Below are positions 1 to 64,000 of a stretch of 64,000 nt of DNA, one piece after another. The notes beneath the pieces are model-generated. The model was not told where the DNA came from, did not search any database, and saw only the letters and a program-made list of their open reading frames with translations. The first letter of the stretch is position 1, and each line of letters opens with the position of its first letter. This DNA is from Escherichia phage vB_EcoM_SP13. The translations under genes were made by a program, and so were the position numbers. The stretch lies in the sequence record OP352608; one strand, 5' to 3'.

Positions 1-131
1 ATTTTAAAAACATTTATATTAATTTTTTTCATATCCTCATACTTATGTTAATTTATATATTTAACGTATCATCCGTAAGATATAAGTAAAAACAAAGACT
101 TGCGGCAATACGGATGATACGTCATGATACG
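1..131. repeat. AT-rich tract (1-60) followed by a perfect 14-bp inverted repeat ACGTATCATCCGTA, built from the same ATCCGTATC unit as the iteron locus near 16.1 kb
   Basis: Read directly: 64-77 acgtatcatccgta and 109-122 tacggatgatacgt (exact reverse complement); 1-60 is strongly A+T rich. Confidence 0.6.
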
Positions 132-360
132 CTTCAACCAGCCAGCAGCGGCTAAGTCGTTGATTTGCATAACAAGCGGCAAAAGGGATGGATTTCTTTT
201 ATACGTATCAAACAGTACACCACGCACCACGGTCCGTTATCCATTCAGCAATATGATTTGTGTACGTTTATAGCCATAATGAACATCAATCTGCACTTGA
301 ATATAATGTCCATCCATTGTATAATTCACACTATTAATTTGCACTATGGGATTTTGCACT

Positions 361-834
361 ATGAGTCAAGATTATGTAGCGATGCCTGAAGACTTTGAAG
401 ACCCGCGATTCGCAGAGCACAATCAGGCTTTATTCGATGAGTTCATTGACCTTGTTATTCAGGGTCATGACATGCGCGCAGCTTTTGCACTAGTATTTGG
501 AATGGAAGTTGCAACGGATAACTACACTGGCCAGCGAATCCTTTGCACGCAACGCAATCCATACTACAAGATGCGCTTCAAAAAGCGTATGGAAGAGATG
601 CCACTCAAGGATTTGTGGAGCGTAAAAGGTGCAATTCACAATTTGGTTAAGCTTGTTCGTGATCCAGAAGTCGCGGCGTCAGCCAAGCTTAATGCTATTC
701 GTGAACTGAATATCATCTACGGCATCACGATGATTGATGAAAACGGCAATAGTAAAATGGGCCGTTCCATGGACGATTTCTACAAGGATTTTGGAGAGGC
801 GGCCAAAGAAGGTGAGCAATTCTCCCGCCACTAG
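361..834 (+). CDS. hypothetical protein (about 158 aa)
   Basis: ORF 346..834 trimmed to the ATG at 361; an AATTTGCACTAT box ends on the start codon; no recognisable motif. Confidence 0.6.
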   Translation: MSQDYVAMPEDFEDPRFAEHNQALFDEFIDLVIQGHDMRAAFALVFGMEVATDNYTGQRILCTQRNPYYKMRFKKRMEEMPLKDLWSVKGAIHNLVKLVRDPEVAASAKLNAIRELNIIYGITMIDENGNSKMGRSMDDFYKDFGEAAKEGEQFSRH

Positions 835-948
835 CCAATTTGCACTATAAAACGGCCCTAGAACACATTTTCTCCAATTCTAGGGCCATCGGTAATACGA
901 CGGGGAAGGTTACAAACATAAACGCGTTAGAAAGTGTATTATTATAAG

Positions 949-1212
949 TCATCTTTTAGTCACCTTACGTAACAATTTACGACCTTCAACCGTCCAATCG
1001 AACGACTCCACCAGCAGATTCGCACTATAACCTAAGACGATGCGTCCCTTCTCGTTATCGACCCGCCAACAAGTCTCGAATAGCATTCGATTTGCACTAT
1101 TAACTATTGCCGCAACTCGCGTAGGATAAGCGCAATTTGAACTATGGTCGTAAAGGGATAAGGTGCGACCACTTCCGATGGACAACGTAGCGATGAGAAT
1201 GAGCGTATTCAT
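949..1212 (-). CDS. hypothetical small protein (coding status uncertain)
   Basis: 87-aa ORF with GGTGG RBS, but three AATTTGCACTAT-type boxes lie inside it on the opposite strand. Confidence 0.3.
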   Translation of the reverse strand: MNTLILIATLSIGSGRTLSLYDHSSNCAYPTRVAAIVNSANRMLFETCWRVDNEKGRIVLGYSANLLVESFDWTVEGRKLLRKVTKR

Positions 1213-1262
1213 AAGCCACCAATTTGCACTATGAAAAGCGACCCCGAAGGGCCGCCATTCGA

Positions 1263-1889
1263 TTAGATAATCTGGAAGGTATAGGATTTGTTGCCGAACT
1301 CAAAGTTCAAGCGCCCAGCTTCCTTAAGCTTCATGCGGAAGCGAATGTGCTTGCTATCCGGCAAGCCCAGCACGGCGAACGCTACGCGGACCGATTTGAA
1401 CTCGCCTACACCCTCGACCATAACGCCGTTACGGGTGAGACGCTTTTGCGCCACTTCCTTATTATCCCAACTTTTTGCAATACCTTCGCTATTCGAACGG
1501 CGATGGGAAGGAGTTCCATTTTGCACTACGCAATTTGCACTATCGTTTAGACCGCTCTTAACGAAGGCTTCATACTCTTCGTCGGTCATCGCGTCGAGTT
1601 CTTCCTGGGTCGGCTCGGCCTTTTTAACGACCGCACGCGCCTTATGCGTTTTTACATCGCTGGACACTTCCTCGCGCGACTTCGCTTCGGGGATGGGCGA
1701 TTCGTTGGACGGCTCATCGAGCGCGTTTAAGGACTCGATTAACGCGATTACGCGAGTCTCGGCGGTACGGCGGTCCGCAAATTTCTTAATCGGCTTCGAA
1801 CCGGAATTTGCATTATAAAATGCAACGAGGTCGGCGGTCTTAGTTGCGATAACGTCGCCGCTAGTCGAGAAACGATTTAAGCTAACCAT
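1263..1889 (-). CDS. hypothetical protein (208 aa)
   Basis: ORF with AGGAG RBS 7 nt before the ATG; GC-richer codon usage than most of the window; overlapping plus-strand ORFs judged less likely. Confidence 0.55.
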   Translation of the reverse strand: MVSLNRFSTSGDVIATKTADLVAFYNANSGSKPIKKFADRRTAETRVIALIESLNALDEPSNESPIPEAKSREEVSSDVKTHKARAVVKKAEPTQEELDAMTDEEYEAFVKSGLNDSANCVVQNGTPSHRRSNSEGIAKSWDNKEVAQKRLTRNGVMVEGVGEFKSVRVAFAVLGLPDSKHIRFRMKLKEAGRLNFEFGNKSYTFQII

Positions 1890-1969
1890 AATGAACTCCT
1901 ATTTGTTAGGGCGCTAGGCGCGAAAGAATTTTATTAAAGCGCCGCGCACGACGCTCTAAAAATCCTCTC

Positions 1970-2254
1970 TTACGCTTCGACGAGGGAGAAGGTCTCAAAT
2001 TCTTCTTCGCCCATAACGAGTAAGATGTTACCGATTTCGACCGCTTCGAAGAAGTATCCGTTAACGTTTACTTCGAAGGCTTCGCGGTCCGATTCCGGTA
2101 ACGCCGCGTAAAGTTTAAAAGCCTCGGCGACCGTTACCCCACCCGCCTCGATGGTCTGGTCTACGTTCGCGGCGTAGACTTCGGATAAAATTTGTTTTAC
2201 GCCGTAGTTCTCGACGATAGCGTTACGGATGGAAGAAACGTTAAGAATAGCCAT
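1970..2254 (-). CDS. small protein, paralog of the 2889..3179 product
   Basis: AGGAG RBS; shares VY-x-NVD-x-IE and VN-x-NG-F-x-E-IG segments with the 2889..3179 protein; preceded by promoter cassette copy A. Confidence 0.7.
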   Translation of the reverse strand: MAILNVSSIRNAIVENYGVKQILSEVYAANVDQTIEAGGVTVAEAFKLYAALPESDREAFEVNVNGYFFEAVEIGNILLVMGEEEFETFSLVEA

Positions 2255-2322
2255 TTTAAACTCCTAGTTGGGAGAGGCGTTAACGACCTATTCGCTAACT
2301 CATCCCGTCCCGATATGAGTAC

Positions 2323-2350
2323 ATTATAATATAGTGTAGAAAAAAGTAAA
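2323..2350 (-). promoter_or_regulatory. sigma70-like promoter (cassette copy A) for gene 1970..2254
   Basis: On minus strand: -35 TTTACT, 16-nt spacer, -10 TATAAT, then the conserved leader ATATCGGGACGGGATGAGTTAGCGAATAGGTCG shared with copies B and C. Confidence 0.55.
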
Positions 2351-2394
2351 GCACTTTTTCGATAAAAATGCGATAAATTATTTTATCTTTTTTC

Positions 2395-2422
2395 TTTACT
2401 TCTTCGTACACTCGCGTATACT
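2395..2422 (+). promoter_or_regulatory. sigma70-like promoter (cassette copy B) for gene 2479..2781
   Basis: -35 TTTACT (2395-2400), 16-nt spacer containing GTACACT, -10 TATACT (2417-2422), followed by TTGTTTATATCGAGACGGG. Confidence 0.55.
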
Positions 2423-2478
2423 TGTTTATATCGAGACGGGCGATGGCCCTTCCTTCTACTAGCATCGGGAGCTTTATT

Positions 2479-2781
2479 ATGACTACTTTAATCTCTTCCA
2501 TCCTTACTTACGACGAAGACCGTTTAACCGTTCGCTCTCTTATCGCCGCCGTTAACGCCGAACTAGAATCTAGCGCCATTAAGGTCCGCGCGGTTGCCTT
2601 CGTCGGTCTTTCCTTCGACGATATCAAGTACGCCGAACGTAGCGCCATCCGCTTCGCGAAGACCGACGACGAAGCCGTTACCCTTATCGAGACGGTTACT
2701 CCGCGCGGCGAAACGTTAATTATCGTCGAGTATATCGACGTAGAAGGCGATAAGGCTTATAAATATTTTATCGCAAAATAA
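2479..2781 (+). CDS. hypothetical small protein (100 aa)
   Basis: ORF 2422..2781 trimmed to ATG 2479 with GGGAG RBS; no recognisable motif. Confidence 0.65.
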   Translation: MTTLISSILTYDEDRLTVRSLIAAVNAELESSAIKVRAVAFVGLSFDDIKYAERSAIRFAKTDDEAVTLIETVTPRGETLIIVEYIDVEGDKAYKYFIAK

Positions 2782-2792
2782 CGAAAAAGTGC

Positions 2793-2821
2793 TTTACTTC
2801 TTAGTACACTAAGACTATAAT
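2793..2821 (+). promoter_or_regulatory. sigma70-like promoter (cassette copy C) with structured leader for gene 2889..3179
   Basis: -35 TTTACT (2793-2798), 17-nt spacer containing GTACACT, -10 TATAAT (2816-2821); leader 2837-2869 GGGATGAGGTAGCGAATAGGTCGCTACCCTCCC can form a stem-loop. Confidence 0.6.
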
Positions 2822-2888
2822 GTTTTATATCGAGAGGGGATGAGGTAGCGAATAGGTCGCTACCCTCCCGACTAACTAGGAGAATATT

Positions 2889-3179
2889 ATGATCACTTTA
2901 TCCGCTATCCGTGCCGCTCGCGTCGAAACTTCCGAAAACTCTAACGTATTTGGCGAAACCTTAGAGAGCGTTTATCTCTCTAACGTTGACGCGATTATCG
3001 AGTCTATTTATGAGCCGATCAACTTCCTCGACCTTTACAAGTATCGCGATGAGGACATCGTGTCCTACCGCGTAACGATTAACGGCTTCGTTTATACGAT
3101 TACCGAAATCGGCGGCGAATATCTCGCTGTACCGCAACTCGGCGGCGAAGTAACTTACTTTAAAATCGTAAGCCTTTAA
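2889..3179 (+). CDS. small protein, paralog of the 1970..2254 product
   Basis: AGGAGA RBS; paralogy visible in the translation. Confidence 0.75.
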   Translation: MITLSAIRAARVETSENSNVFGETLESVYLSNVDAIIESIYEPINFLDLYKYRDEDIVSYRVTINGFVYTITEIGGEYLAVPQLGGEVTYFKIVSL

Positions 3180-3190
3180 GGAGAAGAAAA

Positions 3191-3400
3191 ATGATTAATA
3201 TGAATAACTCTCTTAACGCGCGCGCCCATCGCACCGCCGTCATCGATATGTTCCGTGAGCTTAAGGACTTATGCGATAATATGAACGCGATGTTATCCAT
3301 CGGCGGCTGGGGATACGAAGAAGAAGTTAAATATGCGGTTATGCGTCGCCGTCGCGATAACGTCCTTGGGCAAATTAAACGCGCCGGATTATTCCTTTAA
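3191..3400 (+). CDS. hypothetical small protein (69 aa)
   Basis: AAGGAGAAG RBS; followed by a terminator. Confidence 0.65.
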   Translation: MINMNNSLNARAHRTAVIDMFRELKDLCDNMNAMLSIGGWGYEEEVKYAVMRRRRDNVLGQIKRAGLFL

Positions 3401-3426
3401 TTATAATCAACCACCGTTACTAATAG

Positions 3427-3451
3427 GCCGCGCTTAGTCGCGGCTTTTCTT
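3427..3451 (+). terminator. rho-independent terminator
   Basis: GCCGCG-cttagt-CGCGGC hairpin followed by TTTTCTT. Confidence 0.7.
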
Positions 3452-3570
3452 CGTCCCTATCTCGGTGCGCTCCTACGCGAAAACTCCTTTATCCTTCCCT
3501 TCGTCGTCGCATAATCTTCGTCGATATGCGCCTTAGTTCGCATAACAGGTATTACGTTAAATGGAGAACA

Positions 3571-3832
3571 TCGCGTAAGTCCTTGTTTTATATAGACACC
3601 TATATCGGACCGTTAGGGCGGGTCGCGTAAGTCGTTGTTTTATAAAGGCGCAAAACTTTCCCTTCGTTCCGAACTAAAACGAGGAATATGCCGACCCTTC
3701 GTCCGAAAATAGTACGCATGCGAAATTACATGCATCTAGAATAATCCCCACAGATATTATCCTACACGCAATCATTCGCTTTCGAATCATTATGCTTCAT
3801 ATTATTATGCGTCGAATCATTCGCTTTCGAAT
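3571..3832. repeat. Direct repeats in a roughly 700-bp non-coding stretch
   Basis: TCGCGTAAGTC(C/G)TTGTTTTATA at 3571-3592 and 3623-3644; AATCATTCGCTTTCGAAT at 3770-3787 and 3815-3832; no convincing ORF or tRNA cloverleaf found by eye. Confidence 0.5.
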
Positions 3833-3909
3833 TGTAACGCTGGAAACTGTAACGGCGATTGATTATTGCGTTCGTGTGGTTTTTATGGCATGGGTCTTTT
3901 TGGTGCGTT

Positions 3910-3938
3910 TTGCTACTTGATGGAATTTGCGGTACACT
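3910..3938 (+). promoter_or_regulatory. promoter-like element (-35 TTGCTA, 17 nt, -10 TACACT)
   Basis: Hexamers and spacing read directly; contains AATTTGCGGTACACT, related to the AATTTGCACTAT boxes; points into a minus-strand gene block. Confidence 0.35.
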
Positions 3939-4006
3939 AATCAAAATACGACACATTTAGTCTACTAACTTTTCAAAGAAAAAGTCCTGGACAGTACCGT
4001 ACTATT

Positions 4007-4035
4007 TTGTACCCACAGGAAATTTGCAGTACACT
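4007..4035 (+). promoter_or_regulatory. promoter-like element (-35 TTGTAC, 17 nt, -10 TACACT)
   Basis: Read directly; contains AATTTGCAGTACACT; followed by a short GC hairpin CCTGC-gcgcg-GCAGG at 4036-4050. Confidence 0.35.
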
Positions 4036-4115
4036 CCTGCGCGCGGCAGGCAAAATAAAGGGCCGCACCAAGCGACCCACGATTCACGATTCACGGTTAA
4101 AGCAACATCCACCCA

Positions 4116-4496
4116 CTATTCACTCTTATGGGCATCACCAAATCCATCAGCAATCTGGCTGATCAACGACTCAATGGACACAGTTTTACCAATTGATCGA
4201 GCGGTTATGGCGAGCATATTATCAATCAAACCATGATTGACACAATACTCTGGAGATTTAGAATCATCTTCAGAACAACCAAAAAGCTGGTCGCGCAGAC
4301 TTTCAAGAGAACGCTCAATATTTTCCAACTTCTCTTCTAAATCGGATTGGCGACGTAAAACCCATGTTAAGTCTCGGTTGCCGACTTCCAACCCATCAGA
4401 ATAGCAAGGTGGAGCGTCAATTTTGATGCTGGAACCAAAAGCAGTGCCGCTGCCTTTAGTATAAGTATGGCTCATAGAATCATTTTTATTTGACAT
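4116..4496 (-). CDS. hypothetical protein (about 126 aa)
   Basis: ORF 4116..4562 trimmed to the ATG with AAAGGT RBS. Confidence 0.55.
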   Translation of the reverse strand: MSNKNDSMSHTYTKGSGTAFGSSIKIDAPPCYSDGLEVGNRDLTWVLRRQSDLEEKLENIERSLESLRDQLFGCSEDDSKSPEYCVNHGLIDNMLAITARSIGKTVSIESLISQIADGFGDAHKSE

Positions 4497-4593
4497 ATCA
4501 TTACCTTTAATATTTGGGTGATTAACAATAACTATAATAAAGCCGCATAGCGCGGCATTCAAATCGATTTATTAATTGTGACGATTGGATTCA

Positions 4594-4788
4594 TCAATCG
4601 ATACCAACTGAGCCGATGTGCTGAAAGAACTCTGAATAAACTTCCTTCCAGTACTTACGCGCTGCTTTCTGGGCTTGTCCTTTGCGCTTGAAGCTTTTGC
4701 CTTGAAAGATGAAACGGTCGCTTGTCGCGCGATACTCCACCACACCTTCCAGCCATTGTAAGAATGCTACTGATTCATTTTTATTCAT
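4594..4788 (-). CDS. hypothetical small basic protein (64 aa)
   Basis: GAGGT RBS. Confidence 0.55.
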   Translation of the reverse strand: MNKNESVAFLQWLEGVVEYRATSDRFIFQGKSFKRKGQAQKAARKYWKEVYSEFFQHIGSVGID

Positions 4789-4795
4789 TTCAACC

Positions 4796-5194
4796 TCAAT
4801 ATTTTAATAAGAAAGCACCCAACCAACTTTCCTCAACCTCGCGGCCAGTAGCCACACGGTCGGTCTTGGCTATGGGTCTGGATTCGCCGCAGGGCAACCC
4901 GTCTTGTAGTTGTGTACTATTGCCAATTCTCACCAGAACCTTTCCATCAGGGTCGATATAAGCGCGACAACCCATGATTTCGAGTCGTTGTAGACACTGG
5001 CGAATCGTTTTCAGCTTCTCACCGGACCGGATAGAGCGCGGTCGCGACCGCTGACCGTTCTTATTTACTGTACGCTTGAAGACCGGAATATCATTGGTGC
5101 GTTGCGGCTTGGGTCGGTAGTAGGCTTCTTCGCCAGGAGTCGCACCTGGCGTCAATTCGCGCTTGAGCGCCTTTTCAATATCAATGATCATAAT
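4796..5194 (-). CDS. hypothetical basic protein, possibly nucleic-acid binding
   Basis: ORF trimmed to MIIDIEK start, which overlaps the stop of the upstream peptide gene (TAATG); Arg/Lys-rich centre. Confidence 0.5.
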   Translation of the reverse strand: MMIIDIEKALKRELTPGATPGEEAYYRPKPQRTNDIPVFKRTVNKNGQRSRPRSIRSGEKLKTIRQCLQRLEIMGCRAYIDPDGKVLVRIGNSTQLQDGLPCGESRPIAKTDRVATGREVEESWLGAFLLKY

Positions 5195-5292
5195 TATGCC
5201 GCAGCAGCGTGAATTATTGCGTAAACAATTCCTAACAGGGCGACAACGCAAACAGTGCCCCAAAATGCAAAGCGTCGTGCCTCTTTATCCAT
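5194..5292 (-). CDS. 32-aa single-pass membrane peptide
   Basis: MDKEARRFAFWGTVCVVALLGIVYAIIHAAAA; start overlaps the stop of gene 5285..5572 and stop overlaps the start of gene 4796..5194 (translational coupling). Confidence 0.4.
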   Translation of the reverse strand: MDKEARRFAFWGTVCVVALLGIVYAIIHAAAA

Positions 5293-5572
5293 TGTCCACC
5301 GCCCCAATATCCATGAAATTAAAAACCAATTTCGCCATTTCATCTTGTGAAATGACATTATAGTGCTTAGGCAAATCGCTTTCTGATAATACCTTCTGGG
5401 CTTCTTCTTTTGTCTCAAAGAGAGGGATGCACCAGTTTACTGCTTCACCAGATTCATTACTGTCTACTTGCTTTAAAAAGACCAAGCGGTTATCTTCAGG
5501 ATCAATGCCGCAGATGACGTATTTTGGCAATGCTTTTGCTTTTTGAGTCTTATCAATATCTTCAAATTTCAT
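5285..5572 (-). CDS. hypothetical protein (95 aa)
   Basis: ORF trimmed to MKFEDID with GAGGTG RBS. Confidence 0.6.
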   Translation of the reverse strand: MKFEDIDKTQKAKALPKYVICGIDPEDNRLVFLKQVDSNESGEAVNWCIPLFETKEEAQKVLSESDLPKHYNVISQDEMAKLVFNFMDIGAVDNG

Positions 5573-5653
5573 AATACACCTCACTTGTTAACGTATAATG
5601 AGTATAACTTAATAGCGCATAAAGTAAAGGCGCTTTTCAGCGCCTTGAGTGAA

Positions 5654-7963
5654 TTATTTTGCTGATTTCAGCGCGGCTATCTCTGCCTTGAGTTCACCTA
5701 TCTGATCCATGAGTGCAAGAATAGCCTCGTGGTGCAATGCCGCTGCCACTCCGTAAGTGTCGACTGATTTGACATCCTTGACCACGGTCCCATCAGCCAG
5801 TTCCATATCACCTGAAACAGAAACGGCTTCTGGGAAATCAACCTCAACATCTTGAGCCACGAATCCAAAACCTACTTTCGCGCCGTCAGTTTTCAATCGC
5901 CATGACACGCCATTAATCCTTTTCATCTTGGTCAATGGGTCTTGAATCTTGACAATCTCATCCTTGATTCTGACGTCTGAAGAAGTACCCCAACCGCCAG
6001 CGCAAACAGCATTACCTGCTTGCAGGAATTGGAAATACTTGTTGGTGCCTACACCGCCAGCAGTAGTGGTCATTATGGTCACATCGCCATTACGCTCAGA
6101 ATATACCCGACCATACGTTGCTGTGTTGGCACTGTTCTTAAAATCGATGAACGATTGGTTGTTGGTGTTTCCAATGAACGTCGCTTGACCGCCGCGAGTT
6201 ATCAACTGGCCTTTTGCATCAACGTTCCCAGAGCTGGTGATCAAGTTATTTGGCACAAGCAAGTTGCCGTTGTCGACAAAATCGAATGCCTGGCTGGCGG
6301 CAGTCGTCAAATTGGTAACGGTCAATCGCATGTAATAAGCGCCACCGATAACAGCGCGAATGCGCATGCGACCTTCAGCCTCAACAGCAGTCCCCACTCG
6401 ATACTCCGACATGACGCTGCCGCCGTCAGCGGTCGTGCCTGGACCTGGCATTGCCGTATCGCCGTTTATAACAGACCATTGCGTATTCGCCGCTGTGAAT
6501 CCACCGGATGCACGAATCACCCAAACGCCTGAAAAGTTGCGCGGCAATACTTCATCTGTTGCAAGGTTGTTACGACCGTAAGCTGGGCTTGAGTTAGAAG
6601 CTCTTAGCGCAACGCTTCCCAAAGAGTTCGCACCAGAACTTAAAAGCGAAACACCTCTTACATATCGCGGAATGGTGAATCCTTCTCCATTGATGAATGC
6701 GCCGCCAGCACCTGCGACAACCGTTCCTGATGCTGGTTCACTTGCAGGGCCGGACCCGTGGAAGTTGATGTTGCCAGTGATGTTTGGCAGGAAGGATTCC
6801 ATTATCATTCCGTCATTTGACGAGTTGCCGCCATCGCCACGGGCAAAAAGTGCACGAACACTTCCTGTCTGAACGCCGTTACGGTCTGGAACACGGAATG
6901 TTGTTGTTCCGTTGCCTAAAGAATACTTTCCGCGCTTCAGCGGGTCAGCCAACCAATCTGCATCAGCAATAGGCGTAAGCATTTGCGCATAAGCCCAAAG
7001 CTCAGGCCAGTCTGCACGGTTAAGCAATTGTCCGTCGGCAACAACTTCATACGACTGAATATAGGCGCGACTGTCGCGCAGGTGAAAGTCACCAACGCCA
7101 TAGTTCATTACGCCGTTCATGCTTGGGCCAACGGTGCCAGTATTTACTAAGTTCTCAACCCAACGCTTCGTCGCGGCATCATAATCATTGACGGGGTCGC
7201 CAGCCAGTGGTGTTGAGCCTTGTGGACGAATATTCAACCATGCTTGCGCATTGTCTGCTGATCCTGTGCCGCCCATGGAAGTTGGAACGATGCTCTGATC
7301 AGCAACAGGGCCAAATCCAAAGGCATCTTTCATTCCCTGAATAGTCGTTTGACCTGTGCCGCCGTTTGCAATTGGAATTGTGCTTTGTGAACTATAAATT
7401 TGCGCCCAAGGCGACCATGAAGATGTTTCAGCATTGTACCTTCTTTGGTACAAGTTATTTGAGTTGAATGTGGTGTATCTTTGAATGCAACTTTCCAAAG
7501 ATATGGCAGTCTGCAGGACTTCCAATATCCCAGCTTCCAAGGCTACTGGATAGTTGAGGGATGTCTGCGCAGCAGCATTTGAATATTGGTAATATTGCCC
7601 AAACCAAGTTCCAGTCAAAGAGTTCAGATTTATCCCCGACGGCAAAAGTCCAAAATTCCTGACAGTATTGGTCAAAGATGCGGCAGTTGTTCGAATGGAA
7701 AGCATGTCGCCTGCCGCCCATGCGCGCGCTGCAGTTCCTTCCTGTGCACGCTGCACAGTCAGGACGTTCCCAACCACGGCTGTTACAGTGATGATTTCAA
7801 ATTGGAGGCCTGTTGCAGCGTCGACGATTGTCGCCACTACACGCTCGTTTGCACCCAAGGTCGGAAAGCCCGACCCTGAGCGGATTGTGATTGTGGTGTC
7901 TGAAGTCGTCGCTGGCTGAGCGAGCGCGACCTCAAAGTTGTTTTTGAATATTAGCCTTGGCAT
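5654..7963 (-). CDS. tail fibre/tailspike protein with C-terminal self-cleaving intramolecular chaperone domain (peptidase S74-like)
   Basis: N-terminal TITIRSGSGF...VTAVVGNVLTVQRAQEGT fibre-anchor-like segment; Gly/Ser/Thr-rich repetitive body; C-terminal GGWGTSSDVRIKDEI ... FGFVAQDVE ... LKAEIAALK pattern as in endosialidase-type chaperone domains; CGAGGA RBS. Confidence 0.75.
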   Translation of the reverse strand: MPRLIFKNNFEVALAQPATTSDTTITIRSGSGFPTLGANERVVATIVDAATGLQFEIITVTAVVGNVLTVQRAQEGTAARAWAAGDMLSIRTTAASLTNTVRNFGLLPSGINLNSLTGTWFGQYYQYSNAAAQTSLNYPVALEAGILEVLQTAISLESCIQRYTTFNSNNLYQRRYNAETSSWSPWAQIYSSQSTIPIANGGTGQTTIQGMKDAFGFGPVADQSIVPTSMGGTGSADNAQAWLNIRPQGSTPLAGDPVNDYDAATKRWVENLVNTGTVGPSMNGVMNYGVGDFHLRDSRAYIQSYEVVADGQLLNRADWPELWAYAQMLTPIADADWLADPLKRGKYSLGNGTTTFRVPDRNGVQTGSVRALFARGDGGNSSNDGMIMESFLPNITGNINFHGSGPASEPASGTVVAGAGGAFINGEGFTIPRYVRGVSLLSSGANSLGSVALRASNSSPAYGRNNLATDEVLPRNFSGVWVIRASGGFTAANTQWSVINGDTAMPGPGTTADGGSVMSEYRVGTAVEAEGRMRIRAVIGGAYYMRLTVTNLTTAASQAFDFVDNGNLLVPNNLITSSGNVDAKGQLITRGGQATFIGNTNNQSFIDFKNSANTATYGRVYSERNGDVTIMTTTAGGVGTNKYFQFLQAGNAVCAGGWGTSSDVRIKDEIVKIQDPLTKMKRINGVSWRLKTDGAKVGFGFVAQDVEVDFPEAVSVSGDMELADGTVVKDVKSVDTYGVAAALHHEAILALMDQIGELKAEIAALKSAK

Positions 7964-8001
7964 TTTACGGTCCTCGTTTTGTCGACAACCGTATTATAAC
8001 C

Positions 8002-8343
8002 TTAATTTCTTTTGAGAGGAATATGACGGTGGCTGCCATTATTTGGTTTAATAATGAGCATAAAAACGATTAGAAAGATGATGGCTGATATACTTAATTC
8101 AATCAGCGCGGCTTGAGATATAGATTGATCTTCGTGATACTGCTTTTGCATTTCTGCTTTCTTCTGAGCGCAAACTTCAGGTGATATGTAATCGCCTTTT
8201 GAGTTGCCATAATAAATTTCGCCGTTTTCAGAAATCAGTCTGCCGCAAATATCCGTTTCAGCCTTTGCACTTGACATCATAATAACGGTGCCGATAATAG
8301 CGGCGATAGTCCAGATTAACAGTTGTGATAAAGTGTTGTTCAT
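8002..8343 (-). CDS. membrane or exported protein (signal-peptide-like N-terminus and C-terminal transmembrane helix)
   Basis: ORF trimmed to MNNTLSQ with AAGAGG RBS; hydrophobic LLIWTIAAIIGTVIMMSSAKA and ISAIIFLIVFMLII segments. Confidence 0.55.
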   Translation of the reverse strand: MNNTLSQLLIWTIAAIIGTVIMMSSAKAETDICGRLISENGEIYYGNSKGDYISPEVCAQKKAEMQKQYHEDQSISQAALIELSISAIIFLIVFMLIIKPNNGSHRHIPLKRN

Positions 8344-8539
8344 GATAACCTCTTTAAATTCCCTTCCCATATCGGGAAGGGTGATAATTATTTTACGCGA
8401 AAGAATAGGCGCGTGCCACACAGCGAGTCCCAACGGCCTTCACCATCCCATACCGACCCAACGCCAGCGGTGATGACACCAGCAGAATTGGCGGCATTGG
8501 CCCAGGCGAGTCGTTTCAGCTTCCAACTACACCAACGAT

Positions 8540-8773
8540 TCACAGTTCATCTCCAGATTGCAGAACAAGTCCCGCATAGAGGATTGCCAAGGCCAAAGGT
8601 GCACCACCACCAGCCTCTCTATTCTCTTTGATTTGAAGAGTATCCTTAAGGAATTGCAGCTGAACGTTGAATTCACTTTCAATTCCAAGCACTCTAGCCA
8701 ATTCTTTTACAGAATCTGCATATGCCTTGTCTAGCACTTCTTTTGGTACTGTTAAGGTTAATTCATTTGCCAT
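8540..8773 (-). CDS. hypothetical small protein
   Basis: ATG overlapping the upstream stop; GGAGTGG RBS. Confidence 0.5.
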   Translation of the reverse strand: MANELTLTVPKEVLDKAYADSVKELARVLGIESEFNVQLQFLKDTLQIKENREAGGGAPLALAILYAGLVLQSGDEL

Positions 8774-8984
8774 TTTCTTTCCACTCCACAAATGTGTTGC
8801 CGCTTGTTTCTCTGTTTAGCAGGTATCTGCCGCGCATCCCATGAAGGCTGAACTCAACCGTCGATGGATTAGATTTTGAAAGCCATATAGGCTGCCCGTC
8901 GAATGGACCGCCTACGCATGTATATTTCGCTTTTGGCTCACTCCTTTTGGGCCGTTTTGCCCGCTCTTTGATTGATAGTCTCAT
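8763..8984 (-). CDS. hypothetical small basic protein
   Basis: ATG overlaps the stop of gene 8984..9199 (ATGA). Confidence 0.5.
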   Translation of the reverse strand: MRLSIKERAKRPKRSEPKAKYTCVGGPFDGQPIWLSKSNPSTVEFSLHGMRGRYLLNRETSGNTFVEWKENGK

Positions 8985-9199
8985 CAGTCTTCACCTTGAG
9001 ATTCCAGACAAGTAAGGACAAGCCAAGTCATCGGAAGAATCAAAACCAGAGAAATGAGGGACCAGATAGACCAGCACAGGATGACAGACTTGAATGTGTG
9101 AACGTCGCCAAACGCAGCAGTAAAACAGAATCCCATTACAAATGCAATAGCGGTGGAATGGTTGTCTATGGCTTTGATGGCACGGTCGATGAGTTTCAT
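8984..9199 (-). CDS. small membrane protein with holin-like topology
   Basis: GGAGGT RBS; 71 aa with two or three hydrophobic helices; no adjacent lysin, so a holin role is speculative. Confidence 0.5.
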   Translation of the reverse strand: MKLIDRAIKAIDNHSTAIAFVMGFCFTAAFGDVHTFKSVILCWSIWSLISLVLILPMTWLVLTCLESQGED

Positions 9200-9348
9200 A
9201 TTACCTCCGGTTTTGAGTTAATATGATTATAACGCAGAGTCTCAGAAAGGCAAACTTTTTGTGAATTTTAATCAAAAAAAATGGCCAGAAAAAAATCTGG
9301 CCGAAAGATCACCCTTTATCCACTACTAAGCTGGAATCATAATTTTAC

Positions 9349-9378
9349 TTGATATAGCTTGTACAAGCAAACTATAAT
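9349..9378 (+). promoter_or_regulatory. promoter-like element upstream of the terminase gene
   Basis: -35 TTGATA, 18-nt spacer, -10 TATAAT abutting the ATG at 9379, which would favour the in-frame ATG at 9412 as the real start. Confidence 0.4.
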
Positions 9379-10839
9379 ATGAATAAAATATTAACACATA
9401 ATTGGAAATTCATGTACCAGTTGAATCCTGCTTTAAAAGAAGTCTGGAAGACAAAAGCGCGATACAAAGTAATATACGGCGGTCGTGCATCTTCCAAATC
9501 GCACGATGCCGCTGGTTTTGCTATTTATTTGGCGGCAAACTTCAAATTAAAATTCCTTTGCGTTCGACAATTCCAGAACAAAATTTCTGAATCTGTATAT
9601 ACTCTATTAAAAGACAAAATAGAGATTTCTGATTTCAAAGATGAGTTCAATTTATTAAAGAACTCTATTGAACATAAAAGAACTAAATCTGAATTTCTAT
9701 TTTACGGTATCGCACGTAACGTTGATGAAATTAAATCAACAGAAGGTGTTGACGTCCTTTGGCTGGAAGAAGCGCACGCGCTTACTGAAGAACAGTGGGA
9801 CATTATTGAGCCGACAATCCGTAAAGAAGGGTCCGAAATATGGATCATCTTTAACCCCGATGAAGAGGCCGATTTTGTCTACCAAAACTTTGTTATGCGA
9901 CCGCCGAAGAATGCCATTGTTAAAAAGATAAACTGGCAAGACAATCCATTTTTGTCGCAAACGATGCTGGACGTTATTGCAGGCATGTACGAGCGCGACC
10001 CGAAAAAGGCAGAGCACGTTTATGGCGGCGTGCCGAAGACTGGCGGCGATAAATCTGTAATCAACCGCGCATTCGTTAAGGCCGCGCTTAATCTCCACAA
10101 ACACCCTACGCTGGGATGGAGTTTGTCAGGGTCTAACCGTATAGGCTTTGACGTAGCGGACGATGGCGACGACCTTAACGCCACTGCATTCGTTACAGGA
10201 AACGTATTGCGCGGCATCAAGACATGGGAAGGTCTGGAAGATGAATTGTTAAAATCGGCAAGCGGAGTTTGGAAAGATGCGCTTACATTTGGCGCTTCTA
10301 TAACTTATGACGCCATCGGTGTCGGCGCTTTTGCTGGTTCAAAATTTGATGAACTGAACGAGTATGCAATACATGAAAATCCATCATTTCCAAGAATCGA
10401 ATTTAATGCGTTCAATGCGCAAGGGTCTGTTGATGATCCTGATGACGTTTTTCTTGAATTACCACACGTTGAAATACTCAATAAAGACCATTTCGCAAAC
10501 ATAAAAGCGCAAAAGTGGACTGAAATTGCAGAGAGATTCAGAAAGACATACGAATATGCAACTGGGCAAGCCGTATATCCGACTGATGAGTTGATTTCAA
10601 TCGACACCGATGGCATACCAGAACTTGGAATTCCAGCTTGGACTACTGAAGAGATTGAGACGTTTCTTTTTGAGATGTCAGCGCCGCGCAAAGATACGTC
10701 TGTTCTTGGCAAGTTCAAAGTTGAATCTAAAAAGGATATGGCAAAGCGTGGAGTCAAATCACCTAACAAAGCGGACGCGGCAATCATGGCATTAATGAAA
10801 CCAATCGTTGCAGCATCCGGCTTCTTCTCTAACCTTTAA
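9379..10839 (+). CDS. terminase large subunit
   Basis: N-terminal deviant P-loop RYKVIYGGRASSKSH typical of large terminases, acidic nuclease-type C-terminal half, position upstream of the portal; alternative start at 9412. Confidence 0.85.
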   Translation: MNKILTHNWKFMYQLNPALKEVWKTKARYKVIYGGRASSKSHDAAGFAIYLAANFKLKFLCVRQFQNKISESVYTLLKDKIEISDFKDEFNLLKNSIEHKRTKSEFLFYGIARNVDEIKSTEGVDVLWLEEAHALTEEQWDIIEPTIRKEGSEIWIIFNPDEEADFVYQNFVMRPPKNAIVKKINWQDNPFLSQTMLDVIAGMYERDPKKAEHVYGGVPKTGGDKSVINRAFVKAALNLHKHPTLGWSLSGSNRIGFDVADDGDDLNATAFVTGNVLRGIKTWEGLEDELLKSASGVWKDALTFGASITYDAIGVGAFAGSKFDELNEYAIHENPSFPRIEFNAFNAQGSVDDPDDVFLELPHVEILNKDHFANIKAQKWTEIAERFRKTYEYATGQAVYPTDELISIDTDGIPELGIPAWTTEEIETFLFEMSAPRKDTSVLGKFKVESKKDMAKRGVKSPNKADAAIMALMKPIVAASGFFSNL

Positions 10840-10842
10840 CAA

Positions 10843-11082
10843 TCAAAGCATTCCGTGCTGAAGGTCTAGTTTTCTTGCAGCAAATGACCTGGCACGGAAT
10901 CGCTTACCCGCCCTTACTGCCTGCCGAATCTTCTTTTGCATACACTTACGGTCAAAATCGTTGCGGTCAACGGCTTCGAGTAAATCCCGACGCAAAGCAC
11001 CTAGTGTCGCCTTTTCGGATAATTCTACGCCCAGCGCGGCTGCAACGTCTTTCAAAACATCGAGTTCGGTTAACGTTCTCAT
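10843..11082 (-). CDS. hypothetical small protein with basic C-terminus
   Basis: 79-aa ORF on the opposite strand between terminase and portal. Confidence 0.45.
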   Translation of the reverse strand: MRTLTELDVLKDVAAALGVELSEKATLGALRRDLLEAVDRNDFDRKCMQKKIRQAVRAGKRFRARSFAARKLDLQHGML

Positions 11083-11495
11083 TTGATAATCCCCTTGATG
11101 TCTGATTCTGCCATAAAGATTGGAGTGCCGCCGCCAGGAACAATCGAGCGCGTTACTTTGTCGAACATATCGTTTTCTTCAACTTGAATACGATAAAATT
11201 TATTCTTGGATGAAGATGGGCACAATTCCATAAATTTACCAATGCCGCGAACGCATTCATCTTCAAAGTATACTGTTTCACCTTGAATGGATTCGATGTT
11301 TTCAACCGGATACACCTTGCGACCTAAAAGCCATTCATCCATGGTCGCCTGCAACACGCTTCTCGCATCCAAAATCCAAGGGTCAACTGTGGCACCTTCA
11401 TATCGCGCAGCAGTGGCTTTTGCCAGCTCTTCATATTCGCATACGTTTACTACTTCGCCTTGATGAAGGACGACAAATACAATTGTTGTGCTCAT
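11079..11495 (-). CDS. hypothetical protein (138 aa)
   Basis: ORF on the opposite strand between terminase and portal; 4-nt overlap with the downstream gene. Confidence 0.5.
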   Translation of the reverse strand: MSTTIVFVVLHQGEVVNVCEYEELAKATAARYEGATVDPWILDARSVLQATMDEWLLGRKVYPVENIESIQGETVYFEDECVRGIGKFMELCPSSSKNKFYRIQVEENDMFDKVTRSIVPGGGTPIFMAESDIKGIIK

Positions 11496-11590
11496 TTCAA
11501 TCTCCTTTCGTTTGGTTAACTAAAATATAACTCAAAATGATACAAAAGCAAAATATTTTATGAACTATTTATGATTACTATACATATCAT

Positions 11591-11619
11591 TTGCTTACAA
11601 ACACATGAATATTTATAAT
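11591..11619 (+). promoter_or_regulatory. sigma70-like promoter upstream of the portal gene
   Basis: -35 TTGCTT, 17-nt spacer, -10 TATAAT in an AT-rich divergent intergenic region. Confidence 0.5.
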
Positions 11620-11657
11620 ATAGATTGATTCCCTTTCACTGTCAGGTGGCGTTAACA

Positions 11658-14033
11658 ATGAAAATTCTTGGCATAAAACTCTGGGAGAAGACGCGACCAG
11701 AAGCCGAACCAGCGGAGATGCCGCCAGGCGACCCATTGGCACCGTTTGAACGCCTTGAAAGGCGCGGCAGCGGTCAACGCTGGGAAAAGACTGAAAGCAA
11801 TCGACCGACCTTTAAAACGGTTGATGACTTCCCTTTATATGAGCCTGATATTAACGGGGACGGTGTTGCAATCATCAAAGGTCGCTCAGTAGATTCAGCA
11901 ACCGTATCCAAAAAAGTTATGGATAATGCCTTAAAGAACATCAGTTCAGAAGGGCAGGTGAATCCATACACAGTGCCTATTCAGTTGCAAAACTGGTACT
12001 TATCGCAATCATTTATCGGATATCAAGCTTGCGCCATCATCGCGCAGCACTGGCTAGTGAACAAGGCTTGTTCCATGGTAGGCCGCGATGCGGTCCGTAA
12101 AGGCTGGGAAGTCAAATCCAGTTCTGAGTCGGAATTGTCAGTACAGGCCAGCGAACGCTTAAAGCAAATTGATAAAGAATTTAACATCAAAGAGCACTTA
12201 GTTGAAGCCGAACGATTCAAGAATATTTTTGGCATCCGCGTCATCATATTTGATGTGCGCAGTGATGACCCAGAATATTATAGCAAACCTTTTAACATCG
12301 ATGGTGTGACAAAAGGGTCTTATAAGGGAATCATTCAGGTTGACCCTTATTGGATGATGCCATTCTTGACGTCTGAAAACACTGCAGACCCTGCGTCACA
12401 GCATTTCTATGATCCAGAATACTGGGTGATCAGCGGACAGCGTTATCATCGCAGCCACCTAATCATCTTGCGCAACGATGAGCCAGCTGATATTCTCAAG
12501 CCGACTTATATCTACGGCGGCATTCCTCTGACTCAGCAGATTTATGAACGTATCTATGCCGCTGAACGTACCGCTAACGAAGCGCCATTGCTGGCGATGT
12601 CTAAGCGTACAACCACGCTTCGGACCGACGTTGACAAGGCGATTGCCAATGAGCGGTCGTTTGCCGAACGTCTGATGATGTGGATTAAGTACCGCGACAA
12701 CTATGCAGTCAAAGTGCTTGGTCAGAAAGAAGAGATGGACCAGTTCGACATCAACTTGTCAGACTTCGACAGCATCATCATGAACCAGTACCAGCTGGTG
12801 GCCGCAATCGCAAAAGTTCCGTCGACAAAACTGTTAGGGACGTCACCTAAAGGCTTTAACGCCACTGGTGAGTTCGAAATGGTCAGCTATCACGAAGAAT
12901 TGGAGACTTGTCAACAGCACGATTTGACGAAGATTCTTGACCGCCACTATAAAATCCTTTTGAAGTCTGAAGGCGTGGAAGTCGACGTTAAAGTGGCATG
13001 GGAGCCAGTTGGTTCACTTACTGCTACTCAGCTTGCAGAGATTAACGACAAACGAGCGAATACTGGCAAGACTCTCATTGATGCTGGCGTAATCTCCCCT
13101 GATGAAGAGCGCGACCGCATCAAGGACGACAAAAACAGCGGCTACAACCGTTTGCCGGAAGATGCAGCAGAAGAAACCCCAGGGATGTCTCCAGAGAATA
13201 TGGCACTGCTTGGCAAGTCTGCTGGTGAAGTTCTGCAAGGCAAGGCCGATATTGAACAGGCCAAAGCTGATGTTGTCAAGATGGGCGGCCAGTTCTATAG
13301 CGAGACTGGTATTATGCCGGAAGGTGCCGCGCGTGGTGAGTTGGCGGAAAACCCTGACAGGGCACCAGTTGAGATTAACATGGATGATACCGATGACGAA
13401 TCAAGCCATCACGTTGATGTCCTAACGCAACTGAAAGAAGGTCTGGAGGGTATTGCTGACTATTACCTTAAAGAAGGTCAGGACGTGGATTTTGACCCTC
13501 AAAAAGATGCAAGGTCGGTGCAACCGTCTACGCTTCCAAGCGTAAAAGGAAATGTCGTGAACTTGCGACACAATGTAGGGAAGATGGATGCTGCATCGCT
13601 GCCTAAGATGAAGTTGCACGGGATGATTCTTGGTATTGAGAATCCTCGCAACAGCATTCGCAGGGGTAACAGCCTTGATGGTGAATGGGCAGTTAAGATG
13701 CCGCACCATTACGGATTTATCAAAGGCACCAAGGGCGCTGATGGTGATGAAGTCGACTGCTTTGTTGGACCAAACATGAAGTCGCCTAAAGTATTCATCA
13801 TTAACCAAAATGATAATTATTCTGGCGAATTTGATGAACACAAGTGTATGCTTGGATTTGATTCAGCAGAAGAAGCGAAAGAAGCTTATCAGGCGTCATT
13901 TGGTAACGGTTGGAACGGATTTGACTCAATCCACGAATTGGATGTAAACTCATTCAAGGAGTGGTTGAAGGGTGATTGCTCTCAAGCATATGGAGCACTC
14001 AACAATCCTACTAATTCACCGAAGCAAGGTTGA
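11658..14033 (+). CDS. portal protein (with extended C-terminal region)
   Basis: ORF trimmed to ATG 11658 after AGGTGG RBS; size and position between terminase and head-morphogenesis gene; no portal motif verified. Confidence 0.65.
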   Translation: MKILGIKLWEKTRPEAEPAEMPPGDPLAPFERLERRGSGQRWEKTESNRPTFKTVDDFPLYEPDINGDGVAIIKGRSVDSATVSKKVMDNALKNISSEGQVNPYTVPIQLQNWYLSQSFIGYQACAIIAQHWLVNKACSMVGRDAVRKGWEVKSSSESELSVQASERLKQIDKEFNIKEHLVEAERFKNIFGIRVIIFDVRSDDPEYYSKPFNIDGVTKGSYKGIIQVDPYWMMPFLTSENTADPASQHFYDPEYWVISGQRYHRSHLIILRNDEPADILKPTYIYGGIPLTQQIYERIYAAERTANEAPLLAMSKRTTTLRTDVDKAIANERSFAERLMMWIKYRDNYAVKVLGQKEEMDQFDINLSDFDSIIMNQYQLVAAIAKVPSTKLLGTSPKGFNATGEFEMVSYHEELETCQQHDLTKILDRHYKILLKSEGVEVDVKVAWEPVGSLTATQLAEINDKRANTGKTLIDAGVISPDEERDRIKDDKNSGYNRLPEDAAEETPGMSPENMALLGKSAGEVLQGKADIEQAKADVVKMGGQFYSETGIMPEGAARGELAENPDRAPVEINMDDTDDESSHHVDVLTQLKEGLEGIADYYLKEGQDVDFDPQKDARSVQPSTLPSVKGNVVNLRHNVGKMDAASLPKMKLHGMILGIENPRNSIRRGNSLDGEWAVKMPHHYGFIKGTKGADGDEVDCFVGPNMKSPKVFIINQNDNYSGEFDEHKCMLGFDSAEEAKEAYQASFGNGWNGFDSIHELDVNSFKEWLKGDCSQAYGALNNPTNSPKQG

Positions 14034-14034
14034 T

Positions 14035-14886
14035 ATGGCTTTTAAAGCTTCGAAAAAACGTGAACGCCGCTCACCCGATAGAATCGGGCGCGGCAGTCCG
14101 ATAATCCCATCCAACGCAATCGCGATGGCCTATCGTCGTGAGATGAAAGGTCTTTGCTATGCGATGATTGACGACTATCAAGAAGGAATTGCTGAGTGGC
14201 TTGAAAAGAAGCAGGTGAAAAAATTCTTTGCGCAAGACTCTGCTGATTCAACTTTTCAAACCTTGATGAAGCGACTGCAACTGAAATGGGCAAAAGCTTT
14301 CGCCCGTGTCGGGTCAAAGATTGCCGCAGATTTCATCAAGTCAGTTGAAAAGGGTGCCACTTCTGCTACATTTGCAAGTCTTAAATCTGCAGGAATAGAA
14401 GCGCCAAAAGCCACATATAATAAATTCGTTGAGAACACTCTTAAAACAAGCGAGACGTTCAACACGACTTTAGTGACTAAGGTTGGCGAGGATATTCACA
14501 ACAGGGTGTACGAAGCGGTGATGCTTTCGCTGACTTCGCCAGACCCAGCGCAACAAGGCACGTCCGGTATTCAGGCGGCATTAAGGAATGTAAAACACTT
14601 CTCTGCAAAGCGCGTAGACCTTATTGCAAAAGACCAAACGAGCAAACTTTATTGCGTATTAAGTGATGAAAGGATGCGACAGAATGGAGTCGAGGAATTT
14701 GAGTGGGCGCATTCAGGAGCAGGCAAAGAGCCGCGAATATCGCATGAGCATGTCGATGGAATGAGATTCAAGCTTGATGACAAACGCTTATGGGAAGTAG
14801 GTGGAGAACTTAAGTTCAAAAAGGGTGACATCGGTCCTCCTGGATGGGCGATACACTGCAAGTGCAGGAAAATACCAATTATCTGA
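14035..14886 (+). CDS. head morphogenesis protein (Mu F / SPP1 gp7-like minor head protein)
   Basis: C-terminal HEHVDG ... HCKCR pattern as in Mu F-like proteins; immediately after the portal. Confidence 0.65.
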   Translation: MAFKASKKRERRSPDRIGRGSPIIPSNAIAMAYRREMKGLCYAMIDDYQEGIAEWLEKKQVKKFFAQDSADSTFQTLMKRLQLKWAKAFARVGSKIAADFIKSVEKGATSATFASLKSAGIEAPKATYNKFVENTLKTSETFNTTLVTKVGEDIHNRVYEAVMLSLTSPDPAQQGTSGIQAALRNVKHFSAKRVDLIAKDQTSKLYCVLSDERMRQNGVEEFEWAHSGAGKEPRISHEHVDGMRFKLDDKRLWEVGGELKFKKGDIGPPGWAIHCKCRKIPII

Positions 14887-14893
14887 GGTCATT

Positions 14894-15814
14894 ATGACGA
14901 TACCAATCAACACATTCCCTCTATCTGGACAAACTCCAGTCTTGCCTGCGGTGTATGCTAATGGCTTGGCAATTGTCTCAGAATTCACTTCTGATAAAAA
15001 CTTGATTGTTCCACTGAGCCCGCCGCTTTCATCAGGGTATAACTCAGTAGGCCAGTTCTTTATGATTGGCAATGATGGCGATTCGACCAGCAAGCCTAAT
15101 CTGACATTGTCTGTACCTAAGATGAACATCACCGACGTTCAAACTGGCTTGACTGCATCAACAATCACCATTGCTTTTGGAGAAGCAGTGATTATAGGAA
15201 TGGAGTCTGGAGGGTCCAAGAATGCTGTCGCCGTTAAGGTAGTCAAATCCAGCGACAACCAATACACTTTACCAGCTGCGACGGCTTCCGTTCTCGGCGG
15301 CGTCAAAATAGGAAGCGGAATAAGCGTCGCAGGTGACGGTACAATTAGCGTAACTCAATACTCATTGCCGATTGCGTCAGCATCTACTTTAGGCGGCGTA
15401 AAGGTCGGTACAACTCTATCAATTGATGGTTCCGGTGTGCTTAACGCAGCAGCAAGCACCGTCCAGAATGCCACGAACAGTGTTAGCAATCCTCCAACCA
15501 CTTTGGTTAATCTGGCAACCTTAAACCTTCCTGCAGGAAAGTGGCTTGTGACGGCAAGCCAATTGACCGTTGCAACTGCAGGCATTCAAGCGAATACCGG
15601 AATCACTGTAAAATTATCAACAAGCAATTCAGATATTACGGATGATGCATTTACCATGTCAGCGGGTATTCGGGCTTCAGGACGTTTTGGCGGTAACGTC
15701 CCAACAAAAATGATTACTCTTGCCGCGCCTGGTAATGTGTATCTAAACTATCAGTGCACCGATGCGTTAACATCTACCGTTTACGGACAGATCACCGCAA
15801 TTAAGCTGAACTAA
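14894..15814 (+). CDS. virion protein with phage-fibre-type repeats (head fibre or decoration candidate)
   Basis: Two copies of LP-x-A-(S/T)-AS-x-LGGVK-(I/V)-G; Ser/Thr/Gly/Asn-rich composition; GAGGT RBS. Confidence 0.5.
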   Translation: MTIPINTFPLSGQTPVLPAVYANGLAIVSEFTSDKNLIVPLSPPLSSGYNSVGQFFMIGNDGDSTSKPNLTLSVPKMNITDVQTGLTASTITIAFGEAVIIGMESGGSKNAVAVKVVKSSDNQYTLPAATASVLGGVKIGSGISVAGDGTISVTQYSLPIASASTLGGVKVGTTLSIDGSGVLNAAASTVQNATNSVSNPPTTLVNLATLNLPAGKWLVTASQLTVATAGIQANTGITVKLSTSNSDITDDAFTMSAGIRASGRFGGNVPTKMITLAAPGNVYLNYQCTDALTSTVYGQITAIKLN

Positions 15815-15824
15815 AGAGGAAGTT

Positions 15825-15962
15825 ATGCAAAAGATTATTCAGTCACGTTATGTTAAAGTGCGAAATATTAATTGCAACTCTTTGCTTTCTTGGAAATGGG
15901 CTGTTTATGACTCGATGTTGATTGGCGTTTTAGTGGCAGGAGTGCTATTTAATATTCACTGA
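15825..15962 (+). CDS. 45-aa peptide with C-terminal hydrophobic helix
   Basis: Not in the ORF track (under 60 aa); strong AAGAGGA RBS 5 nt before the ATG; MLIGVLVAGVLF segment. Confidence 0.4.
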   Translation: MQKIIQSRYVKVRNINCNSLLSWKWAVYDSMLIGVLVAGVLFNIH

Positions 15963-16004
15963 ATTCATCGGCAAAGGATTGCCGCGAGTTTTATACGTAT
16001 AATG

Positions 16005-16270
16005 ACGTATCATCCGTATCAAGTAAGTTGTTGTTTTCAAAAGAATCTTACGGATGATACGGATGATACGCGTTGCCGCCGTACTATATAGGAATTCAAA
16101 TAAATTAATTTAAAATTATATATCTAATTTAATTTTATTTTTTTATAAACTCTTATATATATGAAAAGTATCCGTATCATCCGTATCATCCGTAGCACAC
16201 CAGTGATAGCGCGGCTTATACACCGATACGGATAAAAATACGCCTCATTTTATCCGTATCATCCGTATCA
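16005..16270. repeat. Iteron cluster (9-bp unit ATCCGTATC, direct and inverted) flanking an 85-bp AT-rich tract; candidate origin of replication or other protein-binding locus
   Basis: 16005-16020 direct; 16049-16072 inverted 2.5 units; 16081-16165 almost pure A+T; 16169-16194 direct 2.8 units; 16224-16233 inverted; 16251-16270 direct 2.2 units. Confidence 0.7.
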
Positions 16271-16385
16271 CACTAATAAAGGCGCGGCTATATCGGTTGT
16301 TATACATATTCAAACCATAATTATTGTTTGCCTAAGTTTTTTTCATTAGATATAATACACAATACTTATTTGAGGGTGGATGCGA

Positions 16386-17801
16386 ATGCAAACGGCACGC
16401 GAAATTGACAAAAATGGATTCTTGACGATTATGGGTTGTCCGATTTCGTCATTTGGCATTTTTGATTATTCTGCTGGTCAAGTTGGTCTTGATGGTGATC
16501 CGAATCGCATCGTAAAAGTCTATCGCCCTGAGTCAGCGGTGAAAGACCCCGAAGCGATAGATTCATTCAAAAATATCCCTTTCATCGACAATCACGAAAT
16601 GCTTTCTGGATTTGAAGGTGATGAGGATAACACAGCACCCGAAGAGTATGGCGTTGATGGCGTTCTGACTGGCAATGTTTATTATGACAAGCCATGGATG
16701 CGCGGCGACCTTAAAGTGTTTAGCCGTCGTCTGAAGAAGGCCATTGATTCTGGAAAGGTTGACTTGTCTTTGGGCTATGACTGTGAATTCATCATACAGT
16801 CTGGAGAGTTTGACGGGCAGCCGTATGAAGTGGTGCAGACAACTCTTCGCGGCAACCACATTGCTCTCGTGGACGTTGGTCGAGTACCAGGTGCACGGGT
16901 GCTGGATGGTCGTTGCTTTGACCATCTTTGTTTGACGACTGTAACACCATCCAACGAGGATTTAGACATGCCAAAACCGTTAAAAGGTAAAGCGCGTGAT
17001 AATGCTGTTGAACAGCTGAAATCACTGATCCCTGCGCTCGAACAATTTCTGAACGAAGAGAGTACTGAAGCTGCTCATCAGGACGAAGTTGAAGTGAAAG
17101 CAGAAGAGAAGGACTCAACCGAAAATCGTGAAGAAGTAATGGTTGATCCAGAAGTCAAGGCAGAAGCAGAAGAAACCCCAGAAGGTGAAGAGAAGTTTGA
17201 AGTTGAAACTGAATCTCACGCTGGCGGCGAACTTCCGCAATTGATCAGCCAAATCGAAGCACTTATTGCAAAACTGAAAGGTGGCGCGGTAGGTGATGAA
17301 GAAGAAGTTGAAGCCGAAGTCAAAGACGAAGAAGAAGTTGAAGTCAAGGCTGAAGATGTATCACCTTGCGACAAAGCTGAAGATGTGGTTAGCGGCCTGC
17401 AAAACAGCAACGTAAAGGGGGCTTCGGTCGAAAAAGATGACAAACCGACAAAAGCGGCGAAAGCGTCGCCAGGTCCAGCAAAAGGGGAACACTCAATGGC
17501 ATCTGATTCAGCAGTTGCTGCTTTCTACGCTGATTCTGCTCGTAAGAATAGCCTCTACCAGCGCCTGTCTAAAGTTGTTGGTGCCTTTGATCATGCAACT
17601 ATGGACTCCAAGTCCGTAGCGAAATATGGCGCTAAAAAGTTAGGCTTGAAGTGCGTTGATGGTGCTGAGTTTGACGTGGTGGATAATTATCTGCGCGGCG
17701 TTGAGCACGGTCAGAAACAGCGTGTAGTCGCAAAACAAAAGGCCGCTGCGGATTCTGCAGCAACTGACGAAGCATTTGAAGCTTGGTTGAAAGGGGAATA
17801 A
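16386..17801 (+). CDS. capsid scaffolding-like protein (N-terminal domain of unknown function plus acidic coiled-coil-like region)
   Basis: Position before the capsid gene; Glu/Lys/Ala-rich central third with EEVEVK-type repeats; start moved to ATG 16386 after GAGGGTGG. Confidence 0.5.
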   Translation: MQTAREIDKNGFLTIMGCPISSFGIFDYSAGQVGLDGDPNRIVKVYRPESAVKDPEAIDSFKNIPFIDNHEMLSGFEGDEDNTAPEEYGVDGVLTGNVYYDKPWMRGDLKVFSRRLKKAIDSGKVDLSLGYDCEFIIQSGEFDGQPYEVVQTTLRGNHIALVDVGRVPGARVLDGRCFDHLCLTTVTPSNEDLDMPKPLKGKARDNAVEQLKSLIPALEQFLNEESTEAAHQDEVEVKAEEKDSTENREEVMVDPEVKAEAEETPEGEEKFEVETESHAGGELPQLISQIEALIAKLKGGAVGDEEEVEAEVKDEEEVEVKAEDVSPCDKAEDVVSGLQNSNVKGASVEKDDKPTKAAKASPGPAKGEHSMASDSAVAAFYADSARKNSLYQRLSKVVGAFDHATMDSKSVAKYGAKKLGLKCVDGAEFDVVDNYLRGVEHGQKQRVVAKQKAAADSAATDEAFEAWLKGE

Positions 17802-17803
17802 AC

Positions 17804-18421
17804 ATGACTTTCCAAACTAGTGTAGGCCGTCAATATACAACTGGCTTTCCTGGCGACATCGTTCGCGACGGCCCACAGCGTGGGAAGCCAGGCCGAATCG
17901 TTAGCGCCAACGACGGTGCAAACGTAAACGCCATCAGCCGTGTGTTTGGTTTTAAGGCTGACGTGTCATTAATGGGTACTGGCCAGACCAAAACCTTGGG
18001 CGCGCAGGACTTTGAAGTTGAACTGGGCGGCACCAATTACTATGGCATCCTTGGCAACAGCAAGCGTTACGCTCTGTATGGCAACTCTACTGGTCCTTTG
18101 GGTGCCAGCATGGTTCTGCCTCAATATAGCGAAGGCGAGTTCTACGATATGTGCACGGGCCTCGTAGTTGAAGTGTTCAACCCAAGCACCAGTCCGCAGA
18201 CGCTGAACTACGGCGACCTGCTCGCTTATGTACCTAAAGGCATTTCCAGCGGTAACAACCCGAACAACTTGCCTATCGGTGCAATTATCGCCTATACTGG
18301 CTCACTGCCAACTGGCATGGTTGCCATTCCAGGCGGTATCGTGATTGACCCGACTGCTATTGCCCTTTCCGGCCCAAGCGTCCAGTCTTCCACTTATACC
18401 ATTGTACAATTGACTCGTTAA
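17804..18421 (+). CDS. hypothetical head protein
   Basis: ORF trimmed to ATG 17804 with AAAGGGGA RBS; Gly/Thr-rich; between scaffold and major capsid genes. Confidence 0.5.
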   Translation: MTFQTSVGRQYTTGFPGDIVRDGPQRGKPGRIVSANDGANVNAISRVFGFKADVSLMGTGQTKTLGAQDFEVELGGTNYYGILGNSKRYALYGNSTGPLGASMVLPQYSEGEFYDMCTGLVVEVFNPSTSPQTLNYGDLLAYVPKGISSGNNPNNLPIGAIIAYTGSLPTGMVAIPGGIVIDPTAIALSGPSVQSSTYTIVQLTR

Positions 18422-18435
18422 TAGGCAGGTGAATA

Positions 18436-19575
18436 ATGACTCGCATTAGCCAAACACACTCTCGCCTCCCAGCGAGCAAGGTGCGCCCTTTTGATATGCA
18501 ATCTGTTACCGACGCGGCTGTTTCCCAGCTTGCTCGTATCGGTATTGTGTTTGATTCCGCGATTGTGCGTGATCAGATTGAGCACTTAAACCGTGCAGGC
18601 GCTTTCCGCGTAGGTGACGCCGCGTTCACTGCACCGCAGACTACTCCGTCAATCCCGACCCCGCTGCAGTTCCTGCAGCAGTGGCTGCCTGGCTTCGTCA
18701 AAATCATGACCGCTGCTCGTAAAATCGACGAGCTGGTTGGTATTGATACCGTTGGTCAGTGGGAAGATGCAGAAATCGTTCAGGGTATCGTTGAACCAGC
18801 TGGCACCGCAGTTGAATATGGTGATTTCACCTCTATTCCTCTGGCAAGCTGGAACGTAAACTTTGAACGTCGTTCTATCGTTCGTGGCGAAATGGGCATG
18901 GCAGTTGGTATGCTGGAAGAAGGCCGCGCGTCTGCTATGCGTCTGAACTCCGCAGAAACCAAGCGCCAGCAGGCTGCTGTATCTCTGGAAATCATGCGTA
19001 ACGCAATCGGCTTCTATGGCTGGTACAACGGGAACAACCGCACATTCGGCTTCCTGAATGATCCAAACCTGCCAGCGGCGATGACTTCCAACACCACTTC
19101 CGGCTGGGCTACTGCGACTTTCCAACAGGTAACTGCAGACATCCGTTTGATGGTTCGTCAAATTCGTGTGAACTCTCAGGACCAGATTGATCCAGAGAAA
19201 GTTGACATGACTCTGGCGCTGCCGACTAACTCTATCGATTGGCTGTCCAACACCACTGACTTCGGTATTTCTGTACGTGACTGGATCACCCAGACCTATC
19301 CGAAGATGAAGATCAAATCTGCACCGGAACTCAACGGCGCACTTGGCAGTGACCCGACTTTCTTGAACGTGGCATACCTGTACGCTGATCACATCGATTC
19401 CTCAATCGATGGTTCAAGCGATGATGGTTCCGTATTCAGTCAGCTGGTTCAAACCAAGTTCATGACTCTGGGCGTTGAAAAGCGTGCTAAGAGCTACGTT
19501 GAAGACTACGCAAACGCAACAGCAGGCGTTCTGCTCAAGCGTCCGTTCGCAGTCGTCCGTATGACTGGCATTTAA
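18436..19575 (+). CDS. major capsid protein
   Basis: 379 aa; AGGTGA RBS; codon usage biased toward CGT/CTG/GGT/AAC as in highly expressed genes; followed by a strong hairpin; no capsid motif verified. Confidence 0.7.
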
Positions 19576-19600
19576 TTGCTGTGATTACACAGTAAAACAC

Positions 19601-19630
19601 ATGGGGCGTGGTCGAAAGGCTTCGCCCCAT
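19601..19630 (+). terminator. stem-loop after the capsid gene (terminator or RNA-stability element)
   Basis: ATGGGGCG-14 nt-CGCCCCAT perfect 8-bp stem; no T-tract follows. Confidence 0.4.
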
Positions 19631-19690
19631 ATCAATAGACCTCAAGGGCTGTAGGGGCTTATCTGAGGCTTATATAAATAGGACTACAAA

Positions 19691-20155
19691 ATGTCAAAAT
19701 ACATCGTTTCAACTATGTCTATGTCAGTTAACTACACTTTCTATACGGAAGTGAAAGAAAACCCGAATGCAAAAGCTGGTTCAGGCGCTCTTCCAAATAT
19801 TCGCAAACAGATTCTAATCAAGGGCGGCGCTGGTCTTACTTCAGCAACTTCCGGCTTTGGTGAAATGGCAAAAGGCGCTGACGGTGCACCTTTGTGGACT
19901 CCTGAAGGAATCGTCACCGTTGTAAGCGATGCAGATTTTGAGCATCTGAAAGATCATCACGTGTTTAAGCAGCATCTTGAAAAAGGTTTGGTGAAAGTCG
20001 TAAATCACGACATTGTTGGCAATCACAAAGCCGTCGCTAAAGAAGTTCGCAGCATGTCAGACGACCCGTTTGCGCCTATGACGCGCGAAACTGCTGACAA
20101 GCGCATCAAGGTAAAATTGAGCGGCGACCAAGAAGATGATTTGTTCCGCGTTTAA
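19691..20155 (+). CDS. hypothetical virion protein
   Basis: ORF in the head-to-tail joining region. Confidence 0.5.
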   Translation: MSKYIVSTMSMSVNYTFYTEVKENPNAKAGSGALPNIRKQILIKGGAGLTSATSGFGEMAKGADGAPLWTPEGIVTVVSDADFEHLKDHHVFKQHLEKGLVKVVNHDIVGNHKAVAKEVRSMSDDPFAPMTRETADKRIKVKLSGDQEDDLFRV

Positions 20156-20169
20156 ATAAGGTGAATGCC

Positions 20170-20625
20170 ATGTCATTAGATTACGAAAAGTTCAGAATTA
20201 AATTTCCACAGTTTGCTGATCAGGTTAAATTCCCTGACACAACACTTCAAGTATTCTATGACATGGCATGTGAATTTATTGAATCACAAGACAGTCCTTG
20301 TCGTGTTTTAAATGGCAGTAAATTGGAGCTGGCATTGGAATATATGACGGCTCATCTTTTATGCATAGCCGCAGACCAACAAGTGTCTGTGTCTTCTGGT
20401 GACGGAGTTGAACAAGGCGGCTTCGTGACTGGCGCAACAATTGGTGACATCACAGTGAACAAAGTCGCGCCGCCTGCGAGTGATGGCTGGGAATACTGGC
20501 TATCAAGCACTCCATATGGCATGGCGCTGTGGGCGCTTCTTCAAGCACTGGCCGTTGGCGGCTTGTCATTCGGCGGTCTTCCAGAGCGTGAAGGATTCCG
20601 TAAAATTGGTGGGGTATTCTGGTGA
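20170..20625 (+). CDS. hypothetical head-tail joining protein
   Basis: ORF trimmed to ATG 20170 after AAGGTG. Confidence 0.5.
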   Translation: MSLDYEKFRIKFPQFADQVKFPDTTLQVFYDMACEFIESQDSPCRVLNGSKLELALEYMTAHLLCIAADQQVSVSSGDGVEQGGFVTGATIGDITVNKVAPPASDGWEYWLSSTPYGMALWALLQALAVGGLSFGGLPEREGFRKIGGVFW

Positions 20626-21008
20626 GGATTCCTGGCGTAAACTTATATCGAGTTGCGACAAAGGTTATCGGTCGCCAACCGATTCAATATTACATGTACA
20701 AGGGGCGCACCCTTGATAAGATGCGCAACTATGTCACTACATATGAAGAACCAATCACCTTACTTGCTTCGGTGCAGGCTGTACTTCGAAACCAATACGT
20801 TGAGCTTGGTTTAGAGCTTCAAAAGAACTATGTCAAAATCTGGGTGGACAAAGACATTGTTGACCTTGACCGCGACGCTTCCGGCGACTATTTTGTGTTT
20901 GGTGGCAAAACATACAAGATGGAAGATGAAACGACATGGTTTGACCAAGATGGTTGGACGTCTTGCCTTGCCGTGGAAGTAAAACAAAGCTTTCCAGTGT
21001 CTACTTGA
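20622..21008 (+). CDS. hypothetical head-tail joining protein
   Basis: GTG start overlapping the upstream stop (GGTGA). Confidence 0.45.
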   Translation: MRIPGVNLYRVATKVIGRQPIQYYMYKGRTLDKMRNYVTTYEEPITLLASVQAVLRNQYVELGLELQKNYVKIWVDKDIVDLDRDASGDYFVFGGKTYKMEDETTWFDQDGWTSCLAVEVKQSFPVST

Positions 21009-21015
21009 GGTGTAT

Positions 21016-21591
21016 ATGACAGATGTCGACCTGATTGACATGCTGGCAACGCGAATTGAAGAAGGTCTGGCGGCGTATAGTCGTGCAGACCTTTCTGCTG
21101 TTCCGGTCCAGAAAAAATACCAACCGACTCAACAGGGCATTCCGACTGGTGATCAGATTTGGTTTAACCTTTTATTCTCAGTCCCATTCGGTTGGTCAAT
21201 GAGAAAGAATGAATTTGTCAATGATGAATCTCAATTCGTTAATGGCAAATTTAAAGATATTGAAGATCAGATATACGCAACACGTTTTCAAATTAGCGGC
21301 TTATTTCCAGAAGTTCCTGGCAATCCAGAAAAGCCTACGGCTAATGACGTTTTGACTTATTTAGCAAGATTCATAACCCACAAGGCTAATTTGAGGGATT
21401 GGTTTAAAAGGCATCAAGCTTCAGTATATAGAGTCGACATGAACAACAATGAAAAGTTCTATGACGACATGTCTCAGTTTGAATCGTTTCCTTCTTTTGA
21501 TTTGGTAATCCTTCACAGAAACGCAATTTCAATTGACACGCCTGCTGTTGCAAGAGCTGTTAATAACGATTTAGGCGATATTCCGGTGTGA
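21016..21591 (+). CDS. hypothetical neck/tail completion protein
   Basis: GAGGTG RBS; synteny. Confidence 0.5.
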   Translation: MTDVDLIDMLATRIEEGLAAYSRADLSAVPVQKKYQPTQQGIPTGDQIWFNLLFSVPFGWSMRKNEFVNDESQFVNGKFKDIEDQIYATRFQISGLFPEVPGNPEKPTANDVLTYLARFITHKANLRDWFKRHQASVYRVDMNNNEKFYDDMSQFESFPSFDLVILHRNAISIDTPAVARAVNNDLGDIPV

Positions 21592-21592
21592 T

Positions 21593-22078
21593 ATGACAAA
21601 ATCAAAAATGATAGAAAAACAGATAAAGGCGCTTCAATCGATGAAGGGTCTTACTGTTGAAGCAGGATGGTTTGATTCTACCAGATACCCTTCAGAAACT
21701 GGTGGGGAAGGCATGTTGGTGTCAGAAGTCGCGCGACTGAATGAATTTGGTCACATAGCCGTTTTGAACTTTGGGCAAGGGCCAGTCAGGGTAGAAGTGC
21801 CACCCAGACCATTCATGAGATATGCCTATGAATTATTCGTTAGTGAGCGCAGTGAAATAGAGAATAAAATTGCTAAAAAGATTTTTTCCGGTAAAATAGA
21901 CGCTAGACAGGCATTAGGTCAGATTGGGCTTGCGATGGAAGCAAAGATTGTCGAATCAATTAAAAACGGACCTTGGCAAAGAAACGCCAGATATACCGTG
22001 CGTGTGAAAGGATTCGACAAACCTTTAATTCACAGCAGCCTTATGTGGCAATCTGTCAACAGCCAAGTCATTAAATAA
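21593..22078 (+). CDS. hypothetical virion morphogenesis/tail completion protein
   Basis: Synteny immediately upstream of the sheath gene. Confidence 0.45.
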   Translation: MTKSKMIEKQIKALQSMKGLTVEAGWFDSTRYPSETGGEGMLVSEVARLNEFGHIAVLNFGQGPVRVEVPPRPFMRYAYELFVSERSEIENKIAKKIFSGKIDARQALGQIGLAMEAKIVESIKNGPWQRNARYTVRVKGFDKPLIHSSLMWQSVNSQVIK

Positions 22079-22090
22079 GAGGACACCGAC

Positions 22091-23629
22091 GTGATCAGTC
22101 AATCTCGTTATATTAAAATTGTATCAGGGGTCGGAGCAGGCGCGGCTGTTGCAGTTCGCAAACTGTCGCTTCGCATCATGACTTCCAATACAGTTCTGCC
22201 GCCAGGCATTGTAGCAGAATTTTCAACTGCTGATGCCGTTGGATCATATTTCGGTTTTTCTTCCGAAGAATACAAGCGTGCAGCACTGTATTTCGGATTC
22301 ATCAGCAAGCAAATCAACTCGCCTGATTCAATCAGCTTTTCTCGCGTTGTATCCACGGCGATTCCTGCAATGGTTATCGGCGACACTGAGCCTAAAACGC
22401 TTGCTACTTTCCAGGCATTCACTGGCGCTATCTTAAGCATCACTTATGACGGCACAGACTACCTGACTGACGCCATCAACCTTTCAGCGGCAACAAGTCT
22501 TGCCAACGTAGCGGAACTTTTGGAAACGGCAATCAACACCAAGTTTGCAGCAGAAGGTGGCACGTCGGTGCCTGCACTTGCTGATGCAGAAGTGTATTGG
22601 AATGCCAACACCCAGCAGTTCACTTTGGAAGCCGCTCCGTCGACCGCTGGTGCTGGAAACCTTTCGATTAACGTCACAGGTCAACCGACAGACCCATCTC
22701 AGGCGCTTGGTTGGACGACTACTGGCACCGTTACGGTTGCTGGACAGGGTGTAGCAAGTCCGGTAGAAGCCATCGCGGCATCTGTGGAGATTTCCAACAA
22801 CTTTGGCTCATTCCTTTTCGCTGGAGCAGACCGAACGCTGGAAGAAATCACAGCCGTTGCAGCTTGGACTCACTCGCAGAACAACATGTACATGTATCTG
22901 TTCTCGACTGCATTCGCCAACATCGGCTCATACTATACCGCGTTGAAAGGTTACTCAGGCGTTGGTATGATGATCCGTGCAACTAACCTCGCGAATGATT
23001 ACATCGACCAGGCGCCTGCTGAAATTCTTGCGGCGACAAACTATAACACTGTAAATGCAACTCAAAACTACATGTATTATCAGTTTGAAACGCGAAATGT
23101 AACCGTATCGACTGATTCACGCGCAGATACTGCTGATCAAAACCGTGCAAACTATATCGGTGCGACTCAGCAAGCTGGTCAAACTCTCGCGTTCTTCCAG
23201 CGTGGTGTTCTGATGGGCGGGTCTACCGCAGCAGTTGACATGAACACTTATGCCAACGAGATGTGGCTTAAATCTGCTATCACTTCTCAGCTGTTCAGCA
23301 TGTTCTTGAATCTTGGTCGCGTGCCTGCAAACGAAGAAGGCAAAGCGACTGTCCAAGCCATGATTCAAGTTGCTGTTGACAATGCGAAGGTTAACGGCAC
23401 CATCTCTGTCGGTAAGGCGCTGACGGAAATTCAGAAACAGTACATCACGCAAACCTCCGGTGACAACACTGCTTGGCGGCAGGTTGAGACTATCGGTTAT
23501 TGGTTGACTGTCGATTTTGACACTGAAACCACTTCCGATAACCGCACCGAATACTATGCAACATACACGCTAATCTACTCTAAAGATGATGCTGTGCGTC
23601 GCGTTGAAGGTCGTGACGTTCTTATTTAA
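22091..23629 (+). CDS. tail sheath-like protein
   Basis: 512 aa; AAGAGGA RBS with GTG start; placed just before the tube-like genes and tape measure; Ala/Thr/Gly-rich composition. Confidence 0.55.
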   Translation: MISQSRYIKIVSGVGAGAAVAVRKLSLRIMTSNTVLPPGIVAEFSTADAVGSYFGFSSEEYKRAALYFGFISKQINSPDSISFSRVVSTAIPAMVIGDTEPKTLATFQAFTGAILSITYDGTDYLTDAINLSAATSLANVAELLETAINTKFAAEGGTSVPALADAEVYWNANTQQFTLEAAPSTAGAGNLSINVTGQPTDPSQALGWTTTGTVTVAGQGVASPVEAIAASVEISNNFGSFLFAGADRTLEEITAVAAWTHSQNNMYMYLFSTAFANIGSYYTALKGYSGVGMMIRATNLANDYIDQAPAEILAATNYNTVNATQNYMYYQFETRNVTVSTDSRADTADQNRANYIGATQQAGQTLAFFQRGVLMGGSTAAVDMNTYANEMWLKSAITSQLFSMFLNLGRVPANEEGKATVQAMIQVAVDNAKVNGTISVGKALTEIQKQYITQTSGDNTAWRQVETIGYWLTVDFDTETTSDNRTEYYATYTLIYSKDDAVRRVEGRDVLI

Positions 23630-23636
23630 ATAATTG

Positions 23637-23654
23637 CCGCCGTAAATGGCGGCC
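23637..23654 (+). terminator. stem-loop between sheath and tube genes (attenuator candidate)
   Basis: GCCGCC-gtaaat-GGCGGC; no T-tract. Confidence 0.35.
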
Positions 23655-23676
23655 ATCTCTCTGAGAGGAATCTGTA

Positions 23677-24144
23677 ATGATTAACGTTTCCGGTTTTGGC
23701 GCTTCGATTCGTTTGGTAGCATCAAACACTTTTCCGAATGGTGTGACTCTTTCTGATTTTGCAGATGATGCTGATCCGATTGACGCGCCGGACCTGCAAA
23801 TCTCTGAGGCTGCAATGGGCCTTAACGGTGACTTAGTAGTATGGAACCGTGCAAACCCGCTTGAAGTAGGTGTGAACATCATCCCTACTTCTGAAAGTGA
23901 TGTCAACTTGGACGTTCTTGCAGCTGCAAACCGCGTAGGCAAGCGTAAGAACTCTGCAAAAGACGTGATCACACTTGTGCTGACTTATCCTTCTGGAATG
24001 GTTATCACGCTAAACAAAGGCACCTTGACAACTGGTTCAGTAATTCCTGGCATCCAGTCTCAAGGTCGTGTGAAAACACGTCAATATCGCTTCAAGTTTG
24101 AGAACGTAGTCAAAACTGGCGTGAGCAACCAAGAGATTTTATAA
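23677..24144 (+). CDS. tail tube-like protein, paralog 1
   Basis: 155 aa directly after the sheath gene; N-terminus MINVSGFGASIRLVASNTFPNGV mirrors the 25095..25592 product. Confidence 0.5.
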   Translation: MINVSGFGASIRLVASNTFPNGVTLSDFADDADPIDAPDLQISEAAMGLNGDLVVWNRANPLEVGVNIIPTSESDVNLDVLAAANRVGKRKNSAKDVITLVLTYPSGMVITLNKGTLTTGSVIPGIQSQGRVKTRQYRFKFENVVKTGVSNQEIL

Positions 24145-24473
24145 TGTATCAAATACCACTTGACAGCGTACCTAACCAGAATATCAGCTTTAACGTTGAC
24201 GGTGCATATTGGCAGTTGCACATTTTTGCCGCTATCGAGCACATGTGCGCCGACGTATACCGCAACGGTGAACTTTTGATTCAAGGGGTGCGCTGTTTTG
24301 GTGGTATCCCAATGGTGCCTTATAAGTATCTCATGATTGGGTACGGTAATTTCATTTTCGACAGCGTACCTGATTATGAAAGTTTTAACTCTGGCGGCTG
24401 TAATCTATATTACATGTCAGAATCTGAGTTGGCTGAATTCCAGGCAACTGCTGAAGCGGAGTTTGCAATTTGA
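24144..24473 (+). CDS. hypothetical tail protein
   Basis: Start overlaps the upstream stop (TAATG). Confidence 0.5.
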   Translation: MYQIPLDSVPNQNISFNVDGAYWQLHIFAAIEHMCADVYRNGELLIQGVRCFGGIPMVPYKYLMIGYGNFIFDSVPDYESFNSGGCNLYYMSESELAEFQATAEAEFAI

Positions 24474-24826
24474 CAACTCTAACAATTGAAGTTAACGAAA
24501 ATAATGACCTTTTTCTGCCTGATGGAAGAAACTTAAATATTCTTTCAGGAGAAAAAGCGATGGTGCAAGTAATCAAGGCCGCGCACCAGATGCGACTTGG
24601 TGAAGACTTGTACGATATAGAAAACGGTGTCGATTATTTGGGGACCGTTTTCAAGTCGCCCGTTGACGAAGACGGTGCGCGAAAGTCGATTGCAGATGCT
24701 ATTCTGAAGAAAGCAGACGTTGCCGGAATCGACTCGTTGACTGTCACCATCCAAAACGGTATCCTTGGATTCACTGCAGAAGTGGTGACTATTTATGGCG
24801 AACGTATAAAGGTGAGTAATCAATAA
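24470..24826 (+). CDS. hypothetical tail protein
   Basis: ORF with overlapping start. Confidence 0.5.
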   Translation: MTTLTIEVNENNDLFLPDGRNLNILSGEKAMVQVIKAAHQMRLGEDLYDIENGVDYLGTVFKSPVDEDGARKSIADAILKKADVAGIDSLTVTIQNGILGFTAEVVTIYGERIKVSNQ

Positions 24827-25092
24827 TGGCACAAGTAATTCATTTTGCAAATGGCGTCATGAAATTTGGCGAAAAATTTGAAGACGCATCAGAGCTGTTT
24901 AATAAGAAGGTTGATCCTGTTGCAGAAATCAAAGAGCAGGTCGAAGAAAAATCCGTTGAACAAAAACTAGATTTTGATTCCATGAGCGTTTCAGAATTGA
25001 AGTCTTATGCTAAAGAAAATGGCATTGACATCAAGGGTCTTTCTTATAAGGATGAAATTCTTGCTGCAGTTAAATCTGCATCTGCGGAGTAA
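24826..25092 (+). CDS. small protein with C-terminal SAP/Rho-N-like helix-hairpin-helix motif
   Basis: SVSELKSYAKENGIDIKGLSYKDEILAAV resembles SAP-type motifs. Confidence 0.45.
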   Translation: MAQVIHFANGVMKFGEKFEDASELFNKKVDPVAEIKEQVEEKSVEQKLDFDSMSVSELKSYAKENGIDIKGLSYKDEILAAVKSASAE

Positions 25093-25094
25093 AC

Positions 25095-25592
25095 ATGGTC
25101 AATATTAGTGGATTTGGCACAAGCATTAGAATTGTCGCTCTTCAATCTTTTCCTGTTGGGCTGAATATCAGTTCTTTGTCTGATGACCAGGATTCGCTAA
25201 TCATTGAGGAAGTTGAATCAGTAGGTTATCAACTTACTTACGACGGCGGCATTTGCATATACGACAAAGCCGCCGTCGTTCGCGTATCCATTGCGGTCAT
25301 TCCAAACACTGAAGACGACATAAATCTTAAGCTTTTATTATCTGCCCGTAAAGGTGGATTCAAGTGGTTGCCAATTCAGGATGTGACATCGATGCTCATT
25401 ACATATCCTGACGGTGGAAGGGTGGCATTCTCTAACGGAACGATAATCAGCGGTCCGCTTGGTGACTCCATAGAGCAATCAGGCCGTCGCAAGACAAACC
25501 GATACACATTTGTGTTTGCCAGCTACGGTGGCGCACAGAGCACGTCTCAAATTGCCAAGGGCGTGGTGCAGAGCATATTGGGGTCCATTTAA
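25095..25592 (+). CDS. tail tube-like protein, paralog 2
   Basis: N-terminus MVNISGFGTSIRIVALQSFPVGL and central ITYPDGG segment parallel the 23677..24144 product. Confidence 0.45.
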   Translation: MVNISGFGTSIRIVALQSFPVGLNISSLSDDQDSLIIEEVESVGYQLTYDGGICIYDKAAVVRVSIAVIPNTEDDINLKLLLSARKGGFKWLPIQDVTSMLITYPDGGRVAFSNGTIISGPLGDSIEQSGRRKTNRYTFVFASYGGAQSTSQIAKGVVQSILGSI

Positions 25593-26125
25593 TGGCTATC
25601 GATTTACTGTCATATAGTCTATCAAACAGAAGCTTCACGATAAAGAGCTTCAACCTTGGAGAAGTATCCACGCTTGGATGGGCCATAGTCAACGTCAAAA
25701 TAAGACTCCAAGCAAAGATATTCAAAAACCAAAGGGAAGACGGCAGCTATATTGTCGATGGCAGAGTAAAGATGCCGCGAATACTCACTGTCACCGTGAT
25801 AGCTCAGACGAAAAGCGCATCAGATGCAATAGCTAAGATGTTGCAAAACAGGTCGACTATATACACAATTAATTCCCGTGGTCTAATATTCGAACGTATG
25901 GTGCTGCAAAATAACAACTTCAGCCAGGACGCTGACAATATAACGTCTCAGCCCATACAATTGGTCTTCCATGAGATATTAACACAGCAGGATGTGTCTA
26001 TTCAAACAGCGCAGGCAGGCGACTCAACAGTAATAGAGCGCGGCATTGCATACATAAAAGAAACTTCTGCCAGCGTCACCGGCGTCGCTACAAAGGTGAT
26101 GAATGGTATCAAGGGGATGTTCTGA
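25592..26125 (+). CDS. hypothetical tail protein
   Basis: ORF in the tail module. Confidence 0.5.
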   Translation: MAIDLLSYSLSNRSFTIKSFNLGEVSTLGWAIVNVKIRLQAKIFKNQREDGSYIVDGRVKMPRILTVTVIAQTKSASDAIAKMLQNRSTIYTINSRGLIFERMVLQNNNFSQDADNITSQPIQLVFHEILTQQDVSIQTAQAGDSTVIERGIAYIKETSASVTGVATKVMNGIKGMF

Positions 26126-26685
26126 TGGACTTCGTTTCGATTCTGCTTTCTGGTCAATCTTTGACCATAACGAATGAGTCAACAGGTCTTCCTGTCTGGA
26201 CAAGGCTTTCACCTGTTTCTGCAGAAATAACATCCCCAGCAGAAACAACTCAATTCCCTCTTGCTGGCACAGCCATGCAGGTTGTCGAAGTATCAAGCAC
26301 GTCATCAGTAAGCAATTTACAGGCAGCAAAGGTTGTAATGCCAGCCCATATGGCGTTAAACGTAATTTGCAATGACCAGTCTACAATTGAAAATATCATA
26401 AATTCATTTGATGATGACGAAGTCACATTTTCAATAACTTCTCGAAGCATCATTGCCAGTAAAATGTCGATGTCCGACGTTGAAATAACCCAGTCAGAAG
26501 AAAACTTGAATGGAGTCTCAATAGTAATAACTTTCGAGCAAACGTCATTTAGCATTCAAGGAAGCTTCGACCCTAAACAATCTGCAGACGAATCATCAAA
26601 TGGTGTTGCTATTAAAGAACCAGTCAGTTTGACTACAACTGTGAGTTCGTTATATAATAAAATAAAATCAACAGTAGGAATATAA
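26125..26685 (+). CDS. hypothetical tail protein (Ser/Thr-rich)
   Basis: ORF in the tail module. Confidence 0.5.
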   Translation: MDFVSILLSGQSLTITNESTGLPVWTRLSPVSAEITSPAETTQFPLAGTAMQVVEVSSTSSVSNLQAAKVVMPAHMALNVICNDQSTIENIINSFDDDEVTFSITSRSIIASKMSMSDVEITQSEENLNGVSIVITFEQTSFSIQGSFDPKQSADESSNGVAIKEPVSLTTTVSSLYNKIKSTVGI

Positions 26686-26686
26686 A

Positions 26687-27103
26687 ATGAAGATCACCAA
26701 CAAACAAACTGGTCGTACAGTAGAAATTAAAATCAGCAAAATGACTGCGATGGAAGGCTGGAATATTCAGCGTCGCTTTGTCGAATTTGCAATGTCGAAA
26801 GACCCTGCGTTTCGTTCAGAGTATACGATGGAAGTGTTGAGCTTCGCAAAAGTCGAGCTTGATGTGGGTCAAGAAATCCCATTAAGCACTGGTGCACTAA
26901 TTGACAACCATCTTGGTGACTGGGAAAACCTTAAAGAAGTCTTCGAAGCAGTCCTCATGGAGAACGGTATAAACCCAGATACTCACGCCGAGCGTGAAGG
27001 CTACTGGGAACAAGCTGGCGGCGAAATGGCTGCAGCATTCATCGGCGAATCGATGCGATTAATCGCGCCATTCCTCAGCGGCGAGACTCCAAACAAGGGG
27101 TAA
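26687..27103 (+). CDS. tail assembly chaperone candidate
   Basis: Position immediately upstream of the tape measure gene; same reading frame as the tape measure, so no frameshift product is evident. Confidence 0.4.
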   Translation: MKITNKQTGRTVEIKISKMTAMEGWNIQRRFVEFAMSKDPAFRSEYTMEVLSFAKVELDVGQEIPLSTGALIDNHLGDWENLKEVFEAVLMENGINPDTHAEREGYWEQAGGEMAAAFIGESMRLIAPFLSGETPNKG

Positions 27104-27106
27104 ACT

Positions 27107-29287
27107 GTGTCTGACTCATTAGAAAAATTTGTGCTTCAATATACGGTGGACTTGAAAGAGTCCATCAATCGTCTTGAGCAATTGCAAGATAAAGTTGATC
27201 AGACAAACAAAAAGGCGAAATCCGCTGGAAAAGATTTCTCTGGAGCATTCAAAGATGTTTTTGGCGAGCTAAAGCCGCTCACTGGTGAGCTAGGGTCAAT
27301 CGACGGAATACTTGCGCGGCTGACATATCGTTTTGCCGCGCTTGTTCCTGTGGTAGCAGGATTGGCTGTCGTTGTCAAATCCATCGTTGATGTTCGAAAA
27401 GAATACGAAGCGCAAAGAAAGCTTGGTTTTGAAGCCGGACTCTCTCCAATGGGTGTCGAACAACTACAACGACAGTTGAATGAAAGTTCAGGTGGCATCC
27501 TTGGCGCACAGGGGTCGCGCGATTTAATCAGCAAAGCTTCTAATTTGGCATTCAATGCATACACCAACCCTGATGTGATGAACAAGGACAACTTGTTGCT
27601 GAACAAGATGGGGACAAGTCCTTTCAATAGTAACGGCGGCATCAAAGACACGAATCAGCTGCTTGATGAAATTGGAACAAAGCTGAGAAGTGTTAATGAG
27701 CAAACCGCTCGTGCCATTGGTGCTCTGGCAGGATTCACGGCTGATGAAGTCCGCGCCCTTCGTGAGCGCAACCAGTCTGTGAAAGAAAGCACGCGCATAA
27801 GTGACGAAGAAACCGCGAAGCTGCAAAGACAGCAAGCTGCTCTTGAGACTATACGAAATAGTATGGGGCAAATTCAAGAAGATTGGCGGCGTATTGAACT
27901 GGTCATCGGTGAAAACGTTATGCCTGCATTCTCGACGCTTGTCAGCAAAACCGCCGATACAGTCGAAGGATTCCAGATGATGTTCCAAAGAATGTCCGAT
28001 GGGTGGTCTGAATTCGTCGACAATTTCATCGCTGACTTGAAACATCCGTTCGACAAGCAGGCCGCTGTCAACGAGCGTCACGAGCGTGCCGTTGATAGAT
28101 GGATCACGCAGATGGCAGACGGCGATGTGAAACGCCAGAGGAACCAGGAGCAAAACGCTGCTGAACAACGCTCTGCACAGGCTCTTTTTACTCGCGATAT
28201 CAACCTGTTTTCAAGTGCCGTTTCAACCTTTGCTGGCGTGATTGATGAGCGTCAAGCTTGGGCGGCATGGGCAGGTGAAATCGGGCGCAGCGCAGGGCAA
28301 TCCGCGATGCCTGGAACACCAGCATTGAATACTGGCGCGACCGTAGGGAATAATCTTGGGTCAGGGAATCCGACAGCATACGACTCAATATATGAGGAAG
28401 CTTCAAAACGCTATGGTATACCTGTTGCGATGATGAAGGCCGTAACAGAAGTCGAATCTGGATTCAACCCCAATGCCGTAAGCGGAGCAGGTGCGACCGG
28501 ACTGATGCAAATCATGCCTTCCAACTTCAAGGGTCTTGGTATCACAGACGGCAACGACCCTAGACAAAACATTATGGGCGGCGCTCAACTGTTGAAAGAG
28601 TATTTAAACGCTGCCAACGGCGATTGGAATCTTGCGCTGACGATGTATCACGGTGGCTACGACCGCAGCGGCTGGGGCAAGAATACACGCGCTTATCCTG
28701 GAAAGGTCATGGCAGCTCTCGACCGACAATCCAATGGTGAGTATGCCACGGCAGCGCCGCAAGGTGCACCAGTTACTCCAGTACTTAGCGGTAGCGGAGC
28801 GGAAGCACCAAAGGGCCGTTATGCACCAGTACAAGGTCAATCGCGCCAAACGGTGCAATACAGGCAATTGCAAGAAGCCATTGCAGGATACCTGAACGTA
28901 CCAGTTGAGCAGTTGATGCAGGGACAAGTCAACAAAGGTGATATTGACTTTGCTCAAACTTACCTTAAGCTTGGAACGCAAAGGGATTATATTAAAAACA
29001 TGCAACTGGCTTCAACTCCAGGTGTAAGACCGAACATTCAAGCCGAAGCGATGAAAAACGCTCGTCTTGCTGCATTCCAACTTGAAGCATTCCAGAAATA
29101 CGGCGGCGACCTTTCCGCGAATAGTCGACCTGGTGGGCGTGATATTACTATGGGTCAGAAAAACGTTGTCATCAACGTCAACGGCGCTCAAGACCCACGC
29201 AGCACGGCATTCGAAACGAAACGAGTGCTTGAACAAGATGATATCAACGACATAAACAACCTTACTGCTACACCTTTGAAGTGGTGA
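27107..29287 (+). CDS. tail tape measure protein with lytic transglycosylase (SLT) domain
   Basis: 726 aa; coiled-coil-like N-terminal half; AMMKAVTEVESGFNPNAVSGAGATGLMQIMPSNF matches the SLT-domain E-S ... GLMQ pattern. Confidence 0.8.
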   Translation: MSDSLEKFVLQYTVDLKESINRLEQLQDKVDQTNKKAKSAGKDFSGAFKDVFGELKPLTGELGSIDGILARLTYRFAALVPVVAGLAVVVKSIVDVRKEYEAQRKLGFEAGLSPMGVEQLQRQLNESSGGILGAQGSRDLISKASNLAFNAYTNPDVMNKDNLLLNKMGTSPFNSNGGIKDTNQLLDEIGTKLRSVNEQTARAIGALAGFTADEVRALRERNQSVKESTRISDEETAKLQRQQAALETIRNSMGQIQEDWRRIELVIGENVMPAFSTLVSKTADTVEGFQMMFQRMSDGWSEFVDNFIADLKHPFDKQAAVNERHERAVDRWITQMADGDVKRQRNQEQNAAEQRSAQALFTRDINLFSSAVSTFAGVIDERQAWAAWAGEIGRSAGQSAMPGTPALNTGATVGNNLGSGNPTAYDSIYEEASKRYGIPVAMMKAVTEVESGFNPNAVSGAGATGLMQIMPSNFKGLGITDGNDPRQNIMGGAQLLKEYLNAANGDWNLALTMYHGGYDRSGWGKNTRAYPGKVMAALDRQSNGEYATAAPQGAPVTPVLSGSGAEAPKGRYAPVQGQSRQTVQYRQLQEAIAGYLNVPVEQLMQGQVNKGDIDFAQTYLKLGTQRDYIKNMQLASTPGVRPNIQAEAMKNARLAAFQLEAFQKYGGDLSANSRPGGRDITMGQKNVVINVNGAQDPRSTAFETKRVLEQDDINDINNLTATPLKW

Positions 29288-29291
29288 TAAT

Positions 29292-30164
29292 TTGAAAAAG
29301 AGAATCCTTAAAGTCACCTTATCTATGCCGGATGGCACAAGCCAAGTGCTTGATGAAGGATTGATGCTTAGATGCCGAATCAAAAAGGCAGCACTTTCCG
29401 TGCAAAATAAGGCCACAATCGAAGTCGCAGGATTGACAGGGTACTTGAGAGAGTACCTGCTTTCCAACTTCACCGCATTCAACAAACGTCTGCGTGATCA
29501 AGGTCAATTGGCGGCGAATTATGTCAACGTAACAATTGAAGCTGGATATAGAGAAGGCAACGTTGTTAGTAGCAACTTAGTCTACAAGGGGCAAGTCACA
29601 ACGGTCGAGATAACAGCGCCGCCGCCGAACATCGTCATACGCATCACTTGCTACACCAACCAGATAAACAGGACTAAGTTTATCACTCAAGCTGCACCGT
29701 CAAACCCAACATTCAAAGAGTTTGTGGAGTGGTCGGCAAAGCAAATGGATATTGATACTGTTATATGCGATACTTCGATTAACAATCAGCGCCTTGTTAA
29801 CCCAGGCCGCACAACATATGTTGCAGCCGCCTTGTTGCTTGAGATTCAGAACTATCAAAGGAACTCTATTGCGGCATATATCGATGATGATACGCTCATC
29901 GTCAAGGATAAAGACAAAATTCTGAATCCAGAACAGATAACGGTGATTGAGGAATTTGTCGGAATACCGATGTGGAACGAGTGGGGCGCTGACTTCACTT
30001 GCATGTATAACGCGGATTTGAAGCTTGCCCAAGGTGTGAAATTCAAATCAGTCTTAAACCCAAGCTTGAACGACACCACATTCGTCATCATGCAACTTGA
30101 ATATGATTTAGCAAGTCGTGATGACATATTTACGGTGACGGGCGGCGTTGCACCATCGGCCTAA
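29292..30164 (+). CDS. baseplate/distal tail protein candidate
   Basis: Synteny after the tape measure; TTG start as in the ORF track, alternative ATG at 29324. Confidence 0.45.
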   Translation: MKKRILKVTLSMPDGTSQVLDEGLMLRCRIKKAALSVQNKATIEVAGLTGYLREYLLSNFTAFNKRLRDQGQLAANYVNVTIEAGYREGNVVSSNLVYKGQVTTVEITAPPPNIVIRITCYTNQINRTKFITQAAPSNPTFKEFVEWSAKQMDIDTVICDTSINNQRLVNPGRTTYVAAALLLEIQNYQRNSIAAYIDDDTLIVKDKDKILNPEQITVIEEFVGIPMWNEWGADFTCMYNADLKLAQGVKFKSVLNPSLNDTTFVIMQLEYDLASRDDIFTVTGGVAPSA

Positions 30165-30166
30165 AT

Positions 30167-30688
30167 ATGAGAAAGAATAAAGTAATTGATTTGTTTGGAG
30201 TTACTTATGAAATACATCAATTCAGCGCAATAGATGCGTTTGAAATGGTTGATGCGATAAGCATATTAACTCCACTTGAATTATTAAGTGAATGTCATGT
30301 TATTAAATATGACGGAACTAAAGTCAGATTAAATTCTGAGAAGGCCATCAGTGAAGAAGTGAAAAGTGTGCCAAATCACTTGCCGCCCAACCTTGTATTG
30401 AAAGTTCTAATGGAAGCGGTAAAGAAGCACAATTTTGGATTCCTCAGTGATTGGAAAGGCACTAAGATTCCAAATAGATTCTTGGCTGACGTTCCGACCG
30501 TGGAGCCTAATTATCTTGAGCCGATGGTTGCAAGCCTAATAAACAATGGTCTTGCTTCGTTAAAAGAATTGGAAGAATATTATTCATTGCGTGATGCATT
30601 CGCTATGTTTGATGGACTAATAGCAAAATCACTTAATGAAGCCTACTCAAACGAAGCTGCCATTAAAGAATCAAAGTCAAATCGCTAA
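30167..30688 (+). CDS. hypothetical tail protein
   Basis: ORF; lower GC than its neighbours. Confidence 0.45.
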   Translation: MRKNKVIDLFGVTYEIHQFSAIDAFEMVDAISILTPLELLSECHVIKYDGTKVRLNSEKAISEEVKSVPNHLPPNLVLKVLMEAVKKHNFGFLSDWKGTKIPNRFLADVPTVEPNYLEPMVASLINNGLASLKELEEYYSLRDAFAMFDGLIAKSLNEAYSNEAAIKESKSNR

Positions 30689-30745
30689 AATATTGCTTAT
30701 AGACTCCTTATAGATTATAATTTGTTGATCAGATATAAGGAGTCT

Positions 30746-31474
30746 ATGATGGCAGAAAAGTTAACCCAACTTACAAGCCCCAACCAAACTGACAAATCAA
30801 GTATGTTTGCCGCGCTGCAGGGAATGCTGGACCGTGGCAAGTATACCACTGACGGCATGATTCCTGCACAAGTAATATCTTATGACCGCAAACAGAATTT
30901 AGCAGTCATAAAGCCTGTTATTCATTTCGTAAGTCTTGATGATAAACCAGTGGAGCGTCAACCCCTGGTGTCAATTCCTGTGTTGGCAATCGGCGGCGGC
31001 GGCTTTGTAATCAACTTTCCTCTGAAAGAGGGTGATTTGGGCTGGATATTCGCTGGCGACCGCGAGTTGTCGACATTCCTTGAAGAATTGAAGCCGACCG
31101 CGCCTACCAATGGTCGCGCGAAAACTTTCGCTGATGGACTGTTCATACCGGATGTATTTCGAAAATACACCATAAGCGGAGAGGATGCAGGCTCAATGGT
31201 AATCCAGTCACTCAGCGGCGCTGTCCGCATTGCATTAAGTGATGACTCGATAAACATAACTGCATCCGCTGGAGTAAATGTGAAAACACCAATAACCACT
31301 ATCGACCAACAATTGATAGTTAATGGAAAGGCAACGTTCAATGGTGGTATAGAAGGGAAAGAAGGAACGACGGCAACGCTTCCGACTGGCACAACAATCG
31401 GCGGCATAAATGTATCCACTCACGGTCACATAGGTAACGGACCTGGAAACAGAACTGGGGATATGATAGAATGA
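30746..31474 (+). CDS. baseplate central spike/hub protein candidate (gpV / gp138-N-like)
   Basis: ORF trimmed to MMAEK after AAGGAG RBS; synteny before the baseplate J-like gene. Confidence 0.45.
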   Translation: MMAEKLTQLTSPNQTDKSSMFAALQGMLDRGKYTTDGMIPAQVISYDRKQNLAVIKPVIHFVSLDDKPVERQPLVSIPVLAIGGGGFVINFPLKEGDLGWIFAGDRELSTFLEELKPTAPTNGRAKTFADGLFIPDVFRKYTISGEDAGSMVIQSLSGAVRIALSDDSINITASAGVNVKTPITTIDQQLIVNGKATFNGGIEGKEGTTATLPTGTTIGGINVSTHGHIGNGPGNRTGDMIE

Positions 31475-32742
31475 GTGCACAATATTCTTACATAGTAAGC
31501 ACTGGTGTAATAACCATCGACACAGCCGATTTGCTGGCTGACGTTCAAAGTGAATGGATTGAGTCATTAGGGGTCGGGCTTGACGTTGATGCATCGACAC
31601 CGCAAGGCACCCTAATCGCGACAGAGACTTTGGCAAGAACTTCAGTCATGAAGAACAACGCCGAGCTGGGAAGTCTCATCAACCCTAATTATTCATATGG
31701 CGTATACCTTGATGCCATCGCGGCATTGCTTGGTATTGAGCGAACGAAAAACATCAGCACGATGTTGAAAGGAATTACCGCAGAAGGAACGCCGCTGTTG
31801 GAAATTCCTGCTGGAAGTTTGCTGACGGATTCAAACGGCACATACTGGTATGTTCTTGAAGACGTTCAAATCACTTCGACTGGCAAGACAAGCAACATGA
31901 CTCTTGCATCAAAAGATTATGGCTCATTTACTGTTGCCCCTGATGAAGAGTTTACAGTGGTGCAAGGATATGACGTCATCGGATGGTCAAGAACGTATTC
32001 AACATCAGCAACGACGACCGTACCAGGTACGCAATACATGGGCGACGGAGCGTTAAAGGCCGCTCGCGTAAAGCGCCTTTACCAGCAGGGAATTGCATCG
32101 CTTGGTGCTATTCGCGCTCGCGCCATGTCGGTCGACGGCGTGGAATCGGTGATGGTCGTGGAGAACGACACGGGATTGCCTGGAACGGTGCGCGGCATCA
32201 CCTTTTCAACGCCTAACGGTGTCTGGGTGTGCGCAAGCGGAACGTTCGATAAGCAAGTTTTTGCTGAGACTATTTTCAAGGCAAAGATGGGCGGCCAGCC
32301 GTGGGACTTTGGTGCTACCAACCAGGGTGATCCAGTCAACTCGCCTGATGGAATAGAAGTTGTCGACGAAGAATCGCAACTGTCTTATTTCGTAAAGTTC
32401 AACACTGCTGTCATATATGACTTGTATGTCGATATTACTGTTGTAAGAGGCACCGCAACCGCCGATGCCGAATCTATTATTGCCGCTGTGTTGAATTACG
32501 GTAATGGAAATTTTAACGGCGAGCAAGGATATGCAGTGGGCCAATCTCAATCTTCTTTTGAGATTGCTTCAGCAGTGTCTTGCGAGTATCCAGGTCTGTA
32601 CATTAAAGATTGCAAAATTGCAGCAGTAAAAAGCGGACAGGCAGCGCCAAATTATCCATCCGATTACGGCAGCGAGTGGATTGCCAATCCTTGGGATAAG
32701 GCTAATACTATGCGCGGCTTCATCAACGTTAAATTTGTGTGA
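31471..32742 (+). CDS. baseplate J-like wedge protein
   Basis: 423 aa; synteny; N-terminal region pattern resembles baseplate J family proteins (unverified). Confidence 0.5.
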   Translation: MSAQYSYIVSTGVITIDTADLLADVQSEWIESLGVGLDVDASTPQGTLIATETLARTSVMKNNAELGSLINPNYSYGVYLDAIAALLGIERTKNISTMLKGITAEGTPLLEIPAGSLLTDSNGTYWYVLEDVQITSTGKTSNMTLASKDYGSFTVAPDEEFTVVQGYDVIGWSRTYSTSATTTVPGTQYMGDGALKAARVKRLYQQGIASLGAIRARAMSVDGVESVMVVENDTGLPGTVRGITFSTPNGVWVCASGTFDKQVFAETIFKAKMGGQPWDFGATNQGDPVNSPDGIEVVDEESQLSYFVKFNTAVIYDLYVDITVVRGTATADAESIIAAVLNYGNGNFNGEQGYAVGQSQSSFEIASAVSCEYPGLYIKDCKIAAVKSGQAAPNYPSDYGSEWIANPWDKANTMRGFINVKFV

Positions 32743-32748
32743 GGAACT

Positions 32749-35487
32749 ATGCAAAAGTTTGACACAAACCTGTTGCAAAACCTTAAGTGGATGCAGAACA
32801 ATGCGCCAAACATTACATCTTTGGTGCAAAAGAAAAGTGACTGGTATGAAAGATACCAAGATCAGTTTTGGACTGACTGGTACAATAACATTTTTAACAT
32901 TGACACTTGTGATGCAATGGGCATTTATATTTGGTGCGACATTCTTTGCATACCAAGAGACTTTGTGGACTTAAGCAATTATGAGCACAACTGGGCGTTT
33001 GGACCGACGCGCGACAACTTTGAAGGTGCGGACAACATCGGCGGCAACTTCTTTGGTGCTGGCGGGAAGGTTGTAAAGAATATCGAAGAAGCGCGCATAC
33101 TTCTTAAGCTTCGTTATCTGACGCTTACAAGTGATGGCCGCATCGAAAGTATCAATCGCATGCTTAAGTGGATTTTCAACCGTGGAGAGGCTTGGGATTA
33201 CTCTTCATCACGCTACGCATATGTGACCGACAATACTCAAGGCGCAGTGTCTTCGTCTGAATCAACCAATGGCTCATTCCTTCTGTACGACTGGCAAGGG
33301 TCAACTGAGATTCAGCACGATTATAAGCAGATACTTTTAAGCCATGGCAACAACGCCGGACTGACCATCAGCGGAGTATCAGGCACCGTGTCACGGATGG
33401 CGCATCCAGATTGGTACTCATGGGGGAATGGCTCCGGCACAGGTCTTGTCGGCGGCGACACCAGACAGTATGGCGGCCCTGATTACTATGGACAGTTGTG
33501 TGGTGATTACCCAGGCGAGGCCATAGAGAATTTTGCCAACGCAGTAAGGGTAGTCAAGACTGCTTCAAGCGGTGAGCCTGTGTATTCTTTGGCAGATAAT
33601 CCAAGCGCCCAATCCATTGCGCTTCCTTCGCAGGCTGGCGTTAACGTTTGTTATAGCTTCTACATAAAGGTGCTTTCTGAAAATGTCGCTTCTGTTTCGG
33701 TTACAGAGAATAGTGATGCATCTAGTAATGGAAAGTTGTTTGACCCAGTCACTGGGCAGTTCAACTTGGACCCGTATTTGAGCTATTTCATCACAGGCAA
33801 ATTCGATGGAGTAAGAAGGGAATCAAGCCGTGGTGGCATCAAAGCAATCGGCGGCGATTGGTATCGAATCTGGATTGTAGAGCAGACGGCAACCGCTGCG
33901 TCTGGAGTAAGTACCAGCTTTTCAATAGAGTTGAAGGCGACTGCCGCTGGATCAACTCAAACTCGTGAATTGCCTGAAGGGTCTGATGCACTTCTTTTTG
34001 GATACTCGATTTGCGTCTGCGACCCTGTTCAGAATCCAAATGGACCTGAGCCTTATTTTTATGGAACGCAAAACCCTCCTTCTGACGGAACAGCAATACT
34101 GTCTGTAACGGCGGGAACGCTCAACAACATCTCCTGTGCAAACGGACCGCTGACGACAAGAAACGGTGTGGTTGGCGAGTCATTCATGCAACCTGGCTCA
34201 TCACTTGCATACTCTGGCTCAATCGGCGGCTACCCGTACCCAGGGAACGCCACATTGATTGCAGAGACTGACGGCATCAGACGCTCATGGAACGTTAGCA
34301 GGCTTGATGGAGTACCGCCGCCGCCGACCGCTGACTATTACATGGAATACGTCATCGGACCTTATTTCGCCAACAACCTGTCAGACAACTTTAAGACGCT
34401 AGTTGGCGACAGGGATGAAGGATTCTTGCCAGCAAATGCCGGAATACGCTGGCAGCTTTACCAAGAAGTCGCAGACTTATCTGATATTGATTTGACTGTC
34501 AGCAACATAACAGACACGCGAGTAGGATTTGAAACGGAAGGTGTTGCTTGGATTAACACTGACGGTATCATCAGAGTTGGCGGCATTAACGAGTGGCCGC
34601 TGAACAACTTCAACGGTGTGATACGCCAGCTTGAATCTTTGAAAGGTGTAAACCAGGTCATCGACGGCGCGCTTGTCAACGACTATTCAATCTCAAAAGC
34701 ATCAAGAGATGACTTTGGTCGTGAAATCCCACGTGCCGCAATCACTAACTACTGGAGATACACACAGCCCAATGACGGCACATCTTTTGGCAATATCATT
34801 GAGGATGGCGCAAACACGGTCACAGCGACGCCAATCAGCGGTGTACCCAACCAGTTCCCATCATTCAAGCTTTCCGCTACAATAGGGACTGTGCCAGCGT
34901 CCGGTTATGCACGCGCTGTACTTGCTACTAAATACACTGGCACCCTGACTGGTCCTTTATCATTCATTGCGGTAGTCAAAAACAACACGGTTAACGGTCA
35001 AAAACTTTTTGTAACTGTACCGGATGGGATGGGTGGCTATATCCCTAAATTCTACAACATAGGCGCAGGTGATTTGCAACGTATCGAAATTGACCTTGCC
35101 GCTGAGATTGTTGAAGGCGCTACCTGGGATGGATCAACAGGCGGCATCAGCATCGGTTTGATATCAGGGAAAGACTTGCCGACCGAAGTTGGTACGACTC
35201 TTGAACTTGATATTTTAAGCTTGATGCTTGTGTCTGGTAATACGATGAATGCGCTTGCAATTTCAACAAGCGAAGATTTCGCAAAGAAGACTGCGACTTC
35301 TATATACATCAAAAACCCAGGATCACTTGCCACTGGAGTTCAATTGATTGCTTCTAATGGTGATGTTGTAGCAACAGTAAACTTTCCGAGAAGTGCTGCT
35401 GGTGGTTATGTTTCAAGCATGAACATAACTGACTTAACTGGTGATTGGGCATCAACCCTTTTATCAAAAATTAAATACATCGTGTAG
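32749..35487 (+). CDS. tail fibre / baseplate wedge protein
   Basis: 912 aa; Gly/Ser/Thr/Asn-rich; GAGGAA RBS; synteny. Confidence 0.55.
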   Translation: MQKFDTNLLQNLKWMQNNAPNITSLVQKKSDWYERYQDQFWTDWYNNIFNIDTCDAMGIYIWCDILCIPRDFVDLSNYEHNWAFGPTRDNFEGADNIGGNFFGAGGKVVKNIEEARILLKLRYLTLTSDGRIESINRMLKWIFNRGEAWDYSSSRYAYVTDNTQGAVSSSESTNGSFLLYDWQGSTEIQHDYKQILLSHGNNAGLTISGVSGTVSRMAHPDWYSWGNGSGTGLVGGDTRQYGGPDYYGQLCGDYPGEAIENFANAVRVVKTASSGEPVYSLADNPSAQSIALPSQAGVNVCYSFYIKVLSENVASVSVTENSDASSNGKLFDPVTGQFNLDPYLSYFITGKFDGVRRESSRGGIKAIGGDWYRIWIVEQTATAASGVSTSFSIELKATAAGSTQTRELPEGSDALLFGYSICVCDPVQNPNGPEPYFYGTQNPPSDGTAILSVTAGTLNNISCANGPLTTRNGVVGESFMQPGSSLAYSGSIGGYPYPGNATLIAETDGIRRSWNVSRLDGVPPPPTADYYMEYVIGPYFANNLSDNFKTLVGDRDEGFLPANAGIRWQLYQEVADLSDIDLTVSNITDTRVGFETEGVAWINTDGIIRVGGINEWPLNNFNGVIRQLESLKGVNQVIDGALVNDYSISKASRDDFGREIPRAAITNYWRYTQPNDGTSFGNIIEDGANTVTATPISGVPNQFPSFKLSATIGTVPASGYARAVLATKYTGTLTGPLSFIAVVKNNTVNGQKLFVTVPDGMGGYIPKFYNIGAGDLQRIEIDLAAEIVEGATWDGSTGGISIGLISGKDLPTEVGTTLELDILSLMLVSGNTMNALAISTSEDFAKKTATSIYIKNPGSLATGVQLIASNGDVVATVNFPRSAAGGYVSSMNITDLTGDWASTLLSKIKYIV

Positions 35488-35497
35488 AGGAACGGCA

Positions 35498-37282
35498 ATG
35501 CCAACACTTATTAACAGACCTTTCGCGCAAAGCGGTGATGTATCCGTGGTGCCGGATGCAAGTCCAAGCGGTTATGTGAACTTCCAGCGCGGCTACACCC
35601 CTGACTATGCACTTGCGCTGGAAGCCGGAAACGTCGCCGCGAAAGCAGTTGAACGTGAGTCGATGAACTGGTTGCTGAATCTGATCACCGACAACCTTAT
35701 GTTCATCCAGGACCACGGCGCTCAACAGTATTTCTCGTCTGACTTGAAGCCAGATGGATACCCGAAAAATGCCATCGTTGTCAGCAACTCTGGCACCCCT
35801 TCAGCGCCTGAATGGCGCATTTTCCAGAGTGTGGTAGACGGCAACACCAGCGCAGTCCCAGCTAACGGCGAAACGGAATCTTGGCAGGAATTGACGCTGC
35901 CTAGCGAAGCGAGAAAATATATTCCTATGCCTGCTGGCGGCGATGCGCAAAACCCGTATTTTGTTCGCGGACTGATTTCAAACTTTGTGGACTTTGATAA
36001 TATCACGACTTCCACAACTATTGTCATTCAATCTGATGCCGTTGCCGCTCTCTGCTCTAACATCCCGAACGCGGTTGGTGCGACGAAGGTTGCAGGTCGT
36101 CTCCAGGTTTGCGCTTGGCAGGTTGATGCGCAGACTTTCGCCCTGCAACAATACACGTCAATGAACGGATATGTTTTCACCCGCTCTTATACTTCTGGTG
36201 CTTGGAGTGCTTGGATTCAAAATGCAACTGTTCAAGACGTGCAAATCGGCACGCCGAATCTTGCATCAGGTAAAGGCGCACAAGATATAATCCTTACCGT
36301 TCCGGCAGGTTATGCATGGCCGCCGTCAGCAGGTAGTCGCCTGACAATTGTCAATGATGTAACGACTACCGGACCTGTTACCGTGACCATTGGTGCAAAC
36401 AAAGTTGCAGTCCTTGGATTCGACGGCGGCGAGCTGCCAGCAGGGTCCATCGTCGGTCTTCTTCCTTTTACTATTATTTATGACGGCACCGTTTGGCGTC
36501 TTCTTCAAGCATTCGGCGCGGCGCAAATCGGTGTCGATGCTAGTGAGCCGCAACAGTTTGTTACAAAGCGCCAACTCGATGCTTTGGCTGCGAAATTGAT
36601 AACTATGGGTGATGTATTCGAAGTCGGTGAGACTCGATTCTTGACTAATGGCACTAACCCAAATACTAAACTGGGCGCTTATGGACAGGTTTGGACCAGA
36701 TTGCCTGACAACATGGTCATCAGGACATCTGGCACAGCAAGAAACGGCCTTGCCACTGGCGGCGCGGACTCTGTTACTCTTACCGCCGCCATGCTTCCTC
36801 TGCACAATCACAGCGTGAACATAACTACGCGACAGAGCGGTCCATGGTCCAATACCACTGGAGGCGCAGGCAACCATAACCACACAGGCGATACCAGTCA
36901 AAACGGCGCTCACGTGCACGGAATGGATGCTGCTGGTAATCATCATCACGACAGTGGCTGGGGTGAGGCTTATGCAGACCAGGCTAGATACGGGGTGTAT
37001 GATGGCACGCACAATAACCTTGGAAGTGCAAGGTCTGATTATGACAACTACAAATACAACACCTCGACTAACGGTAGCCACGTCCACAATATTCAATCTT
37101 CTGGGTCACACACCCATGGGTTGAATATAAATTTCGCTGGCAATCACAGCCATAGCTATACCCTTCCCGCTCACACTCACGATGTGGTCGGTAACACTGG
37201 CAATGCAGGGCAGTCCGTCCCAACGGCTGTTTCAACTCTGCCGCGATATGTCGTCTTGAACGGCTGGTACAGAAGCGCATAA
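35498..37282 (+). CDS. tail fibre protein with His-x-His repeat-rich C-terminal tip
   Basis: ORF trimmed to MPTLINRP after GAGGAACGG; C-terminal 150 aa carry many HNH / HxH triplets, reminiscent of metal-binding HxH tips of T4-type fibres. Confidence 0.7.
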   Translation: MPTLINRPFAQSGDVSVVPDASPSGYVNFQRGYTPDYALALEAGNVAAKAVERESMNWLLNLITDNLMFIQDHGAQQYFSSDLKPDGYPKNAIVVSNSGTPSAPEWRIFQSVVDGNTSAVPANGETESWQELTLPSEARKYIPMPAGGDAQNPYFVRGLISNFVDFDNITTSTTIVIQSDAVAALCSNIPNAVGATKVAGRLQVCAWQVDAQTFALQQYTSMNGYVFTRSYTSGAWSAWIQNATVQDVQIGTPNLASGKGAQDIILTVPAGYAWPPSAGSRLTIVNDVTTTGPVTVTIGANKVAVLGFDGGELPAGSIVGLLPFTIIYDGTVWRLLQAFGAAQIGVDASEPQQFVTKRQLDALAAKLITMGDVFEVGETRFLTNGTNPNTKLGAYGQVWTRLPDNMVIRTSGTARNGLATGGADSVTLTAAMLPLHNHSVNITTRQSGPWSNTTGGAGNHNHTGDTSQNGAHVHGMDAAGNHHHDSGWGEAYADQARYGVYDGTHNNLGSARSDYDNYKYNTSTNGSHVHNIQSSGSHTHGLNINFAGNHSHSYTLPAHTHDVVGNTGNAGQSVPTAVSTLPRYVVLNGWYRSA

Positions 37283-37290
37283 GGTGATTT

Positions 37291-37935
37291 ATGATTAATG
37301 CAAACGTAATATCTAAAGGGACCGGATGCAGCATGGATGTTGCTGAAAAATGGGTCGACCCCTTCAAGCAGGCTTGTGAGCACTACGGAATCAAAAGCAA
37401 GAATGCCATCGCGGCGTTGCTTGCAAACGTAGGAGTAGAAACAGGCAGTATGAAGACTTTTGTGGAGAACTTGAATTACTCCGCTCAAGGTCTTGCGAAT
37501 ACATGGCCTAGCCGTTACAGCGCCAGCGGTCGTTTCGGTGGCGCACCAAACTCCTTGGCATTGTCTATTGCCCGTAAACCAATGGAAATCGCCAATAATA
37601 CATATGCAAACCGAATGGGCAATGGTTCGGTAGCATCTGGCGACGGTTGGAAGTACCGTGGCCGTGGTGCCATTCAGCTGACTGGAAAGGCTAACTATGC
37701 AGAGTATTCAAAGCAATCAGGGTATGATGCATTGAATAACCCTGACATTTTGACTGAGCCGAAACACATCGCTGACAGCGCGGCATGGTTCTTCAAGAAC
37801 AGCGGTTGCATCCCACTTGCTGATGCTGGCGCATTTGATTCGACTGTGAAGCGGATTAACGGGGCCGCGCCGAATACGGCTAACCATGGAGATTTGCGAC
37901 GGAAGCGTTACAAGGATGCACTAGCAGTTATGTAA
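37291..37935 (+). CDS. endolysin, glycoside hydrolase family 19 (chitinase-like)
   Basis: AALLANVGVETGS and KYRGRGAIQLTGKANY match the two conserved GH19 catalytic-region segments; no transmembrane segment. Confidence 0.85.
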   Translation: MINANVISKGTGCSMDVAEKWVDPFKQACEHYGIKSKNAIAALLANVGVETGSMKTFVENLNYSAQGLANTWPSRYSASGRFGGAPNSLALSIARKPMEIANNTYANRMGNGSVASGDGWKYRGRGAIQLTGKANYAEYSKQSGYDALNNPDILTEPKHIADSAAWFFKNSGCIPLADAGAFDSTVKRINGAAPNTANHGDLRRKRYKDALAVM

Positions 37936-37937
37936 GA

Positions 37938-37967
37938 AAAAGGCCCATATGGGCCTTTGTTTATTTT
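37938..37967. terminator. bidirectional rho-independent terminator
   Basis: AAAGGCCCATATGGGCCTTT perfect hairpin followed by GTTTATTTTA; lies between convergent genes. Confidence 0.8.
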
Positions 37968-38173
37968 ACGGCTTCAACCTGGACGGGCGGCGCGGAACTT
38001 GTATCAATGTCTGGCAAGTCGAAGTAATACCCCGCCATGCCAATCACGCCAACAATCGCGGCCCGTGCCACCTTGTTGCTGATTGACTCCCCAATAAGCT
38101 TTACCAACAGGGACAAGATTTGAGACGTCAAAGCCTTTTTCAGCCTTTTGTTTTCTTCCAAATCTTTCTGCAT
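37961..38173 (-). CDS. small membrane protein (single transmembrane helix)
   Basis: ORF trimmed to MQKDLEEN after GGTGG; hydrophobic AIVGVIGMAGYYF segment. Confidence 0.5.
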   Translation of the reverse strand: MQKDLEENKRLKKALTSQILSLLVKLIGESISNKVARAAIVGVIGMAGYYFDLPDIDTSSAPPVQVEAVK

Positions 38174-38187
38174 AACTACCACCCATG

Positions 38188-38730
38188 TCAACGCACTTCC
38201 TGTGTCTTAACATTACCTGAAGCATCTCTTAAGGGCAGTGGATAGTAGGCCATTTGGTAGTCTGATACGCCTTCAACATGATAAAACACGATTACGTCTT
38301 TGCTGTTGATGAGCATGTTAACGACATCTGATTTATCTTCTGGAGTGAGTATGAGTGCGCCGCCTGTCCTGCTGTCTACTGCAACAGGGTATGTCTTATC
38401 GACAAGGCCGCTGTCCAATGTATTATACCTGACAACGATTTCAGGGGCATCAACTTTTGCAATTGACATTCCGAACACAAACGACACGACTTGGCGACCG
38501 CGATCATTCATTACGCACATCTTTTCCTTATCAAACCTTTCCTTTATCACATCATATTTGTTCCAACAAAATTCGAACGATTGGCCGTTGTTAAAATATC
38601 TCGTTAATACTTTTGCATTGCTGTTTGGCGGCGTAAACATACTTTCAGCCGCTGCACTTTTGGTGAAGAACAAAACTGTCAGCATAGCCATGATGATGAT
38701 CAAAACAATCTTTAAGTTTTTCGATTTCAT
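38188..38730 (-). CDS. secreted/periplasmic protein with N-terminal signal peptide
   Basis: AAAGGTG RBS; MKSKNLKIVLIIIMAMLTVLFFTKSAAAE signal-peptide-like N-terminus. Confidence 0.6.
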   Translation of the reverse strand: MKSKNLKIVLIIIMAMLTVLFFTKSAAAESMFTPPNSNAKVLTRYFNNGQSFEFCWNKYDVIKERFDKEKMCVMNDRGRQVVSFVFGMSIAKVDAPEIVVRYNTLDSGLVDKTYPVAVDSRTGGALILTPEDKSDVVNMLINSKDVIVFYHVEGVSDYQMAYYPLPLRDASGNVKTQEVR

Positions 38731-38813
38731 TATAATTCACCTTTTGATTACGAATATTAATAGTATAGGCCGAAGGTTTTGAAAGTAAATAAGGCGAAAG
38801 GTAAATAAAAGAA

Positions 38814-38833
38814 AAGCCGGAGATTTCCGGCTT
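38814..38833 (-). terminator. rho-independent terminator for the minus-strand unit ending with the ligase gene
   Basis: AAGCCGGAGATTTCCGGCTT hairpin; on the minus strand it is followed by a T-rich run. Confidence 0.65.
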
Positions 38834-38906
38834 TATGTATACACTGTATATTAAATTCTATAAAACGACGAGATAGATTATCCGCACCAATTATTTATCT
38901 AGTGTC

Positions 38907-39884
38907 TTAGAAATACTCCATATCGGTAATATCACGGAAGCATTTATACAAAGCAGAGCGCGGCACGTCAACGATGCCAAAGTTAAAGAATTTATACGTA
39001 AGGTATTTATCGCGATAGTTTTCGCGATTCTCCCAAAGCATTTTACGCTCTGCCATAGGCATTGAACCAGCGGAGACGCGGAAAGGAATCATTTCACCTT
39101 TCTCATCCACATATTTTGGATTGACGACTACGAATGAGCCAAGGTATCCTTTCGCAACTAAACCTTCAGCCTCTTTTGAACGCTTGGTGCGACCCAATTC
39201 GTCAATGAATGCTTCGTTGTTGTTCTCCATCATCTCAACGAAGTCTATGATCAATCCTTCTTCATCGGTCCACGGCTTGTCCTTCCACACATCACGTGAC
39301 TTCGGCGTCGCGCGGCCATGCTTGTATTTGCCCGTCCAAGACTTGCCATACAAGCCTTCATATCCAAGCTGGTCCGCTTCGATTTGCATCGCCGCGTACT
39401 GTTCCATATTTTCGATGTTTCGATATTCGAGAGCGCGAAGGAATGGGCGTCGACCATGGTTGATGAGATGTTGATTAACTTCAGCAACTCTAGCTCGATA
39501 GTTCGCATAACGCTTTTCAAAAGGCAAATCAGGGTCGCTGAAGTCATCAAACACCCACCATGTAAAGTTAGTGATTGCATCAGTATTCATGCACGCAGTA
39601 TAGGCCTGTTGCATGACGTTCTTGTCATTTGGATTGCCGTCGATTAGCTCTCCATCAAGTCCGTGAATTAGTTCACCCAAAAAGAGGAATTCTTTTTTGA
39701 TTTGAACGTTTCTCAGCGCCATGCCGGACGTGCCCATTGGCAAGTTGTCATACGCCATTGCGCGTATTCCATCGACCTTGAATGACAATCCGCAAGGCAG
39801 CGGCACGTCTTCGCCGCGCTCGATTATTTGCTTACGCTGGCAACCCTTCATTGGTTTTAATGCTTTGATTTCTCCTGCCATCAC
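38907..39884 (-). CDS. ATP-dependent DNA ligase
   Basis: Nucleotidyltransferase motif I FKVDGIR (KxDGxR) and motif IV-like EGLVAK; start overlaps the upstream stop. Confidence 0.8.
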   Translation of the reverse strand: MMAGEIKALKPMKGCQRKQIIERGEDVPLPCGLSFKVDGIRAMAYDNLPMGTSGMALRNVQIKKEFLFLGELIHGLDGELIDGNPNDKNVMQQAYTACMNTDAITNFTWWVFDDFSDPDLPFEKRYANYRARVAEVNQHLINHGRRPFLRALEYRNIENMEQYAAMQIEADQLGYEGLYGKSWTGKYKHGRATPKSRDVWKDKPWTDEEGLIIDFVEMMENNNEAFIDELGRTKRSKEAEGLVAKGYLGSFVVVNPKYVDEKGEMIPFRVSAGSMPMAERKMLWENRENYRDKYLTYKFFNFGIVDVPRSALYKCFRDITDMEYF

Positions 39885-40474
39885 TCAAACTCCTTATTCA
39901 TCACTTGTTCCAGCGCATAGGCGTAAGCCTGATCAGTAGATTTGATGAACGTTCCGTTGTACATGACACCTTTGCGGTCCTTGATGTCTTCGTAGGCCGC
40001 TTGCGCACAGTCGGATAAGCGAAGGCCATAATCATGAGCTACGCCGGAAAGGTAATCGACTGCGGCCATGATGGTGACGTCAATATCCATGGTCTGATTC
40101 TTAGCAATAGCATCACCAAGCCGTCCAAGGGTCTTTGCCAGGCGAAGGATGAATGAATGAGGGTGAGCGCCTTTATCAGCACAACCGCCGCCATTAATGT
40201 TTTCGATTTCAGTACCGTTTTGCGCCGCCAGGATGGTCAACACAACAAGACAATCGCCAATGTCGTCCTTGATTGCAGCTTGCAAGTCACAGATGGCCTG
40301 CTCTGTATATCCAATTTCAGGGTCGAAGAACACAAGGTCATGGAGTTGATCAACGTGGTCGGTTAACTCCCCAAACTCGCTGATAAGCTTCGGGTATTGG
40401 TCCTTAAGGTCGCAACCTTGGATGATGTTACGGTCAGAAGCCCACTGGCGAATGTTTGCATAAATCTGTTTCAT
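39881..40474 (-). CDS. MazG-like nucleoside triphosphate pyrophosphohydrolase candidate
   Basis: 197 aa acidic helical protein with EFGEL-type segment; assignment tentative. Confidence 0.35.
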   Translation of the reverse strand: MKQIYANIRQWASDRNIIQGCDLKDQYPKLISEFGELTDHVDQLHDLVFFDPEIGYTEQAICDLQAAIKDDIGDCLVVLTILAAQNGTEIENINGGGCADKGAHPHSFILRLAKTLGRLGDAIAKNQTMDIDVTIMAAVDYLSGVAHDYGLRLSDCAQAAYEDIKDRKGVMYNGTFIKSTDQAYAYALEQVMNKEFE

Positions 40475-40990
40475 TTATTTTTCCTTTGATGCATTGAATT
40501 GATCGATTTTTATTTTAGCCTGATTATAAGTATCAATCAAGCTATTAACTTTCTCTTTTAATCGATTTGTTTCTGCGGCGAACTGAACAAGAAATCTGAC
40601 ATCCTCTTCTGATAGTCCACAGTTTCCTTCTGGGATAGAGAGGCGTCCAGTGGTCGCAGAGTCGGGCACACTCCTGAGTAACTCACGGGAGCAGCTGAGT
40701 TGCTCGCGCAACTTGACATTCCCAGACTTGTAACGAGCAATAGTGTCATCAGCAACCAGTTGCGCTTCCTGGCGACCCTTCTCATATGCCGATGCCGATT
40801 CAACCTGTAAAGTTGCAATTTGCTCTTCGAGTGCATTTATCTTGTCCTTACGCTCATTAAGCGATGTCAGATATTGATTATCCTTGGCCAGTGATGCGTT
40901 GGTTTGCTGCAGGTCTTCAACGTATGATCCAGCGGCAAACGCGCCAACAAGGGCCAGAATCTTCAGGAGCGGTACAATTCTTTCTATCAT
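40475..40990 (-). CDS. i-spanin (Rz-like)
   Basis: N-terminal transmembrane helix IVPLLKILALVGAFAAGSYV followed by coiled-coil-like region; contains an embedded lipoprotein ORF in another frame. Confidence 0.55.
   Translation of the reverse strand: MIERIVPLLKILALVGAFAAGSYVEDLQQTNASLAKDNQYLTSLNERKDKINALEEQIATLQVESASAYEKGRQEAQLVADDTIARYKSGNVKLREQLSCSRELLRSVPDSATTGRLSIPEGNCGLSEEDVRFLVQFAAETNRLKEKVNSLIDTYNQAKIKIDQFNASKEK
40558..40785 (-). CDS. o-spanin (Rz1-like outer-membrane lipoprotein) embedded within the i-spanin gene
   Basis: MRRVARKRNWLLMTLLLVTSLGMSSC: basic n-region, hydrophobic core, lipobox-like MSSC; short Pro-containing mature part with a second Cys. Confidence 0.55.
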   Translation of the reverse strand: MRRVARKRNWLLMTLLLVTSLGMSSCASNSAAPVSYSGVCPTLRPLDASLSQKETVDYQKRMSDFLFSSPQKQID

Positions 40991-41000
40991 GATGCACCAG

Positions 41001-41030
41001 ATAAATAAAAGGCCGCCAATCGGCAGCCTT
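41001..41030 (-). terminator. rho-independent terminator
   Basis: AAGGCCGCC-aatc-GGCAGCCTT hairpin (one mismatch); T-rich on the minus strand after it. Confidence 0.6.
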
Positions 41031-41047
41031 GTTGATTTGATTGTCGA

Positions 41048-41908
41048 TTAAAACTCTTCTGCGTCGGTCGGAGTTTCATTGACAGGGCCAGCGGCACCGC
41101 TTGCTTCTTCCTGCTTGCTGCGGTCAATGTTAACGTTGCCGCCAACTACGTCGTTGTGGAATGCCTTGGCGACTTCGTACAGACCTTTGTCCTGCACCAG
41201 ACCTTCCAGCTCAAACTTCAGAACTGACCATGTATTGCCGTCTTTGGACTGGGATGCAGTGCCCATGCGAACGATGTTCATAAAGGTCGGCGGCGTTTTC
41301 AGACCCTGCGGAGTCTGAACTTTCTTCTGCTGCAGAGCTGTCATCAGCATGCGAGACGGCTTGATCATGGAAGAAGTCAGAGACAGCATTGCGCTACCAA
41401 ATTCACCAGTTTCTTCGTTCAACAGAATTACGAAGTGGTTACGTGTATCTGCGTAGTAAGGCGATTTCTTCTCGTGCACCTTGCCGTTTTCGTCCGGCAC
41501 AAACACTTTACCGTTGATCTCAACAGCGCGCCCTGCCGCGACTTCTGCATCAACGTGCTCTTTGGTGAATTCACCTTTAAAGCCTTTATCGTCGGACTCG
41601 CGACCGCCCCAAAGGATGAAGGTGCGTTTGAATGCACAAGGGATGATCTGCACGCCTTTCTTGCCGTCATACAACTCACCAGTGACGGTGTTGTAAAGCA
41701 TGCCAGCTTTTGCGCCAGGAACGTGTTTCGGATCATCTTCGTCGACCATAGGTGACATCTTCTGCAGGACGACGATAAAAGGAATGGCATACGCATCGGC
41801 ATCGGCACCTTCAAAACCAGCGCCAAAATCGGTCATGTCGACAAAATCGGCCATAGCGGACATCTGGGTGTTTTTCACTGCAACTTCGGTGGTTTCTTTC
41901 TTAGACAT
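41048..41908 (-). CDS. ssDNA-binding protein candidate (T7 gp2.5-like acidic C-terminal tail)
   Basis: C-terminus NETPTDAEEF is acidic and ends in Phe, the hallmark of gp2.5-type SSB tails; otherwise unverified. Confidence 0.35.
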   Translation of the reverse strand: MSKKETTEVAVKNTQMSAMADFVDMTDFGAGFEGADADAYAIPFIVVLQKMSPMVDEDDPKHVPGAKAGMLYNTVTGELYDGKKGVQIIPCAFKRTFILWGGRESDDKGFKGEFTKEHVDAEVAAGRAVEINGKVFVPDENGKVHEKKSPYYADTRNHFVILLNEETGEFGSAMLSLTSSMIKPSRMLMTALQQKKVQTPQGLKTPPTFMNIVRMGTASQSKDGNTWSVLKFELEGLVQDKGLYEVAKAFHNDVVGGNVNIDRSKQEEASGAAGPVNETPTDAEEF

Positions 41909-41967
41909 TTGATATTTTCCTATAGTATCAAGTTTCGTGGCAACCTGATTTCAAGATAAAGGTTAAA

Positions 41968-42525
41968 TTACTTTTTGCTTTTAGGCAAGGTTATTTTAGC
42001 TTCTTTGTATTCAAAAACGCTAATATCTTCACTAACTGGATTGCCTGCTTCCAGCTGTTCTTTTACAAATGACTTCAGTGTAGCAGAATGAACGCCTTGT
42101 TTCAATGTGGCTTCAACGCCATCTTCACGCAGCGCGGCAACAATCTCTTGCGCCTGTTCGATTTCTTCGCGACCGAACTCAGCCGTGACGCTGGACTTGA
42201 TCAAGCCGCCGTAACCGTTGTTGACAAGCCAATCGAAAACTTTTAATTCGTTTTCTTTCTTGATTGAAGCATTCACCTTGGACTCGACCTTGATTTTGGT
42301 CTTGTCCTCAAGCTTGATTTCAGACACACCAAGCTCATCCATTACGCCAGGAAGCAAAACAGTTTTGATTTCACTGATGCGCTGCTTTTGCATATCAGCT
42401 TCATCTTCAAGCTCTGTCAAAGCTTCTTGACGTTCTGCAAGTTCAGATACTAAGCGCGCAAGGCGCTCTTGAATGCTCTCAGGAGCGACCTGCGGCAAAT
42501 CATCTTCCCAATTAATATTGCTCAT
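41968..42525 (-). CDS. hypothetical acidic coiled-coil protein
   Basis: ORF in the replication module. Confidence 0.55.
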   Translation of the reverse strand: MSNINWEDDLPQVAPESIQERLARLVSELAERQEALTELEDEADMQKQRISEIKTVLLPGVMDELGVSEIKLEDKTKIKVESKVNASIKKENELKVFDWLVNNGYGGLIKSSVTAEFGREEIEQAQEIVAALREDGVEATLKQGVHSATLKSFVKEQLEAGNPVSEDISVFEYKEAKITLPKSKK

Positions 42526-42785
42526 ATTTTACCTTCTTGCATTAGCCCTTCAACACGGGTCATTTGATAACGTTCAGGTTTCCAAGCCGCCAAAGCCTTC
42601 TCAGCGCCTTTTAAGGTTTTATATGCCTTGATGCCAGGCACAATAACGGTATTCACCCCAGCGCCGTTGCCATAATCAAACTCTTTAACAACGCGGAACA
42701 TCCCGTCAATTTCTTTGACCAAAAGACGTTTGAAAGCGATTGCGCCAGTAGCTTCATTTTTGTAACGTTCAAGGATGCGTACCAT
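42522..42785 (-). CDS. hypothetical small protein
   Basis: AGAGGA RBS; conserved upstream element at 42805-42830. Confidence 0.55.
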   Translation of the reverse strand: MVRILERYKNEATGAIAFKRLLVKEIDGMFRVVKEFDYGNGAGVNTVIVPGIKAYKTLKGAEKALAAWKPERYQMTRVEGLMQEGKI

Positions 42786-42804
42786 TTTGTGTTCCTCTGT
42801 TTCG

Positions 42805-42830
42805 TTTCGATGAAGTAATTATGACTCATC
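42805..42830 (-). promoter_or_regulatory. conserved element TTTCGATGA(A/G)GTAA(A/T)TAT(A/G)ACTCATC, copy 1
   Basis: Near-identical to the element at 49636-49669; both sit just upstream of a minus-strand gene start. Confidence 0.4.
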
Positions 42831-42859
42831 TTCCATGACAAGTCAAATTATTTTTGATA

Positions 42860-44383
42860 TTAATTCATCTTTTTGCCGTCGAGGATGTGATCAGCAAGCA
42901 TAGATTTCATGCTCAGTGAACGCTGAATTTCTTCATCGATGGTATCAACACCAATAAAATCAACATACAACACACTTGATTTGGTGCCGATGCGGTGATT
43001 TCGGTCTTCGGATTGCTTGCGCAGCTCGTTGTCATAGTTGCAAGAATAATAGATTGCCAAGTCGGCGGCGGTAAGCGTGATTCCGATGCCTGCCGCTGCA
43101 GCGTGGCAAACCAAAACTTGTGTTCCACCGTTCTCGACTGTGTTTTTCTGGAAGTCATCAATCAAGAACTCTCGCTGCTCTTTCGACGTTTCACCGTTGT
43201 ATACACCAGTGACCACGCCTTCAGACTCAAGCCAATCCTTAATCTGGTTCATCTCTTCCTTAAAGATGGCCCACACAATGAATTTGCGCTCTGGGTCGTC
43301 TTCCAGCACCCCTTCCACATAGTCCTTAAAGGCCGTGAATCGTGGGTTGTCTTCCATGTAGACCATCTCATCATACACCTTAACAAAGCCTGATGTCACC
43401 TGCTTCATCTTGGTGCGAGATGCGATCATCTCAAACTTAACGTTTTCTTCTTCGCCTTTGTACTCCATCAGATAGTTGTACTCATTCTTGAGTTCATCAT
43501 ATACATCGCGCTGCTTAGGCGACAACTCGAAGTCGATAAACTTGTACACCTTCTCTGGAAGGTCCGGCAAGTATTCCGCTTTTGTCGCGCGGAAATAGTG
43601 CGGTTCCATCAGCCGGATAAGCTTGTCAAGGTTCTTGTACATCGGTCGGCCAAACTGGTCTTTGCGAGGCACTTGCGGAATGCCATAACCGTTGCCGCCG
43701 ATTTTCTTGAGAATGGCCTGCATCTCTGGGTCGTGCGCTTCAAGCAGGACTGTAAATTCAGAGTTGAATGCACGGAACGATTTGGTGCCAAGCAAGCCAG
43801 CTTCAAGGAAGTGATATTGCATGTAAATATCAGCAGGCGAGCGCGGCAGCGGCGTACCGGAAAGGATTCGACGGGCCTTTGCCAGCCGTCCCAATTCCAC
43901 AACCTTGATGGAGCGTTTGGCTGTGTTATTTTTGATACGCGTCGATTCATCAATGATCATCAAACAGCGGTATTTCTTCAAGACCGACTCAATGTGTTGA
44001 TAACCGACTGGTGTGTTGACGGTATCAATGTTGAATGAGAAGATGCGCGCAGGCACTTCGCCTTCAGGGTAGTGATCAGCAAACATCTTCTCCCAAATCG
44101 CCTTGCCCTTTTTAGTCTTCATCTTGTCATTGCCGCGCCAGTAATGCCCAATCCACTTGATGGAAAGGTGTTCTGGTGCTTCACGACGAATCCAGTTTGA
44201 GTGCACACCGTTAGGAGCGATGACAACCATGGCATCAAATGCGCCAGCGGCGAAGTGTTTTTCAAACTCTGCCAAAGCAGTCCAGGTTTTGCCAAGACCC
44301 TGCTCCATAAAATAAGCAAAGTATTTTCTGCGGCCTGCTTTATCAAGCGCCAATAATTGGTGGCGCATTCCTTGTGTTTTCAT
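42860..44383 (-). CDS. SNF2-family DNA helicase/translocase
   Basis: Motif I MEQGLGKTW and motif II IIDESTRIKN, with C-terminal helicase domain. Confidence 0.8.
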   Translation of the reverse strand: MKTQGMRHQLLALDKAGRRKYFAYFMEQGLGKTWTALAEFEKHFAAGAFDAMVVIAPNGVHSNWIRREAPEHLSIKWIGHYWRGNDKMKTKKGKAIWEKMFADHYPEGEVPARIFSFNIDTVNTPVGYQHIESVLKKYRCLMIIDESTRIKNNTAKRSIKVVELGRLAKARRILSGTPLPRSPADIYMQYHFLEAGLLGTKSFRAFNSEFTVLLEAHDPEMQAILKKIGGNGYGIPQVPRKDQFGRPMYKNLDKLIRLMEPHYFRATKAEYLPDLPEKVYKFIDFELSPKQRDVYDELKNEYNYLMEYKGEEENVKFEMIASRTKMKQVTSGFVKVYDEMVYMEDNPRFTAFKDYVEGVLEDDPERKFIVWAIFKEEMNQIKDWLESEGVVTGVYNGETSKEQREFLIDDFQKNTVENGGTQVLVCHAAAAGIGITLTAADLAIYYSCNYDNELRKQSEDRNHRIGTKSSVLYVDFIGVDTIDEEIQRSLSMKSMLADHILDGKKMN

Positions 44384-44802
44384 GACAATTCCTCTAAATA
44401 CTTGATGATGTGATGAATAGTTCCCTTCACGATTATCTCACGTTGAACGTCTGCAGTATTATAACGCTTTAATTCAATAGAAGGGTGGACTAAATAAAAC
44501 ATCTTCTCAGAATCAACCTTAAGCAGAACAAATGATGGGTATTTCCAATCATTCCACGAAGAAAGAAAGCTGCATTGGCCTTTCTCAAATGCATTTCTGA
44601 AAGGTGCAGTGGTGGCCCTTGCAGGCCACGATTCAAAGAACTTCATTTCAAGCCAAAAGCCGCGCCCTTTCCGGTTGGTGCCGATTACGTCCGGCACGCC
44701 ATCACCAGTCATCGACTCGATTCGTTGAAGCTTCAATACCGATTCTGAATGCTTCTTCAAAGGCACGAATATGTATTTCTGCTCACGGTTATTTGTTGCC
44801 AT
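44380..44802 (-). CDS. VRR-NUC-type PD-(D/E)xK nuclease
   Basis: GVPDVIG ... FWLEMKF fits the PD ... E-x-K signature; typical partner of SNF2 helicases in phages. Confidence 0.6.
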   Translation of the reverse strand: MATNNREQKYIFVPLKKHSESVLKLQRIESMTGDGVPDVIGTNRKGRGFWLEMKFFESWPARATTAPFRNAFEKGQCSFLSSWNDWKYPSFVLLKVDSEKMFYLVHPSIELKRYNTADVQREIIVKGTIHHIIKYLEELS

Positions 44803-47686
44803 CTGGATACACCTGTTTGATCACGTCAACGATGAACATGTCAATGCCTTCAAGCTTACGACCTTTCATCAGGAAGAATGCGCCGTTCCCGACGTTTTCA
44901 GCGATGTACTTCCCGTACTTCTGGAATTTCTCTGGACGAATCCTGAAGCGCATTGGCGAGTCGGTCGAGTCATCCTTGCACATAAGGTCGATGAACTGAG
45001 TCTCAAGCTTGTTCCCGTACTGGTCAAACTCTGCGTAGCGGCCATCAGCTTGAAGACCCTTTTTAAGCTTGCCGTGCTTTGTATAGATGCCGCGCTCAAG
45101 TCGTTTACGGATGCGTGTTGCTTCGTTCTCGTCCGCAAGCACTTTCTTTGTCAACTTGCCGATTACTATTGCGCGCTCGTCATCACCGACTTCCTTCATC
45201 TGGCGTATTGAAGCGCCGGACGTCACGCCAATCAGATAAGGGTCATTATATGCCCATCCGAACTTTGTGTGCATCTCTGTCAGGTCGCCATATTTAACTT
45301 CAGCATTGGCCAATGCATCCTTCTGCTTTTGCGTTAAGGTTCCGGCTTCACGCGCTTCGATATATTTCATCGCCTTCACCATGCCGTACCCTTTCGCGTT
45401 CATGATGCCGCCGATTAGCTTTCCGTTCGCGATGGTCCAGTTCATTGAAGAGTGATCAGGGTCGATTGGCACATAATCCACGCCTTCCTTCGCAAGTTCA
45501 CGTAATATCGCAATCGTCTGGTCTTCGTCCTTAGCAGCGCGTAAGCAGGCTGCGGCAAATTCCAACGGGTAGTGTCGCTTAAGCCACAAGGTCCAGTAGG
45601 TCACGACCGCGTATGACACGGAGTGTGACTTGTTAAAGCCCCATGACCCGAACGTGGCCATCGCTTGCCAAAGCTTTCTTGCATCCGCTTCCGGTACGCC
45701 ATTATTTATTGCGCCTGCAACAAAGTCCTCTCCAAGCTTGTTAAAGTATTCTTCACCCTTACGGCCTGACATTGCCTTACGTACAGCGGATGTTTTCGCC
45801 CAGTCGAATGAACCAATCTCTTTAACCACGGCCATGATTTGCTCTTGGTAAAGAAACACGCCGTAAGTCTCTTTTAGGTACGGCTCAATCTGCGGCACGT
45901 CGTACTCAATCGGCGCACGCCCTGCCGCGCGTTCAATGTATTTCTGGGCCATACCGGATGACAACGGGCCAGGTCGACCCAAAGCCGTCAGGTTGTCGAT
46001 TTTGTTAAAGTTATCGACGTGCACAAAGTTTGTTACTGAGCGTACAGCGTCGCCTTCAAACTGGAAGATGCCTGACATCTTGTTTTCGTTAAGAATGTCA
46101 AGGACGCTTTGATCATCAAGCTTGATGCCGTAGAGCGTTTCAGCATCAATAACGCCTGTATCAGAAATAATTCCGAGAGTACGAAGGCCCAACGCATCAA
46201 GCTTCAAAAGGTTAAGGTATTCGCTGTCAGGCTTATCAATTTGTGCAATCCCTTCTGCAGTTACAGTACAGTAATCAGAGATTGGGTCATTACACACAAT
46301 GATTCCCGCTGCGTGAACACCTGTGTGGGACGGGTGAATCTCAAGGTCGCCCATGCAACGCGCGGCATCAGGATATTTGGCCACGAACTCTTGACCCGTG
46401 GTTGTTGTTGCAAAGGTATCCTCCAGGCCGTGACCATAACGGGCGTCACCGGATGAGTATTCAAGCAGTGCGTTTTTAATGTTGGCCGTTTCGTGGTATC
46501 CAATGTTGAACTTCTTACCAACCTGCGCCATTACTGAGTTGGCCTTAAGCGTGTTGATGTTGCCAAGCTTTGCAACGTTCATTTCGCCGTATTTCTCTTT
46601 AAGGTAATCAAACACCATGTAGCGTTTGGTATCTTCAAAGTCGATGTCGATGTCAGGAAGGTCGGCGCGGCTTACGTCGATGAATCGGGCAAACAGCAGC
46701 TTATACGGGATTGGGTCCACTTCCGTGATGCCAAGGCAATAGCAAACAAGTGAACCAGCCGATGAGCCGCGAGCAGGACCGACGAGCATTTTTGTTTTTG
46801 CGAATCGTACAAGGTCCGCTACTACCAGAAAGTATGAGTCGAAATCTTTCAGCTGAATCTGGTGAATTTCTTCGTTGAAGCGGTCCTCATATTCCTGAGT
46901 CCATTCTTTGATGTGACCTGCTTTGAGACGGTACTCCATCCCCTCACGCGCAAGCTTTACCATATCACCAGCAAGGTGAATAATCGGTGCCTTGCGTAAT
47001 TTCAGGTCAAGTCCGACTATGCCGTTTGCTATGTCAACAGCATTGGCCGTTGCCTGATTCAGCTCATCTTCCGTCAAGATGCCTTTAAGCTGTTTGCGCA
47101 AGTCTTCCGCGTCAACGATGCAGTGCGGCTTGACCGTGTCGCGCACTTCCCAAGCATAAGCAAAGTCAACGTGCTCAGGTGAAGGCATGTGGTTGTATCC
47201 GGTTAAAACCAGCGGCCTTCCGTTGCTGCGGTGAGCCAACACCTGGCGCTTAGCCAAAAGGAACGATGATGGGTTGACGTCTATATAATCGTAGTCCTCT
47301 GGCCGCAGCAACTCCACGGCACCGCCACAGAATTTAACGACGCCATCGAGCGCACCGAACTCTGCACGGGTAAGCCCGCCGCGCTGCGTTGAAAGTGTTG
47401 TAGCGTTGTAAAAAGATTTTAAGTCAAGGGCCAATATCCAAGCCTTCGGTTTGAATCCCTTTTTCGGGTCCGCATCAGGGTCGATGATTGGAATCTCCAT
47501 CCCAAACATAGGCTTAATATCATTTTTCTGGCATTCCTTTTCCCAGCGAACGTGACCCCATGTATTGTTATCAACTAATGCCGCGACTTCGCAGCCCAAC
47601 TCTTTGAGCCGTGCTATAATTTCAGGATGCCGTCCATAAACTTCTTTGAACGTGTAACCGCTGCGAACTCTCAATTGTGGAAACAT
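44789..47686 (-). CDS. DNA polymerase III alpha-like (DnaE/C-family) replicative polymerase
   Basis: 965 aa; catalytic ADLPDIDIDFE segment matching the DnaE PDxDxDF active site; N-terminal PHP-like domain with degenerate histidines (QLRVRSGYTF). Confidence 0.85.
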   Translation of the reverse strand: MFPQLRVRSGYTFKEVYGRHPEIIARLKELGCEVAALVDNNTWGHVRWEKECQKNDIKPMFGMEIPIIDPDADPKKGFKPKAWILALDLKSFYNATTLSTQRGGLTRAEFGALDGVVKFCGGAVELLRPEDYDYIDVNPSSFLLAKRQVLAHRSNGRPLVLTGYNHMPSPEHVDFAYAWEVRDTVKPHCIVDAEDLRKQLKGILTEDELNQATANAVDIANGIVGLDLKLRKAPIIHLAGDMVKLAREGMEYRLKAGHIKEWTQEYEDRFNEEIHQIQLKDFDSYFLVVADLVRFAKTKMLVGPARGSSAGSLVCYCLGITEVDPIPYKLLFARFIDVSRADLPDIDIDFEDTKRYMVFDYLKEKYGEMNVAKLGNINTLKANSVMAQVGKKFNIGYHETANIKNALLEYSSGDARYGHGLEDTFATTTTGQEFVAKYPDAARCMGDLEIHPSHTGVHAAGIIVCNDPISDYCTVTAEGIAQIDKPDSEYLNLLKLDALGLRTLGIISDTGVIDAETLYGIKLDDQSVLDILNENKMSGIFQFEGDAVRSVTNFVHVDNFNKIDNLTALGRPGPLSSGMAQKYIERAAGRAPIEYDVPQIEPYLKETYGVFLYQEQIMAVVKEIGSFDWAKTSAVRKAMSGRKGEEYFNKLGEDFVAGAINNGVPEADARKLWQAMATFGSWGFNKSHSVSYAVVTYWTLWLKRHYPLEFAAACLRAAKDEDQTIAILRELAKEGVDYVPIDPDHSSMNWTIANGKLIGGIMNAKGYGMVKAMKYIEAREAGTLTQKQKDALANAEVKYGDLTEMHTKFGWAYNDPYLIGVTSGASIRQMKEVGDDERAIVIGKLTKKVLADENEATRIRKRLERGIYTKHGKLKKGLQADGRYAEFDQYGNKLETQFIDLMCKDDSTDSPMRFRIRPEKFQKYGKYIAENVGNGAFFLMKGRKLEGIDMFIVDVIKQVYPDGNK

Positions 47687-48228
47687 TATTTACTCCAGAT
47701 GTCATATACGCCAATTTGTTGGCAGACTTTGTGCAGTAATATTACGTCGTCTAATGCACGGTGCTTCTGTTCATATTTTCCGAAATATAATTCATACAAC
47801 TCTTGAAGCTTAACTCTTCGGCCAAAAATAGGCAAGGTTTGCTCAACTGTACATATGTTTATTTCTGGAAAATTAACATCATCAAGCGTAAGTCCTTCGC
47901 GCTGTAGTGCATAATCAAGAATGTTTTTATCGAACGCATGGTTGTGCGCGATAGTTGCATCAGTCTTCTTGAAGATTTCTTTTAGCTGCGGGACGAAATT
48001 GATGAACGGTGGATTGCACTCAAGGTCTTCATTTGTTAATCCGGTAATCTTTGTGATGATTTCTTCGATCACAATTTCAGGATTAATTATGAATTCAAAA
48101 GTTTCAAGAATCTCTTTGCCGTCTGTCAACAGACCTGCAAATTCAATAGGGCGCGGCTGCATCCCAAGCGGCGCTTTCGGGTGCACTGTCAATCCGGTTG
48201 TTTCGAAGTCATAAGGGAGAAATAACAC
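47686..48228 (-). CDS. DnaQ-like 3'-5' proofreading exonuclease (DEDD family)
   Basis: Exo I YDFETTG, Exo II HNHAFD, Exo III HRALDD; AGGAGG RBS. Confidence 0.85.
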   Translation of the reverse strand: MLFLPYDFETTGLTVHPKAPLGMQPRPIEFAGLLTDGKEILETFEFIINPEIVIEEIITKITGLTNEDLECNPPFINFVPQLKEIFKKTDATIAHNHAFDKNILDYALQREGLTLDDVNFPEINICTVEQTLPIFGRRVKLQELYELYFGKYEQKHRALDDVILLHKVCQQIGVYDIWSK

Positions 48229-48240
48229 ATTAGCCTCCTA

Positions 48241-48268
48241 CAAAAAGGCCGCCCATTAGGACGGCCAC
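48241..48268 (-). terminator. rho-independent terminator closing the flavoenzyme operon
   Basis: GGCCGCCC-atta-GGACGGCC hairpin (one mismatch); TTTTTG on the minus strand after it. Confidence 0.65.
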
Positions 48269-48282
48269 AGATTCACGATTCG

Positions 48283-48834
48283 TTATACAGTGTACGGAGT
48301 ACCGTCTTGATTCAAGCGCACGATAAACTTCAAATCAACGCCGATGATTTCACGCGTATCAAAGATCACATAGTTGTAACGACGTTGACCAGCAATGTTC
48401 GGGTTGGTATGAGAGTCAGTTACAACTTCCTGTGCAACCTGAATACCTTCTTCTTTAAAGAACTTACGCCATTCAGCAAGTTCAGCGGCAGTCACGTGCA
48501 TGCCAAGGTGGCTGACCTGATTGTCATGCGCATCGATATATTCGATGTTTTCGTTAATCCAGTTGCAGCCCATTGTGTAGTCAAGGATTTCAAGCTCAAG
48601 AGGCTTACCAGCGCCGCCATCAGTACCGTTGCCAGCCTGATAGTTGAAGCGCAAGTCAGCTTCATTGGTGCAATCGTCGCGACGACCTTTAAAGTCATCA
48701 GCTTCAAATACGCGACCAGTAGCAACAACATGATCATGGAACCATTCTGTCAGGCCGATTTTAGCCAAGAAATCCTGTGCGCGCTGAGCATCTGGAATTG
48801 ACAGGGCGATTTGTTCAATTTTAAAATGTGGCAT
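48283..48834 (-). CDS. VOC-family (glyoxalase/dioxygenase-like) protein candidate
   Basis: Two beta-alpha-beta-type modules starting IEQIALSIPDAQRAQDFLAKIGL and VSHLGMHVTAAELAEWRKFFKEEG resemble VOC repeats; tentative. Confidence 0.35.
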   Translation of the reverse strand: MPHFKIEQIALSIPDAQRAQDFLAKIGLTEWFHDHVVATGRVFEADDFKGRRDDCTNEADLRFNYQAGNGTDGGAGKPLELEILDYTMGCNWINENIEYIDAHDNQVSHLGMHVTAAELAEWRKFFKEEGIQVAQEVVTDSHTNPNIAGQRRYNYVIFDTREIIGVDLKFIVRLNQDGTPYTV

Positions 48835-48930
48835 TTTGTTTCCTTAATTAAATATTATTGATTAATTACTGCGTTGTCTTCGTCCTGTTTCTTTTCAGGA
48901 GCGGGTGTGACAACTTCAAGTGTTCGTGAT

Positions 48931-49614
48931 TTATTTACCAAATGGAATATCAGTGCCAGACATAAAGCGCCATGCGCCCGTAATTAAGATATGGCGAATG
49001 AAGTCAGCAATTACTTGCGGCTCAGTCTCCAATCCATTCATCAGTGCCTTTTTCTGGTATTCAGCGGCGTATTCAGGAGTCCAGCCGCGAGTCGCGCAAA
49101 CGGCATCTTCAATCTGTTTAGACATGCCAGTGCCGCGCAACTTGTTAGGACTAATAGAGAATACCGTGATGCCGTACTTAGGCGTAAGTTCGTGAGCCAT
49201 CTGCTTGCTGATCATAAGCGCAGCGGCCTTGGATGCATTATAACACAAGCTGGACGTCATAGGAATATGCGCAGCATTTGAAACGATGTTGATCACAAAA
49301 CCTTTGTTTTCGATAAGACCTTTCAGCGCGGCCTGAGTCGTGTTAACGAAAGAGAATGCATTGGTGTGCATAACGCGGTTAAACTCTTCATAGTTTACAT
49401 CTTCAAACCAATTGTTAGAGTTGACACCAGCACAGTTGATCAAGCCTTCAACATCATATGGGCTTAAAATTTCTTTCATCTGTTTAGCATCGCGGACGTC
49501 ATATCCGTATGCTGAATCGATGCCAAGCACGTTATGACCGTAAGCGCCAAGGGTGTCAAAAATAGATTTACCAAGACCGGAATTGGAACCTGTTACAACA
49601 ATTACTTTTTTCAT
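48931..49614 (-). CDS. short-chain dehydrogenase/reductase (classical SDR)
   Basis: Cofactor motif VTGSNSGLGKS (TGxxxGxG), NAAH, catalytic YNASK (YxxxK). Confidence 0.8.
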   Translation of the reverse strand: MKKVIVVTGSNSGLGKSIFDTLGAYGHNVLGIDSAYGYDVRDAKQMKEILSPYDVEGLINCAGVNSNNWFEDVNYEEFNRVMHTNAFSFVNTTQAALKGLIENKGFVINIVSNAAHIPMTSSLCYNASKAAALMISKQMAHELTPKYGITVFSISPNKLRGTGMSKQIEDAVCATRGWTPEYAAEYQKKALMNGLETEPQVIADFIRHILITGAWRFMSGTDIPFGK

Positions 49615-49635
49615 TTATTTATCCTTTTTGGACTT

Positions 49636-49669
49636 CGTTTCGATGAGGTAAATATAACTCATCGAAACG
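49636..49669 (-). promoter_or_regulatory. perfect 12-bp palindrome CGTTTCGATGAG-10 nt-CTCATCGAAACG, copy 2 of the conserved element
   Basis: Read directly; lies between the HAD and SDR genes. Confidence 0.45.
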
Positions 49670-49679
49670 AACAAGTAAA

Positions 49680-50552
49680 CTATTTATTGAAATTAATATT
49701 ATGGGTGTTTACAAGACGTTCACACATGGCGCTATAAACACCATCGTCGTGTATTGAGTCTTCGTGCTTCAGGCCGCTGATTGCGAAGCGTGTAAGCTTG
49801 ACAATCTTAAGCTCGAACAGATGCCACATGTGGTAGTCTTCCGGCGTTTTCAACGTTACGCCATTAGGGAAAAGCACCTGCATAACCTGACCTACCATCA
49901 CAGCGTTATCGCCATAGACAGCGTTGCGCTCACGGAAGGTCGCTGCCATTGCATCAAGAATATCGGCGGCAGTTGCCGGAGATTGTTCAACTTCCACAGC
50001 CTTAGTCTCTTCTTGCCCTGTTGCGCTTGGATCAATTGCTAATTGTTGCACCACTTCACCTGCTTTGCAAAGATTAAATGTAAAAGCGATTTTATTTTGA
50101 GCAACGGAGTTATAATACAATGCTTCATCTTGCATCCGCGCGAGTACGTCTTGTCGGTCGTCGAATACATTGATGATTCGATAATCGCCGTGCCGCAAAG
50201 CGTGCGATAGCCATGCAGATTTCATAATAGTTGATGGACGTTTGTCGCCATAGTCTCTCATCTTGATTGTAAATTCATCAAAAGGGAAAACATTGTCCAG
50301 ACGTTCAAAAGTCACTTGTCTGTATTTTTCTGGCCTTGCAGTCCAATATTCAACCGCCTCACCGCGAAGAGATGCCGACTCTACTGCTGATGCAATGTGA
50401 GGATAGAACTGATCATAACCAATACCGCTGTGATAGTCATCATAGTCTGACAACGGACCTGCCACCTTGATGCGGTCTAAGCGCCAACGGTCATCAAACA
50501 GAGTTCCGTCAAGGTCGAATACGTTTAAGATTTGGTTATTTTTGATACTCAT
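49680..50552 (-). CDS. HAD-superfamily phosphatase
   Basis: Motif I FDLDGTLFDD (DxDGT) and a downstream VFDDRQD (DD) motif; no kinase P-loop. Confidence 0.55.
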   Translation of the reverse strand: MSIKNNQILNVFDLDGTLFDDRWRLDRIKVAGPLSDYDDYHSGIGYDQFYPHIASAVESASLRGEAVEYWTARPEKYRQVTFERLDNVFPFDEFTIKMRDYGDKRPSTIMKSAWLSHALRHGDYRIINVFDDRQDVLARMQDEALYYNSVAQNKIAFTFNLCKAGEVVQQLAIDPSATGQEETKAVEVEQSPATAADILDAMAATFRERNAVYGDNAVMVGQVMQVLFPNGVTLKTPEDYHMWHLFELKIVKLTRFAISGLKHEDSIHDDGVYSAMCERLVNTHNINFNK

Positions 50553-51352
50553 CCTTTTGATACTCCATCTTTGGCAACCGGATTATTGGTGATTGGCATC
50601 GCATCCCAAAACTGGATGCGCAACTCTTCTTGCTGTGCAGTGGTATCCATCCAATCACGATACCAAGGGCAATGGGCCTTGCCATGGCGAGGGAATGCGC
50701 ACTTGCCCATACCGATGCATTGCGGCTGTAGTAAAGGATTAGCCCACGGGTGCACCTTGAGGACTTCCGCTACCATCGCACGGAAAACTTCCTGATACTC
50801 GCCTTGAGTACGCGTGCACAAGCGGTTAGAGGCCATTTGTTGTAGAGTGCGCAAGTTGAACTTTGCCATGATATGCGTTTGCATATTAGAAGGCAACACG
50901 GCACGTGCATCTTGAATCTCTGCGCCAGCCGCGCGAAGTTCTTGGTATAGGGCGTCAATGGTTGCCATTGCATCATCCCATTTCTCTGCCAGTTCAGCAG
51001 CCTTCTCGTCATGACGAGTCCATCCCTTTGGATCATCCTCTGGGTAAGTGAATTTGGCAGGACGAATCGCATCAAACGCTGACGACTCCTGAGCGCGGCT
51101 TGTTCGTTCTTGATATGCACCTGTTCGTGTGCGCACCATCTGATGAGTCATATTCTTTGATACATCAGTGATGTCAAAGATATAGTCAACAAAGTCGAAA
51201 GGTGACTTTATGGTGTCAAGCATGTAGCGCCAGTGCTCTTGCTTCTCTGATTCTGTCATCTCAGAGACTGGCTTACCAGCCATGCGCGTATTCTTTGTTT
51301 CCAGCAGAAGGTCAAGTGCATCTTGGGTGTATCGAATTAATTCAACTTTCAT
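50549..51352 (-). CDS. ThyX-family flavin-dependent thymidylate-synthase-like protein with divergent signature motif
   Basis: SPFDFVDYIF ... RTRTGAYQERTSR aligns by eye to the ThyX HETPFEH ... RHR-x7-S region but with His->Thr and Ser->Thr; downstream QDARAVLPSN ... NLRTL retains ThyX-like segments; Cys/His-rich C-terminal extension. Confidence 0.7.
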   Translation of the reverse strand: MKVELIRYTQDALDLLLETKNTRMAGKPVSEMTESEKQEHWRYMLDTIKSPFDFVDYIFDITDVSKNMTHQMVRTRTGAYQERTSRAQESSAFDAIRPAKFTYPEDDPKGWTRHDEKAAELAEKWDDAMATIDALYQELRAAGAEIQDARAVLPSNMQTHIMAKFNLRTLQQMASNRLCTRTQGEYQEVFRAMVAEVLKVHPWANPLLQPQCIGMGKCAFPRHGKAHCPWYRDWMDTTAQQEELRIQFWDAMPITNNPVAKDGVSKG

Positions 51353-51365
51353 TTTAATTATCCTA

Positions 51366-51812
51366 TTAACGGTAGTTAACTAGTTGCTGATCACCAGAGA
51401 AGGTGCAATGATAAACGAATTGTGCGTTATAAAGCAACTGAAAACTTTTCTTTGGTTCATTATTAGAACTCATTGATGTAAAGATTTCTGCACCAGAACG
51501 GTTTTCACCAATCAGGTTGATAAAGCCGCCAGTTGAACGAGGCTGAACGAAAGTGAAACGTTGCATCCACGGAGTGCGGTTGGCACCTTTCCCTGTGAAT
51601 CCTTGAATCTGAATATTCAGGCCTTCTTGCTCGTTCACACCGATGTAAGTGGTAATTGTTGCGCCAGTCGTTGCTGCAGTCTTGCCGTCCATCGCTTCGC
51701 AATCGTAAACAGCGATTGAATCGGAAGTACGGACAGCGGCTTCAGTCGCTTCCATATACATGGTTCCGAGAATAGCAGTTGCGGCAAGCGCGATTCCAGT
51801 GATTCGTTTCAT
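51366..51812 (-). CDS. exported protein of unknown function (signal peptide)
   Basis: MKRITGIALAATAILGTMYMEATEA signal-peptide-like N-terminus. Confidence 0.55.
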   Translation of the reverse strand: MKRITGIALAATAILGTMYMEATEAAVRTSDSIAVYDCEAMDGKTAATTGATITTYIGVNEQEGLNIQIQGFTGKGANRTPWMQRFTFVQPRSTGGFINLIGENRSGAEIFTSMSSNNEPKKSFQLLYNAQFVYHCTFSGDQQLVNYR

Positions 51813-51832
51813 TTTCGTTTCCTCTATGAGTT

Positions 51833-51869
51833 CTGCTTCAATGATTAAAGTATACGCCCATTGAAGCAG
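51833..51869 (-). promoter_or_regulatory. intercistronic stem-loop (10-bp perfect stem, 17-nt loop)
   Basis: CTGCTTCAAT ... ATTGAAGCAG; no T-tract, so more likely a processing or stability element than a terminator. Confidence 0.3.
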
Positions 51870-51877
51870 AAAGCAAA

Positions 51878-52873
51878 TTATTTATTAGCAATATAAGCAA
51901 ATTTTTGATAGTTATTTGCTTTGATGAGTTTTTCAACTTCAACAAGGTCATGAGCAACGTCATCAAGCAAAATGTTTCGCCAAGTAGCAAAGCGACCGAC
52001 ACTAAATACGTTCAAATCCATGGTCAGCTGTAGGAGTAGAGCGTGTCGCAAGTCTTTCGGAATGTCGACAATCTTGCCATACTTCTGGTCGACCTTTTCA
52101 ACTTCTTCGAGATCGATGTCACTCCATGATAGGCCAAAGGCTGTCAATACTTCGTCAACTTCTGCACGCAACTTAATGTCACGGTAACGAGTAATGCCGC
52201 CAGCGGCTTCAACTGCGGCTTCACTTACGCTAACCAAAGGAATTGTTTCAATGATCAGTGTGTCACCAGTGATTGATGCGCGGTAAGTTCTGACGGAGTA
52301 GTCAGGAAAGTAAATGGTTTGATACAGTGCACACTTGCGCTTAATCTTAAAGCGGTAAACACGAATGTTTGCCTTATCGAATGAGAAATCAATCTTTTGA
52401 TCAATCCCAGCAAGCTTCATCATGACTGGCAGCGGCGACGTGTTGATGATTGGCGTCTCGCTATAGCCGCAAAGAGTATCAACAGGAGTATTAAAGAATA
52501 TGCGGTCACCCAGTTTGTCGACAAGCTGATCATAAAAGTCATCAGGCGCAATATAACGCGTTGCAGTTTTAAGCTTCATGATTGAGCGGCTACCGAATTG
52601 ATTAGTGACCTTCATGGAATACATATTGGCAAGGTTGATTGGGCAATGGTCGTGGTAGTAGTTGCCGCGAAAATACACAGCCTTGTCAACTGTCACGGCC
52701 TTAAAAGGGATTCCGGTAATACGGCTTACTTCTTCGCCGCGAAATCGTAGCAAAGCCTTGTGCTGTGGCGCTCGTTCCCCTGCTTCGTACACAATGGAGT
52801 TCGGGAAGTGACACGCGGTAATAAGTCCTGCCAAACCGCCGCCGATAATCATTACAGGTTGTTTCATGTTCAT
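51878..52873 (-). CDS. FAD/NAD(P)-binding oxidoreductase (UDP-galactopyranose-mutase-like flavoenzyme candidate)
   Basis: N-terminal dinucleotide-binding VMIIGGGLAGL; C-terminal FSVGRFATWRNILLDDVAHD resembles the G-R-x-A-x-Y ... D segment of the UGM/amine-oxidase superfamily; subfamily tentative. Confidence 0.55.
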   Translation of the reverse strand: MNMKQPVMIIGGGLAGLITACHFPNSIVYEAGERAPQHKALLRFRGEEVSRITGIPFKAVTVDKAVYFRGNYYHDHCPINLANMYSMKVTNQFGSRSIMKLKTATRYIAPDDFYDQLVDKLGDRIFFNTPVDTLCGYSETPIINTSPLPVMMKLAGIDQKIDFSFDKANIRVYRFKIKRKCALYQTIYFPDYSVRTYRASITGDTLIIETIPLVSVSEAAVEAAGGITRYRDIKLRAEVDEVLTAFGLSWSDIDLEEVEKVDQKYGKIVDIPKDLRHALLLQLTMDLNVFSVGRFATWRNILLDDVAHDLVEVEKLIKANNYQKFAYIANK

Positions 52874-52897
52874 TTGTCCTTTGTGGGTGATATGAGA

Positions 52898-52926
52898 AGT
52901 ATAATAGCTAAATTATTTTACAGCAA
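52898..52926 (-). promoter_or_regulatory. sigma70-like promoter for the flavoenzyme operon
   Basis: On the minus strand: -35 TTGCTG, 17-nt spacer, -10 TATACT, about 25 nt before the ATG at 52873. Confidence 0.5.
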
Positions 52927-52950
52927 CAAGTCATTTCTATTTAGTACAGA

Positions 52951-52978
52951 CGAAAAAGACCCACAACAAGTGTGGGTC
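52951..52978 (-). terminator. rho-independent terminator after the Lys/Ala/Glu-rich gene
   Basis: GACCCACA-acaag-TGTGGGTC perfect hairpin followed on the minus strand by TTTTTCG. Confidence 0.75.
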
Positions 52979-53006
52979 AATTACCGCTATATAACCGTCC
53001 TACAGG

Positions 53007-53852
53007 TTATTCCGCTTGATCACCGTCTTCGGCATTGTCGTTGGATTCAACATCGACAAACTCGATGTGGCCCATCTCTTCCAGCTTGCTCAGGTAGGAG
53101 CGAACGGAAGCGCCAAACAGTTGATCTTTAACTTTTTCGCCCAGCTCATCGATAGACTGCGCCACGCCAACTTCGCCTTCTTTGATCGCCGCCAGAACGC
53201 GTCCACGGGTGGAATGCTCTTGCGGCTGGCTCAGGCCATTGCCGGTGTAGATGAAGTGAGTGGCTTTTGCACGACGCTGACCGTTTGCCTTTTTAGCAGC
53301 CTTGCGCTCTGCGATGGCTTTGCGACGTTCTTCAGCTTCTTTCTTACGCTGTTCTTTCTGCTGTTCTGCAGCTTCTTTAGCCGCAATCTTAGCAGCTTCA
53401 CGCTCTGCCTTGCGTTTCGCTTTAGCTTCTTCTTTGGCCTTCTCTTTTTCGGCCTTCGCTGCAGCACGGGCTTGATCACGCTCTGCTTTCTTGGCCGCAG
53501 CCTGCTCAGCTTTCAGGCGCTTGGCTTCTTCTTTAGCCTTTGCCTTTTCGATTTCTTTTGCTGCTTTAGCGGCTTCACGCTCTGCTTTCTTAGCAGCAGC
53601 CTTTTCTGCACGCTCTTTAGCTTTCTTAGCTGCTTCTTCAGCACGCTTCTGCGCCTTCTCATCAGCAGCCTGCTTGCGTTTCAGCGCAGCTTCTTCACGC
53701 TTGGCTTGTTTTTCCTGCTCACGCTTCTGGCGCTTCTCTTCGGCTTCTTTCTTTTTAGCCAGGCGTTTTTCTTCAGCCACGCGACGACGTTCTGCTGCGG
53801 CTGCTTGTTTTTCTTCTTTAGATAATACTTTGATTGCTTCGGCCATATTCAC
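53007..53852 (-). CDS. Lys/Ala/Glu-rich low-complexity protein with a globular C-terminal domain
   Basis: About 200 aa of KAEEAAKKAKERAEK-type repeats (TolA-, histone-H1- or IF2-like composition) followed by an 80-aa non-repetitive tail. Confidence 0.6.
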   Translation of the reverse strand: MNMAEAIKVLSKEEKQAAAAERRRVAEEKRLAKKKEAEEKRQKREQEKQAKREEAALKRKQAADEKAQKRAEEAAKKAKERAEKAAAKKAEREAAKAAKEIEKAKAKEEAKRLKAEQAAAKKAERDQARAAAKAEKEKAKEEAKAKRKAEREAAKIAAKEAAEQQKEQRKKEAEERRKAIAERKAAKKANGQRRAKATHFIYTGNGLSQPQEHSTRGRVLAAIKEGEVGVAQSIDELGEKVKDQLFGASVRSYLSKLEEMGHIEFVDVESNDNAEDGDQAE

Positions 53853-54005
53853 AGTCCTTAAATAAATTAGTTTATTTTATATTCCCCGTTTGGGATAACT
53901 TAATTATGCCTTCAGTTGCCGCCAGTAGCAACTAAAAACTATGGCGGCAATGCCACTTTAATTAAACTGATTTTCAGTTTTATTTTTCGTAAATTTACGT
54001 CAACA

Positions 54006-55190
54006 TTAACGCGCTTTCAAATCACGGTACACGGTCAGATTCTTCTTAGCACGGGTGATAGCGGTGTACATCATCTTGGAGTACGGAACGCCGCGCAAGA
54101 TTTCTTCCAGCACGCACACATTATCCCACTCGCTGCCTTGCGATTTGTGCACCGTGATGACATAGCCATAGTCCATCCCGCCAACAGCGCGTTGCGCTTC
54201 TTTGCGCACTTCCTGATCAGTAGAGAAGGAAAGAGGATTGATCTTCACCTTTATATCTTTACCATCAGTTAATGAACGCAAGTTGACATACATTATTTCA
54301 TTCGACTCATCTTCATCCCTTTCAAAGTCCGGCACTGGCTCATAGCTAATAACAATCCCTTGCTCGCCATTACAGAATCCTGGACCGTGTTGGTTGAATG
54401 TGCAAATAACCTTCTCGCCGATTCCTGGCATTGGCGTTATACGTCCGCTCACTTGCCGTAATAATGAATTCCATTTATCTTTGGTGCTATTATAGGAGCA
54501 AATAATTTGATCATCTTCGCCCATGAATTTCTTCAATGCAGTAACGCGCGGCGATTCTGCCAATACTTTGACGTCATCGTATTCACGCGGGGGAAGGCGG
54601 TTGCCTTGGCGCACGAAGAAGGAGGCGCGGATTATATTGGACTCTTTCCCTTGCCGCATGATTTCGGTTAACAGCACGTCAACGGCATCTTCAGTAAAGT
54701 AGGCGGCGGCTTTTACCGGAGGGACTTGTCCAATGTCGCCTAATGCCAGGACAGGGATGCGGTGATCAAGAAGGCGCTCTGTGTCCCACTCGCCAACCAT
54801 CGACGCTTCATCGAGTACAACAAGGTGCGGCCTTTCATCCAGCTTTGACTTTCTCGAAAAGATTGGCTCATTGTCGTCATTTACGCCGCGCACGTTATAG
54901 ATGAACTGGTGAAGGGTCTTAGCGCCACGACAGCCTTTTTGCTTTAATCGGCTTGCAGCCTTTCCGGTCGGCGCAATATAGATAGCTCCATACTCACCGA
55001 CACAACGGCGCACAATCTCGCGAGCAATAGAGGTTTTACCAGTCCCTGCATAGCCAGCGATGAAAAACACGCGCTTCGTCGTTTTACCGTCCTGCAATCG
55101 CTTGTACCATGCAACGGCTTTCTCGATGGCGTCGATTTGTTGCGCGTTAAACTGAATCACTGGCTCATCATTAAATTCTGGAATGTTCAT
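54006..55190 (-). CDS. Dda/RecD-like SF1 DNA helicase
   Basis: Walker A AGYAGTGKTS, Walker B VVLDEASMV, and the C-terminal VITVHKSQGSEWDNV motif typical of RecD/Dda/Pif1 helicases. Confidence 0.8.
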   Translation of the reverse strand: MNIPEFNDEPVIQFNAQQIDAIEKAVAWYKRLQDGKTTKRVFFIAGYAGTGKTSIAREIVRRCVGEYGAIYIAPTGKAASRLKQKGCRGAKTLHQFIYNVRGVNDDNEPIFSRKSKLDERPHLVVLDEASMVGEWDTERLLDHRIPVLALGDIGQVPPVKAAAYFTEDAVDVLLTEIMRQGKESNIIRASFFVRQGNRLPPREYDDVKVLAESPRVTALKKFMGEDDQIICSYNSTKDKWNSLLRQVSGRITPMPGIGEKVICTFNQHGPGFCNGEQGIVISYEPVPDFERDEDESNEIMYVNLRSLTDGKDIKVKINPLSFSTDQEVRKEAQRAVGGMDYGYVITVHKSQGSEWDNVCVLEEILRGVPYSKMMYTAITRAKKNLTVYRDLKAR

Positions 55191-55516
55191 TATAACTCCA
55201 CTACGCTTTCAAGGTCCAGATATACTGGAATAAAATGGCAATCTTCTTTTCGTTCAAACATCTCACCATCAACATGGCTGAAGAAAACAGTTGTGTTTGG
55301 TATCTTCCATCCTTTCTCGTCGCGCACTAAGTACGCCATGGATTCAACAGGGATGTACAGCGATACCGGATTTGCGGCAAAAATAAATTTGATTCTGTCT
55401 GGTTGGCCCAGAAATCGCATGATTGTTAGGCTTGAATTCAATCTTGTATTAAGGAAGGACTCAACGATTCCGACGTGTGTTGCACGTTCGCGTTGCTTCG
55501 TCTCTTTTTCGTTCAT
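55190..55516 (-). CDS. hypothetical protein (108 aa), first gene of the minus-strand unit
   Basis: ORF; 1-nt overlap with the helicase gene. Confidence 0.55.
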   Translation of the reverse strand: MNEKETKQRERATHVGIVESFLNTRLNSSLTIMRFLGQPDRIKFIFAANPVSLYIPVESMAYLVRDEKGWKIPNTTVFFSHVDGEMFERKEDCHFIPVYLDLESVVEL

Positions 55517-55554
55517 TTCAGGCGACCTTTGTTAGTGCGGAAATATTTTCTGAT

Positions 55555-55583
55555 AGTATAATTGCAGATATAGTATAAAGCAA
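55555..55583 (-). promoter_or_regulatory. sigma70-like promoter for the minus-strand replication unit
   Basis: On the minus strand: -35 TTGCTT, 17 nt, -10 TATACT; divergent from the primase promoter. Confidence 0.45.
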
Positions 55584-55619
55584 AGTAAATCGAAATTGTG
55601 AACTAAATGGTAAATATTG

Positions 55620-55647
55620 TTGACTTTGTATCACTCAATATTATACT
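55620..55647 (+). promoter_or_regulatory. sigma70-like promoter for the primase unit
   Basis: -35 TTGACT, 16-nt spacer, -10 TATACT, then AAAGGAAAGAAAG RBS and ATG 55677. Confidence 0.55.
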
Positions 55648-55676
55648 GCAGGTATTGATCACCAAAGGAAAGAAAG

Positions 55677-56759
55677 ATGGCTAGTTTAAGAGAAGAAGCA
55701 AAAATAATTGAAGAGTTTTTAACAGAACTCCAGAGAGGCATCCCAGAAGATGAGCGCGTCATGACGGTGTTTGCTCCTGAAGCAACGGTGCAGACTGACG
55801 AGCGCGGAAAGAAGATTAACAGCAGCTTCTGGCCTAAGCCTTGGAAGTTGGGCAAGCCGCTCATGCAGCACCAAAACGGCTATGCTTGCATCAGTTCAAT
55901 GCGTAAGTCTCCCAACCCAAAGACGGGTGAGATGCGATACTGGCGTACAGAGTCGGCCTTTGGTCACGGTATGGCGATGATGGTCGACGACATCGGTCAC
56001 GGTAAAGGGTCCAAAGGCGATTTAGATTTGGAATTCTTTTTTGAGCGACTGAAGCCGACTGTCATCGTCGAGACTTCACCGAACAACCACCAGCTTTGGT
56101 ACTTCTTTAAAGAACCGATTGACCATCTTATTCAGTTCAAAGCGTTCCTTGGGTCTTTCGTTAACATGGTACTCAAGAAGGGCGGCGACAACACGATTAA
56201 AGACGTAACGCGCGTGGGCCGTGTTCCTGGGTGCATCAATAACAAGCGTGTGACTCACGACGGCCCCTATAAATATGTCGATGAGAACGGCGACCCGTTC
56301 CGCTGCCGACTTGTCCATGCAGACTACTCCTTGCGCTACACCATCGAAGACATTTGTCACGCATTTGGCTTTCACGTCGTCATGCCGCAAAAGCGTGAGA
56401 TTCAAATTGACGTCGATGAATACAAGTATGATGCCGTTTGGTATAAAATAGCCCAGCAGATTCTGGCGCGCAACAAGATGGGTGAAGGGTCTGATGGCGA
56501 CGTCATCGAGAATATGTCAGGCAAGTGCCGCATAATCTGTCCTTGGGGTGAAGAGCACACCAACGGCGACCCGTATGGCGCGTACTTTCGCGGCCCTATC
56601 CCTGGTGCAGAACATGAATTTGTGTTCGGTTGCGCCCACGACTGTCACCGGAAAGGGGAAGGCAAGAAAGGTTGGACTGCTTTTGTTGAAGCAATCGTCA
56701 TGCCTTATATTGAGAATCAACTTGACATGATAAATCGTCGTGCAGGTGGCATAAAATAG
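55677..56759 (+). CDS. DNA primase, archaeo-eukaryotic (AEP / prim-pol) type, with C-terminal zinc-binding region
   Basis: AMMVDDIGHG, ETSPNNHQLWYFF (S-x-x-H-x-W motif) and VGRVPGCINNK segments resemble AEP motifs I-III; C-terminal CPWGEEH ... CAHDCH. Confidence 0.6.
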   Translation: MASLREEAKIIEEFLTELQRGIPEDERVMTVFAPEATVQTDERGKKINSSFWPKPWKLGKPLMQHQNGYACISSMRKSPNPKTGEMRYWRTESAFGHGMAMMVDDIGHGKGSKGDLDLEFFFERLKPTVIVETSPNNHQLWYFFKEPIDHLIQFKAFLGSFVNMVLKKGGDNTIKDVTRVGRVPGCINNKRVTHDGPYKYVDENGDPFRCRLVHADYSLRYTIEDICHAFGFHVVMPQKREIQIDVDEYKYDAVWYKIAQQILARNKMGEGSDGDVIENMSGKCRIICPWGEEHTNGDPYGAYFRGPIPGAEHEFVFGCAHDCHRKGEGKKGWTAFVEAIVMPYIENQLDMINRRAGGIK

Positions 56760-56817
56760 TTTGCTTTTATTTTCATAGCAACTATAATCATTTTATGAAC
56801 TGAAGCAGAGGTGATTT

Positions 56818-56964
56818 ATGCAAAGCGAAGAATTGAACATCGAGGTTGAAGGACTGTTAAAGTCGTTAGAACCTAAACCAGTAGAGCTTCCGACCCTTCA
56901 AGGCGTCATGGCTCACCATCAATCGGCTGCGGCCCAACACTACTCTGAATTTGTTAAGGAATAA
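56818..56964 (+). CDS. 48-aa hypothetical protein
   Basis: Not in the ORF track; GCAGAGGTGA RBS 6 nt before the ATG. Confidence 0.4.
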   Translation: MQSEELNIEVEGLLKSLEPKPVELPTLQGVMAHHQSAAAQHYSEFVKE

Positions 56965-56966
56965 AA

Positions 56967-57257
56967 ATGAACGAACCAAAAATGATGACCGTTGAAGAAG
57001 CACAAAAGCTTCGTGTTGAAAACGAGCTTAAGCTTGTCAACCAGATTCTTCCTTTGTTTGCAGGCTACGCAGTGGAGGAAGTTGTTGGGGCAATCCTTAA
57101 CGTATCCACGCATGTCGCTATGAATCTTCAGGCCGAGCGATTCAACACACTGCTGACTATTAAAGACCTTACCGTCAGCGCAACGTTCACTGTTGAGCCA
57201 GTCAATTTTGACGAAGCTTCAGCCGCGATTCAACAGCAAAGAGATCAAGAGGTGTAG
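56967..57257 (+). CDS. hypothetical protein (96 aa)
   Basis: ORF with AAGGAA RBS. Confidence 0.55.
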   Translation: MNEPKMMTVEEAQKLRVENELKLVNQILPLFAGYAVEEVVGAILNVSTHVAMNLQAERFNTLLTIKDLTVSATFTVEPVNFDEASAAIQQQRDQEV

Positions 57258-57258
57258 C

Positions 57259-57522
57259 ATGGGCGCTTTCCGTAACGAGTTCACCTGGAACGTTACCAGC
57301 AATCTCTCGACTTGTCCTAACTGTGCAAGCGATGTTATCAAGGTGCGGCAGCATCGCAACGCGGAGGAAGGTGCCTGGGAAGATGGCGACCTTGTAGAGT
57401 GCCAGTGCTGCTCTCATGAAGGTGTTGTTGAGCTTCAAGCTGGTGAAGGTTGCCCACCAGCAGAGCGCACAGCACGCGTTGAATGGGATGCAACAGACTC
57501 CATTGGTGATCCTCAACAGTAA
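57259..57522 (+). CDS. small zinc-ribbon protein
   Basis: ORF 57193..57522 trimmed to ATG 57259 after AAGAGGTG; CPNCAS and CQCCSHEG cysteine clusters. Confidence 0.5.
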   Translation: MGAFRNEFTWNVTSNLSTCPNCASDVIKVRQHRNAEEGAWEDGDLVECQCCSHEGVVELQAGEGCPPAERTARVEWDATDSIGDPQQ

Positions 57523-57540
57523 ATTTAGGTATAGATACTT

Positions 57541-57645
57541 ATGAAAGCCGTAAAGAAATACACATTAATCATTTCCCTTGTCATCATCCTGGGGCTATTA
57601 TATGTATTGGATATGGCATATTATTTGGCAGGGGTGAGTGGATGA
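57541..57645 (+). CDS. 34-aa hydrophobic membrane peptide
   Basis: MKAVKKYTLIISLVIILGLLYVLDMAYYLAGVSG; stop overlaps the start of the next gene (ATGA). Confidence 0.35.
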   Translation: MKAVKKYTLIISLVIILGLLYVLDMAYYLAGVSG

Positions 57646-57932
57646 ATATTGTAATTCTTTATGGTGAAAATATCAGCGATGACGACATCGAAGTTGCCGT
57701 TGATGTTTACGGTATCGATGAGGTGAAACGTGTTGAAGAAATTAGTGGCGCAAATCTCAATGAGATTGTCAAAGAAGCTTGCTGCCCTTCGGAAGAGATT
57801 CTGGTGGTTACTAACGATGACCTGTCTTCTATGGATCATTTGCGCCGCATCTTCACCGATTGCCAATACCTTCATGCTGTTCAATCAGTAAACAAATTGA
57901 GAAAGGCATACGCCAACCAATTTCCTTGCTGA
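57642..57932 (+). CDS. hypothetical acidic protein (96 aa)
   Basis: ORF. Confidence 0.5.
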   Translation: MNIVILYGENISDDDIEVAVDVYGIDEVKRVEEISGANLNEIVKEACCPSEEILVVTNDDLSSMDHLRRIFTDCQYLHAVQSVNKLRKAYANQFPC

Positions 57933-58068
57933 TAGTTCACCAGTTATATTGCTTTAAATTGAGTTTTACTATATTAATATACAACGCCAGATTTCTGGCG
58001 TTTATTTACCGCACCCTGAAAGGATATATCCATGCAACAATATAACAAAGCCGTATCAGGAGGATTAA

Positions 58069-59739
58069 ATGTCAATTAATAATGACAATCTTCCAGAGGA
58101 TACAGGTGATGAATTTGGTGCAATCTTTGACGAAATTCAAGATGCAGGCGTTTCGGAAGAAATGCAGGCAGCAGAGCAGCAAGGCACCAGAGCTAAAATC
58201 AGCCTTCAACATAAAGCCGTTGAAAAAGATTCAGAGCGCATGGAATGCTACGGTGAAGAAGACTTGGTTGAAAGAGCACGCTTGCTCGCCTCACTTCAGG
58301 TAATCAAGTTCCCTCACTACAAGCCGACCAAAGATGACTTCGTTCTACAGGCAGACCGGACGAGTGACATGAACCGTTATGCGGTTTTCGACGCGTTGTT
58401 TGATAAGGGAAGTGGCGTTGTTCCATTCCCTCACAAAGATACTTTTCGTGGGCGCTTAGTCGACCATCGCGGCGAAACATTCACCGACCGTACTTTGGAA
58501 GTCACAGAGATAGTTGCCGCTGTCGACGCAGCAGGATTGTCCAACCCAAACTCACGTCAGGTCGCTCAATCCTATAAGGAATGGGCCATGCGTTATCAGC
58601 GCGACGACCTGATGGACTTCTTCTACAAGAAGCTGCCTGAATGGGACGGTACTGCGCGCATCGAGAAATACCTTATCGAGCTATTCCGACCGTTCGATAC
58701 AGAGTTAAACCGACAAATCGGTGTGTATTTTTGGCTATCGCTCTACAACCGCCTGACCAACCCTGGCTGTCAAGCGCCAATTTCTATCGCGCTCATCGGC
58801 GGCCAGAACGCAGGGAAGAGTTATTTTAGCAAGCTGCTTTGCGAAGCTATTATGAACGACCGCCACGCAACACCGATTCCGTTGAACTTAGCCGCGCAAA
58901 ACTTCAACCCGTTCTTGCGAGCTATTACGGGTCGCTCAATTATCGCGAACGTTGGCGAGATGACAGGCTTTAAAAAGGCCGACATCGAAAACATGAAAGC
59001 ATTCCTGACTAAGACGGAAGATGACCTGGACTTCAAATTTGAAGATACGCAGGTTAAACCACGCCAGTGGATTGCGATAATGGACGGCAACGAATACGCA
59101 GGTATGCAGCGTGATGACACGGGCAACCGTCGTGTGTATCCTATCTTTGTTGGCCAACTCGCCGACAAGGACGGGCAACCGAACTGGTCGAAAGACTTCC
59201 AAGCTGACCTTTCCACTTTGAAAGAAGACGTTTGGCAATTGATGGCTGAGTGCGCTGCTTGGATGGAGAAGCACGGCGAAGCAGGTTACAACGCGTTTGT
59301 TGGTGAAACATCTCGCATGCTCACTGAGTTTAGTAAGAACGAAATGGAACGTGCACGCGGCGTTATTCGTGATGAGATGGTTGACAACGACCTTGTTGAA
59401 GTCGTCATTACCGCGCCTTATGACCGACATCACAGCGGACGCTGGCACATAACCAGTGGTGCTATTGCTATGGGATTCAGAGCGAAGTGCGGCAAGTCGC
59501 CTTTCTCTCGTACCCTTGCGCCGCACATGTCGAAGCTTGGTTTTGAGCCTGCAACCTATCGCAACCAGCGCGGTTACTTTACGCCGCTGATTAAGAATGA
59601 AGCAGGAGAATACATTTCTGATTTGATGACCATCTTAGCGTATCTTATCCGCGATGAGTCTGACCCTGAAGATATTGAATTCTTGAAGAAGGTTATTGAG
59701 CGTAAACGTTCTTTGGGAAGAGATAAGGATGAATTCTGA
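58069..59739 (+). CDS. P-loop NTPase, VirE/D5-like primase-associated helicase candidate
   Basis: Walker A IALIGGQNAGKSYFSKLL; strong AGGAGG RBS; synteny with the AEP primase. Confidence 0.55.
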   Translation: MSINNDNLPEDTGDEFGAIFDEIQDAGVSEEMQAAEQQGTRAKISLQHKAVEKDSERMECYGEEDLVERARLLASLQVIKFPHYKPTKDDFVLQADRTSDMNRYAVFDALFDKGSGVVPFPHKDTFRGRLVDHRGETFTDRTLEVTEIVAAVDAAGLSNPNSRQVAQSYKEWAMRYQRDDLMDFFYKKLPEWDGTARIEKYLIELFRPFDTELNRQIGVYFWLSLYNRLTNPGCQAPISIALIGGQNAGKSYFSKLLCEAIMNDRHATPIPLNLAAQNFNPFLRAITGRSIIANVGEMTGFKKADIENMKAFLTKTEDDLDFKFEDTQVKPRQWIAIMDGNEYAGMQRDDTGNRRVYPIFVGQLADKDGQPNWSKDFQADLSTLKEDVWQLMAECAAWMEKHGEAGYNAFVGETSRMLTEFSKNEMERARGVIRDEMVDNDLVEVVITAPYDRHHSGRWHITSGAIAMGFRAKCGKSPFSRTLAPHMSKLGFEPATYRNQRGYFTPLIKNEAGEYISDLMTILAYLIRDESDPEDIEFLKKVIERKRSLGRDKDEF

Positions 59740-60386
59740 TGAATAAAGCAATCAACATCGCTAAATTCTTTCAACATCTTGGTGAACTGAACAAAGAAAG
59801 TGACGTTCACGGCGAAGAAATGAACCGGATGATTTCAACCGTGTTGCGTGGCTTTGGTTATGATAAGGACTCCATCACTTGCAAGCGTACAAAACTTGTC
59901 GATGAGTCTTATCTTTACTACGTAGAGCTGCGCATTGGTAAAGATGTAATGATTATTGACCCTAAACTGGAAGGGGCGCACTGTTTTGGCGCTCATCCTC
60001 GTGCGAGTGAATTCAAGGGTCGCGGTCGCAACCGAATCCAGAAGCTTGATGACGCAGGCGACTTGAACATTGCCATGTTCCTCAAAGAGTTCCTTGCGCT
60101 ACCGAAGGTTGCATCATCCACTGGCCGTGATGACCCTTGCAAGATTGGATTCAGAACTAAAGATTTGCGCAATGCGCTACGCAAGAAGGGATTTGTGCCT
60201 TCTTATGACAACGTCGCCGCGCTGATGGCTTCAATGGAGGAAGCTGAAGCGATGGACAAGGTGCGCGGCTATTTCCTGAATACAGGCTTCACCATGTATG
60301 AATGGCACACGAAGGGATTGACTGTCGCCGACTTCATCTATTCATTAGAGCAGAAGTATGTACGCAATATGCAGGCCACAGGATAA
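59739..60386 (+). CDS. hypothetical protein (215 aa)
   Basis: Start overlaps the upstream stop (TGATG). Confidence 0.55.
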   Translation: MNKAINIAKFFQHLGELNKESDVHGEEMNRMISTVLRGFGYDKDSITCKRTKLVDESYLYYVELRIGKDVMIIDPKLEGAHCFGAHPRASEFKGRGRNRIQKLDDAGDLNIAMFLKEFLALPKVASSTGRDDPCKIGFRTKDLRNALRKKGFVPSYDNVAALMASMEEAEAMDKVRGYFLNTGFTMYEWHTKGLTVADFIYSLEQKYVRNMQATG

Positions 60387-60425
60387 TTATCATCAAAATA
60401 TTTGCTTTTCTGACGAGGTGATATT

Positions 60426-60650
60426 ATGATTAATTTAGACAGGATTGAGTTAGCACTTAGTACCTTAATCAAATATTACCAGTTTGCTTTTAAGGCTAGT
60501 TTGTTTGGCTTGTTCAATCCTCATCAAGCAGCAAAGGCGAGAAGCAATGCCAACCGCCTGCGCTGCACTGGTATAGTTATCCACGACCGGATATTGACAG
60601 AGGGTAGATTCAGCCATGAATACACAGGGGAGAATAACAAATCAACGTAG
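60426..60650 (+). CDS. hypothetical small protein
   Basis: GAGGTGA RBS. Confidence 0.45.
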   Translation: MINLDRIELALSTLIKYYQFAFKASLFGLFNPHQAAKARSNANRLRCTGIVIHDRILTEGRFSHEYTGENNKST

Positions 60651-60825
60651 GGCTTTACAAGTCCTCATCCACTACCTGTCACGCCTTTATCCAACGGCGC
60701 ACGAGCAGAATCCAGCGACTGGTAATCTGTTTAAGCGCCGTAACCTTTCGTTAAAAACATTCGCTTTAATCCAATATGACCGCTACCTGGACGGGCGCTA
60801 CTGCGGCCCGAAGGATTCTCTATGA
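60616..60825 (+). CDS. hypothetical small basic protein
   Basis: ORF overlapping the previous one by 35 nt; either may be the real gene. Confidence 0.35.
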   Translation: MNTQGRITNQRRALQVLIHYLSRLYPTAHEQNPATGNLFKRRNLSLKTFALIQYDRYLDGRYCGPKDSL

Positions 60826-61100
60826 TTACTACATACAAAGTATTCTTTGTCAAGTGCACATCATCTATTGATGACCAATTTACTGCTGGCAAGAATTATC
60901 CCGTGATTTCTGAGTCAAAGCTAGATATAATCTTGAACGATCATGAAATCTATGAGCCGATGCCAGCGACTGCGTTTGATGTTATCGGTCACGTTCGGAT
61001 CAAGACGAATGTTGAGACGATGCATGACCCGTTGTTCAAGAAGCAAATCAAGAATGCCATGCAAGACTTTTGCGCGGCCATGTTTAAATATTATAAGTGA
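60822..61100 (+). CDS. hypothetical protein (92 aa)
   Basis: ORF with overlapping start. Confidence 0.5.
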   Translation: MITTYKVFFVKCTSSIDDQFTAGKNYPVISESKLDIILNDHEIYEPMPATAFDVIGHVRIKTNVETMHDPLFKKQIKNAMQDFCAAMFKYYK

Positions 61101-61107
61101 GTTGAAG

Positions 61108-61329
61108 ATGAGCAAGAAAACCCTTAAGGCTGGCGACCGTATCCGTTGGATGTCAGGACAGAATATGCGCGCAGGCACCATCCTTGAGCTGGACCAGTAC
61201 CTTACCGATTCACGCGGTCGCAATCATTACCGCGTTCGAATCGATACAGTAAAAGAAGATGACAAGTCACTGGTTGGTGAAGTCGTCATCGTAACTCCAC
61301 GTCAAATCAAGGCGGCTTGTGAAGCGTGA
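61108..61329 (+). CDS. hypothetical small protein (73 aa)
   Basis: ORF 60943..61329 trimmed to the ATG at 61108 after GAGTTGAAG. Confidence 0.5.
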   Translation: MSKKTLKAGDRIRWMSGQNMRAGTILELDQYLTDSRGRNHYRVRIDTVKEDDKSLVGEVVIVTPRQIKAACEA

Positions 61330-61481
61330 ATAAATATCAATTTAACGATAATAAAATCAGTAAGGCAGACGCAATCAAGCAGCTTCGTCGCGTACTTGAA
61401 GCCAGCGGTCACACGAAAGAGCGTGCACGCGTCCTGGCCAAAGAGCATTATAAACGTTTTGTGTCACAAATCAGAGGTTAA
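61326..61481 (+). CDS. 51-aa hypothetical protein (GTG start)
   Basis: Not in the ORF track; GTG overlapping the upstream stop fills the gap to the next gene. Confidence 0.3.
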   Translation: MNKYQFNDNKISKADAIKQLRRVLEASGHTKERARVLAKEHYKRFVSQIRG

Positions 61482-61483
61482 TT

Positions 61484-61966
61484 ATGATCATCCATCGCCC
61501 TTTAATGTTAAGTAAAACAGAAGCAGCAATTATTTTAGCGGCAGCAAGTCAATGTAACGTTCCAATTCCATTAAGGATGAAAATAAATAAATTCATCGAC
61601 AGCGAGTTTGCAGATGTTGAGTCATTCGATATTTTACCGCCAACCAAAAGGCATGTTGAAAGACTTGTACATCACCAATCACGTTGCGCAAAAGTTCCTA
61701 TTCAAACTTATGTTGATAAAAAGCCGCGCCTTAAACCTGTTCCGGCTGATAAGATAGAAGTTGGTGACGTTATTGTTTGCGTATATTACGGCAGTCAGAT
61801 TTTCAATGCTGTTGTAGTAAGGCGATACAGCATGAACGGTTGCCAATACATGGAAGTGACGAACGCAAAGAAAGAACCTGGCAGCTTGAACGTGGCTTAC
61901 GCATTAAGGGAATTCAGCAGTCCTTCTTGCACTCTTTATAAGGTACTCGACCATGGCTCATGTTAA
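61484..61966 (+). CDS. hypothetical protein (160 aa)
   Basis: CAGAGGT RBS. Confidence 0.55.
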   Translation: MIIHRPLMLSKTEAAIILAAASQCNVPIPLRMKINKFIDSEFADVESFDILPPTKRHVERLVHHQSRCAKVPIQTYVDKKPRLKPVPADKIEVGDVIVCVYYGSQIFNAVVVRRYSMNGCQYMEVTNAKKEPGSLNVAYALREFSSPSCTLYKVLDHGSC

Positions 61967-62300
61967 AGACGAAGTGTTGTTTGGCGCAGAGATTAAGAAA
62001 CGTGTCAGAGAAATGGCAGGAGAAGAAAGAGTGAAGTCGCTGCGAAAAGGTTTTGATCACATCAATGGTGTATCCGGCACGAAGGAGATGGGCGTGTTGG
62101 TAAAAGACATTCGCATTGGCGATGTCATGGTCATCGACCGACAAGCACGAGTCGTTATCCAGGTGCAACCGAACGATGATGAAGGATGTGTCCTATTGAA
62201 GCTGAAGAAGCTTTCATCCAGCCCAGCAAAAGCCGTCATCAAGAAGGTCTGGCCCGAAGGATTACGCAAACTCATTCGTCGACCCGTGGAGAATGTATAA
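61953..62300 (+). CDS. hypothetical protein (115 aa)
   Basis: ORF with overlapping start. Confidence 0.5.
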   Translation: MAHVKDEVLFGAEIKKRVREMAGEERVKSLRKGFDHINGVSGTKEMGVLVKDIRIGDVMVIDRQARVVIQVQPNDDEGCVLLKLKKLSSSPAKAVIKKVWPEGLRKLIRRPVENV

Positions 62301-62536
62301 TGGAAGATTATATCAATGCGATGTACATGGCATTCTATGTCGTGCAACTTCCCAATGGCGCGGTATTTTATGGCGAGTATACCTTTGACGTTCAATATGA
62401 CGTTTCAGAGCGTACAGTGTTAACAAGGGAGTTGATTGCGGACCTTAAGGACGACATAAAACGCGTCGCGCGGCAGCAGTTCAATTTGGATGACACCGTC
62501 ATCGTTCGAATTACCGGAATAACAGAGGTGCAGTGA
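62300..62536 (+). CDS. hypothetical small protein (78 aa)
   Basis: ORF 62186..62536 trimmed to the ATG overlapping the upstream stop (TAATG). Confidence 0.45.
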   Translation: MEDYINAMYMAFYVVQLPNGAVFYGEYTFDVQYDVSERTVLTRELIADLKDDIKRVARQQFNLDDTVIVRITGITEVQ

Positions 62537-62865
62537 TGACCCGTGATCAGATACTCGCCGCGCATGAGCGTGAGAAGGTGAAAGAGATTTGTAAAAGGCA
62601 CGCATTATTTGCTGACTCTTATGTGTTCTTAAAGTCTTGCATCAAACAAAACGCAAGGATGGATAACACTGTATTGACATTCAACCTTTTGTCTAACGGA
62701 GCAAAGCTTGATGCAATATGCGGGTGCAGAATTGCCAGCATGACGTTTGAACGAGGTGCTCACAAAGACTCTTTCTTCTATCAATTCTCCCACCGGACGG
62801 GTGATACAAAGATAACAAGGACAAGGCACGAGATAGAGATTGACCTACTCCACTATGTAAAATGA
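62533..62865 (+). CDS. hypothetical protein (110 aa)
   Basis: ORF with overlapping start. Confidence 0.5.
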   Translation: MMTRDQILAAHEREKVKEICKRHALFADSYVFLKSCIKQNARMDNTVLTFNLLSNGAKLDAICGCRIASMTFERGAHKDSFFYQFSHRTGDTKITRTRHEIEIDLLHYVK

Positions 62866-62881
62866 ATGTCAAAGGTGATTT

Positions 62882-63076
62882 ATGAGTGTTAAACTAGACA
62901 TACAGAAAACTCTTGATAAGGCCGCTGCAATAAAGAACTTCATGGATTGTTATGCCAGTTGCACGCTTTATGGAAGCGTGCCAAACGGCGACGTAAGGCC
63001 GGAAAGCATGCTTGAGTGGCTTGTTGAACATCGTTACATCATCGACATAGTTGATGAATACATAAAGCAGAAATGA
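62882..63076 (+). CDS. hypothetical small protein (64 aa)
   Basis: AAAGGTGA RBS. Confidence 0.5.
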   Translation: MSVKLDIQKTLDKAAAIKNFMDCYASCTLYGSVPNGDVRPESMLEWLVEHRYIIDIVDEYIKQK

Positions 63077-63160
63077 ATATCAAAAAGGTGAGCTAAATGC
63101 TTGCCTTTTCTTTTATCAATACTTATACTCTTTTCATCAAGACGAAAAGTGAGGTGAATT

Positions 63161-63478
63161 ATGATTTACTTAGGCATCGACAAGGAACAAGACGAGCGGT
63201 TAGGAAGCGTGTTAAACGTAGACTTGAACACAGCTGTACACATCAAGCCTTGGCCAGATGGCCACCCCGACGTAGTTGTACCCGTTGCGCCTTGGACGCG
63301 TTACGTTGCCATTGACAATAACGGCCTTGTTCATTGTTATTCAGAAAGGCCAACGTATTTCGAGATGTACCGCGAATGGCTCATGACTGGATGGGCAAAG
63401 GTGCGCTGTTGCGGCGAAGTCGGTCTGGATGGCTGGAGCTTCGAGGCTAGTGAATCGTGTGTCGAGGTGCAATTATGA
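63161..63478 (+). CDS. hypothetical protein (105 aa)
   Basis: GTGAGGTGA RBS. Confidence 0.55.
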   Translation: MIYLGIDKEQDERLGSVLNVDLNTAVHIKPWPDGHPDVVVPVAPWTRYVAIDNNGLVHCYSERPTYFEMYREWLMTGWAKVRCCGEVGLDGWSFEASESCVEVQL

Positions 63479-63693
63479 ATGGCGCGCTGGGTAAGTTGTC
63501 TTTCAACAAGCGTAATGAGCTGCGCATGGTGTCGCGCTTTCAGTTTGTATTGAACGCAATGTCGAATATTGCCATCACGATGCTTCGCGCTGATTGCCCT
63601 GCTGAAAAGCGTGAGACTTTATTTGAACGTCACAACCAATTACGAAAGGCTGCTTATAAGCTGCAGCAATATGCTATGGAGTATGCAAAATGA
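63475..63693 (+). CDS. hypothetical small protein (72 aa)
   Basis: ORF 63457..63693 trimmed to the ATG overlapping the upstream stop. Confidence 0.45.
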   Translation: MNGALGKLSFNKRNELRMVSRFQFVLNAMSNIAITMLRADCPAEKRETLFERHNQLRKAAYKLQQYAMEYAK

Positions 63694-64000
63694 GAATGAA
63701 GCGTTGCCCTTACTGCCACGATGTGATGCACCTTCCACACGAAGAGTTTGTGCAGCACATGACTAACTGTGATAAGAATCCTAATAGCGAAAGCCAGCTT
63801 GAAGAAAGAATGTTCTTGGTGTCATTCAAAGCTTCTGCTTATGAAGTGCAACGTTCTTACGGCGCACCAAGTACGATTTACTGTCCAACAACATTGAGAA
63901 GTGATATCGACTCAATTCAGCTTGCTGCCTGGATTAACGTTAAGGAAGGAATCACGCCGCACTTTATTGCGCGCATCCAATCTCAGATTCTACAAATGAA
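63690..64000 (+). CDS. zinc-ribbon-containing protein, 3'-truncated by the window edge
   Basis: ATG overlapping the upstream stop (ATGA); N-terminal CPYCHD ... H ... C cluster; frame stays open to position 64000. Confidence 0.4.
   Translation, partial: MRMKRCPYCHDVMHLPHEEFVQHMTNCDKNPNSESQLEERMFLVSFKASAYEVQRSYGAPSTIYCPTTLRSDIDSIQLAAWINVKEGITPHFIARIQSQILQM

Follow-up and report, generated by a model that had tools for sequence, protein, structure and literature searches.

A conserved 32-codon gene for a predicted membrane peptide, probably coupled in translation to a 131-aa gene, in phages of the genus Wifcevirus

Is the short open reading frame at positions 5194-5292 (minus strand) a gene, and if so, what could a peptide of only 32 residues contribute to a virulent phage? 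The frame lies in the window, by which we mean the whole 64,000-nt stretch of DNA analysed here, whose gene labels of the form F13_xxxx are those of the GenBank annotation of Escherichia phage F13, genus Wifcevirus. A preliminary description made from the letters alone had picked out this frame together with two similar short hydrophobic ones, at 57541-57645 (34 aa, plus strand) and 15825-15962 (45 aa, plus strand), and all three are indeed present. We refer to them in that order as P1, P2, and P3. The account that we consider likely as a whole is that P1 is a genuine membrane-peptide gene that also acts as a relay in an accessory module, that P3 is real as well, and that P2 is a plausible further case.

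Judged by its pattern of variation among related genomes, P1 is a real, conserved protein-coding gene of Wifcevirus. The frame, which runs from an ATG at 5292-5290 to a TAA at 5196-5194 and specifies MDKEARRFAFWGTVCVVALLGIVYAIIHAAAA, is uninterrupted and exactly 32 codons long in 24/24 related genomes or contigs, representing 22 DNA haplotypes. Variable sites are distributed 6/4/21 over the three codon positions (third positions 21 of 31, p=9e-5, 24 genomes), and the variants comprise 27 synonymous and 11 non-synonymous changes against a neutral expectation of 75% non-synonymous (p=3.5e-9). The corresponding pN/pS, about 0.14-0.19, is level with that of the neighbouring 131-aa gene (0.22). Among relatives the stop codon alternates between TAA, TGA, and TAG at an unchanged position, and 1-nt length variation is confined to the spacer of 2-3 nt on its 3' side. 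No other frame of the six is open throughout the 20 genomes checked, each of the remaining five being broken in some, and among 40 open reading frames in gaps only P1 has a codon-position bias. Its codon usage is typical of the phage and scores higher than that of all 204 out-of-frame ORFs. Because the comparison set is a single genus at 85-100% identity, in which variable sites do not count as independent events in the phylogeny, the constraint on P1 is established over a short evolutionary span only.

The gene that follows, F13_0031 (4796-5191, minus strand), encodes a protein of 131 aa and is the constant partner of P1: it lies directly after P1 in 24/24 genomes and occurs only in Wifcevirus. 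Its ATG (5191-5189) is placed 2 nt past the P1 TAA, or 2-3 nt in relatives, without overlap. P1 had been described as sharing stop and start codons with its neighbours on both sides; this holds upstream, where the overlap is 8 nt, but not downstream, where the short spacer intervenes. Residues 1-28 of the 131-aa protein do not vary although the underlying DNA changes synonymously, which fixes the start of the gene at the ATG beside the P1 stop. This start has no Shine-Dalgarno (SD) sequence of its own, its predicted pairing of merely -1.7 kcal/mol falling among the weakest 5% of genes. The missing SD, taken together with the geometry of the junction, indicates that the 131-aa gene probably depends on translation of P1. 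Ribosomes that end P1 would re-initiate 2-3 nt further on, and P1 would thereby also be a translational relay that sets the expression of its partner. The 131-aa protein itself has no PHROG, Pfam, or PDB match, and its AlphaFold2 model (pLDDT 46) is unusable, being too poor for a fold search.

Could the relay be all there is to P1? It would then be translated just to deliver ribosomes to the 131-aa gene, and the peptide would be functionless and degraded. Such a role is consistent with the SD-less start so close behind the P1 stop, and also with the extreme shortness of P1 and its lack of homologues in PHROGs, Pfam, and the PDB and outside Wifcevirus. However, a pure relay requires merely an open frame, so that its ratio of non-synonymous to synonymous change should be near 1, whereas the ratio seen is as low as that of the neighbouring gene. 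The length fixed at 32 codons and the hydrophobic character kept in every replacement likewise speak against it, and we regard a function confined to the relay as unlikely.

The build of the peptide points to the membrane. A charged N-terminus, MDKEARR, is followed by a 25-residue hydrophobic helix that reaches the C-terminus (...IIHAAAA), and a charged tail is absent. The single helix of the preliminary description is borne out both by hydropathy, with a best 19-residue Kyte-Doolittle window of 2.44, and by an AlphaFold2 model consisting of one helix over residues 3-31 at a pLDDT of 90. Replacements within the hydrophobic stretch are all conservative (V/I, V/A, L/F, H/Y); the replaced residues cluster on one face of the helical wheel, a pattern that is suggestive only and not significant (p=0.10). 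Most likely the product is a micro-protein of the inner membrane whose N-terminus faces the cytoplasm, and it would be inserted post-translationally, since the helix clears the ribosome only at termination. Tryptic digestion would yield a single, very hydrophobic peptide, and the search database of the published mass spectrometry did not contain P1 (PMC7048862).

All three peptides share the build of a micro-protein, that is, at most 50 aa, one hydrophobic helix, and a charge bias that would orient it, the N-terminal charges ahead of the helix lying in MDKEARR for P1, in MKAVKKY for P2, and for P3 in a stretch of 25 residues that includes 5 Lys/Arg. AcrZ, MgtS, PmrR, KdpF, and CydX are small single-pass inner-membrane proteins of E. 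coli or Salmonella; bacterial proteins of this kind have fewer than 50 aa, have routinely escaped gene callers, and bind larger membrane proteins within the bilayer. Like P1, P2, and P3, they consist of one hydrophobic helix with positive charges on its N-terminal side, but the three peptides studied here are phage-encoded and have no sequence similarity to them in searches of PHROGs, Pfam, and the PDB, and P1 has virtually no residues C-terminal of the helix. The type I toxins TisB, Hok, Ldr, and Ibs are stand-alone peptides of 19-50 aa repressed by antisense RNA. They too are hydrophobic single-helix peptides and insert in the inner membrane, whereas P1 has a strong SD and is translationally linked on both sides. 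As regards an antitoxin RNA, no Rfam family was found in the window, and the antisense frames and strand of P1 have no conserved feature in 20 genomes.

As far as can be read from the arrangement of genes and predicted signals, a small unit that has a promoter and a terminator to itself contains P1 and the 131-aa gene as its constant core. The unit sits just 3' of the variable tail-fibre gene. Its promoter is followed by one or two small genes that vary, then by P1, the 131-aa gene, a further small gene, and the terminator. The tail-fibre gene is closed by a terminator-like hairpin (5646-5627, minus strand), directly after which comes a sigma-70-like promoter, TTTACT-N16-TATACT (5628-5601, minus strand), the whole element spanning 5601-5646. 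The promoter-like motif is kept in 24/24 relatives and the hairpin in 23/24, at 255-541 nt upstream of the P1 ATG. The same motif also occurs at other intergenic sites, including some before non-structural genes. At the other end of the unit, the 64-aa gene F13_0030 (4594-4788, minus strand; SD pairing -6.3 kcal/mol) is the last before a second terminator-like hairpin (4542-4556, minus strand).

The slot upstream of P1 is variable. In the window it holds the 95-aa gene F13_0032 (5285-5572, minus strand), whose stop overlaps the P1 start by the 8 nt mentioned above (ATGGATAA), and relatives carry other or extra genes there. Whatever gene stands before P1, its stop either overlaps the P1 start or adjoins it, and this junction is retained behind three or more upstream genes that are unrelated to one another. 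The gene overlapping the P1 start has been seen by mass spectrometry as vB_Eco4M-7_26, the Eco4M-7 orthologue of F13_0032 (5 peptides, 62% coverage), and as ECML-117 gp23 (2 peptides) (PMC7048862). A programmed frameshift that would fuse P1 with the upstream gene was considered and rejected, given this exchange of unrelated genes before P1 and given that, in WFC-type genomes, an in-frame TAA stands directly 5' of its ATG. The 3'-terminal part of the upstream gene contains the SD-like sequence of P1, GGAUAUUGGGGCGGUGGA (5295-5312, minus strand), with a predicted pairing to the 3' end of 16S rRNA of -8.2 kcal/mol, better than that of 91% of the annotated genes in the window. Where relatives have another gene before P1, G-rich SD-like sequences (GGGGGA, GGAGAAGG) were likewise recognised, by eye and unscored.

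In its layout the unit recalls the morons, independent promoter-gene-terminator insertions (PMC3594210) that are known chiefly from temperate phages, to whose lysogens they are of benefit. The P1 unit shares with them promoter- and terminator-like signals of its own, variable cargo, and a position beside a horizontally mobile tail-fibre gene, but it belongs to a virulent phage, and its core, P1 with its 131-aa partner, is fixed throughout the genus. An origin of the module in the host or in a plasmid was also considered and rejected, as searches of 5,426 complete E. coli genomes and of the PLSDB plasmids found nothing that matches the module.

P3 is a second and independent real gene with a build like that of P1, again on the evidence of codon-level variation. 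It corresponds to the annotated 45-aa gene F13_0044 (15825-15962, plus strand) and combines a basic N-terminal part with a C-terminal hydrophobic helix (...LFNIH). Variable sites are distributed 2/0/8 over the codon positions, with 10 synonymous changes and 1 non-synonymous (p=2e-6) and a pN/pS of 0.03. Located at the end of the head-gene operon, it has a good SD sequence (AAAGAGGAAG, pairing -6.0 kcal/mol) and is followed straight away by a terminator-like hairpin (15969-15984, plus strand). Comparison with PHROGs and Pfam gave no significant profile match, only phrog_16923 at E=0.026. A match to P3 in Pantoea phage PA1, which its paper assigns to the family Chaseviridae, was judged to be due to chance (E=2 over 20 residues).

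The case of P2 (57541-57645, plus strand; product MKAVKKYTLIISLVIILGLLYVLDMAYYLAGVSG, with C-terminus ...AGVSG) is less settled. Its composition and codon usage make a third membrane-peptide gene plausible, though unproven. Its 19-residue Kyte-Doolittle value of 2.43 is attained by only 2/283 small ORFs in the window, and its codon-usage score of 0.222 is above all 204 out-of-frame null ORFs. It also fills a 119-nt gap in a replication operon and closes in an ATGA overlap, in which its TGA meets the start codon of the 96-aa gene (57642-57932). The pattern of substitution, on the other hand, carries no signal (variable sites 3/2/1, 2 synonymous versus 5 non-synonymous, p=0.52, pN/pS 0.68), and the SD is weak at -3.7 kcal/mol. 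These last features would be expected if P2 were a chance open frame in a conserved non-coding or regulatory stretch before the 96-aa gene and primase, as would its place in some 550 nt of low diversity, where synonymous diversity is 0.03 compared with 0.26 in the gene just upstream. An RNA explanation of the region gains nothing from Rfam, which has no match in the whole window, or from its folding, which is ordinary (z=0.19). P2 is intact in 27/28 records; the exception, AV128, has a frameshift that would speak for a non-gene, but the insertion falls in an A-run and could have arisen in sequencing. An apparent fusion of P2 with the next gene in AV128 was examined as well and discarded as a sign that the two are functionally linked, since the additional A ruins the peptide and does not create an in-frame domain fusion. 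On balance we give the non-coding reading of P2 somewhat less than an even chance. The ribosome-binding site or coupling signal that had been ascribed to both additional frames is thus a good SD for P3, while P2 has a weak SD only, together with the overlap of its stop and the next start.

What, then, might these peptides do? Holins are usually 60-150 aa long, have a charged cytoplasmic C-terminal tail, and are encoded beside endolysin and spanin genes. P1 resembles holins, pinholins, and antiholins in being a small phage membrane protein of an often poorly annotated kind, and a partnership with a holin or antiholin was part of the preliminary description, as were possible roles in membrane stress and superinfection exclusion. 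Several observations would suit a holin, antiholin, or lysis-timing partner among P1, P2, and P3, possibly tied to the short latent period: a holin annotation is absent from every Wifcevirus record examined, the endolysin has no strongly hydrophobic segment for self-export, and membrane depolarisation by small hydrophobic peptides is possible. Very fast lysis has moreover been reported in the genus (PMC11990801, PMC7048862). Neither location nor build agrees with such a role, however. P1, at 5.2 kb, is separated by about 32-35 kb from the endolysin (37291-37935) and the spanins (40475-40990), and P3 (15.8 kb) and P2 (57.5 kb) are separated from them by 17-22 kb or more; with no peptide near these genes, a holin or antiholin function is unsupported. 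The three genes stand in three separate transcription contexts (an accessory unit after the tail-fibre gene for P1, a replication operon for P2, the end of a head-gene operon for P3), and the sigma-70-like class of promoter found before P1 also fronts non-structural genes. Being 32-45 aa long and single-helical, and lacking a charged tail at the C-terminus, the peptides are unlike described holins; P1 has the predicted transmembrane helix, but it ends in AAAA with no basic charged C-terminal domain and falls short of 60 aa. We consider a lysis factor among the three highly improbable.

A role in the host envelope has a closer precedent in size. Iap of Pseudomonas phage D3, a 31-aa peptide, inhibits the O-antigen polymerase Wzy by imitating the second transmembrane helix of Wzz (PMC12004945, PMC4815439). 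If P1 were a decoy of this kind, it would mimic a transmembrane helix, bind a host inner-membrane complex, and alter the surface receptor, with the outcome that other phages are excluded or that progeny are spared adsorption to debris. Size and build match those of Iap (PMC12004945), both peptides being phage-encoded with one membrane helix each. The receptor is LPS or O-antigen in either group of phages, with Wifcevirus wholly dependent on the O-antigen (PMC11990801), and the P1 locus adjoins the receptor-binding tail-fibre gene. Yet D3 is temperate and carries iap beside a phage wzy in a serotype-conversion unit, whereas F13, like its genus, is virulent; neither a wzy nor a serotype-conversion gene is annotated in F13, Bas98, or Bas101, nor does the annotation of the window contain any other O-antigen gene. 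A phmmer search of P1 against all PDB chain sequences returned nothing at E≤10, a result of little statistical power for short helices; the PDB is expected to include Wzz structures. P1 is also near-identical in phages from O157, O16, and Shigella hosts, among which the Wzy proteins differ. Finally, the phage completes its cycle within roughly 10 minutes or less (PMC7048862), which leaves too little time for turnover of the O-antigen to count. A decoy function for P1 therefore seems very improbable to us, and we consider it very unlikely that P1 and its 131-aa partner form a new host-envelope effector of virulent, O-antigen-dependent phages, with P1 docking as a helix decoy onto a host complex such as the Wzy/Wzz machinery, or that P1 is the missing permeabilising element behind fast lysis.

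Our preferred reading is that P1 and the 131-aa protein are part of an accessory host-interaction module and not of the lysis machinery. The P1 peptide would act within the host inner membrane through helix-helix contacts, the weakest step of this account, and might either hold or assist its co-translated 131-aa partner or modulate a host membrane protein.

The status of the three genes in the databases is uneven. All of them appear as "hypothetical protein" in several relatives, examples being Bas98_0108, Bas98_0062, and Bas98_0007. They had been presented as missing from the ORF track, which is so for P1 and P2 in the F13 GenBank record but not for P3; as a class of under-annotated, translationally linked single-helix peptide genes, the description fits P1 and P3 and only possibly P2. 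P1, although clearly under purifying selection, is unannotated in F13 and in at least five further Wifcevirus records (Mansfield, Eco4M-7, EC150, RCIP0363, and ECO71P1), and in the Mansfield annotation the start of the 131-aa gene has been shifted downstream to reach a ribosome-binding site. Neither P1 nor P2 falls in a Pfam or PHROGs family at E≤0.1, and no relatives of P1 were found outside Wifcevirus. A concatenated query of P1, P2, and P3 had zero matches in a large protein collection, but the gene index of that collection lists 32-aa products at the P1 locus, so this null result says nothing about distribution. Scans of IMG/VR with the 131-aa neighbour and the primase recovered only four genomes, all of them already known.

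What has come to light here is a gap in annotation of the usual sort, and filling it supplies new members of a kind already known. Small membrane peptides of phages are a common class, and no new field is opened. Recognising that P1 and the 131-aa gene are coupled mends both the missing calls of P1 and the misplaced start in Mansfield. It also singles out these two genes as the sole fixed elements in a mosaic unit beside a horizontally exchanged receptor-binding fibre. Wifcevirus phages are of interest for therapy and have a very fast life cycle, and in this genus the pair of P1 and the 131-aa gene is a cheap and well-defined target.

The 32-codon minus-strand frame P1 is present as first described, with an ATG at 5292-5290 and a TAA at 5196-5194, between a 131-aa gene on its 3' side (F13_0031, 4796-5191) and a 95-aa gene on its 5' side (F13_0032, 5285-5572). 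Its product, MDKEARRFAFWGTVCVVALLGIVYAIIHAAAA, has a charged N-terminus (MDKEARR) followed by 25 hydrophobic residues that continue to the C-terminus. A Kyte-Doolittle 19-residue score of 2.44 and an AlphaFold2 model made up of one helix (residues 3-31, pLDDT 90) agree with the proposal of a single-helix peptide. By the positive-inside rule for membrane helices, the N-terminus of P1 should be cytoplasmic. P1 was said to be missing from the ORF track, which is true of the GenBank annotation of Escherichia phage F13, where a gap separates F13_0031 from F13_0032, but not of the related phages WFH, Bas98, Bas99, Bas101, kaset, and AV128, in which a 99-nt hypothetical gene is annotated at this position (it is unannotated in Mansfield, Eco4M-7, EC150, RCIP0363, and ECO71P1). 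The preliminary description made a sound catch: an annotation gap in the F13 record, at a gene already called in sister genomes.

The F13 record (OP745617.1, genus Wifcevirus, 68,786 bp) matches the window at 99.997-100% identity over its whole length, with the alignment wrapping round the record ends, and at 100% across 1.5 kb in the P1 region; a 303-bp segment (2587-2889) that is single in the window is a tandem double in the record (9139-9441 and 9442-9744), so the window must derive from an assembly or version of this genome that differs slightly. Wifceviruses are virulent myoviruses of E. coli and Shigella, distantly related to the Pseudomonas PB1-like phages (PMC11990801; PMC7048862), and their infection cycles are reportedly very short (PMC11990801; PMC7048862). 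No complete RefSeq E. coli genome carries the P1 region. One E. coli assembly (GCA_018093385.1) includes a complete Wifcevirus-sized contig (ABADYA010000024.1, 68,615 bp), probably a phage carried along in culture rather than a prophage.

To the extent that sequence comparison can establish it, P1 is a coding gene. A tblastn search of the phage collection matched its peptide in each of the 28 Wifcevirus records there and in no record outside the genus. The locus set comprised 24 genomes or contigs, with four more divergent ones reached via homologues of the neighbouring gene. Across 22 distinct DNA haplotypes the frame is exactly 32 codons long in 24 of 24 loci, the stop codon alternates between TAA, TGA, and TAG without changing position, and the sole length variation is a single nucleotide in the spacer between this stop and the next ATG. 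Third codon positions account for 21 of the 31 variable sites (binomial p=9e-5; 24 genomes or contigs), mean pS is 0.285 and mean pN 0.055 (a ratio of 0.19, with 0.22 in the adjacent 131-aa gene), and the distinct variants include 27 synonymous and 11 non-synonymous differences from the consensus, against a neutral expectation of 75% non-synonymous (p=3.5e-9). Among 20 genomes compared, each of the five remaining frames is broken in some. The codon usage score, 0.238, is higher than for any of the 204 out-of-frame ORFs of the window and lies inside the range of annotated small genes, and P1 is the only one of 40 ORFs in F13 annotation gaps to have codon-position bias. The eleven peptide variants differ by conservative exchanges only, and on a helical wheel every one of the nine variable helix positions lies within 140-340 degrees; the clustering (permutation test p=0.10) gives a hint, nothing more, that the invariant face (F8, W11, G12, C15, A18, L19, I22, I26, A29, and A30) is a helix-packing surface.

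Both a ribosome-binding and a coupling signal are found at the P1 start. For the 18 nt 5' of the ATG, predicted pairing with the 3' end of 16S rRNA is -8.2 kcal/mol, a Shine-Dalgarno (SD) pairing stronger than that of 91% of annotated genes in the window and equalled at only 0.5% of random positions, and the ATG shares an 8-nt overlap with the stop of the 95-aa gene (ATGGATAA). Behind at least three unrelated upstream genes in different phages the junction is kept, either as an 8-nt overlap or as a TAA immediately before the ATG. Overlapping stop and start codons had been claimed for both sides of P1, but on the downstream side the start of the 131-aa gene (5191) comes 2 nt after the P1 stop, without overlap. 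That gene has no SD sequence (-1.7 kcal/mol, in the weakest 5%), and its start is shifted downstream in the Mansfield annotation because the annotators found no ribosome-binding site. Residues 1-28 of its protein are nevertheless invariant among relatives despite synonymous DNA changes, which places its start at the ATG beside the P1 stop. The simplest reading of this geometry is termination and re-initiation, by which translation of P1 would feed the 131-aa gene.

P1 belongs to a small unit that has promoter-like and terminator-like signals of its own, beside the tail-fibre gene. Immediately 3' of that gene, a terminator-like hairpin (5646-5627, minus) precedes a sigma-70-like promoter, TTTACT-N16-TATACT (5628-5601, minus), and another terminator-like hairpin (4556-4542, minus) closes the unit; upstream of P1, the promoter-like motif is kept in 24 of 24 genomes, and 23 of them keep the first of these hairpins. 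Among these genomes the promoter lies 255-258, 290, 335-338, or 535-541 nt from the P1 ATG, so the slot ahead of P1 must hold different genes or gene numbers, and the many combinations in which P1 alleles, types of upstream gene, and variants of the spacer are found among relatives indicate a mosaic unit of which P1 and the 131-aa gene are the fixed core. It resembles a moron-type insertion adjoining the tail-fibre gene, and horizontal movement of tail-fibre receptor-binding domains is known (PMC11990801). By mass spectrometry (PMC7048862), products have been detected for the gene overlapping the P1 start in Eco4M-7 (vB_Eco4M-7_26; 62% coverage from 5 peptides) and for gp23, which has the corresponding position in ECML-117, so the unit is expressed; P1 itself was undetectable there because it was missing from the searched annotation.

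The motif (c)TTTACT(t)-N16/17-TATACT or TATAAT occurs at the P1 unit (5601-5628(-)) and five times elsewhere (2395-2422(+), 2793-2821(+), 2323-2350(-), 38762-38789(-), and 55620-55647(+); four of these five are intergenic), mostly 20-70 nt ahead of genes, and is probably a promoter class for host RNA polymerase. The main other membrane protein of the region is F13_0034, just upstream of the tail-fibre gene, whose shorter BASEL-style form (113 aa, 8002-8343, minus) combines an N-terminus resembling a signal peptide and two cysteines with a transmembrane helix at the C-terminal end and a basic tail; a PHROG search gave no match for it. A 35-aa ORF (845-952, minus; Bas98_0097), annotated in BASEL phages and unannotated in F13, overlaps its upstream gene by 4 nt and is intact in eight of eight genomes, with no codon-position bias (6/7/4).

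The other two proposed peptides differ in standing. P3 (45 aa, 15825-15962, plus) was not overlooked, being annotated in F13 (as F13_0044) and in most relatives, and its predicted ribosome-binding signal is a good one (AAAGAGGAAG, -6.0 kcal/mol). It begins 10 nt after a head-fibre-like gene and has a terminator-like hairpin directly 3'. With eight of ten variable sites at third positions, a pN/pS of 0.03, and 10 synonymous variants to 1 non-synonymous (p=2e-6), P3 is a real gene; its product is a peptide whose N-terminal part (25 residues) is basic and is followed by a hydrophobic helix at the C-terminal end. In the 420-nt intergenic region beyond it (15963-16385), an AT-rich core (16085-16165) is surrounded by copies of CGTATCATCCGTATCA (9-mer ATCCGTATC), five of them direct and several inverted; the arrangement resembles an iteron array, which would make this a protein-binding or origin-like region.

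P2 (34 aa, 57541-57645, plus), annotated as a hypothetical protein in several relatives, is a reasonable candidate for a membrane-peptide gene, and we lean towards its being real. Its hydrophobicity (2.43) is on par with that of P1, a level rare among the small ORFs of the window (reached by 2 of 283), its codon usage exceeds that of all 204 null ORFs, and it occupies a 119-nt gap between two genes. Of the translation signals proposed for it, coupling is represented by an ATGA in which the P2 stop overlaps the following start codon, but the SD sequence is weak (-3.7 kcal/mol). The substitution pattern (six variable sites, 3/2/1 by codon position; 2 synonymous and 5 non-synonymous variants, p=0.52) is uninformative because diversity is very low throughout the block of about 550 nt (57521-58060) in which P2 lies. 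This block, which also includes a 96-aa gene and the spacer that precedes the primase gene, is constrained at synonymous sites as well: synonymous diversity is 0.03-0.07, compared with 0.26 in the gene immediately upstream, and 30-nt bins hold 0-3 variable sites (6 in one bin), compared with about 5-6 just upstream (13 genomes). We found no RNA family and no unusual RNA folding in the block to explain this. In AV128, one extra A in an AAAGAAA run shifts the P2 frame and led annotators to call one 130-aa product in which the P2 start is fused to the downstream gene (AV128 588-980, corresponding to window 57541-57932); either the insertion arose in sequencing or it suggests that P2 is dispensable. 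A 39-aa hydrophobic ORF (57926-58045, plus; Bas98_0064), annotated in BASEL phages and unannotated in F13, overlaps the end of the 96-aa gene.

Nothing here points to a lysis role for any of the three peptides. The suggestion of holin or antiholin partners is not borne out: all three lie far from the recognisable lysis genes (endolysin, 37291-37935; nested spanins, 40475-40990) and in three unrelated transcription contexts, and none has either the typical size or the charged C-terminal tail of holins. Since the genus has no annotated holin, a lysis role keeps a small probability. For P1 and its 131-aa partner, profile, structure-sequence, plasmid, and E. coli genome searches returned no match, and the structure model of the partner was unusable. 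The closest analogue among phage products is Iap of phage D3 (31 aa) (PMC12004945; PMC4815439), an attractive parallel since Wifceviruses depend on the O-antigen as receptor (PMC11990801), but one that does not hold for gene context or for lifestyle, and a search with P1 against PDB chain sequences (E<=10) detected no similarity. Small membrane peptides are a well-known class, and the closest functional analogues overall are the small inner-membrane proteins of enterobacteria. We conclude that P1 and P3 are both genuine genes for small membrane peptides, and that P1, besides encoding a peptide, likely acts as a translational relay for its constant 131-aa partner.

Follow-up and report, generated by a model that had tools for sequence, protein, structure and literature searches.

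A probable variable receptor-binding tail fibre with a predicted self-cleaving C-terminal chaperone at a fixed locus of Wifcevirus phages

Two fibres are described for Wifcevirus in Humolli et al. 2025 (PLoS Biol, PMC11990801): a conserved fibre from the tail locus, Gp32 of phage ManiWeber, and a variable 'T-shaped' fibre, Gp114 of the same phage. According to that paper, Gp114 begins with a baseplate anchor at its N-terminus, followed by a Gp12-like receptor-binding domain (RBD1), then a T5-like RBD2 and, at the C-terminus, an intramolecular chaperone; exchange of its RBDs involves Tequintavirus and Gordonclarkvirinae. The Wifcevirus isolates studied there depend on the O16 O-antigen, and the variable fibre is proposed to target O-antigen. 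A related arrangement is known from LtfA of the T5-like phages DT57C and DT571/2, which binds O-antigen and has a PF13884 domain predicted to be autocleavable (Golomidova et al. 2016, PMC4728585). The chemistry of such cleavage is illustrated by T5 pb1, in which Ser1264/Lys1269 cuts the bond between Thr1263 and Ser1264 and the S1264A substitution blocks cleavage; in both T5 and K1F, the chaperone domain departs once cleaved (PMC4690869).

The window we analysed is a stretch of 64,000 nucleotides. A preliminary description of it had claimed a 769-amino-acid (aa) tail fibre on the minus strand, and translation confirmed a single ATG-started open reading frame (ORF) at window positions 5654..7963. 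The strings quoted from the protein, namely WGTSSDVRIKDEI (which holds Ser662 and Lys667), FGFVAQDVE and a C-terminal helix ending in AEIAALKSAK, were all found in the translation. At the DNA level the gene is 100% identical to F13_0033 of Escherichia phage F13 (OP745617.1, Wifcevirus, 68.8 kb), which is annotated in that record as 'tail protein' only; window position 61934 corresponds to F13 nucleotide 1, and the window spans the ends of the linear OP745617.1 record. We refer to the product as the F13 fibre. PHROG 6921 ('tail fiber protein') matches its whole 769-aa length (E=9.5e-206). Orthologues include Gp114 of ManiWeber/Bas99, Bas100_0105, vBEco4M7_27 and ECML-117 gp24, and more than 120 full-length homologues are carried on contigs of ~68 kb. 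Homologues go by the NCBI name 'pyocin knob domain-containing S74 family peptidase'. For conservation measurements, we aligned 62 full-length homologues that are 55–97% identical. Considering all of the evidence below, we find it very probable that this is the gene for the variable tail fibre with which a Wifcevirus myovirus binds its receptor, and that the fibre has a C-terminal self-cleaving intramolecular chaperone.

A minus-strand block of small genes, several with hydrophobic products, runs from ~9199 down to 4100, and the fibre gene is its largest member. It lies ~1.4 kb from the terminase gene, which is on the opposite strand, and 24–30 kb from the tail module, which occupies about 31.4–37.9 kb on the plus strand and also holds a GH19 endolysin. 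Thus both the placement outside the tail module and the company of small and membrane proteins, as first described, hold true.

9379..10839, plus strand: terminase large-subunit gene, 180 bp from the start of the minus-strand block and divergently transcribed
9253..9226, minus strand: sigma-70-like promoter heading the minus-strand block (consensus scan)
8984..9199, minus strand: 71-aa ORF, hydrophobic
8002..8343, minus strand: 113-aa membrane protein gene, directly upstream of the fibre with a 38-nt spacer
5627..5646, minus strand: terminator-like hairpin, 8 nt 3' of the fibre stop codon (consensus scan and sequence)
31471..32742, plus strand: Baseplate_J protein, tail module
32749..35487, plus strand: 912-aa DUF2612 baseplate-type protein, tail module
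35441..37282, plus strand, probable start 35498: 613-aa ORF, genus-conserved fibre, PHROG 5717/4900 tail protein with many HxH motifs

The spacer between the block and the terminase gene contains sigma-70-like hexamers in both directions, and a GAGGA ribosome-binding site lies within the 38-nt spacer 5' of the fibre ORF. Conservation of this pre-fibre spacer reaches 99% across four phages, which is uninformative because the adjoining coding sequence is conserved to the same degree. A promoter motif, GGTTATAATAC, was considered in the same spacer as a shared element and rejected, given that 14 sites were found compared to 11.5 expected (at most 2 mismatches), which is no enrichment. The product of the 113-aa gene begins like a signal peptide and has a hydrophobic segment at its C-terminus. 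A 342-nt orthologue of this gene is present in Bas100, FEC19, ECML-117 and vB_Eco4M-7, and a GenBank note on the orthologue reads 'transmembrane domain and signal peptide'. In the tail operon, two fibres had been counted. The 613-aa ORF is indeed a fibre (the conserved tail-locus fibre is described as Gp32 of ManiWeber in PMC11990801), but the 912-aa ORF is a DUF2612 baseplate-type protein.

Given early-type small genes as surroundings and a block headed by a sigma-70-like promoter, the gene could be read as a moron, or as coding for a secreted protein, with no place in the virion. We consider this extremely unlikely and rejected it, because in two phages orthologues of the protein are abundant in virions purified on CsCl, where few proteins were detected as well. 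Its full-length match to tail-fibre families and an N-terminal anchor that is common to structurally resolved virion fibres argue in the same direction, namely for a virion fibre.

The fibre gene is found with identical neighbours and on the same strand in Bas100, FEC19, ECML-117 and vB_Eco4M-7, and its N-terminal 126 residues are 87–94% identical in every Wifcevirus record matched. Since its position is constant in all Wifcevirus genomes checked, the fibre is a fixed core gene of Wifcevirus and not an optional add-on. The suggestion of an exchangeable extra receptor-binding protein therefore has to be divided: cross-phage comparison shows a gene fixed at one locus, while the mosaic identity described below shows that modules within it are exchanged. 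The layout of the protein is as follows, all on the minus strand:

7664..7963, minus strand: N-terminal anchor, aa 1–100, nearly invariant in the 62 homologues and presumed to attach to the baseplate
7388..7654, minus strand: knob, aa 104–192, R-type-pyocin-fibre-like, variable module 1
6464..7366, minus strand: shaft and putatively collar/Gp12-like RBD1 scaffold, aa 200–500, with high similarity to T5-like LtfA
6584..6811, minus strand: hypervariable stretch within RBD1, aa 385–460, variable module 2, column conservation 0.26–0.48
6464..6523, minus strand: conserved island VWVIRASGGF.AANT.WSV, aa 481–500, conservation 0.95, between variable modules
5981..6463, minus strand: distal RBD2, aa 501–661, variable module 3 among homologues
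5963..5980, minus strand: predicted catalytic motif S662-D-V-R-I-K667, with the predicted scissile bond between Ser661 and Ser662
5657..5980, minus strand: intramolecular chaperone, aa 662–769 (108 aa, 11.6 kDa), with a C-terminal helix at aa 736–768

In PDB sequence searches, aa 4–99 of the anchor matched the N-terminus of 8jov_1, a podovirus fibre that we take to be that of Ralstonia phage GP4 on the basis of a tblastn match to GP4. Many unrelated phages have this domain at the N-termini of their fibres, with no Pbunavirus among the matches listed. A profile built from the 62 homologues matched aa 104–192 to the R2-pyocin fibre knob (E about 1e-8) and also retrieved the GA-1 appendage chaperone. 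Further along, aa 234–767 matched DT57C LtfA (8hqz_d; E=1.3e-130 for the whole protein and E=3.5e-126 for the stretch), with very high similarity across aa 234–395, and the RBD1 region resembles the T5-like phage KookSpook at the DNA level. The Pfam Collar family matched weakly at aa 346–363, under threshold (E=0.055), and T4 gp12 gave no PDB match either by sequence or by the profile of 62 homologues. Finally, the C-terminus of the fibre matched S16 gp37 and the MyRF ICA domain.

The full-length AlphaFold monomer had a mean pLDDT of 51; it was confident only for the knob, aa 501–570 and the chaperone, and poor for aa 1–100, 193–390 and 574–661. This is as expected of an intertwined trimer, and a monomer model of this quality is of no use for testing the T-shape or the RBD folds. 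While the protein could in principle be an enzymatic tailspike (a glycan depolymerase) instead of a binding fibre, its structural matches to tailspikes had high rmsd and were not assignable to one part of the poor multidomain model. No catalytic or beta-helix depolymerase family was matched in Pfam, PHROGs or the PDB, and the homologous LtfA fibres bind (PMC4728585), so we rejected this alternative as very unlikely. Such proteins are also classed as non-enzymatic fibres by Humolli et al. (PMC11990801).

To locate the exchanged parts, we profiled DNA identity across the fibre region against three relatives, with the following ranges:

Upstream flank: 89–100%
Anchor: 90–97%
Knob, aa ~100–200: 59–72%
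Shaft and RBD1 scaffold: 81–98%
Aa ~385–460: 28–43%
Conserved island, aa 481–500: about 70%
RBD2 and chaperone, aa ~505–750: 26–58%
Last 10 codons of the fibre: 79–93%
First 90 nt downstream of the fibre: 84–97%
Further downstream of the fibre: 33–84%

Judged from these sequence comparisons, the exchanged units are the knob, the RBD1 loop region, and RBD2 together with the chaperone. Among isolated phages, the RBD2 and chaperone cassette is nearest to those of Gordonclarkvirinae podoviruses (65% for PAS59, 59% for EcoN5 and a further match at 58%); it is 52% identical to LtfA of the T5-like DT571/2 and about 40% identical to other Wifcevirus fibres. On a more speculative and less likely reading, the pyocin-type knob would itself bind, as a third module of the one polypeptide that is exchanged independently. 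The conserved island at aa 481–500 is also kept in DT57C LtfA and is a candidate recombination anchor.

The preliminary description assigned the C-terminus to the S74-type intramolecular chaperones, and a profile search agreed: Pfam Peptidase_S74 (PF13884) matches aa 662–714 with 39.9 bits (E=5.1e-10, profile positions 1–57 of 58), above its gathering cut-off of 22 bits. The Ser/Lys dyad is spaced as in T5 pb1, and the modelled C-terminal domain fits solved intramolecular chaperones, matching MyRF ICA, the K1F endosialidase chaperone, the GA-1 appendage chaperone and T5 pb1 with its chaperone. All 62 homologues have S662 and K667, and conservation of D663 is 90% or higher, although the 250 residues around the dyad are the most variable part of the fibre. 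The pattern S-[D]-x-x-x-K closes each of about 10 unrelated upstream cassettes, and a domain of 101–113 residues comes after it. In the F13 fibre the motif reads SSDVRIK, and FGFVAQDVE is followed by a long predicted C-terminal helix.

PF13884 is precomputed for nearly all homologues, and the GenBank record of vB_Eco4M-7 already notes it on the orthologue. Two homologues for which it is not precomputed, P0079 and P0082, were considered as chaperone-less variants and rejected: they still carry SDENLK, have out-of-family ends and come from contigs of 3.6–3.9 kb. We take both to be frameshifted or truncated calls.

By analogy with T5 pb1, the scissile bond in the F13 fibre is predicted to lie between Ser661 and Ser662, and cleavage there would yield a mature fibre of 69.7 kDa (661 residues) and a chaperone of 11.6 kDa. 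A counterpart of the pb1 sensor Arg1250 (with Asp1239) was looked for upstream but not identified; the 32 residues before Ser662 contain no Arg, and this region is unalignable between cassettes. The two states of the F13 fibre should be distinguishable by diagnostic peptides, the predicted tryptic peptide YFQFLQAGNAVCAGGWGTSSDVR, which spans the site, for the uncleaved form and YFQFLQAGNAVCAGGWGTS for the cleaved form.

Virions were expected, in the preliminary description, to hold a fibre truncated at this Ser. Bottom-up mass spectrometry (MS) of CsCl-purified vB_Eco4M-7 and ECML-117 was published by Necel et al. 2020 (PMC7048862), and we mapped the supplementary peptide lists of that study onto ECML-117 gp24 and vBEco4M7_27, counting as expected the tryptic peptides of 7–35 residues. 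The chaperones of both orthologues are about 65% identical to that of the F13 fibre. In ECML-117 gp24, 18 of the 22 expected peptides from the mature part were detected compared to none of the 7 from the chaperone (Fisher p=2e-4). The chaperone accounted for 0 of 109 peptide-spectrum matches (PSMs), and the final detected peptide stops 7 residues short of the predicted cleavage site. A different result was obtained for vBEco4M7_27, in which 34 peptides gave 80% coverage: 27 peptides fell in the mature part, all 6 expected chaperone peptides were present, and 500 of the 2012 PSMs came from the chaperone, whose peptides had a median area of 8.8e8 versus 6.3e8 for those of the mature part. Hence the data for ECML-117, which lacks chaperone peptides, agree with the expectation, and those for vB_Eco4M-7, in which the chaperone is about equimolar, do not. 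No peptide spanning the predicted cleavage site is reported in either set.

This discrepancy could mean that the chaperone is not released but stays on the virion, either uncleaved or cleaved and non-covalently bound, and caps RBD2. Complete recovery of the vB_Eco4M-7 chaperone peptides, at an area no smaller than that of the mature part, is what such retention would produce. Nevertheless, we consider retention unlikely, given that ECML-117 virions prepared by the same method gave the opposite result, that the strict conservation of the Ser/Lys dyad favours cleavage, and that the T5 and K1F chaperones depart upon cleavage (PMC4690869). The vB_Eco4M-7 preparation also holds helicase, endolysin and glyoxalase, with the fibre as its top-scoring protein, which suggests that free or unprocessed fibre co-purified; an excess of such fibre appears to be the simplest explanation for the chaperone peptides. 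Overall, the re-mapped MS supports processing of the chaperone in this fibre family, while its release is not uniformly supported. We would give little credence to the stronger version, in which the chaperone, cleaved or not, stays on the virion of some Wifcevirus phages at ~1 copy per fibre chain. If it were true, however, the retained chaperone would cover the distal receptor-binding domain as a cap that can be removed, and would not be a throw-away folding aid.

Returning to a fibre whose chaperone is cleaved off, we propose that the C-terminal 108-residue chaperone would align three fibre chains in register, its terminal helices forming a trimeric coiled coil and the domain acting as a template for folding of the distal receptor-binding domain. 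Once this domain has folded, Ser662, activated by Lys667, would cut between Ser661 and Ser662, leaving the mature 661-residue (69.7-kDa) fibre and freeing the 11.6-kDa chaperone fragment. The mature trimer would attach to the baseplate via the conserved N-terminal anchor and expose the knob, the putatively collar/Gp12-like RBD1 and the distal RBD2 to glycans of the cell surface, of which O-antigen is the most likely. Host range may evolve by swapping modules with the fibres of unrelated phages across conserved linkers, while the gene keeps its locus beside the terminase gene.

Earlier publications cover this family of fibres, the unusual place of its gene in the genome and the chaperone domain, so the reading given in the preliminary description is correct but already known. 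Relative to the T5/LtfA literature and Humolli et al. 2025, our analysis adds no new biology, and the one point of conflict is the fate of the chaperone fragment in proteomes. Its main value is for annotation, in that the product called 'tail protein' can be named as a variable, receptor-binding fibre that ends in an S74 chaperone, and the module boundaries could be used for host-range engineering or for predicting the serotypes that a Wifcevirus phage attacks.

Compared to the chaperones of T5 pb1 and K1F endosialidase (MEROPS S74; Garcia-Doval et al. 2015, PMC4690869; PDB 4UW8, 3GW6), the F13 chaperone has the same Ser/Lys dyad at i, i+5, a predicted C-terminal trimerising helix, a position right after the distal domain and, in the model, a similar fold. 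It is shorter than that of pb1 (108 versus 133 aa), and its cleavage is predicted by analogy. Sequence similarity between the F13 fibre and the pb1 bullet domain was not detected with the 62-homologue profile. The knob resembles that of R2-type pyocin fibres (PDB 6CT8, 6CL6, 6CU2), but it is single and near the N-terminus of a phage fibre, whereas the pyocin knob lies in the distal part of a tailocin fibre.

The F13 fibre is homologous to LtfA over aa 234–767 and, like LtfA, ends in a PF13884 domain for which autocleavage is predicted. However, the F13 fibre is shorter (769 versus 1076 aa) and the N-termini are unrelated: LtfA joins a siphovirus tail by insertion into the LtfC collar, whereas the F13 fibre combines an anchor of the GP4 type with a knob of the pyocin type. 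No branch partner of the LtfB type was identified for the F13 fibre. Because homology to 8hqz_d begins at aa 234 and aa 1–100 matches 8jov_1, we regard the F13 fibre as a chimera that shares distal modules with the LtfA/pb1 family and not as a member of it.

The closest described system is Gp114 of ManiWeber/Bas99, which has an N-terminus 92–94% identical to that of the F13 fibre, the same genome position and the same length class (755–795 aa). As far as Gp114 is covered in the available part of PMC11990801, the two also share the order anchor, RBD1, RBD2 and chaperone, with a conserved N-terminus and variable RBDs. That part makes no mention of a knob, which in the F13 fibre (aa 104–192) is a further variable module. 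The F13 fibre also differs in its RBD2 and chaperone cassette, which is ~40% identical to that of most Wifcevirus fibres and 65% identical to that of a Gordonclarkvirinae podovirus.

Two Wifcevirus phages conflict on the presence of the fibre's C-terminal chaperone domain in published virion mass spectrometry (Necel et al. 2020, PMC7048862). When the published peptides were re-mapped, ECML-117 yielded none of the seven expected from the chaperone domain (its orthologue of window 5657..5980, minus strand), whereas vB_Eco4M-7 yielded six of six, with the domain approximately equimolar with the mature part of the fibre. The available sections of the main text of PMC7048862 make no mention of this conflict.

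Two fibre homologues, P0079 and P0082, both on metagenome contigs of 3.6-3.9 kb, receive no PF13884 (S74 chaperone) call, since in each the chaperone domain gives way to unrelated sequence some 45 residues in. A frameshift or an assembly error is a more probable cause than a genuine variant lacking the chaperone.

Two minus-strand genes flank the fibre gene:

8002..8433, minus strand: gene directly upstream of the fibre gene; its conserved product begins like a signal peptide and has a hydrophobic segment at the C-terminus
5285..5572, minus strand: gene for a 95-aa protein directly downstream of the fibre gene, past a hairpin; 63% identical to vBEco4M7_26

For the upstream gene, the annotation of Escherichia phage F13 starts at TTG 8433 (143 aa); in all relatives 342 nt (113 aa) are annotated, in agreement with ATG 8343. 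The downstream protein had no family match in profile searches of the window proteins. Its counterpart vBEco4M7_26 was detected in CsCl-purified phage by 5 peptides (62% coverage), and ECML-117 gp23, which judged by gene number adjoins the fibre gene gp24, was weakly detected by mass spectrometry too (PMC7048862).

Further upstream, the minus-strand block is separated from the terminase gene by a divergent spacer:

9200..9378, both strands: spacer with sigma-70-like hexamers facing each way
9283..9302, minus strand: hairpin GGCCAGAAAAAAATCTGGCC, with T8 directly after it

Because of this T8 run on the minus strand, the hairpin resembles a terminator placed ahead of the minus-strand promoter.

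The tail module itself holds two proteins of interest:

32749..35487, plus strand: DUF2612 baseplate-type protein, 912 aa, matching PHROG 4797
35441..37282, plus strand: conserved tail-module fibre with HxH-type motifs

The PHROG 4797 profile has 567 positions and is matched end to end by the 912-aa protein, which indicates large insertions in the latter. Within it, aa 285-398 weakly match a 'spike fiber' domain, and one of the fibres could dock on this protein. At least eight HxH-type motifs lie in the final 170 residues of the tail-module fibre. The GTG start listed for it falls within the preceding gene, and ATG 35498, 11 nt past the stop of that gene, is the likelier start.

At 61934..64000 the window has run off the end of the linear F13 record, OP745617.1, and carries on with that record's first 2068 bases. 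Relative to the record, the source sequence is therefore either circularly permuted or joined.

Returning to the fibre, one module varies separately:

7388..7654, minus strand: pyocin-type knob, aa 104-192

Compared with Wifcevirus relatives, the DNA identity of the knob is 59-72%, flanked by regions at 81-98%. The available part of the BASEL paper (Humolli et al. 2025, PMC11990801) names only two receptor-binding domains; the pyocin-type knob might add a third unit of binding or exchange.

What the first reader, a model, noticed from the sequence alone, without database searches (positions are those of the whole stretch)
10843..11495. Opposite-strand two-gene insert between terminase and portal genes
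Terminase and portal genes are normally adjacent and co-directional. Here two minus-strand ORFs (138 aa and 79 aa, the latter with a basic C-terminus) are wedged between them with their own divergent AT-rich control region (11496-11657). This placement is typical of morons such as superinfection-exclusion, toxin or anti-defence genes.
Basis: inference. Interest (0 to 1): 0.5.

Follow-up and report, generated by a model that had tools for sequence, protein, structure and literature searches.

The report
Conserved two-gene leftward operon beside portal
The two reverse-strand genes between the terminase and portal genes of this E. coli phage are real, expressed, non-virion genes, but they are the leftover core of an old gene cassette shared with related phages rather than a recently acquired 'moron', and their function is still unknown.

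Summary
The window is Escherichia phage F13 (Wifcevirus). Both ORFs exist exactly as described: 79 aa and 138 aa on the minus strand, with an ATGA overlap, good ribosome-binding sites and an AT-rich 162-bp spacer shared with the portal gene. They are genuine genes. dN/dS is 0.06-0.08 with substitutions concentrated at third codon positions, and published HiBiT tagging of the 138-aa orthologue gives signal during infection. Virion mass spectrometry did not detect either protein.

They are not an insert. All 28 sequenced Wifcevirus genomes carry both, and their composition is native. The 138-aa gene is a distant orthologue of Pbunavirus gp17 (phrog_5124), which is always the first gene of an opposite-strand cassette next to the portal promoter. 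That cassette has 14 genes in Pbunavirus, 4-7 in Kyle-like relatives and 2 here. A lipoprotein protease that sits between the two genes in relatives has been lost, with a decay remnant still visible in one lineage.

The small-terminase idea is refuted, because TerS lies at window 361-834. No defence, toxin or exclusion signature was found.

The best reading is a pair of conserved, host-RNAP-transcribed, non-structural binding proteins: a Tudor/Sm/KOW-like barrel protein and a protein with an arginine-rich tail. A regulatory or host-takeover role is inferred, not shown. Interest is low to moderate.

The parts
10843..11082 (-). orf79: a 79-aa protein with an acidic N-terminal half (pI 4.6) and an Arg/Lys-rich C-terminal tail (pI 11.9). 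It is the second gene of the leftward operon. It equals F13_0039, vB_Eco4M-7 gp34 and Bas98_0002.
11079..11495 (-). orf138: an acidic 138-aa two-domain protein, with an N-terminal beta-beta-alpha-beta unit and a C-terminal small beta-barrel. It is the first gene of the leftward operon. It equals F13_0040 and vB_Eco4M-7 gp35, and is a distant member of phrog_5124 (Pbunavirus 14-1 gp17).
11090..11096 (-). Shine-Dalgarno sequence AAGGGGA of orf79, 7 nt upstream of its ATG, lying inside the 3' end of orf138. The ATGA stop/start overlap at 11079-11082 suggests translational coupling.
   Evidence: read from the sequence; Mansfield annotators mark an RBS at the same place
11501..11508 (-). Shine-Dalgarno sequence AAAGGAGA of orf138, 5 nt upstream of its ATG.
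   Evidence: read from the sequence; RBS annotated in Mansfield
11524..11551 (-). Proximal leftward sigma70-type promoter candidate for orf138: -35 TTGCTT (11551->11546), 16-nt spacer, -10 TATATT (11529->11524). Both hexamers are conserved (TTGCTT or TTGACT, then TATATT, TATAAT or TATAGT) in six lineages.
11591..11619 (+). Rightward portal promoter candidate: TTGCTT, 17 nt, TATAAT. This is a perfect example of the promoter form that recurs in this genome. Its -35 and -10 are invariant from F13 to Kyle.
   Evidence: phage 14-1 has an annotated sigma70 promoter at the equivalent place
11617..11645 (-). Distal leftward promoter-like site (CTGACA, 17 nt, TATATT). Its -10 overlaps the -10 of the portal promoter back to back. 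It rests on a consensus match only.
11496..11657 (.). The 162-bp AT-rich divergent control region shared by orf138 and the portal gene. Only 4 of 162 sites vary among 8 Wifcevirus genomes.
9412..10839 (+). Flank: the terminase large subunit gene (an alternative in-frame ATG lies at 9379). It converges on orf79 with a 3-bp gap.
11658..14033 (+). Flank: the portal protein gene, with a C-terminal InPase (PF18823) domain. It is the first gene of the rightward structural operon.

Best explanation
The two ORFs form a short leftward operon of phage F13 (Wifcevirus). It is probably transcribed by host sigma70 RNA polymerase from a promoter in the 162-bp spacer that it shares back to back with the portal (structural-operon) promoter. 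The two genes are probably translationally coupled through the ATGA overlap. They are vertically inherited, non-virion genes. They are the minimal remnant of an ancestral opposite-strand cassette that fills the terminase-portal gap in Pbunavirus, Myosmarvirus, Kylevirus, Wifcevirus and related uncultured phages; BcepF1 lacks it. orf138 is the orthologue of Pbunavirus gp17 (phrog_5124), which is always the first gene next to the portal promoter. orf79 is specific to the enterobacterial branch. In relatives a lipoprotein Trypsin_2 protease sits between the two genes, and a DUF2786 gene and others follow. Wifcevirus has lost all of those and kept only these two. What is shown: gene reality, purifying selection, synteny, homology, lack of detection in virions, and expression of the 138-aa protein. 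What is inferred: both act inside the infected cell as binding proteins rather than enzymes. orf138 would act through a Tudor/Sm/KOW-like small beta-barrel. orf79 would act through a conserved Arg/Lys-rich tail, probably on nucleic acid or on the transcription/RNA machinery. Their role would be regulation or host takeover, possibly at their own divergent promoter region. My sub-probabilities: about 0.8 that they are a conserved native non-structural operon and not a moron, and about 0.3 that they are specifically nucleic-acid- or RNAP-directed regulators.
Against: No direct functional datum exists for either protein. The barrel fold is generic, and Foldseek found nothing below E 1e-3 in the PDB. 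Sequence-level tests against CarD-RID, NusG-KOW and Rho_N were all negative. No transcription start sites or timing data were available for this genus. Promoter-like sites in the region are not more numerous than in shuffled sequence. There is no clear terminator at the 3-bp junction with TerL. MyoSmar, TropicalSun and BcepF1 have related TerL and portal genes but no detectable orf138 or orf79 homologue, so the pair is not universally required in the wider clade. dN/dS is about five times higher than in TerL and portal. The phage tolerated a C-terminal tag on gp35 together with an ATG-to-GTG change and displacement of the gp34 RBS, with no loss of plaques. That would also fit a dispensable accessory function.
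Confidence: 0.55

Rival explanations
1. Moron-type accessory genes: a superinfection-exclusion, toxin or anti-defence pair that benefits the phage only on particular hosts.
For: The unit is on the opposite strand and has its own promoter region. The terminase-portal slot clearly exchanges accessory genes in related genera: a T4 Imm-like membrane protein in MyoSmar, and a lipoprotein protease and DUF2786 gene gained or lost elsewhere. orf79 is restricted to one branch. Constraint is about five times weaker than on the neighbours. Perturbing the gp35/gp34 junction cost no plaques.
Against: There is no presence/absence polymorphism in 28 of 28 close relatives. orf138 is syntenic across genera that infect Pseudomonas, Pantoea and Escherichia. 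Composition is native. Neither protein has a membrane segment: maximum KD(19) is 0.9 and 1.3, against 2.8 for the Imm-like protein. There are no PADLOC, Pfam or PHROG functional hits. In Pbunavirus the defined anti-defence island is a different locus, gp80-88 (PMC13307970). In Wifcevirus itself, a gene with no match in F13 was seen upstream of TerL rather than in this gap.
Confidence: 0.2
2. A non-virion morphogenesis or packaging accessory factor, for example a chaperone or cofactor for the portal or terminase, kept between those two genes because it works with them.
For: The position of orf138 immediately beside the portal gene is conserved over large evolutionary distance. It is a core gene in Pbunavirus. 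It is expressed at a level comparable to the portal tag. It is an acidic small protein.
Against: It is transcribed divergently from the structural operon, from its own promoter. It is absent from MyoSmar, TropicalSun and BcepF1, which have homologous TerL and portal-InPase genes. It was not detected in virion preparations and is not mentioned in the E217 virion study. Its operon partners in relatives are a lipoprotein protease, DUF2786 and an RNAP-binding protein, none of them assembly genes.
Confidence: 0.15
3. A toxin-antitoxin-like or abortive two-gene module, with an acidic neutraliser upstream and a basic effector downstream.
For: The two genes are small and overlapping, with opposite net charge (-8 and +7).
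Against: In five related lineages a protease gene or its remnant separates the two genes, so tight pairing is derived, not ancestral. Pbunavirus has the 138-aa homologue without any 79-aa homologue. There is no toxin or antitoxin family hit.
Confidence: 0.03
4. One of the two ORFs is the small terminase subunit, which is not annotated anywhere in F13.
For: No TerS is annotated in F13 or in the BASEL Wifcevirus genomes, and the pair lies next to TerL.
Against: Pbunavirus 14-1 gp76 is the solved E217-type TerS (PDB 7UXE, E 2.5e-125). Its homologue is at window 364-801 (41% identity, E 4e-36). Phage Mansfield annotates that gene as TerS. In E217, TerS is likewise far from TerL (PMC9611059).
Confidence: 0.01

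Closest known systems
phrog_5124 / Pbunavirus gp17 (14-1 ORF16, phiKT28_019): a conserved hypothetical protein
   Same: It is homologous to orf138 (hhalign probability 97.9%). It has the same length class (133 against 138 aa), the same two-domain layout, and the same position and orientation: the first gene of the opposite-strand cassette, divergent from the portal gene.
   Different: Identity is only about 25%. The Pbunavirus protein lacks the linker segment (F13 residues about 48-58) and has a C-terminal extension. It is followed by 13 other genes rather than by orf79. Its function is unknown in both phages.
The terminase-portal opposite-strand cassette of Kylevirus and related uncultured phages (138-like, lipoprotein Trypsin_2 protease, 79-like, an ORF of about 100 aa, DUF2786/DUF7168)
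   Same: The gene order, orientation, divergent promoter footprint and homologues of both ORFs are shared.
   Different: Wifcevirus lacks the protease, the ~100-aa ORF and DUF2786. The two survivors are now directly fused by an ATGA overlap. L007 shows an intermediate state, a 45-aa remnant with the lipobox joined to the protease C-terminus.
Tudor/Sm/KOW/SH3-like small beta-barrel domains (for example LSm proteins, the Spt5/NusG KOW domain, the CarD/TRCF RNAP-interacting domain, and Rof/YaeO)
   Different: There is no significant sequence relationship: Pfam sub-threshold only, hhalign probability 2% to CarD and 0.4% to NusG KOW, and Foldseek E above 0.06. The N-terminal domain has no match.
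Phage morons as defined in lambdoid phages (an autonomous promoter-gene-terminator unit inserted between two genes of a conserved operon)
   Same: The unit is on the opposite strand with its own promoter, lying between two head genes that are adjacent in many phages.
   Different: It is not polymorphic among close relatives, not compositionally distinct, has no clear terminator, is ancestral at this site, and sits in a virulent phage.

Membership tests
phrog_5124 (Pbunavirus gp17 family), for orf138 | Significant profile-level sequence similarity over most of the length | tested here: met
   PHROG hmmscan E 1.7e-3 for the window protein; 1.9e-5 and 1.8e-4 for intermediate members and 1.4e-87 for 14-1 gp17; family profile against phiKT28_019 E 5.6e-11; hhalign probability 97.9%, E 6e-13, 118 columns.
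phrog_5124 (Pbunavirus gp17 family), for orf138 | Conserved genomic position: first gene of the opposite-strand cluster, divergent from the portal gene | tested here: met
Moron | Presence/absence polymorphism among otherwise collinear close relatives | tested here: not met
   Both ORFs are in 28 of 28 Wifcevirus records. Eight aligned segments are collinear at exactly 4,655 bp with no indels.
Moron | Base composition or codon usage distinct from the surrounding genome | tested here: not met
   GC z +0.94 and -0.68; GC3 z -0.03 and -0.87; codon-usage distance within the range of small genes.
Moron | Autonomous transcription unit with its own promoter and terminator | tested here: inconclusive
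   Promoter hexamers are conserved across six lineages. No canonical terminator is present; there is only a non-significant hairpin with a U-rich tail at 10900->10850. No transcript data are available.
Superinfection exclusion/immunity proteins (T4 Imm/Sp-like, Sie) | Membrane or periplasmic localisation (a transmembrane helix or signal peptide) | tested here: not met
   Maximum Kyte-Doolittle(19) is 0.91 (orf79) and 1.28 (orf138), against 2.81 for the MyoSmar Imm-like protein.
Superinfection exclusion/immunity proteins (T4 Imm/Sp-like, Sie) | Homology to a known exclusion protein | tested here: not met
   There are no Pfam, PHROG or PADLOC hits. The Imm-like gene of MyoSmar is a different gene in the same slot.
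Type II toxin-antitoxin pair | A recognisable toxin or antitoxin domain | tested here: not met
Type II toxin-antitoxin pair | The two genes are obligately adjacent and co-inherited | tested here: not met
   A protease gene or its remnant separates them in L005, L007, L015, L016 and Kyle. Pbunavirus has the 138-like gene alone.
Small terminase subunit (TerS) | Homology to a characterised TerS of the clade (E217 TerS, PDB 7UXE) | tested here: not met
   The 7UXE homologue is a different gene, at window 364-801. PDB profile searches with both families found nothing.
Anti-defence proteins | Location in the clade's variable anti-defence island, or homology to known anti-defence proteins | tested here: not met
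Anti-defence proteins | Host-specific plating defect when the gene is deleted | not testable with these tools
   This needs phage genetics.
KOW / Tudor-like RNAP-interacting domains (NusG/Spt5 KOW, CarD_TRCF_RID) | Small five-stranded beta-barrel fold | tested here: met
KOW / Tudor-like RNAP-interacting domains (NusG/Spt5 KOW, CarD_TRCF_RID) | Sequence-profile membership | tested here: not met
   CarD_TRCF_RID is hit by 1 of 10 members at E 0.18. hhalign probability is 2% (CarD) and 0.4% (NusG KOW).

The most novel reading that the evidence does not exclude
orf138 (phrog_5124) is a previously unrecognised, clade-wide phage factor. Its Tudor/KOW-like barrel would dock on host RNA polymerase or on the shared divergent promoter region. 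Together with the arginine-rich orf79 in the enterobacterial branch, it would time the switch between leftward (early) transcription and portal/structural-operon transcription. That would be a new family of transcription-timing regulators in the Pbunavirus-Wifcevirus group, which includes widely used therapeutic phages.
Probability: 0.12. Interest if true: 0.6.

Novelty: new member of a known kind. Interest (0 to 1): 0.25.

Why it matters
As it stands this is an ordinary result: two conserved hypothetical genes in an already sequenced phage, with the 'moron' reading largely set aside. The useful outcomes are these. (1) The 138-aa gene is linked to a core gene (gp17, phrog_5124) of Pbunavirus, a genus much used in phage therapy, so any functional result transfers across genera. 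(2) The terminase-portal gap is shown to be an ancestral opposite-strand cassette that shrinks from 14 genes to 2. That marks these two as the members retained in Wifcevirus, and orf138 as the gene most widely retained across genera, which makes them priority targets for knock-outs. (3) A published reboot and tagging system for vB_Eco4M-7 already exists, so the decisive experiments are straightforward.

Tried and rejected
- Direct Pfam, PHROG and PADLOC scans of both proteins gave only sub-threshold hits. Scans of divergent members, and of the whole family alignment, showed no recurrent family.
- PDB sequence-profile searches with three alignments found nothing meaningful.
- The exhaustive profile search of 1.84 billion representatives found only 4 credible clusters for the 138-aa family. 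Word-indexed searches found few relatives.
- The CarD-RID and NusG-KOW leads were rejected at sequence level.
- The TerS hypothesis was refuted.
- The idea that the intergenic spacer is unusually conserved was tempered. It is far more conserved than third codon positions (P about 4e-26), but most intergenic regions in this genus are 94-100% identical between F13 and Mansfield.
- A search for repeated operator-like copies of the conserved spacer blocks elsewhere in the window found none.
- Rfam found no match. The putative 5' leader and the 3' hairpin do not fold better than shuffles, with z -0.16 and -1.45.
- Foreign composition was not seen.
- The afdb50 fold library was unavailable.
- The primary E217 terminase paper is not held. 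The supplements of the 14-1 ONT-cappable-seq paper are not held. PhageExpressionAtlas has no Pbunavirus or Wifcevirus data.

Full report
**What the window is.** The 4.66-kb stretch from terminase to portal is 100% identical to Escherichia phage F13 (OP745617.1, genus Wifcevirus). It is 91-98% identical to 27 other Wifcevirus records. F13 annotates the two ORFs as hypothetical proteins F13_0039 and F13_0040.

**Checking the observation.** The ORF list and the raw sequence confirm a 79-aa ORF at 10843-11082 and a 138-aa ORF at 11079-11495, both on the minus strand. The stop of the upstream gene overlaps the start of the downstream gene (ATGA). The large terminase gene (PF04466, E 3e-37) ends at 10839, 3 bp from the stop of orf79. 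The portal gene (PF06381, E 5e-88, fused to a C-terminal PF18823 InPase domain) starts at 11658. The 162-bp spacer has about 30% GC. Both ORFs are preceded by good Shine-Dalgarno sequences, AAAGGAGA and AAGGGGA, read and also marked by the annotators of phage Mansfield. The last 36 residues of orf79 have pI 11.9 and net charge about +10. Its N-terminal half is acidic, and orf138 is acidic overall, with pI 4.7.

**Are they real genes?** I aligned the collinear 4,655-bp segment from eight Wifcevirus genomes; there were no indels. dN/dS is 0.062 for orf79 and 0.075 for orf138, against 0.013-0.014 for TerL and portal. Variable sites fall at codon positions 1/2/3 as 5/0/26 in orf79 and 10/3/50 in orf138. 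So both are under purifying selection as proteins, though about five times less tightly than their structural neighbours.

Published experiments add direct evidence.
- In the synthetic-phage study of vB_Eco4M-7, gp35 (138 aa, the orthologue of orf138) was C-terminally HiBiT-tagged. Plaque yield was unchanged: 336 against 332 for untagged phage (PMC11074155).
- From that paper's Supplementary Table 2, the signal of the gp35 tag above the untagged control is about 3.1 million RLU (ATCC 43888), 0.38 million (Ec134) and 2.4 million (Ec135). For the portal tag the figures are 10.8, 0.19 and 14.9 million (the differences are my arithmetic on the published means).
- Virion mass spectrometry of vB_Eco4M-7 and ECML-117 detected the portal and many structural proteins but neither gp34 nor gp35, nor their ECML-117 equivalents (PMC7048862).
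- The primers show that the gp35 tag changed gp34's ATG to GTG and moved its ribosome-binding site 33 nt away. Since plaques were unaffected, exact gp34 dosage is not critical in the laboratory. This does not show dispensability.

**Is it an insert?** No. Both ORFs are present in all 28 Wifcevirus records at 93-100% amino-acid identity. Their GC, GC3 and codon usage lie within the genome's range. In the F13-Mansfield comparison, a gene with no match in F13 (Mansfield gene 020) lies upstream of TerL, not in this gap.

Related genera all have an opposite-strand cassette in the same gap, of differing size:

| Lineage | Genes in the gap |
|---|---|
| Pbunavirus (14-1 gp04-gp17) | 14 |
| Myosmarvirus (includes a T4 Imm-like membrane protein) | 8 |
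| L016 (uncultured) | 7 |
| L007 (uncultured) | 6 |
| Pantoea phage Kyle | 5 |
| L015 (uncultured) | 5 |
| L005 (uncultured) | 4 |
| Wifcevirus | 2 |

BcepF1 instead has two small co-directional genes in the gap.

In the enterobacterial lineages the order is constant: a 138-like gene, a lipoprotein Trypsin_2 protease, a 79-like gene, sometimes an ORF of about 100 aa and others, then a DUF2786/DUF7168 gene converging on TerL. L007 retains only a 45-aa relic of the protease. The relic joins the lipobox signal peptide directly to the protease's C-terminal motif; tblastn to the L005 protease C-terminus gives E 5e-6. Wifcevirus has lost the protease cleanly, along with the ~100-aa ORF and DUF2786. 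None of these is found in the window or in the rest of the Bas98 genome that was searched. The pair in the window is therefore what remains of an ancestral cassette, not something wedged in.

**How far do the two families reach?** They are narrow. An exhaustive profile search of 1.84 billion representative proteins found only four credible clusters for orf138. Word-indexed searches found a handful of relatives for either protein. A profile that included the most divergent members did detect the portal-proximal gene of Pbunavirus, phiKT28_019 / 14-1 gp17. hmmsearch gave E 5.6e-11 and hhalign gave probability 97.9% and E 6e-13 over 118 columns. That gene defines phrog_5124 ('unknown function'). 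The window protein, Kyle's protein and P0012 each hit phrog_5124 weakly on their own. It is present in 298 Pbunavirus records, essentially always labelled hypothetical. orf138 is thus a positionally conserved core gene of the Pbunavirus-Kylevirus-Wifcevirus group. No homologue was detected in MyoSmar, TropicalSun or BcepF1. orf79 has homologues in all the enterobacterial lineages examined but none in Pbunavirus.

**The control region.** Only 4 of 162 spacer positions vary among the eight genomes, against 36.5% of third codon positions (P about 4e-26). This is not exceptional for the genus, however. Between F13 and Mansfield most intergenic regions are 94-100% identical, while coding regions are 85-97%. 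The alignment of the spacer from six lineages, out to Kyle, is more telling. Three elements are conserved:
- the portal promoter, TTGCTT-17 nt-TATAAT, at 11591-11619;
- a proximal leftward promoter, TTGCTT or TTGACT, 16 nt, then TATATT or TATAAT, at 11551->11524, just upstream of the orf138 ribosome-binding site;
- an invariant TATTATA that can serve as a -10 in both directions.

TTGCTT-N16/17-TATAAT recurs elsewhere in the window, with perfect copies at 30693 and 56761. So both promoters belong to the phage's general sigma70-type class. Phage 14-1 has an annotated sigma70 promoter at the equivalent place. A distal leftward site (11645->11617) overlaps the portal -10 back to back, but it is only a consensus match. 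No canonical terminator separates orf79 from TerL. A hairpin with a U-rich tail at 10900->10850 is not significant. No Rfam family or significant leader structure was found.

**Rival ideas.**
- Small terminase. This was attractive because no TerS is annotated in F13 or in the BASEL genomes. But in the relative E217, TerS lies about 58 kb from TerL (PMC9611059). 14-1 gp76 is that solved protein (7UXE, E 2.5e-125). Its homologue is at window 364-801 (41% identity, E 4e-36), and Mansfield annotates it as TerS. Refuted.
- Anti-defence. PADLOC, which holds defence-system rather than anti-defence models, gave no hit. The Pbunavirus anti-defence island is gp80-88, a different locus (PMC13307970). The pair also shows none of the variability typical of such genes.
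- Superinfection exclusion. Neither protein has a membrane segment. The Imm-like gene in MyoSmar's slot is unrelated.
- Toxin-antitoxin. A protease gene separates the two genes in most relatives.
- Morphogenetic accessory. This cannot be excluded, but it sits poorly with divergent transcription, lack of detection in virions, and absence from MyoSmar and BcepF1, which share the same head genes.

**Best explanation.** The pair is a native, vertically inherited, probably host-RNAP-transcribed leftward operon of non-structural proteins. I put the probability that this is so, rather than a moron, at about 0.8. How the proteins work is inferred, not shown. The fold of orf138 and the basic tail of orf79 suggest binding proteins rather than enzymes. 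The company they keep in relatives fits this: the same leftward cluster in 14-1 includes gp12, reported to bind the RNAP alpha subunit (PMC10914365). So does their position on a shared, deeply conserved divergent promoter region. Together these make a regulatory or host-takeover role directed at nucleic acid or the transcription machinery the most likely class (about 0.3), ahead of host-specific accessory functions (about 0.2) and assembly help (about 0.15).

**Novelty and verdict.** The genes are already in public records as hypothetical proteins. What is new here is modest: the link of orf138 to phrog_5124 / Pbunavirus gp17, the reconstruction of the cassette's reduction series, and the exclusion of the TerS and moron readings. 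I classify it as a new (distant) member of a known kind, with low-to-moderate interest (0.25).

Noticed in passing
window 361-834 (+): This gene is the small terminase subunit. It is homologous to Pbunavirus 14-1 gp76, the E217-type TerS solved as PDB 7UXE (41% identity, E 4e-36). It is annotated only as 'hypothetical' in F13 (F13_0021) and Bas98 (Bas98_0096) but as TerS in phage Mansfield. It lies about 8.6 kb upstream of TerL, separated from it by opposite-strand genes.
   Followed up: yes
window 11658-14033 (+), residues about 660-782 of the product: The portal protein carries a C-terminal InPase domain (PF18823, E 4e-46), a domain otherwise seen in polyvalent and DarB-like phage proteins. 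The fusion is conserved in Kyle, MyoSmar, L005 and L016. In the E217 virion structure only portal residues 97-528 of 765 were modelled.
   Followed up: partly
window 9226-10839: TerL is a lone plus-strand gene between two minus-strand clusters. It has its own promoter-like site (TTGATA, 18 nt, TATAAT at 9349-9378) and a terminator-like hairpin upstream at 9283-9302. It is therefore not co-transcribed with either TerS or portal.
   Followed up: partly
window about 9200-9411; Mansfield (L024) 9102-9332: Mansfield gene 020 (231 bp), immediately upstream of TerL, has no match in F13. In the F13-Mansfield comparison, the gene without a counterpart lies here, not in the TerL-portal gap. The tail-fibre gene (window 5654-7963) is also only partly alignable, at 79% identity over its C-terminal half.
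   Followed up: partly
L005 8411-9019; L004 8414-8959; L015 7353-7952; L016 7426-7998; remnant at L007 3250-3387: Related phages encode a lipoprotein (lipobox L-A-G-C) Trypsin_2 serine protease between the 138-like and 79-like genes. L007 keeps only a 45-aa fusion of the signal peptide to the C-terminal motif. A lipoprotein protease in a virulent phage's early-type cassette is unexplained.
   Followed up: partly
window 11591, 26629, 30693, 56761 (+), plus about 8 one-mismatch sites: A recurrent promoter form, TTGCTT (or TTGACT), 16-18 nt, TATAAT, is scattered through the genome. Intergenic regions are generally more conserved than coding DNA between F13 and Mansfield; several are 100% identical.
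   Followed up: partly
L006 8001-8471 (Logan ERR4605272 contig): A metagenomic Wifcevirus contig carries a frameshifted orf138 (product P0008, 156 aa, diverging after residue about 103). I could not tell whether this is an assembly error or a natural pseudogene.
   Followed up: no
L003 (MyoSmar) 6955-7281; L002 (TropicalSun) 2146-2460: In Myosmarvirus the same terminase-portal slot contains a T4 Imm-like superinfection-immunity membrane protein (maximum KD hydropathy 2.8). So the slot does hold exclusion-type genes in some genera.
   Followed up: partly
window 1266-1877 (-): This is a homologue of Pbunavirus 14-1 gp77 (37% identity, E 9e-34), also present in MyoSmar. It is another conserved hypothetical gene next to TerS across genera.
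   Followed up: no
L024 (Mansfield) 1-3673: Mansfield's record annotates a 3,673-bp direct terminal repeat predicted by PhageTerm. The window's coordinates run almost in register with Mansfield's, so the window probably starts near the physical genome end.
   Followed up: no
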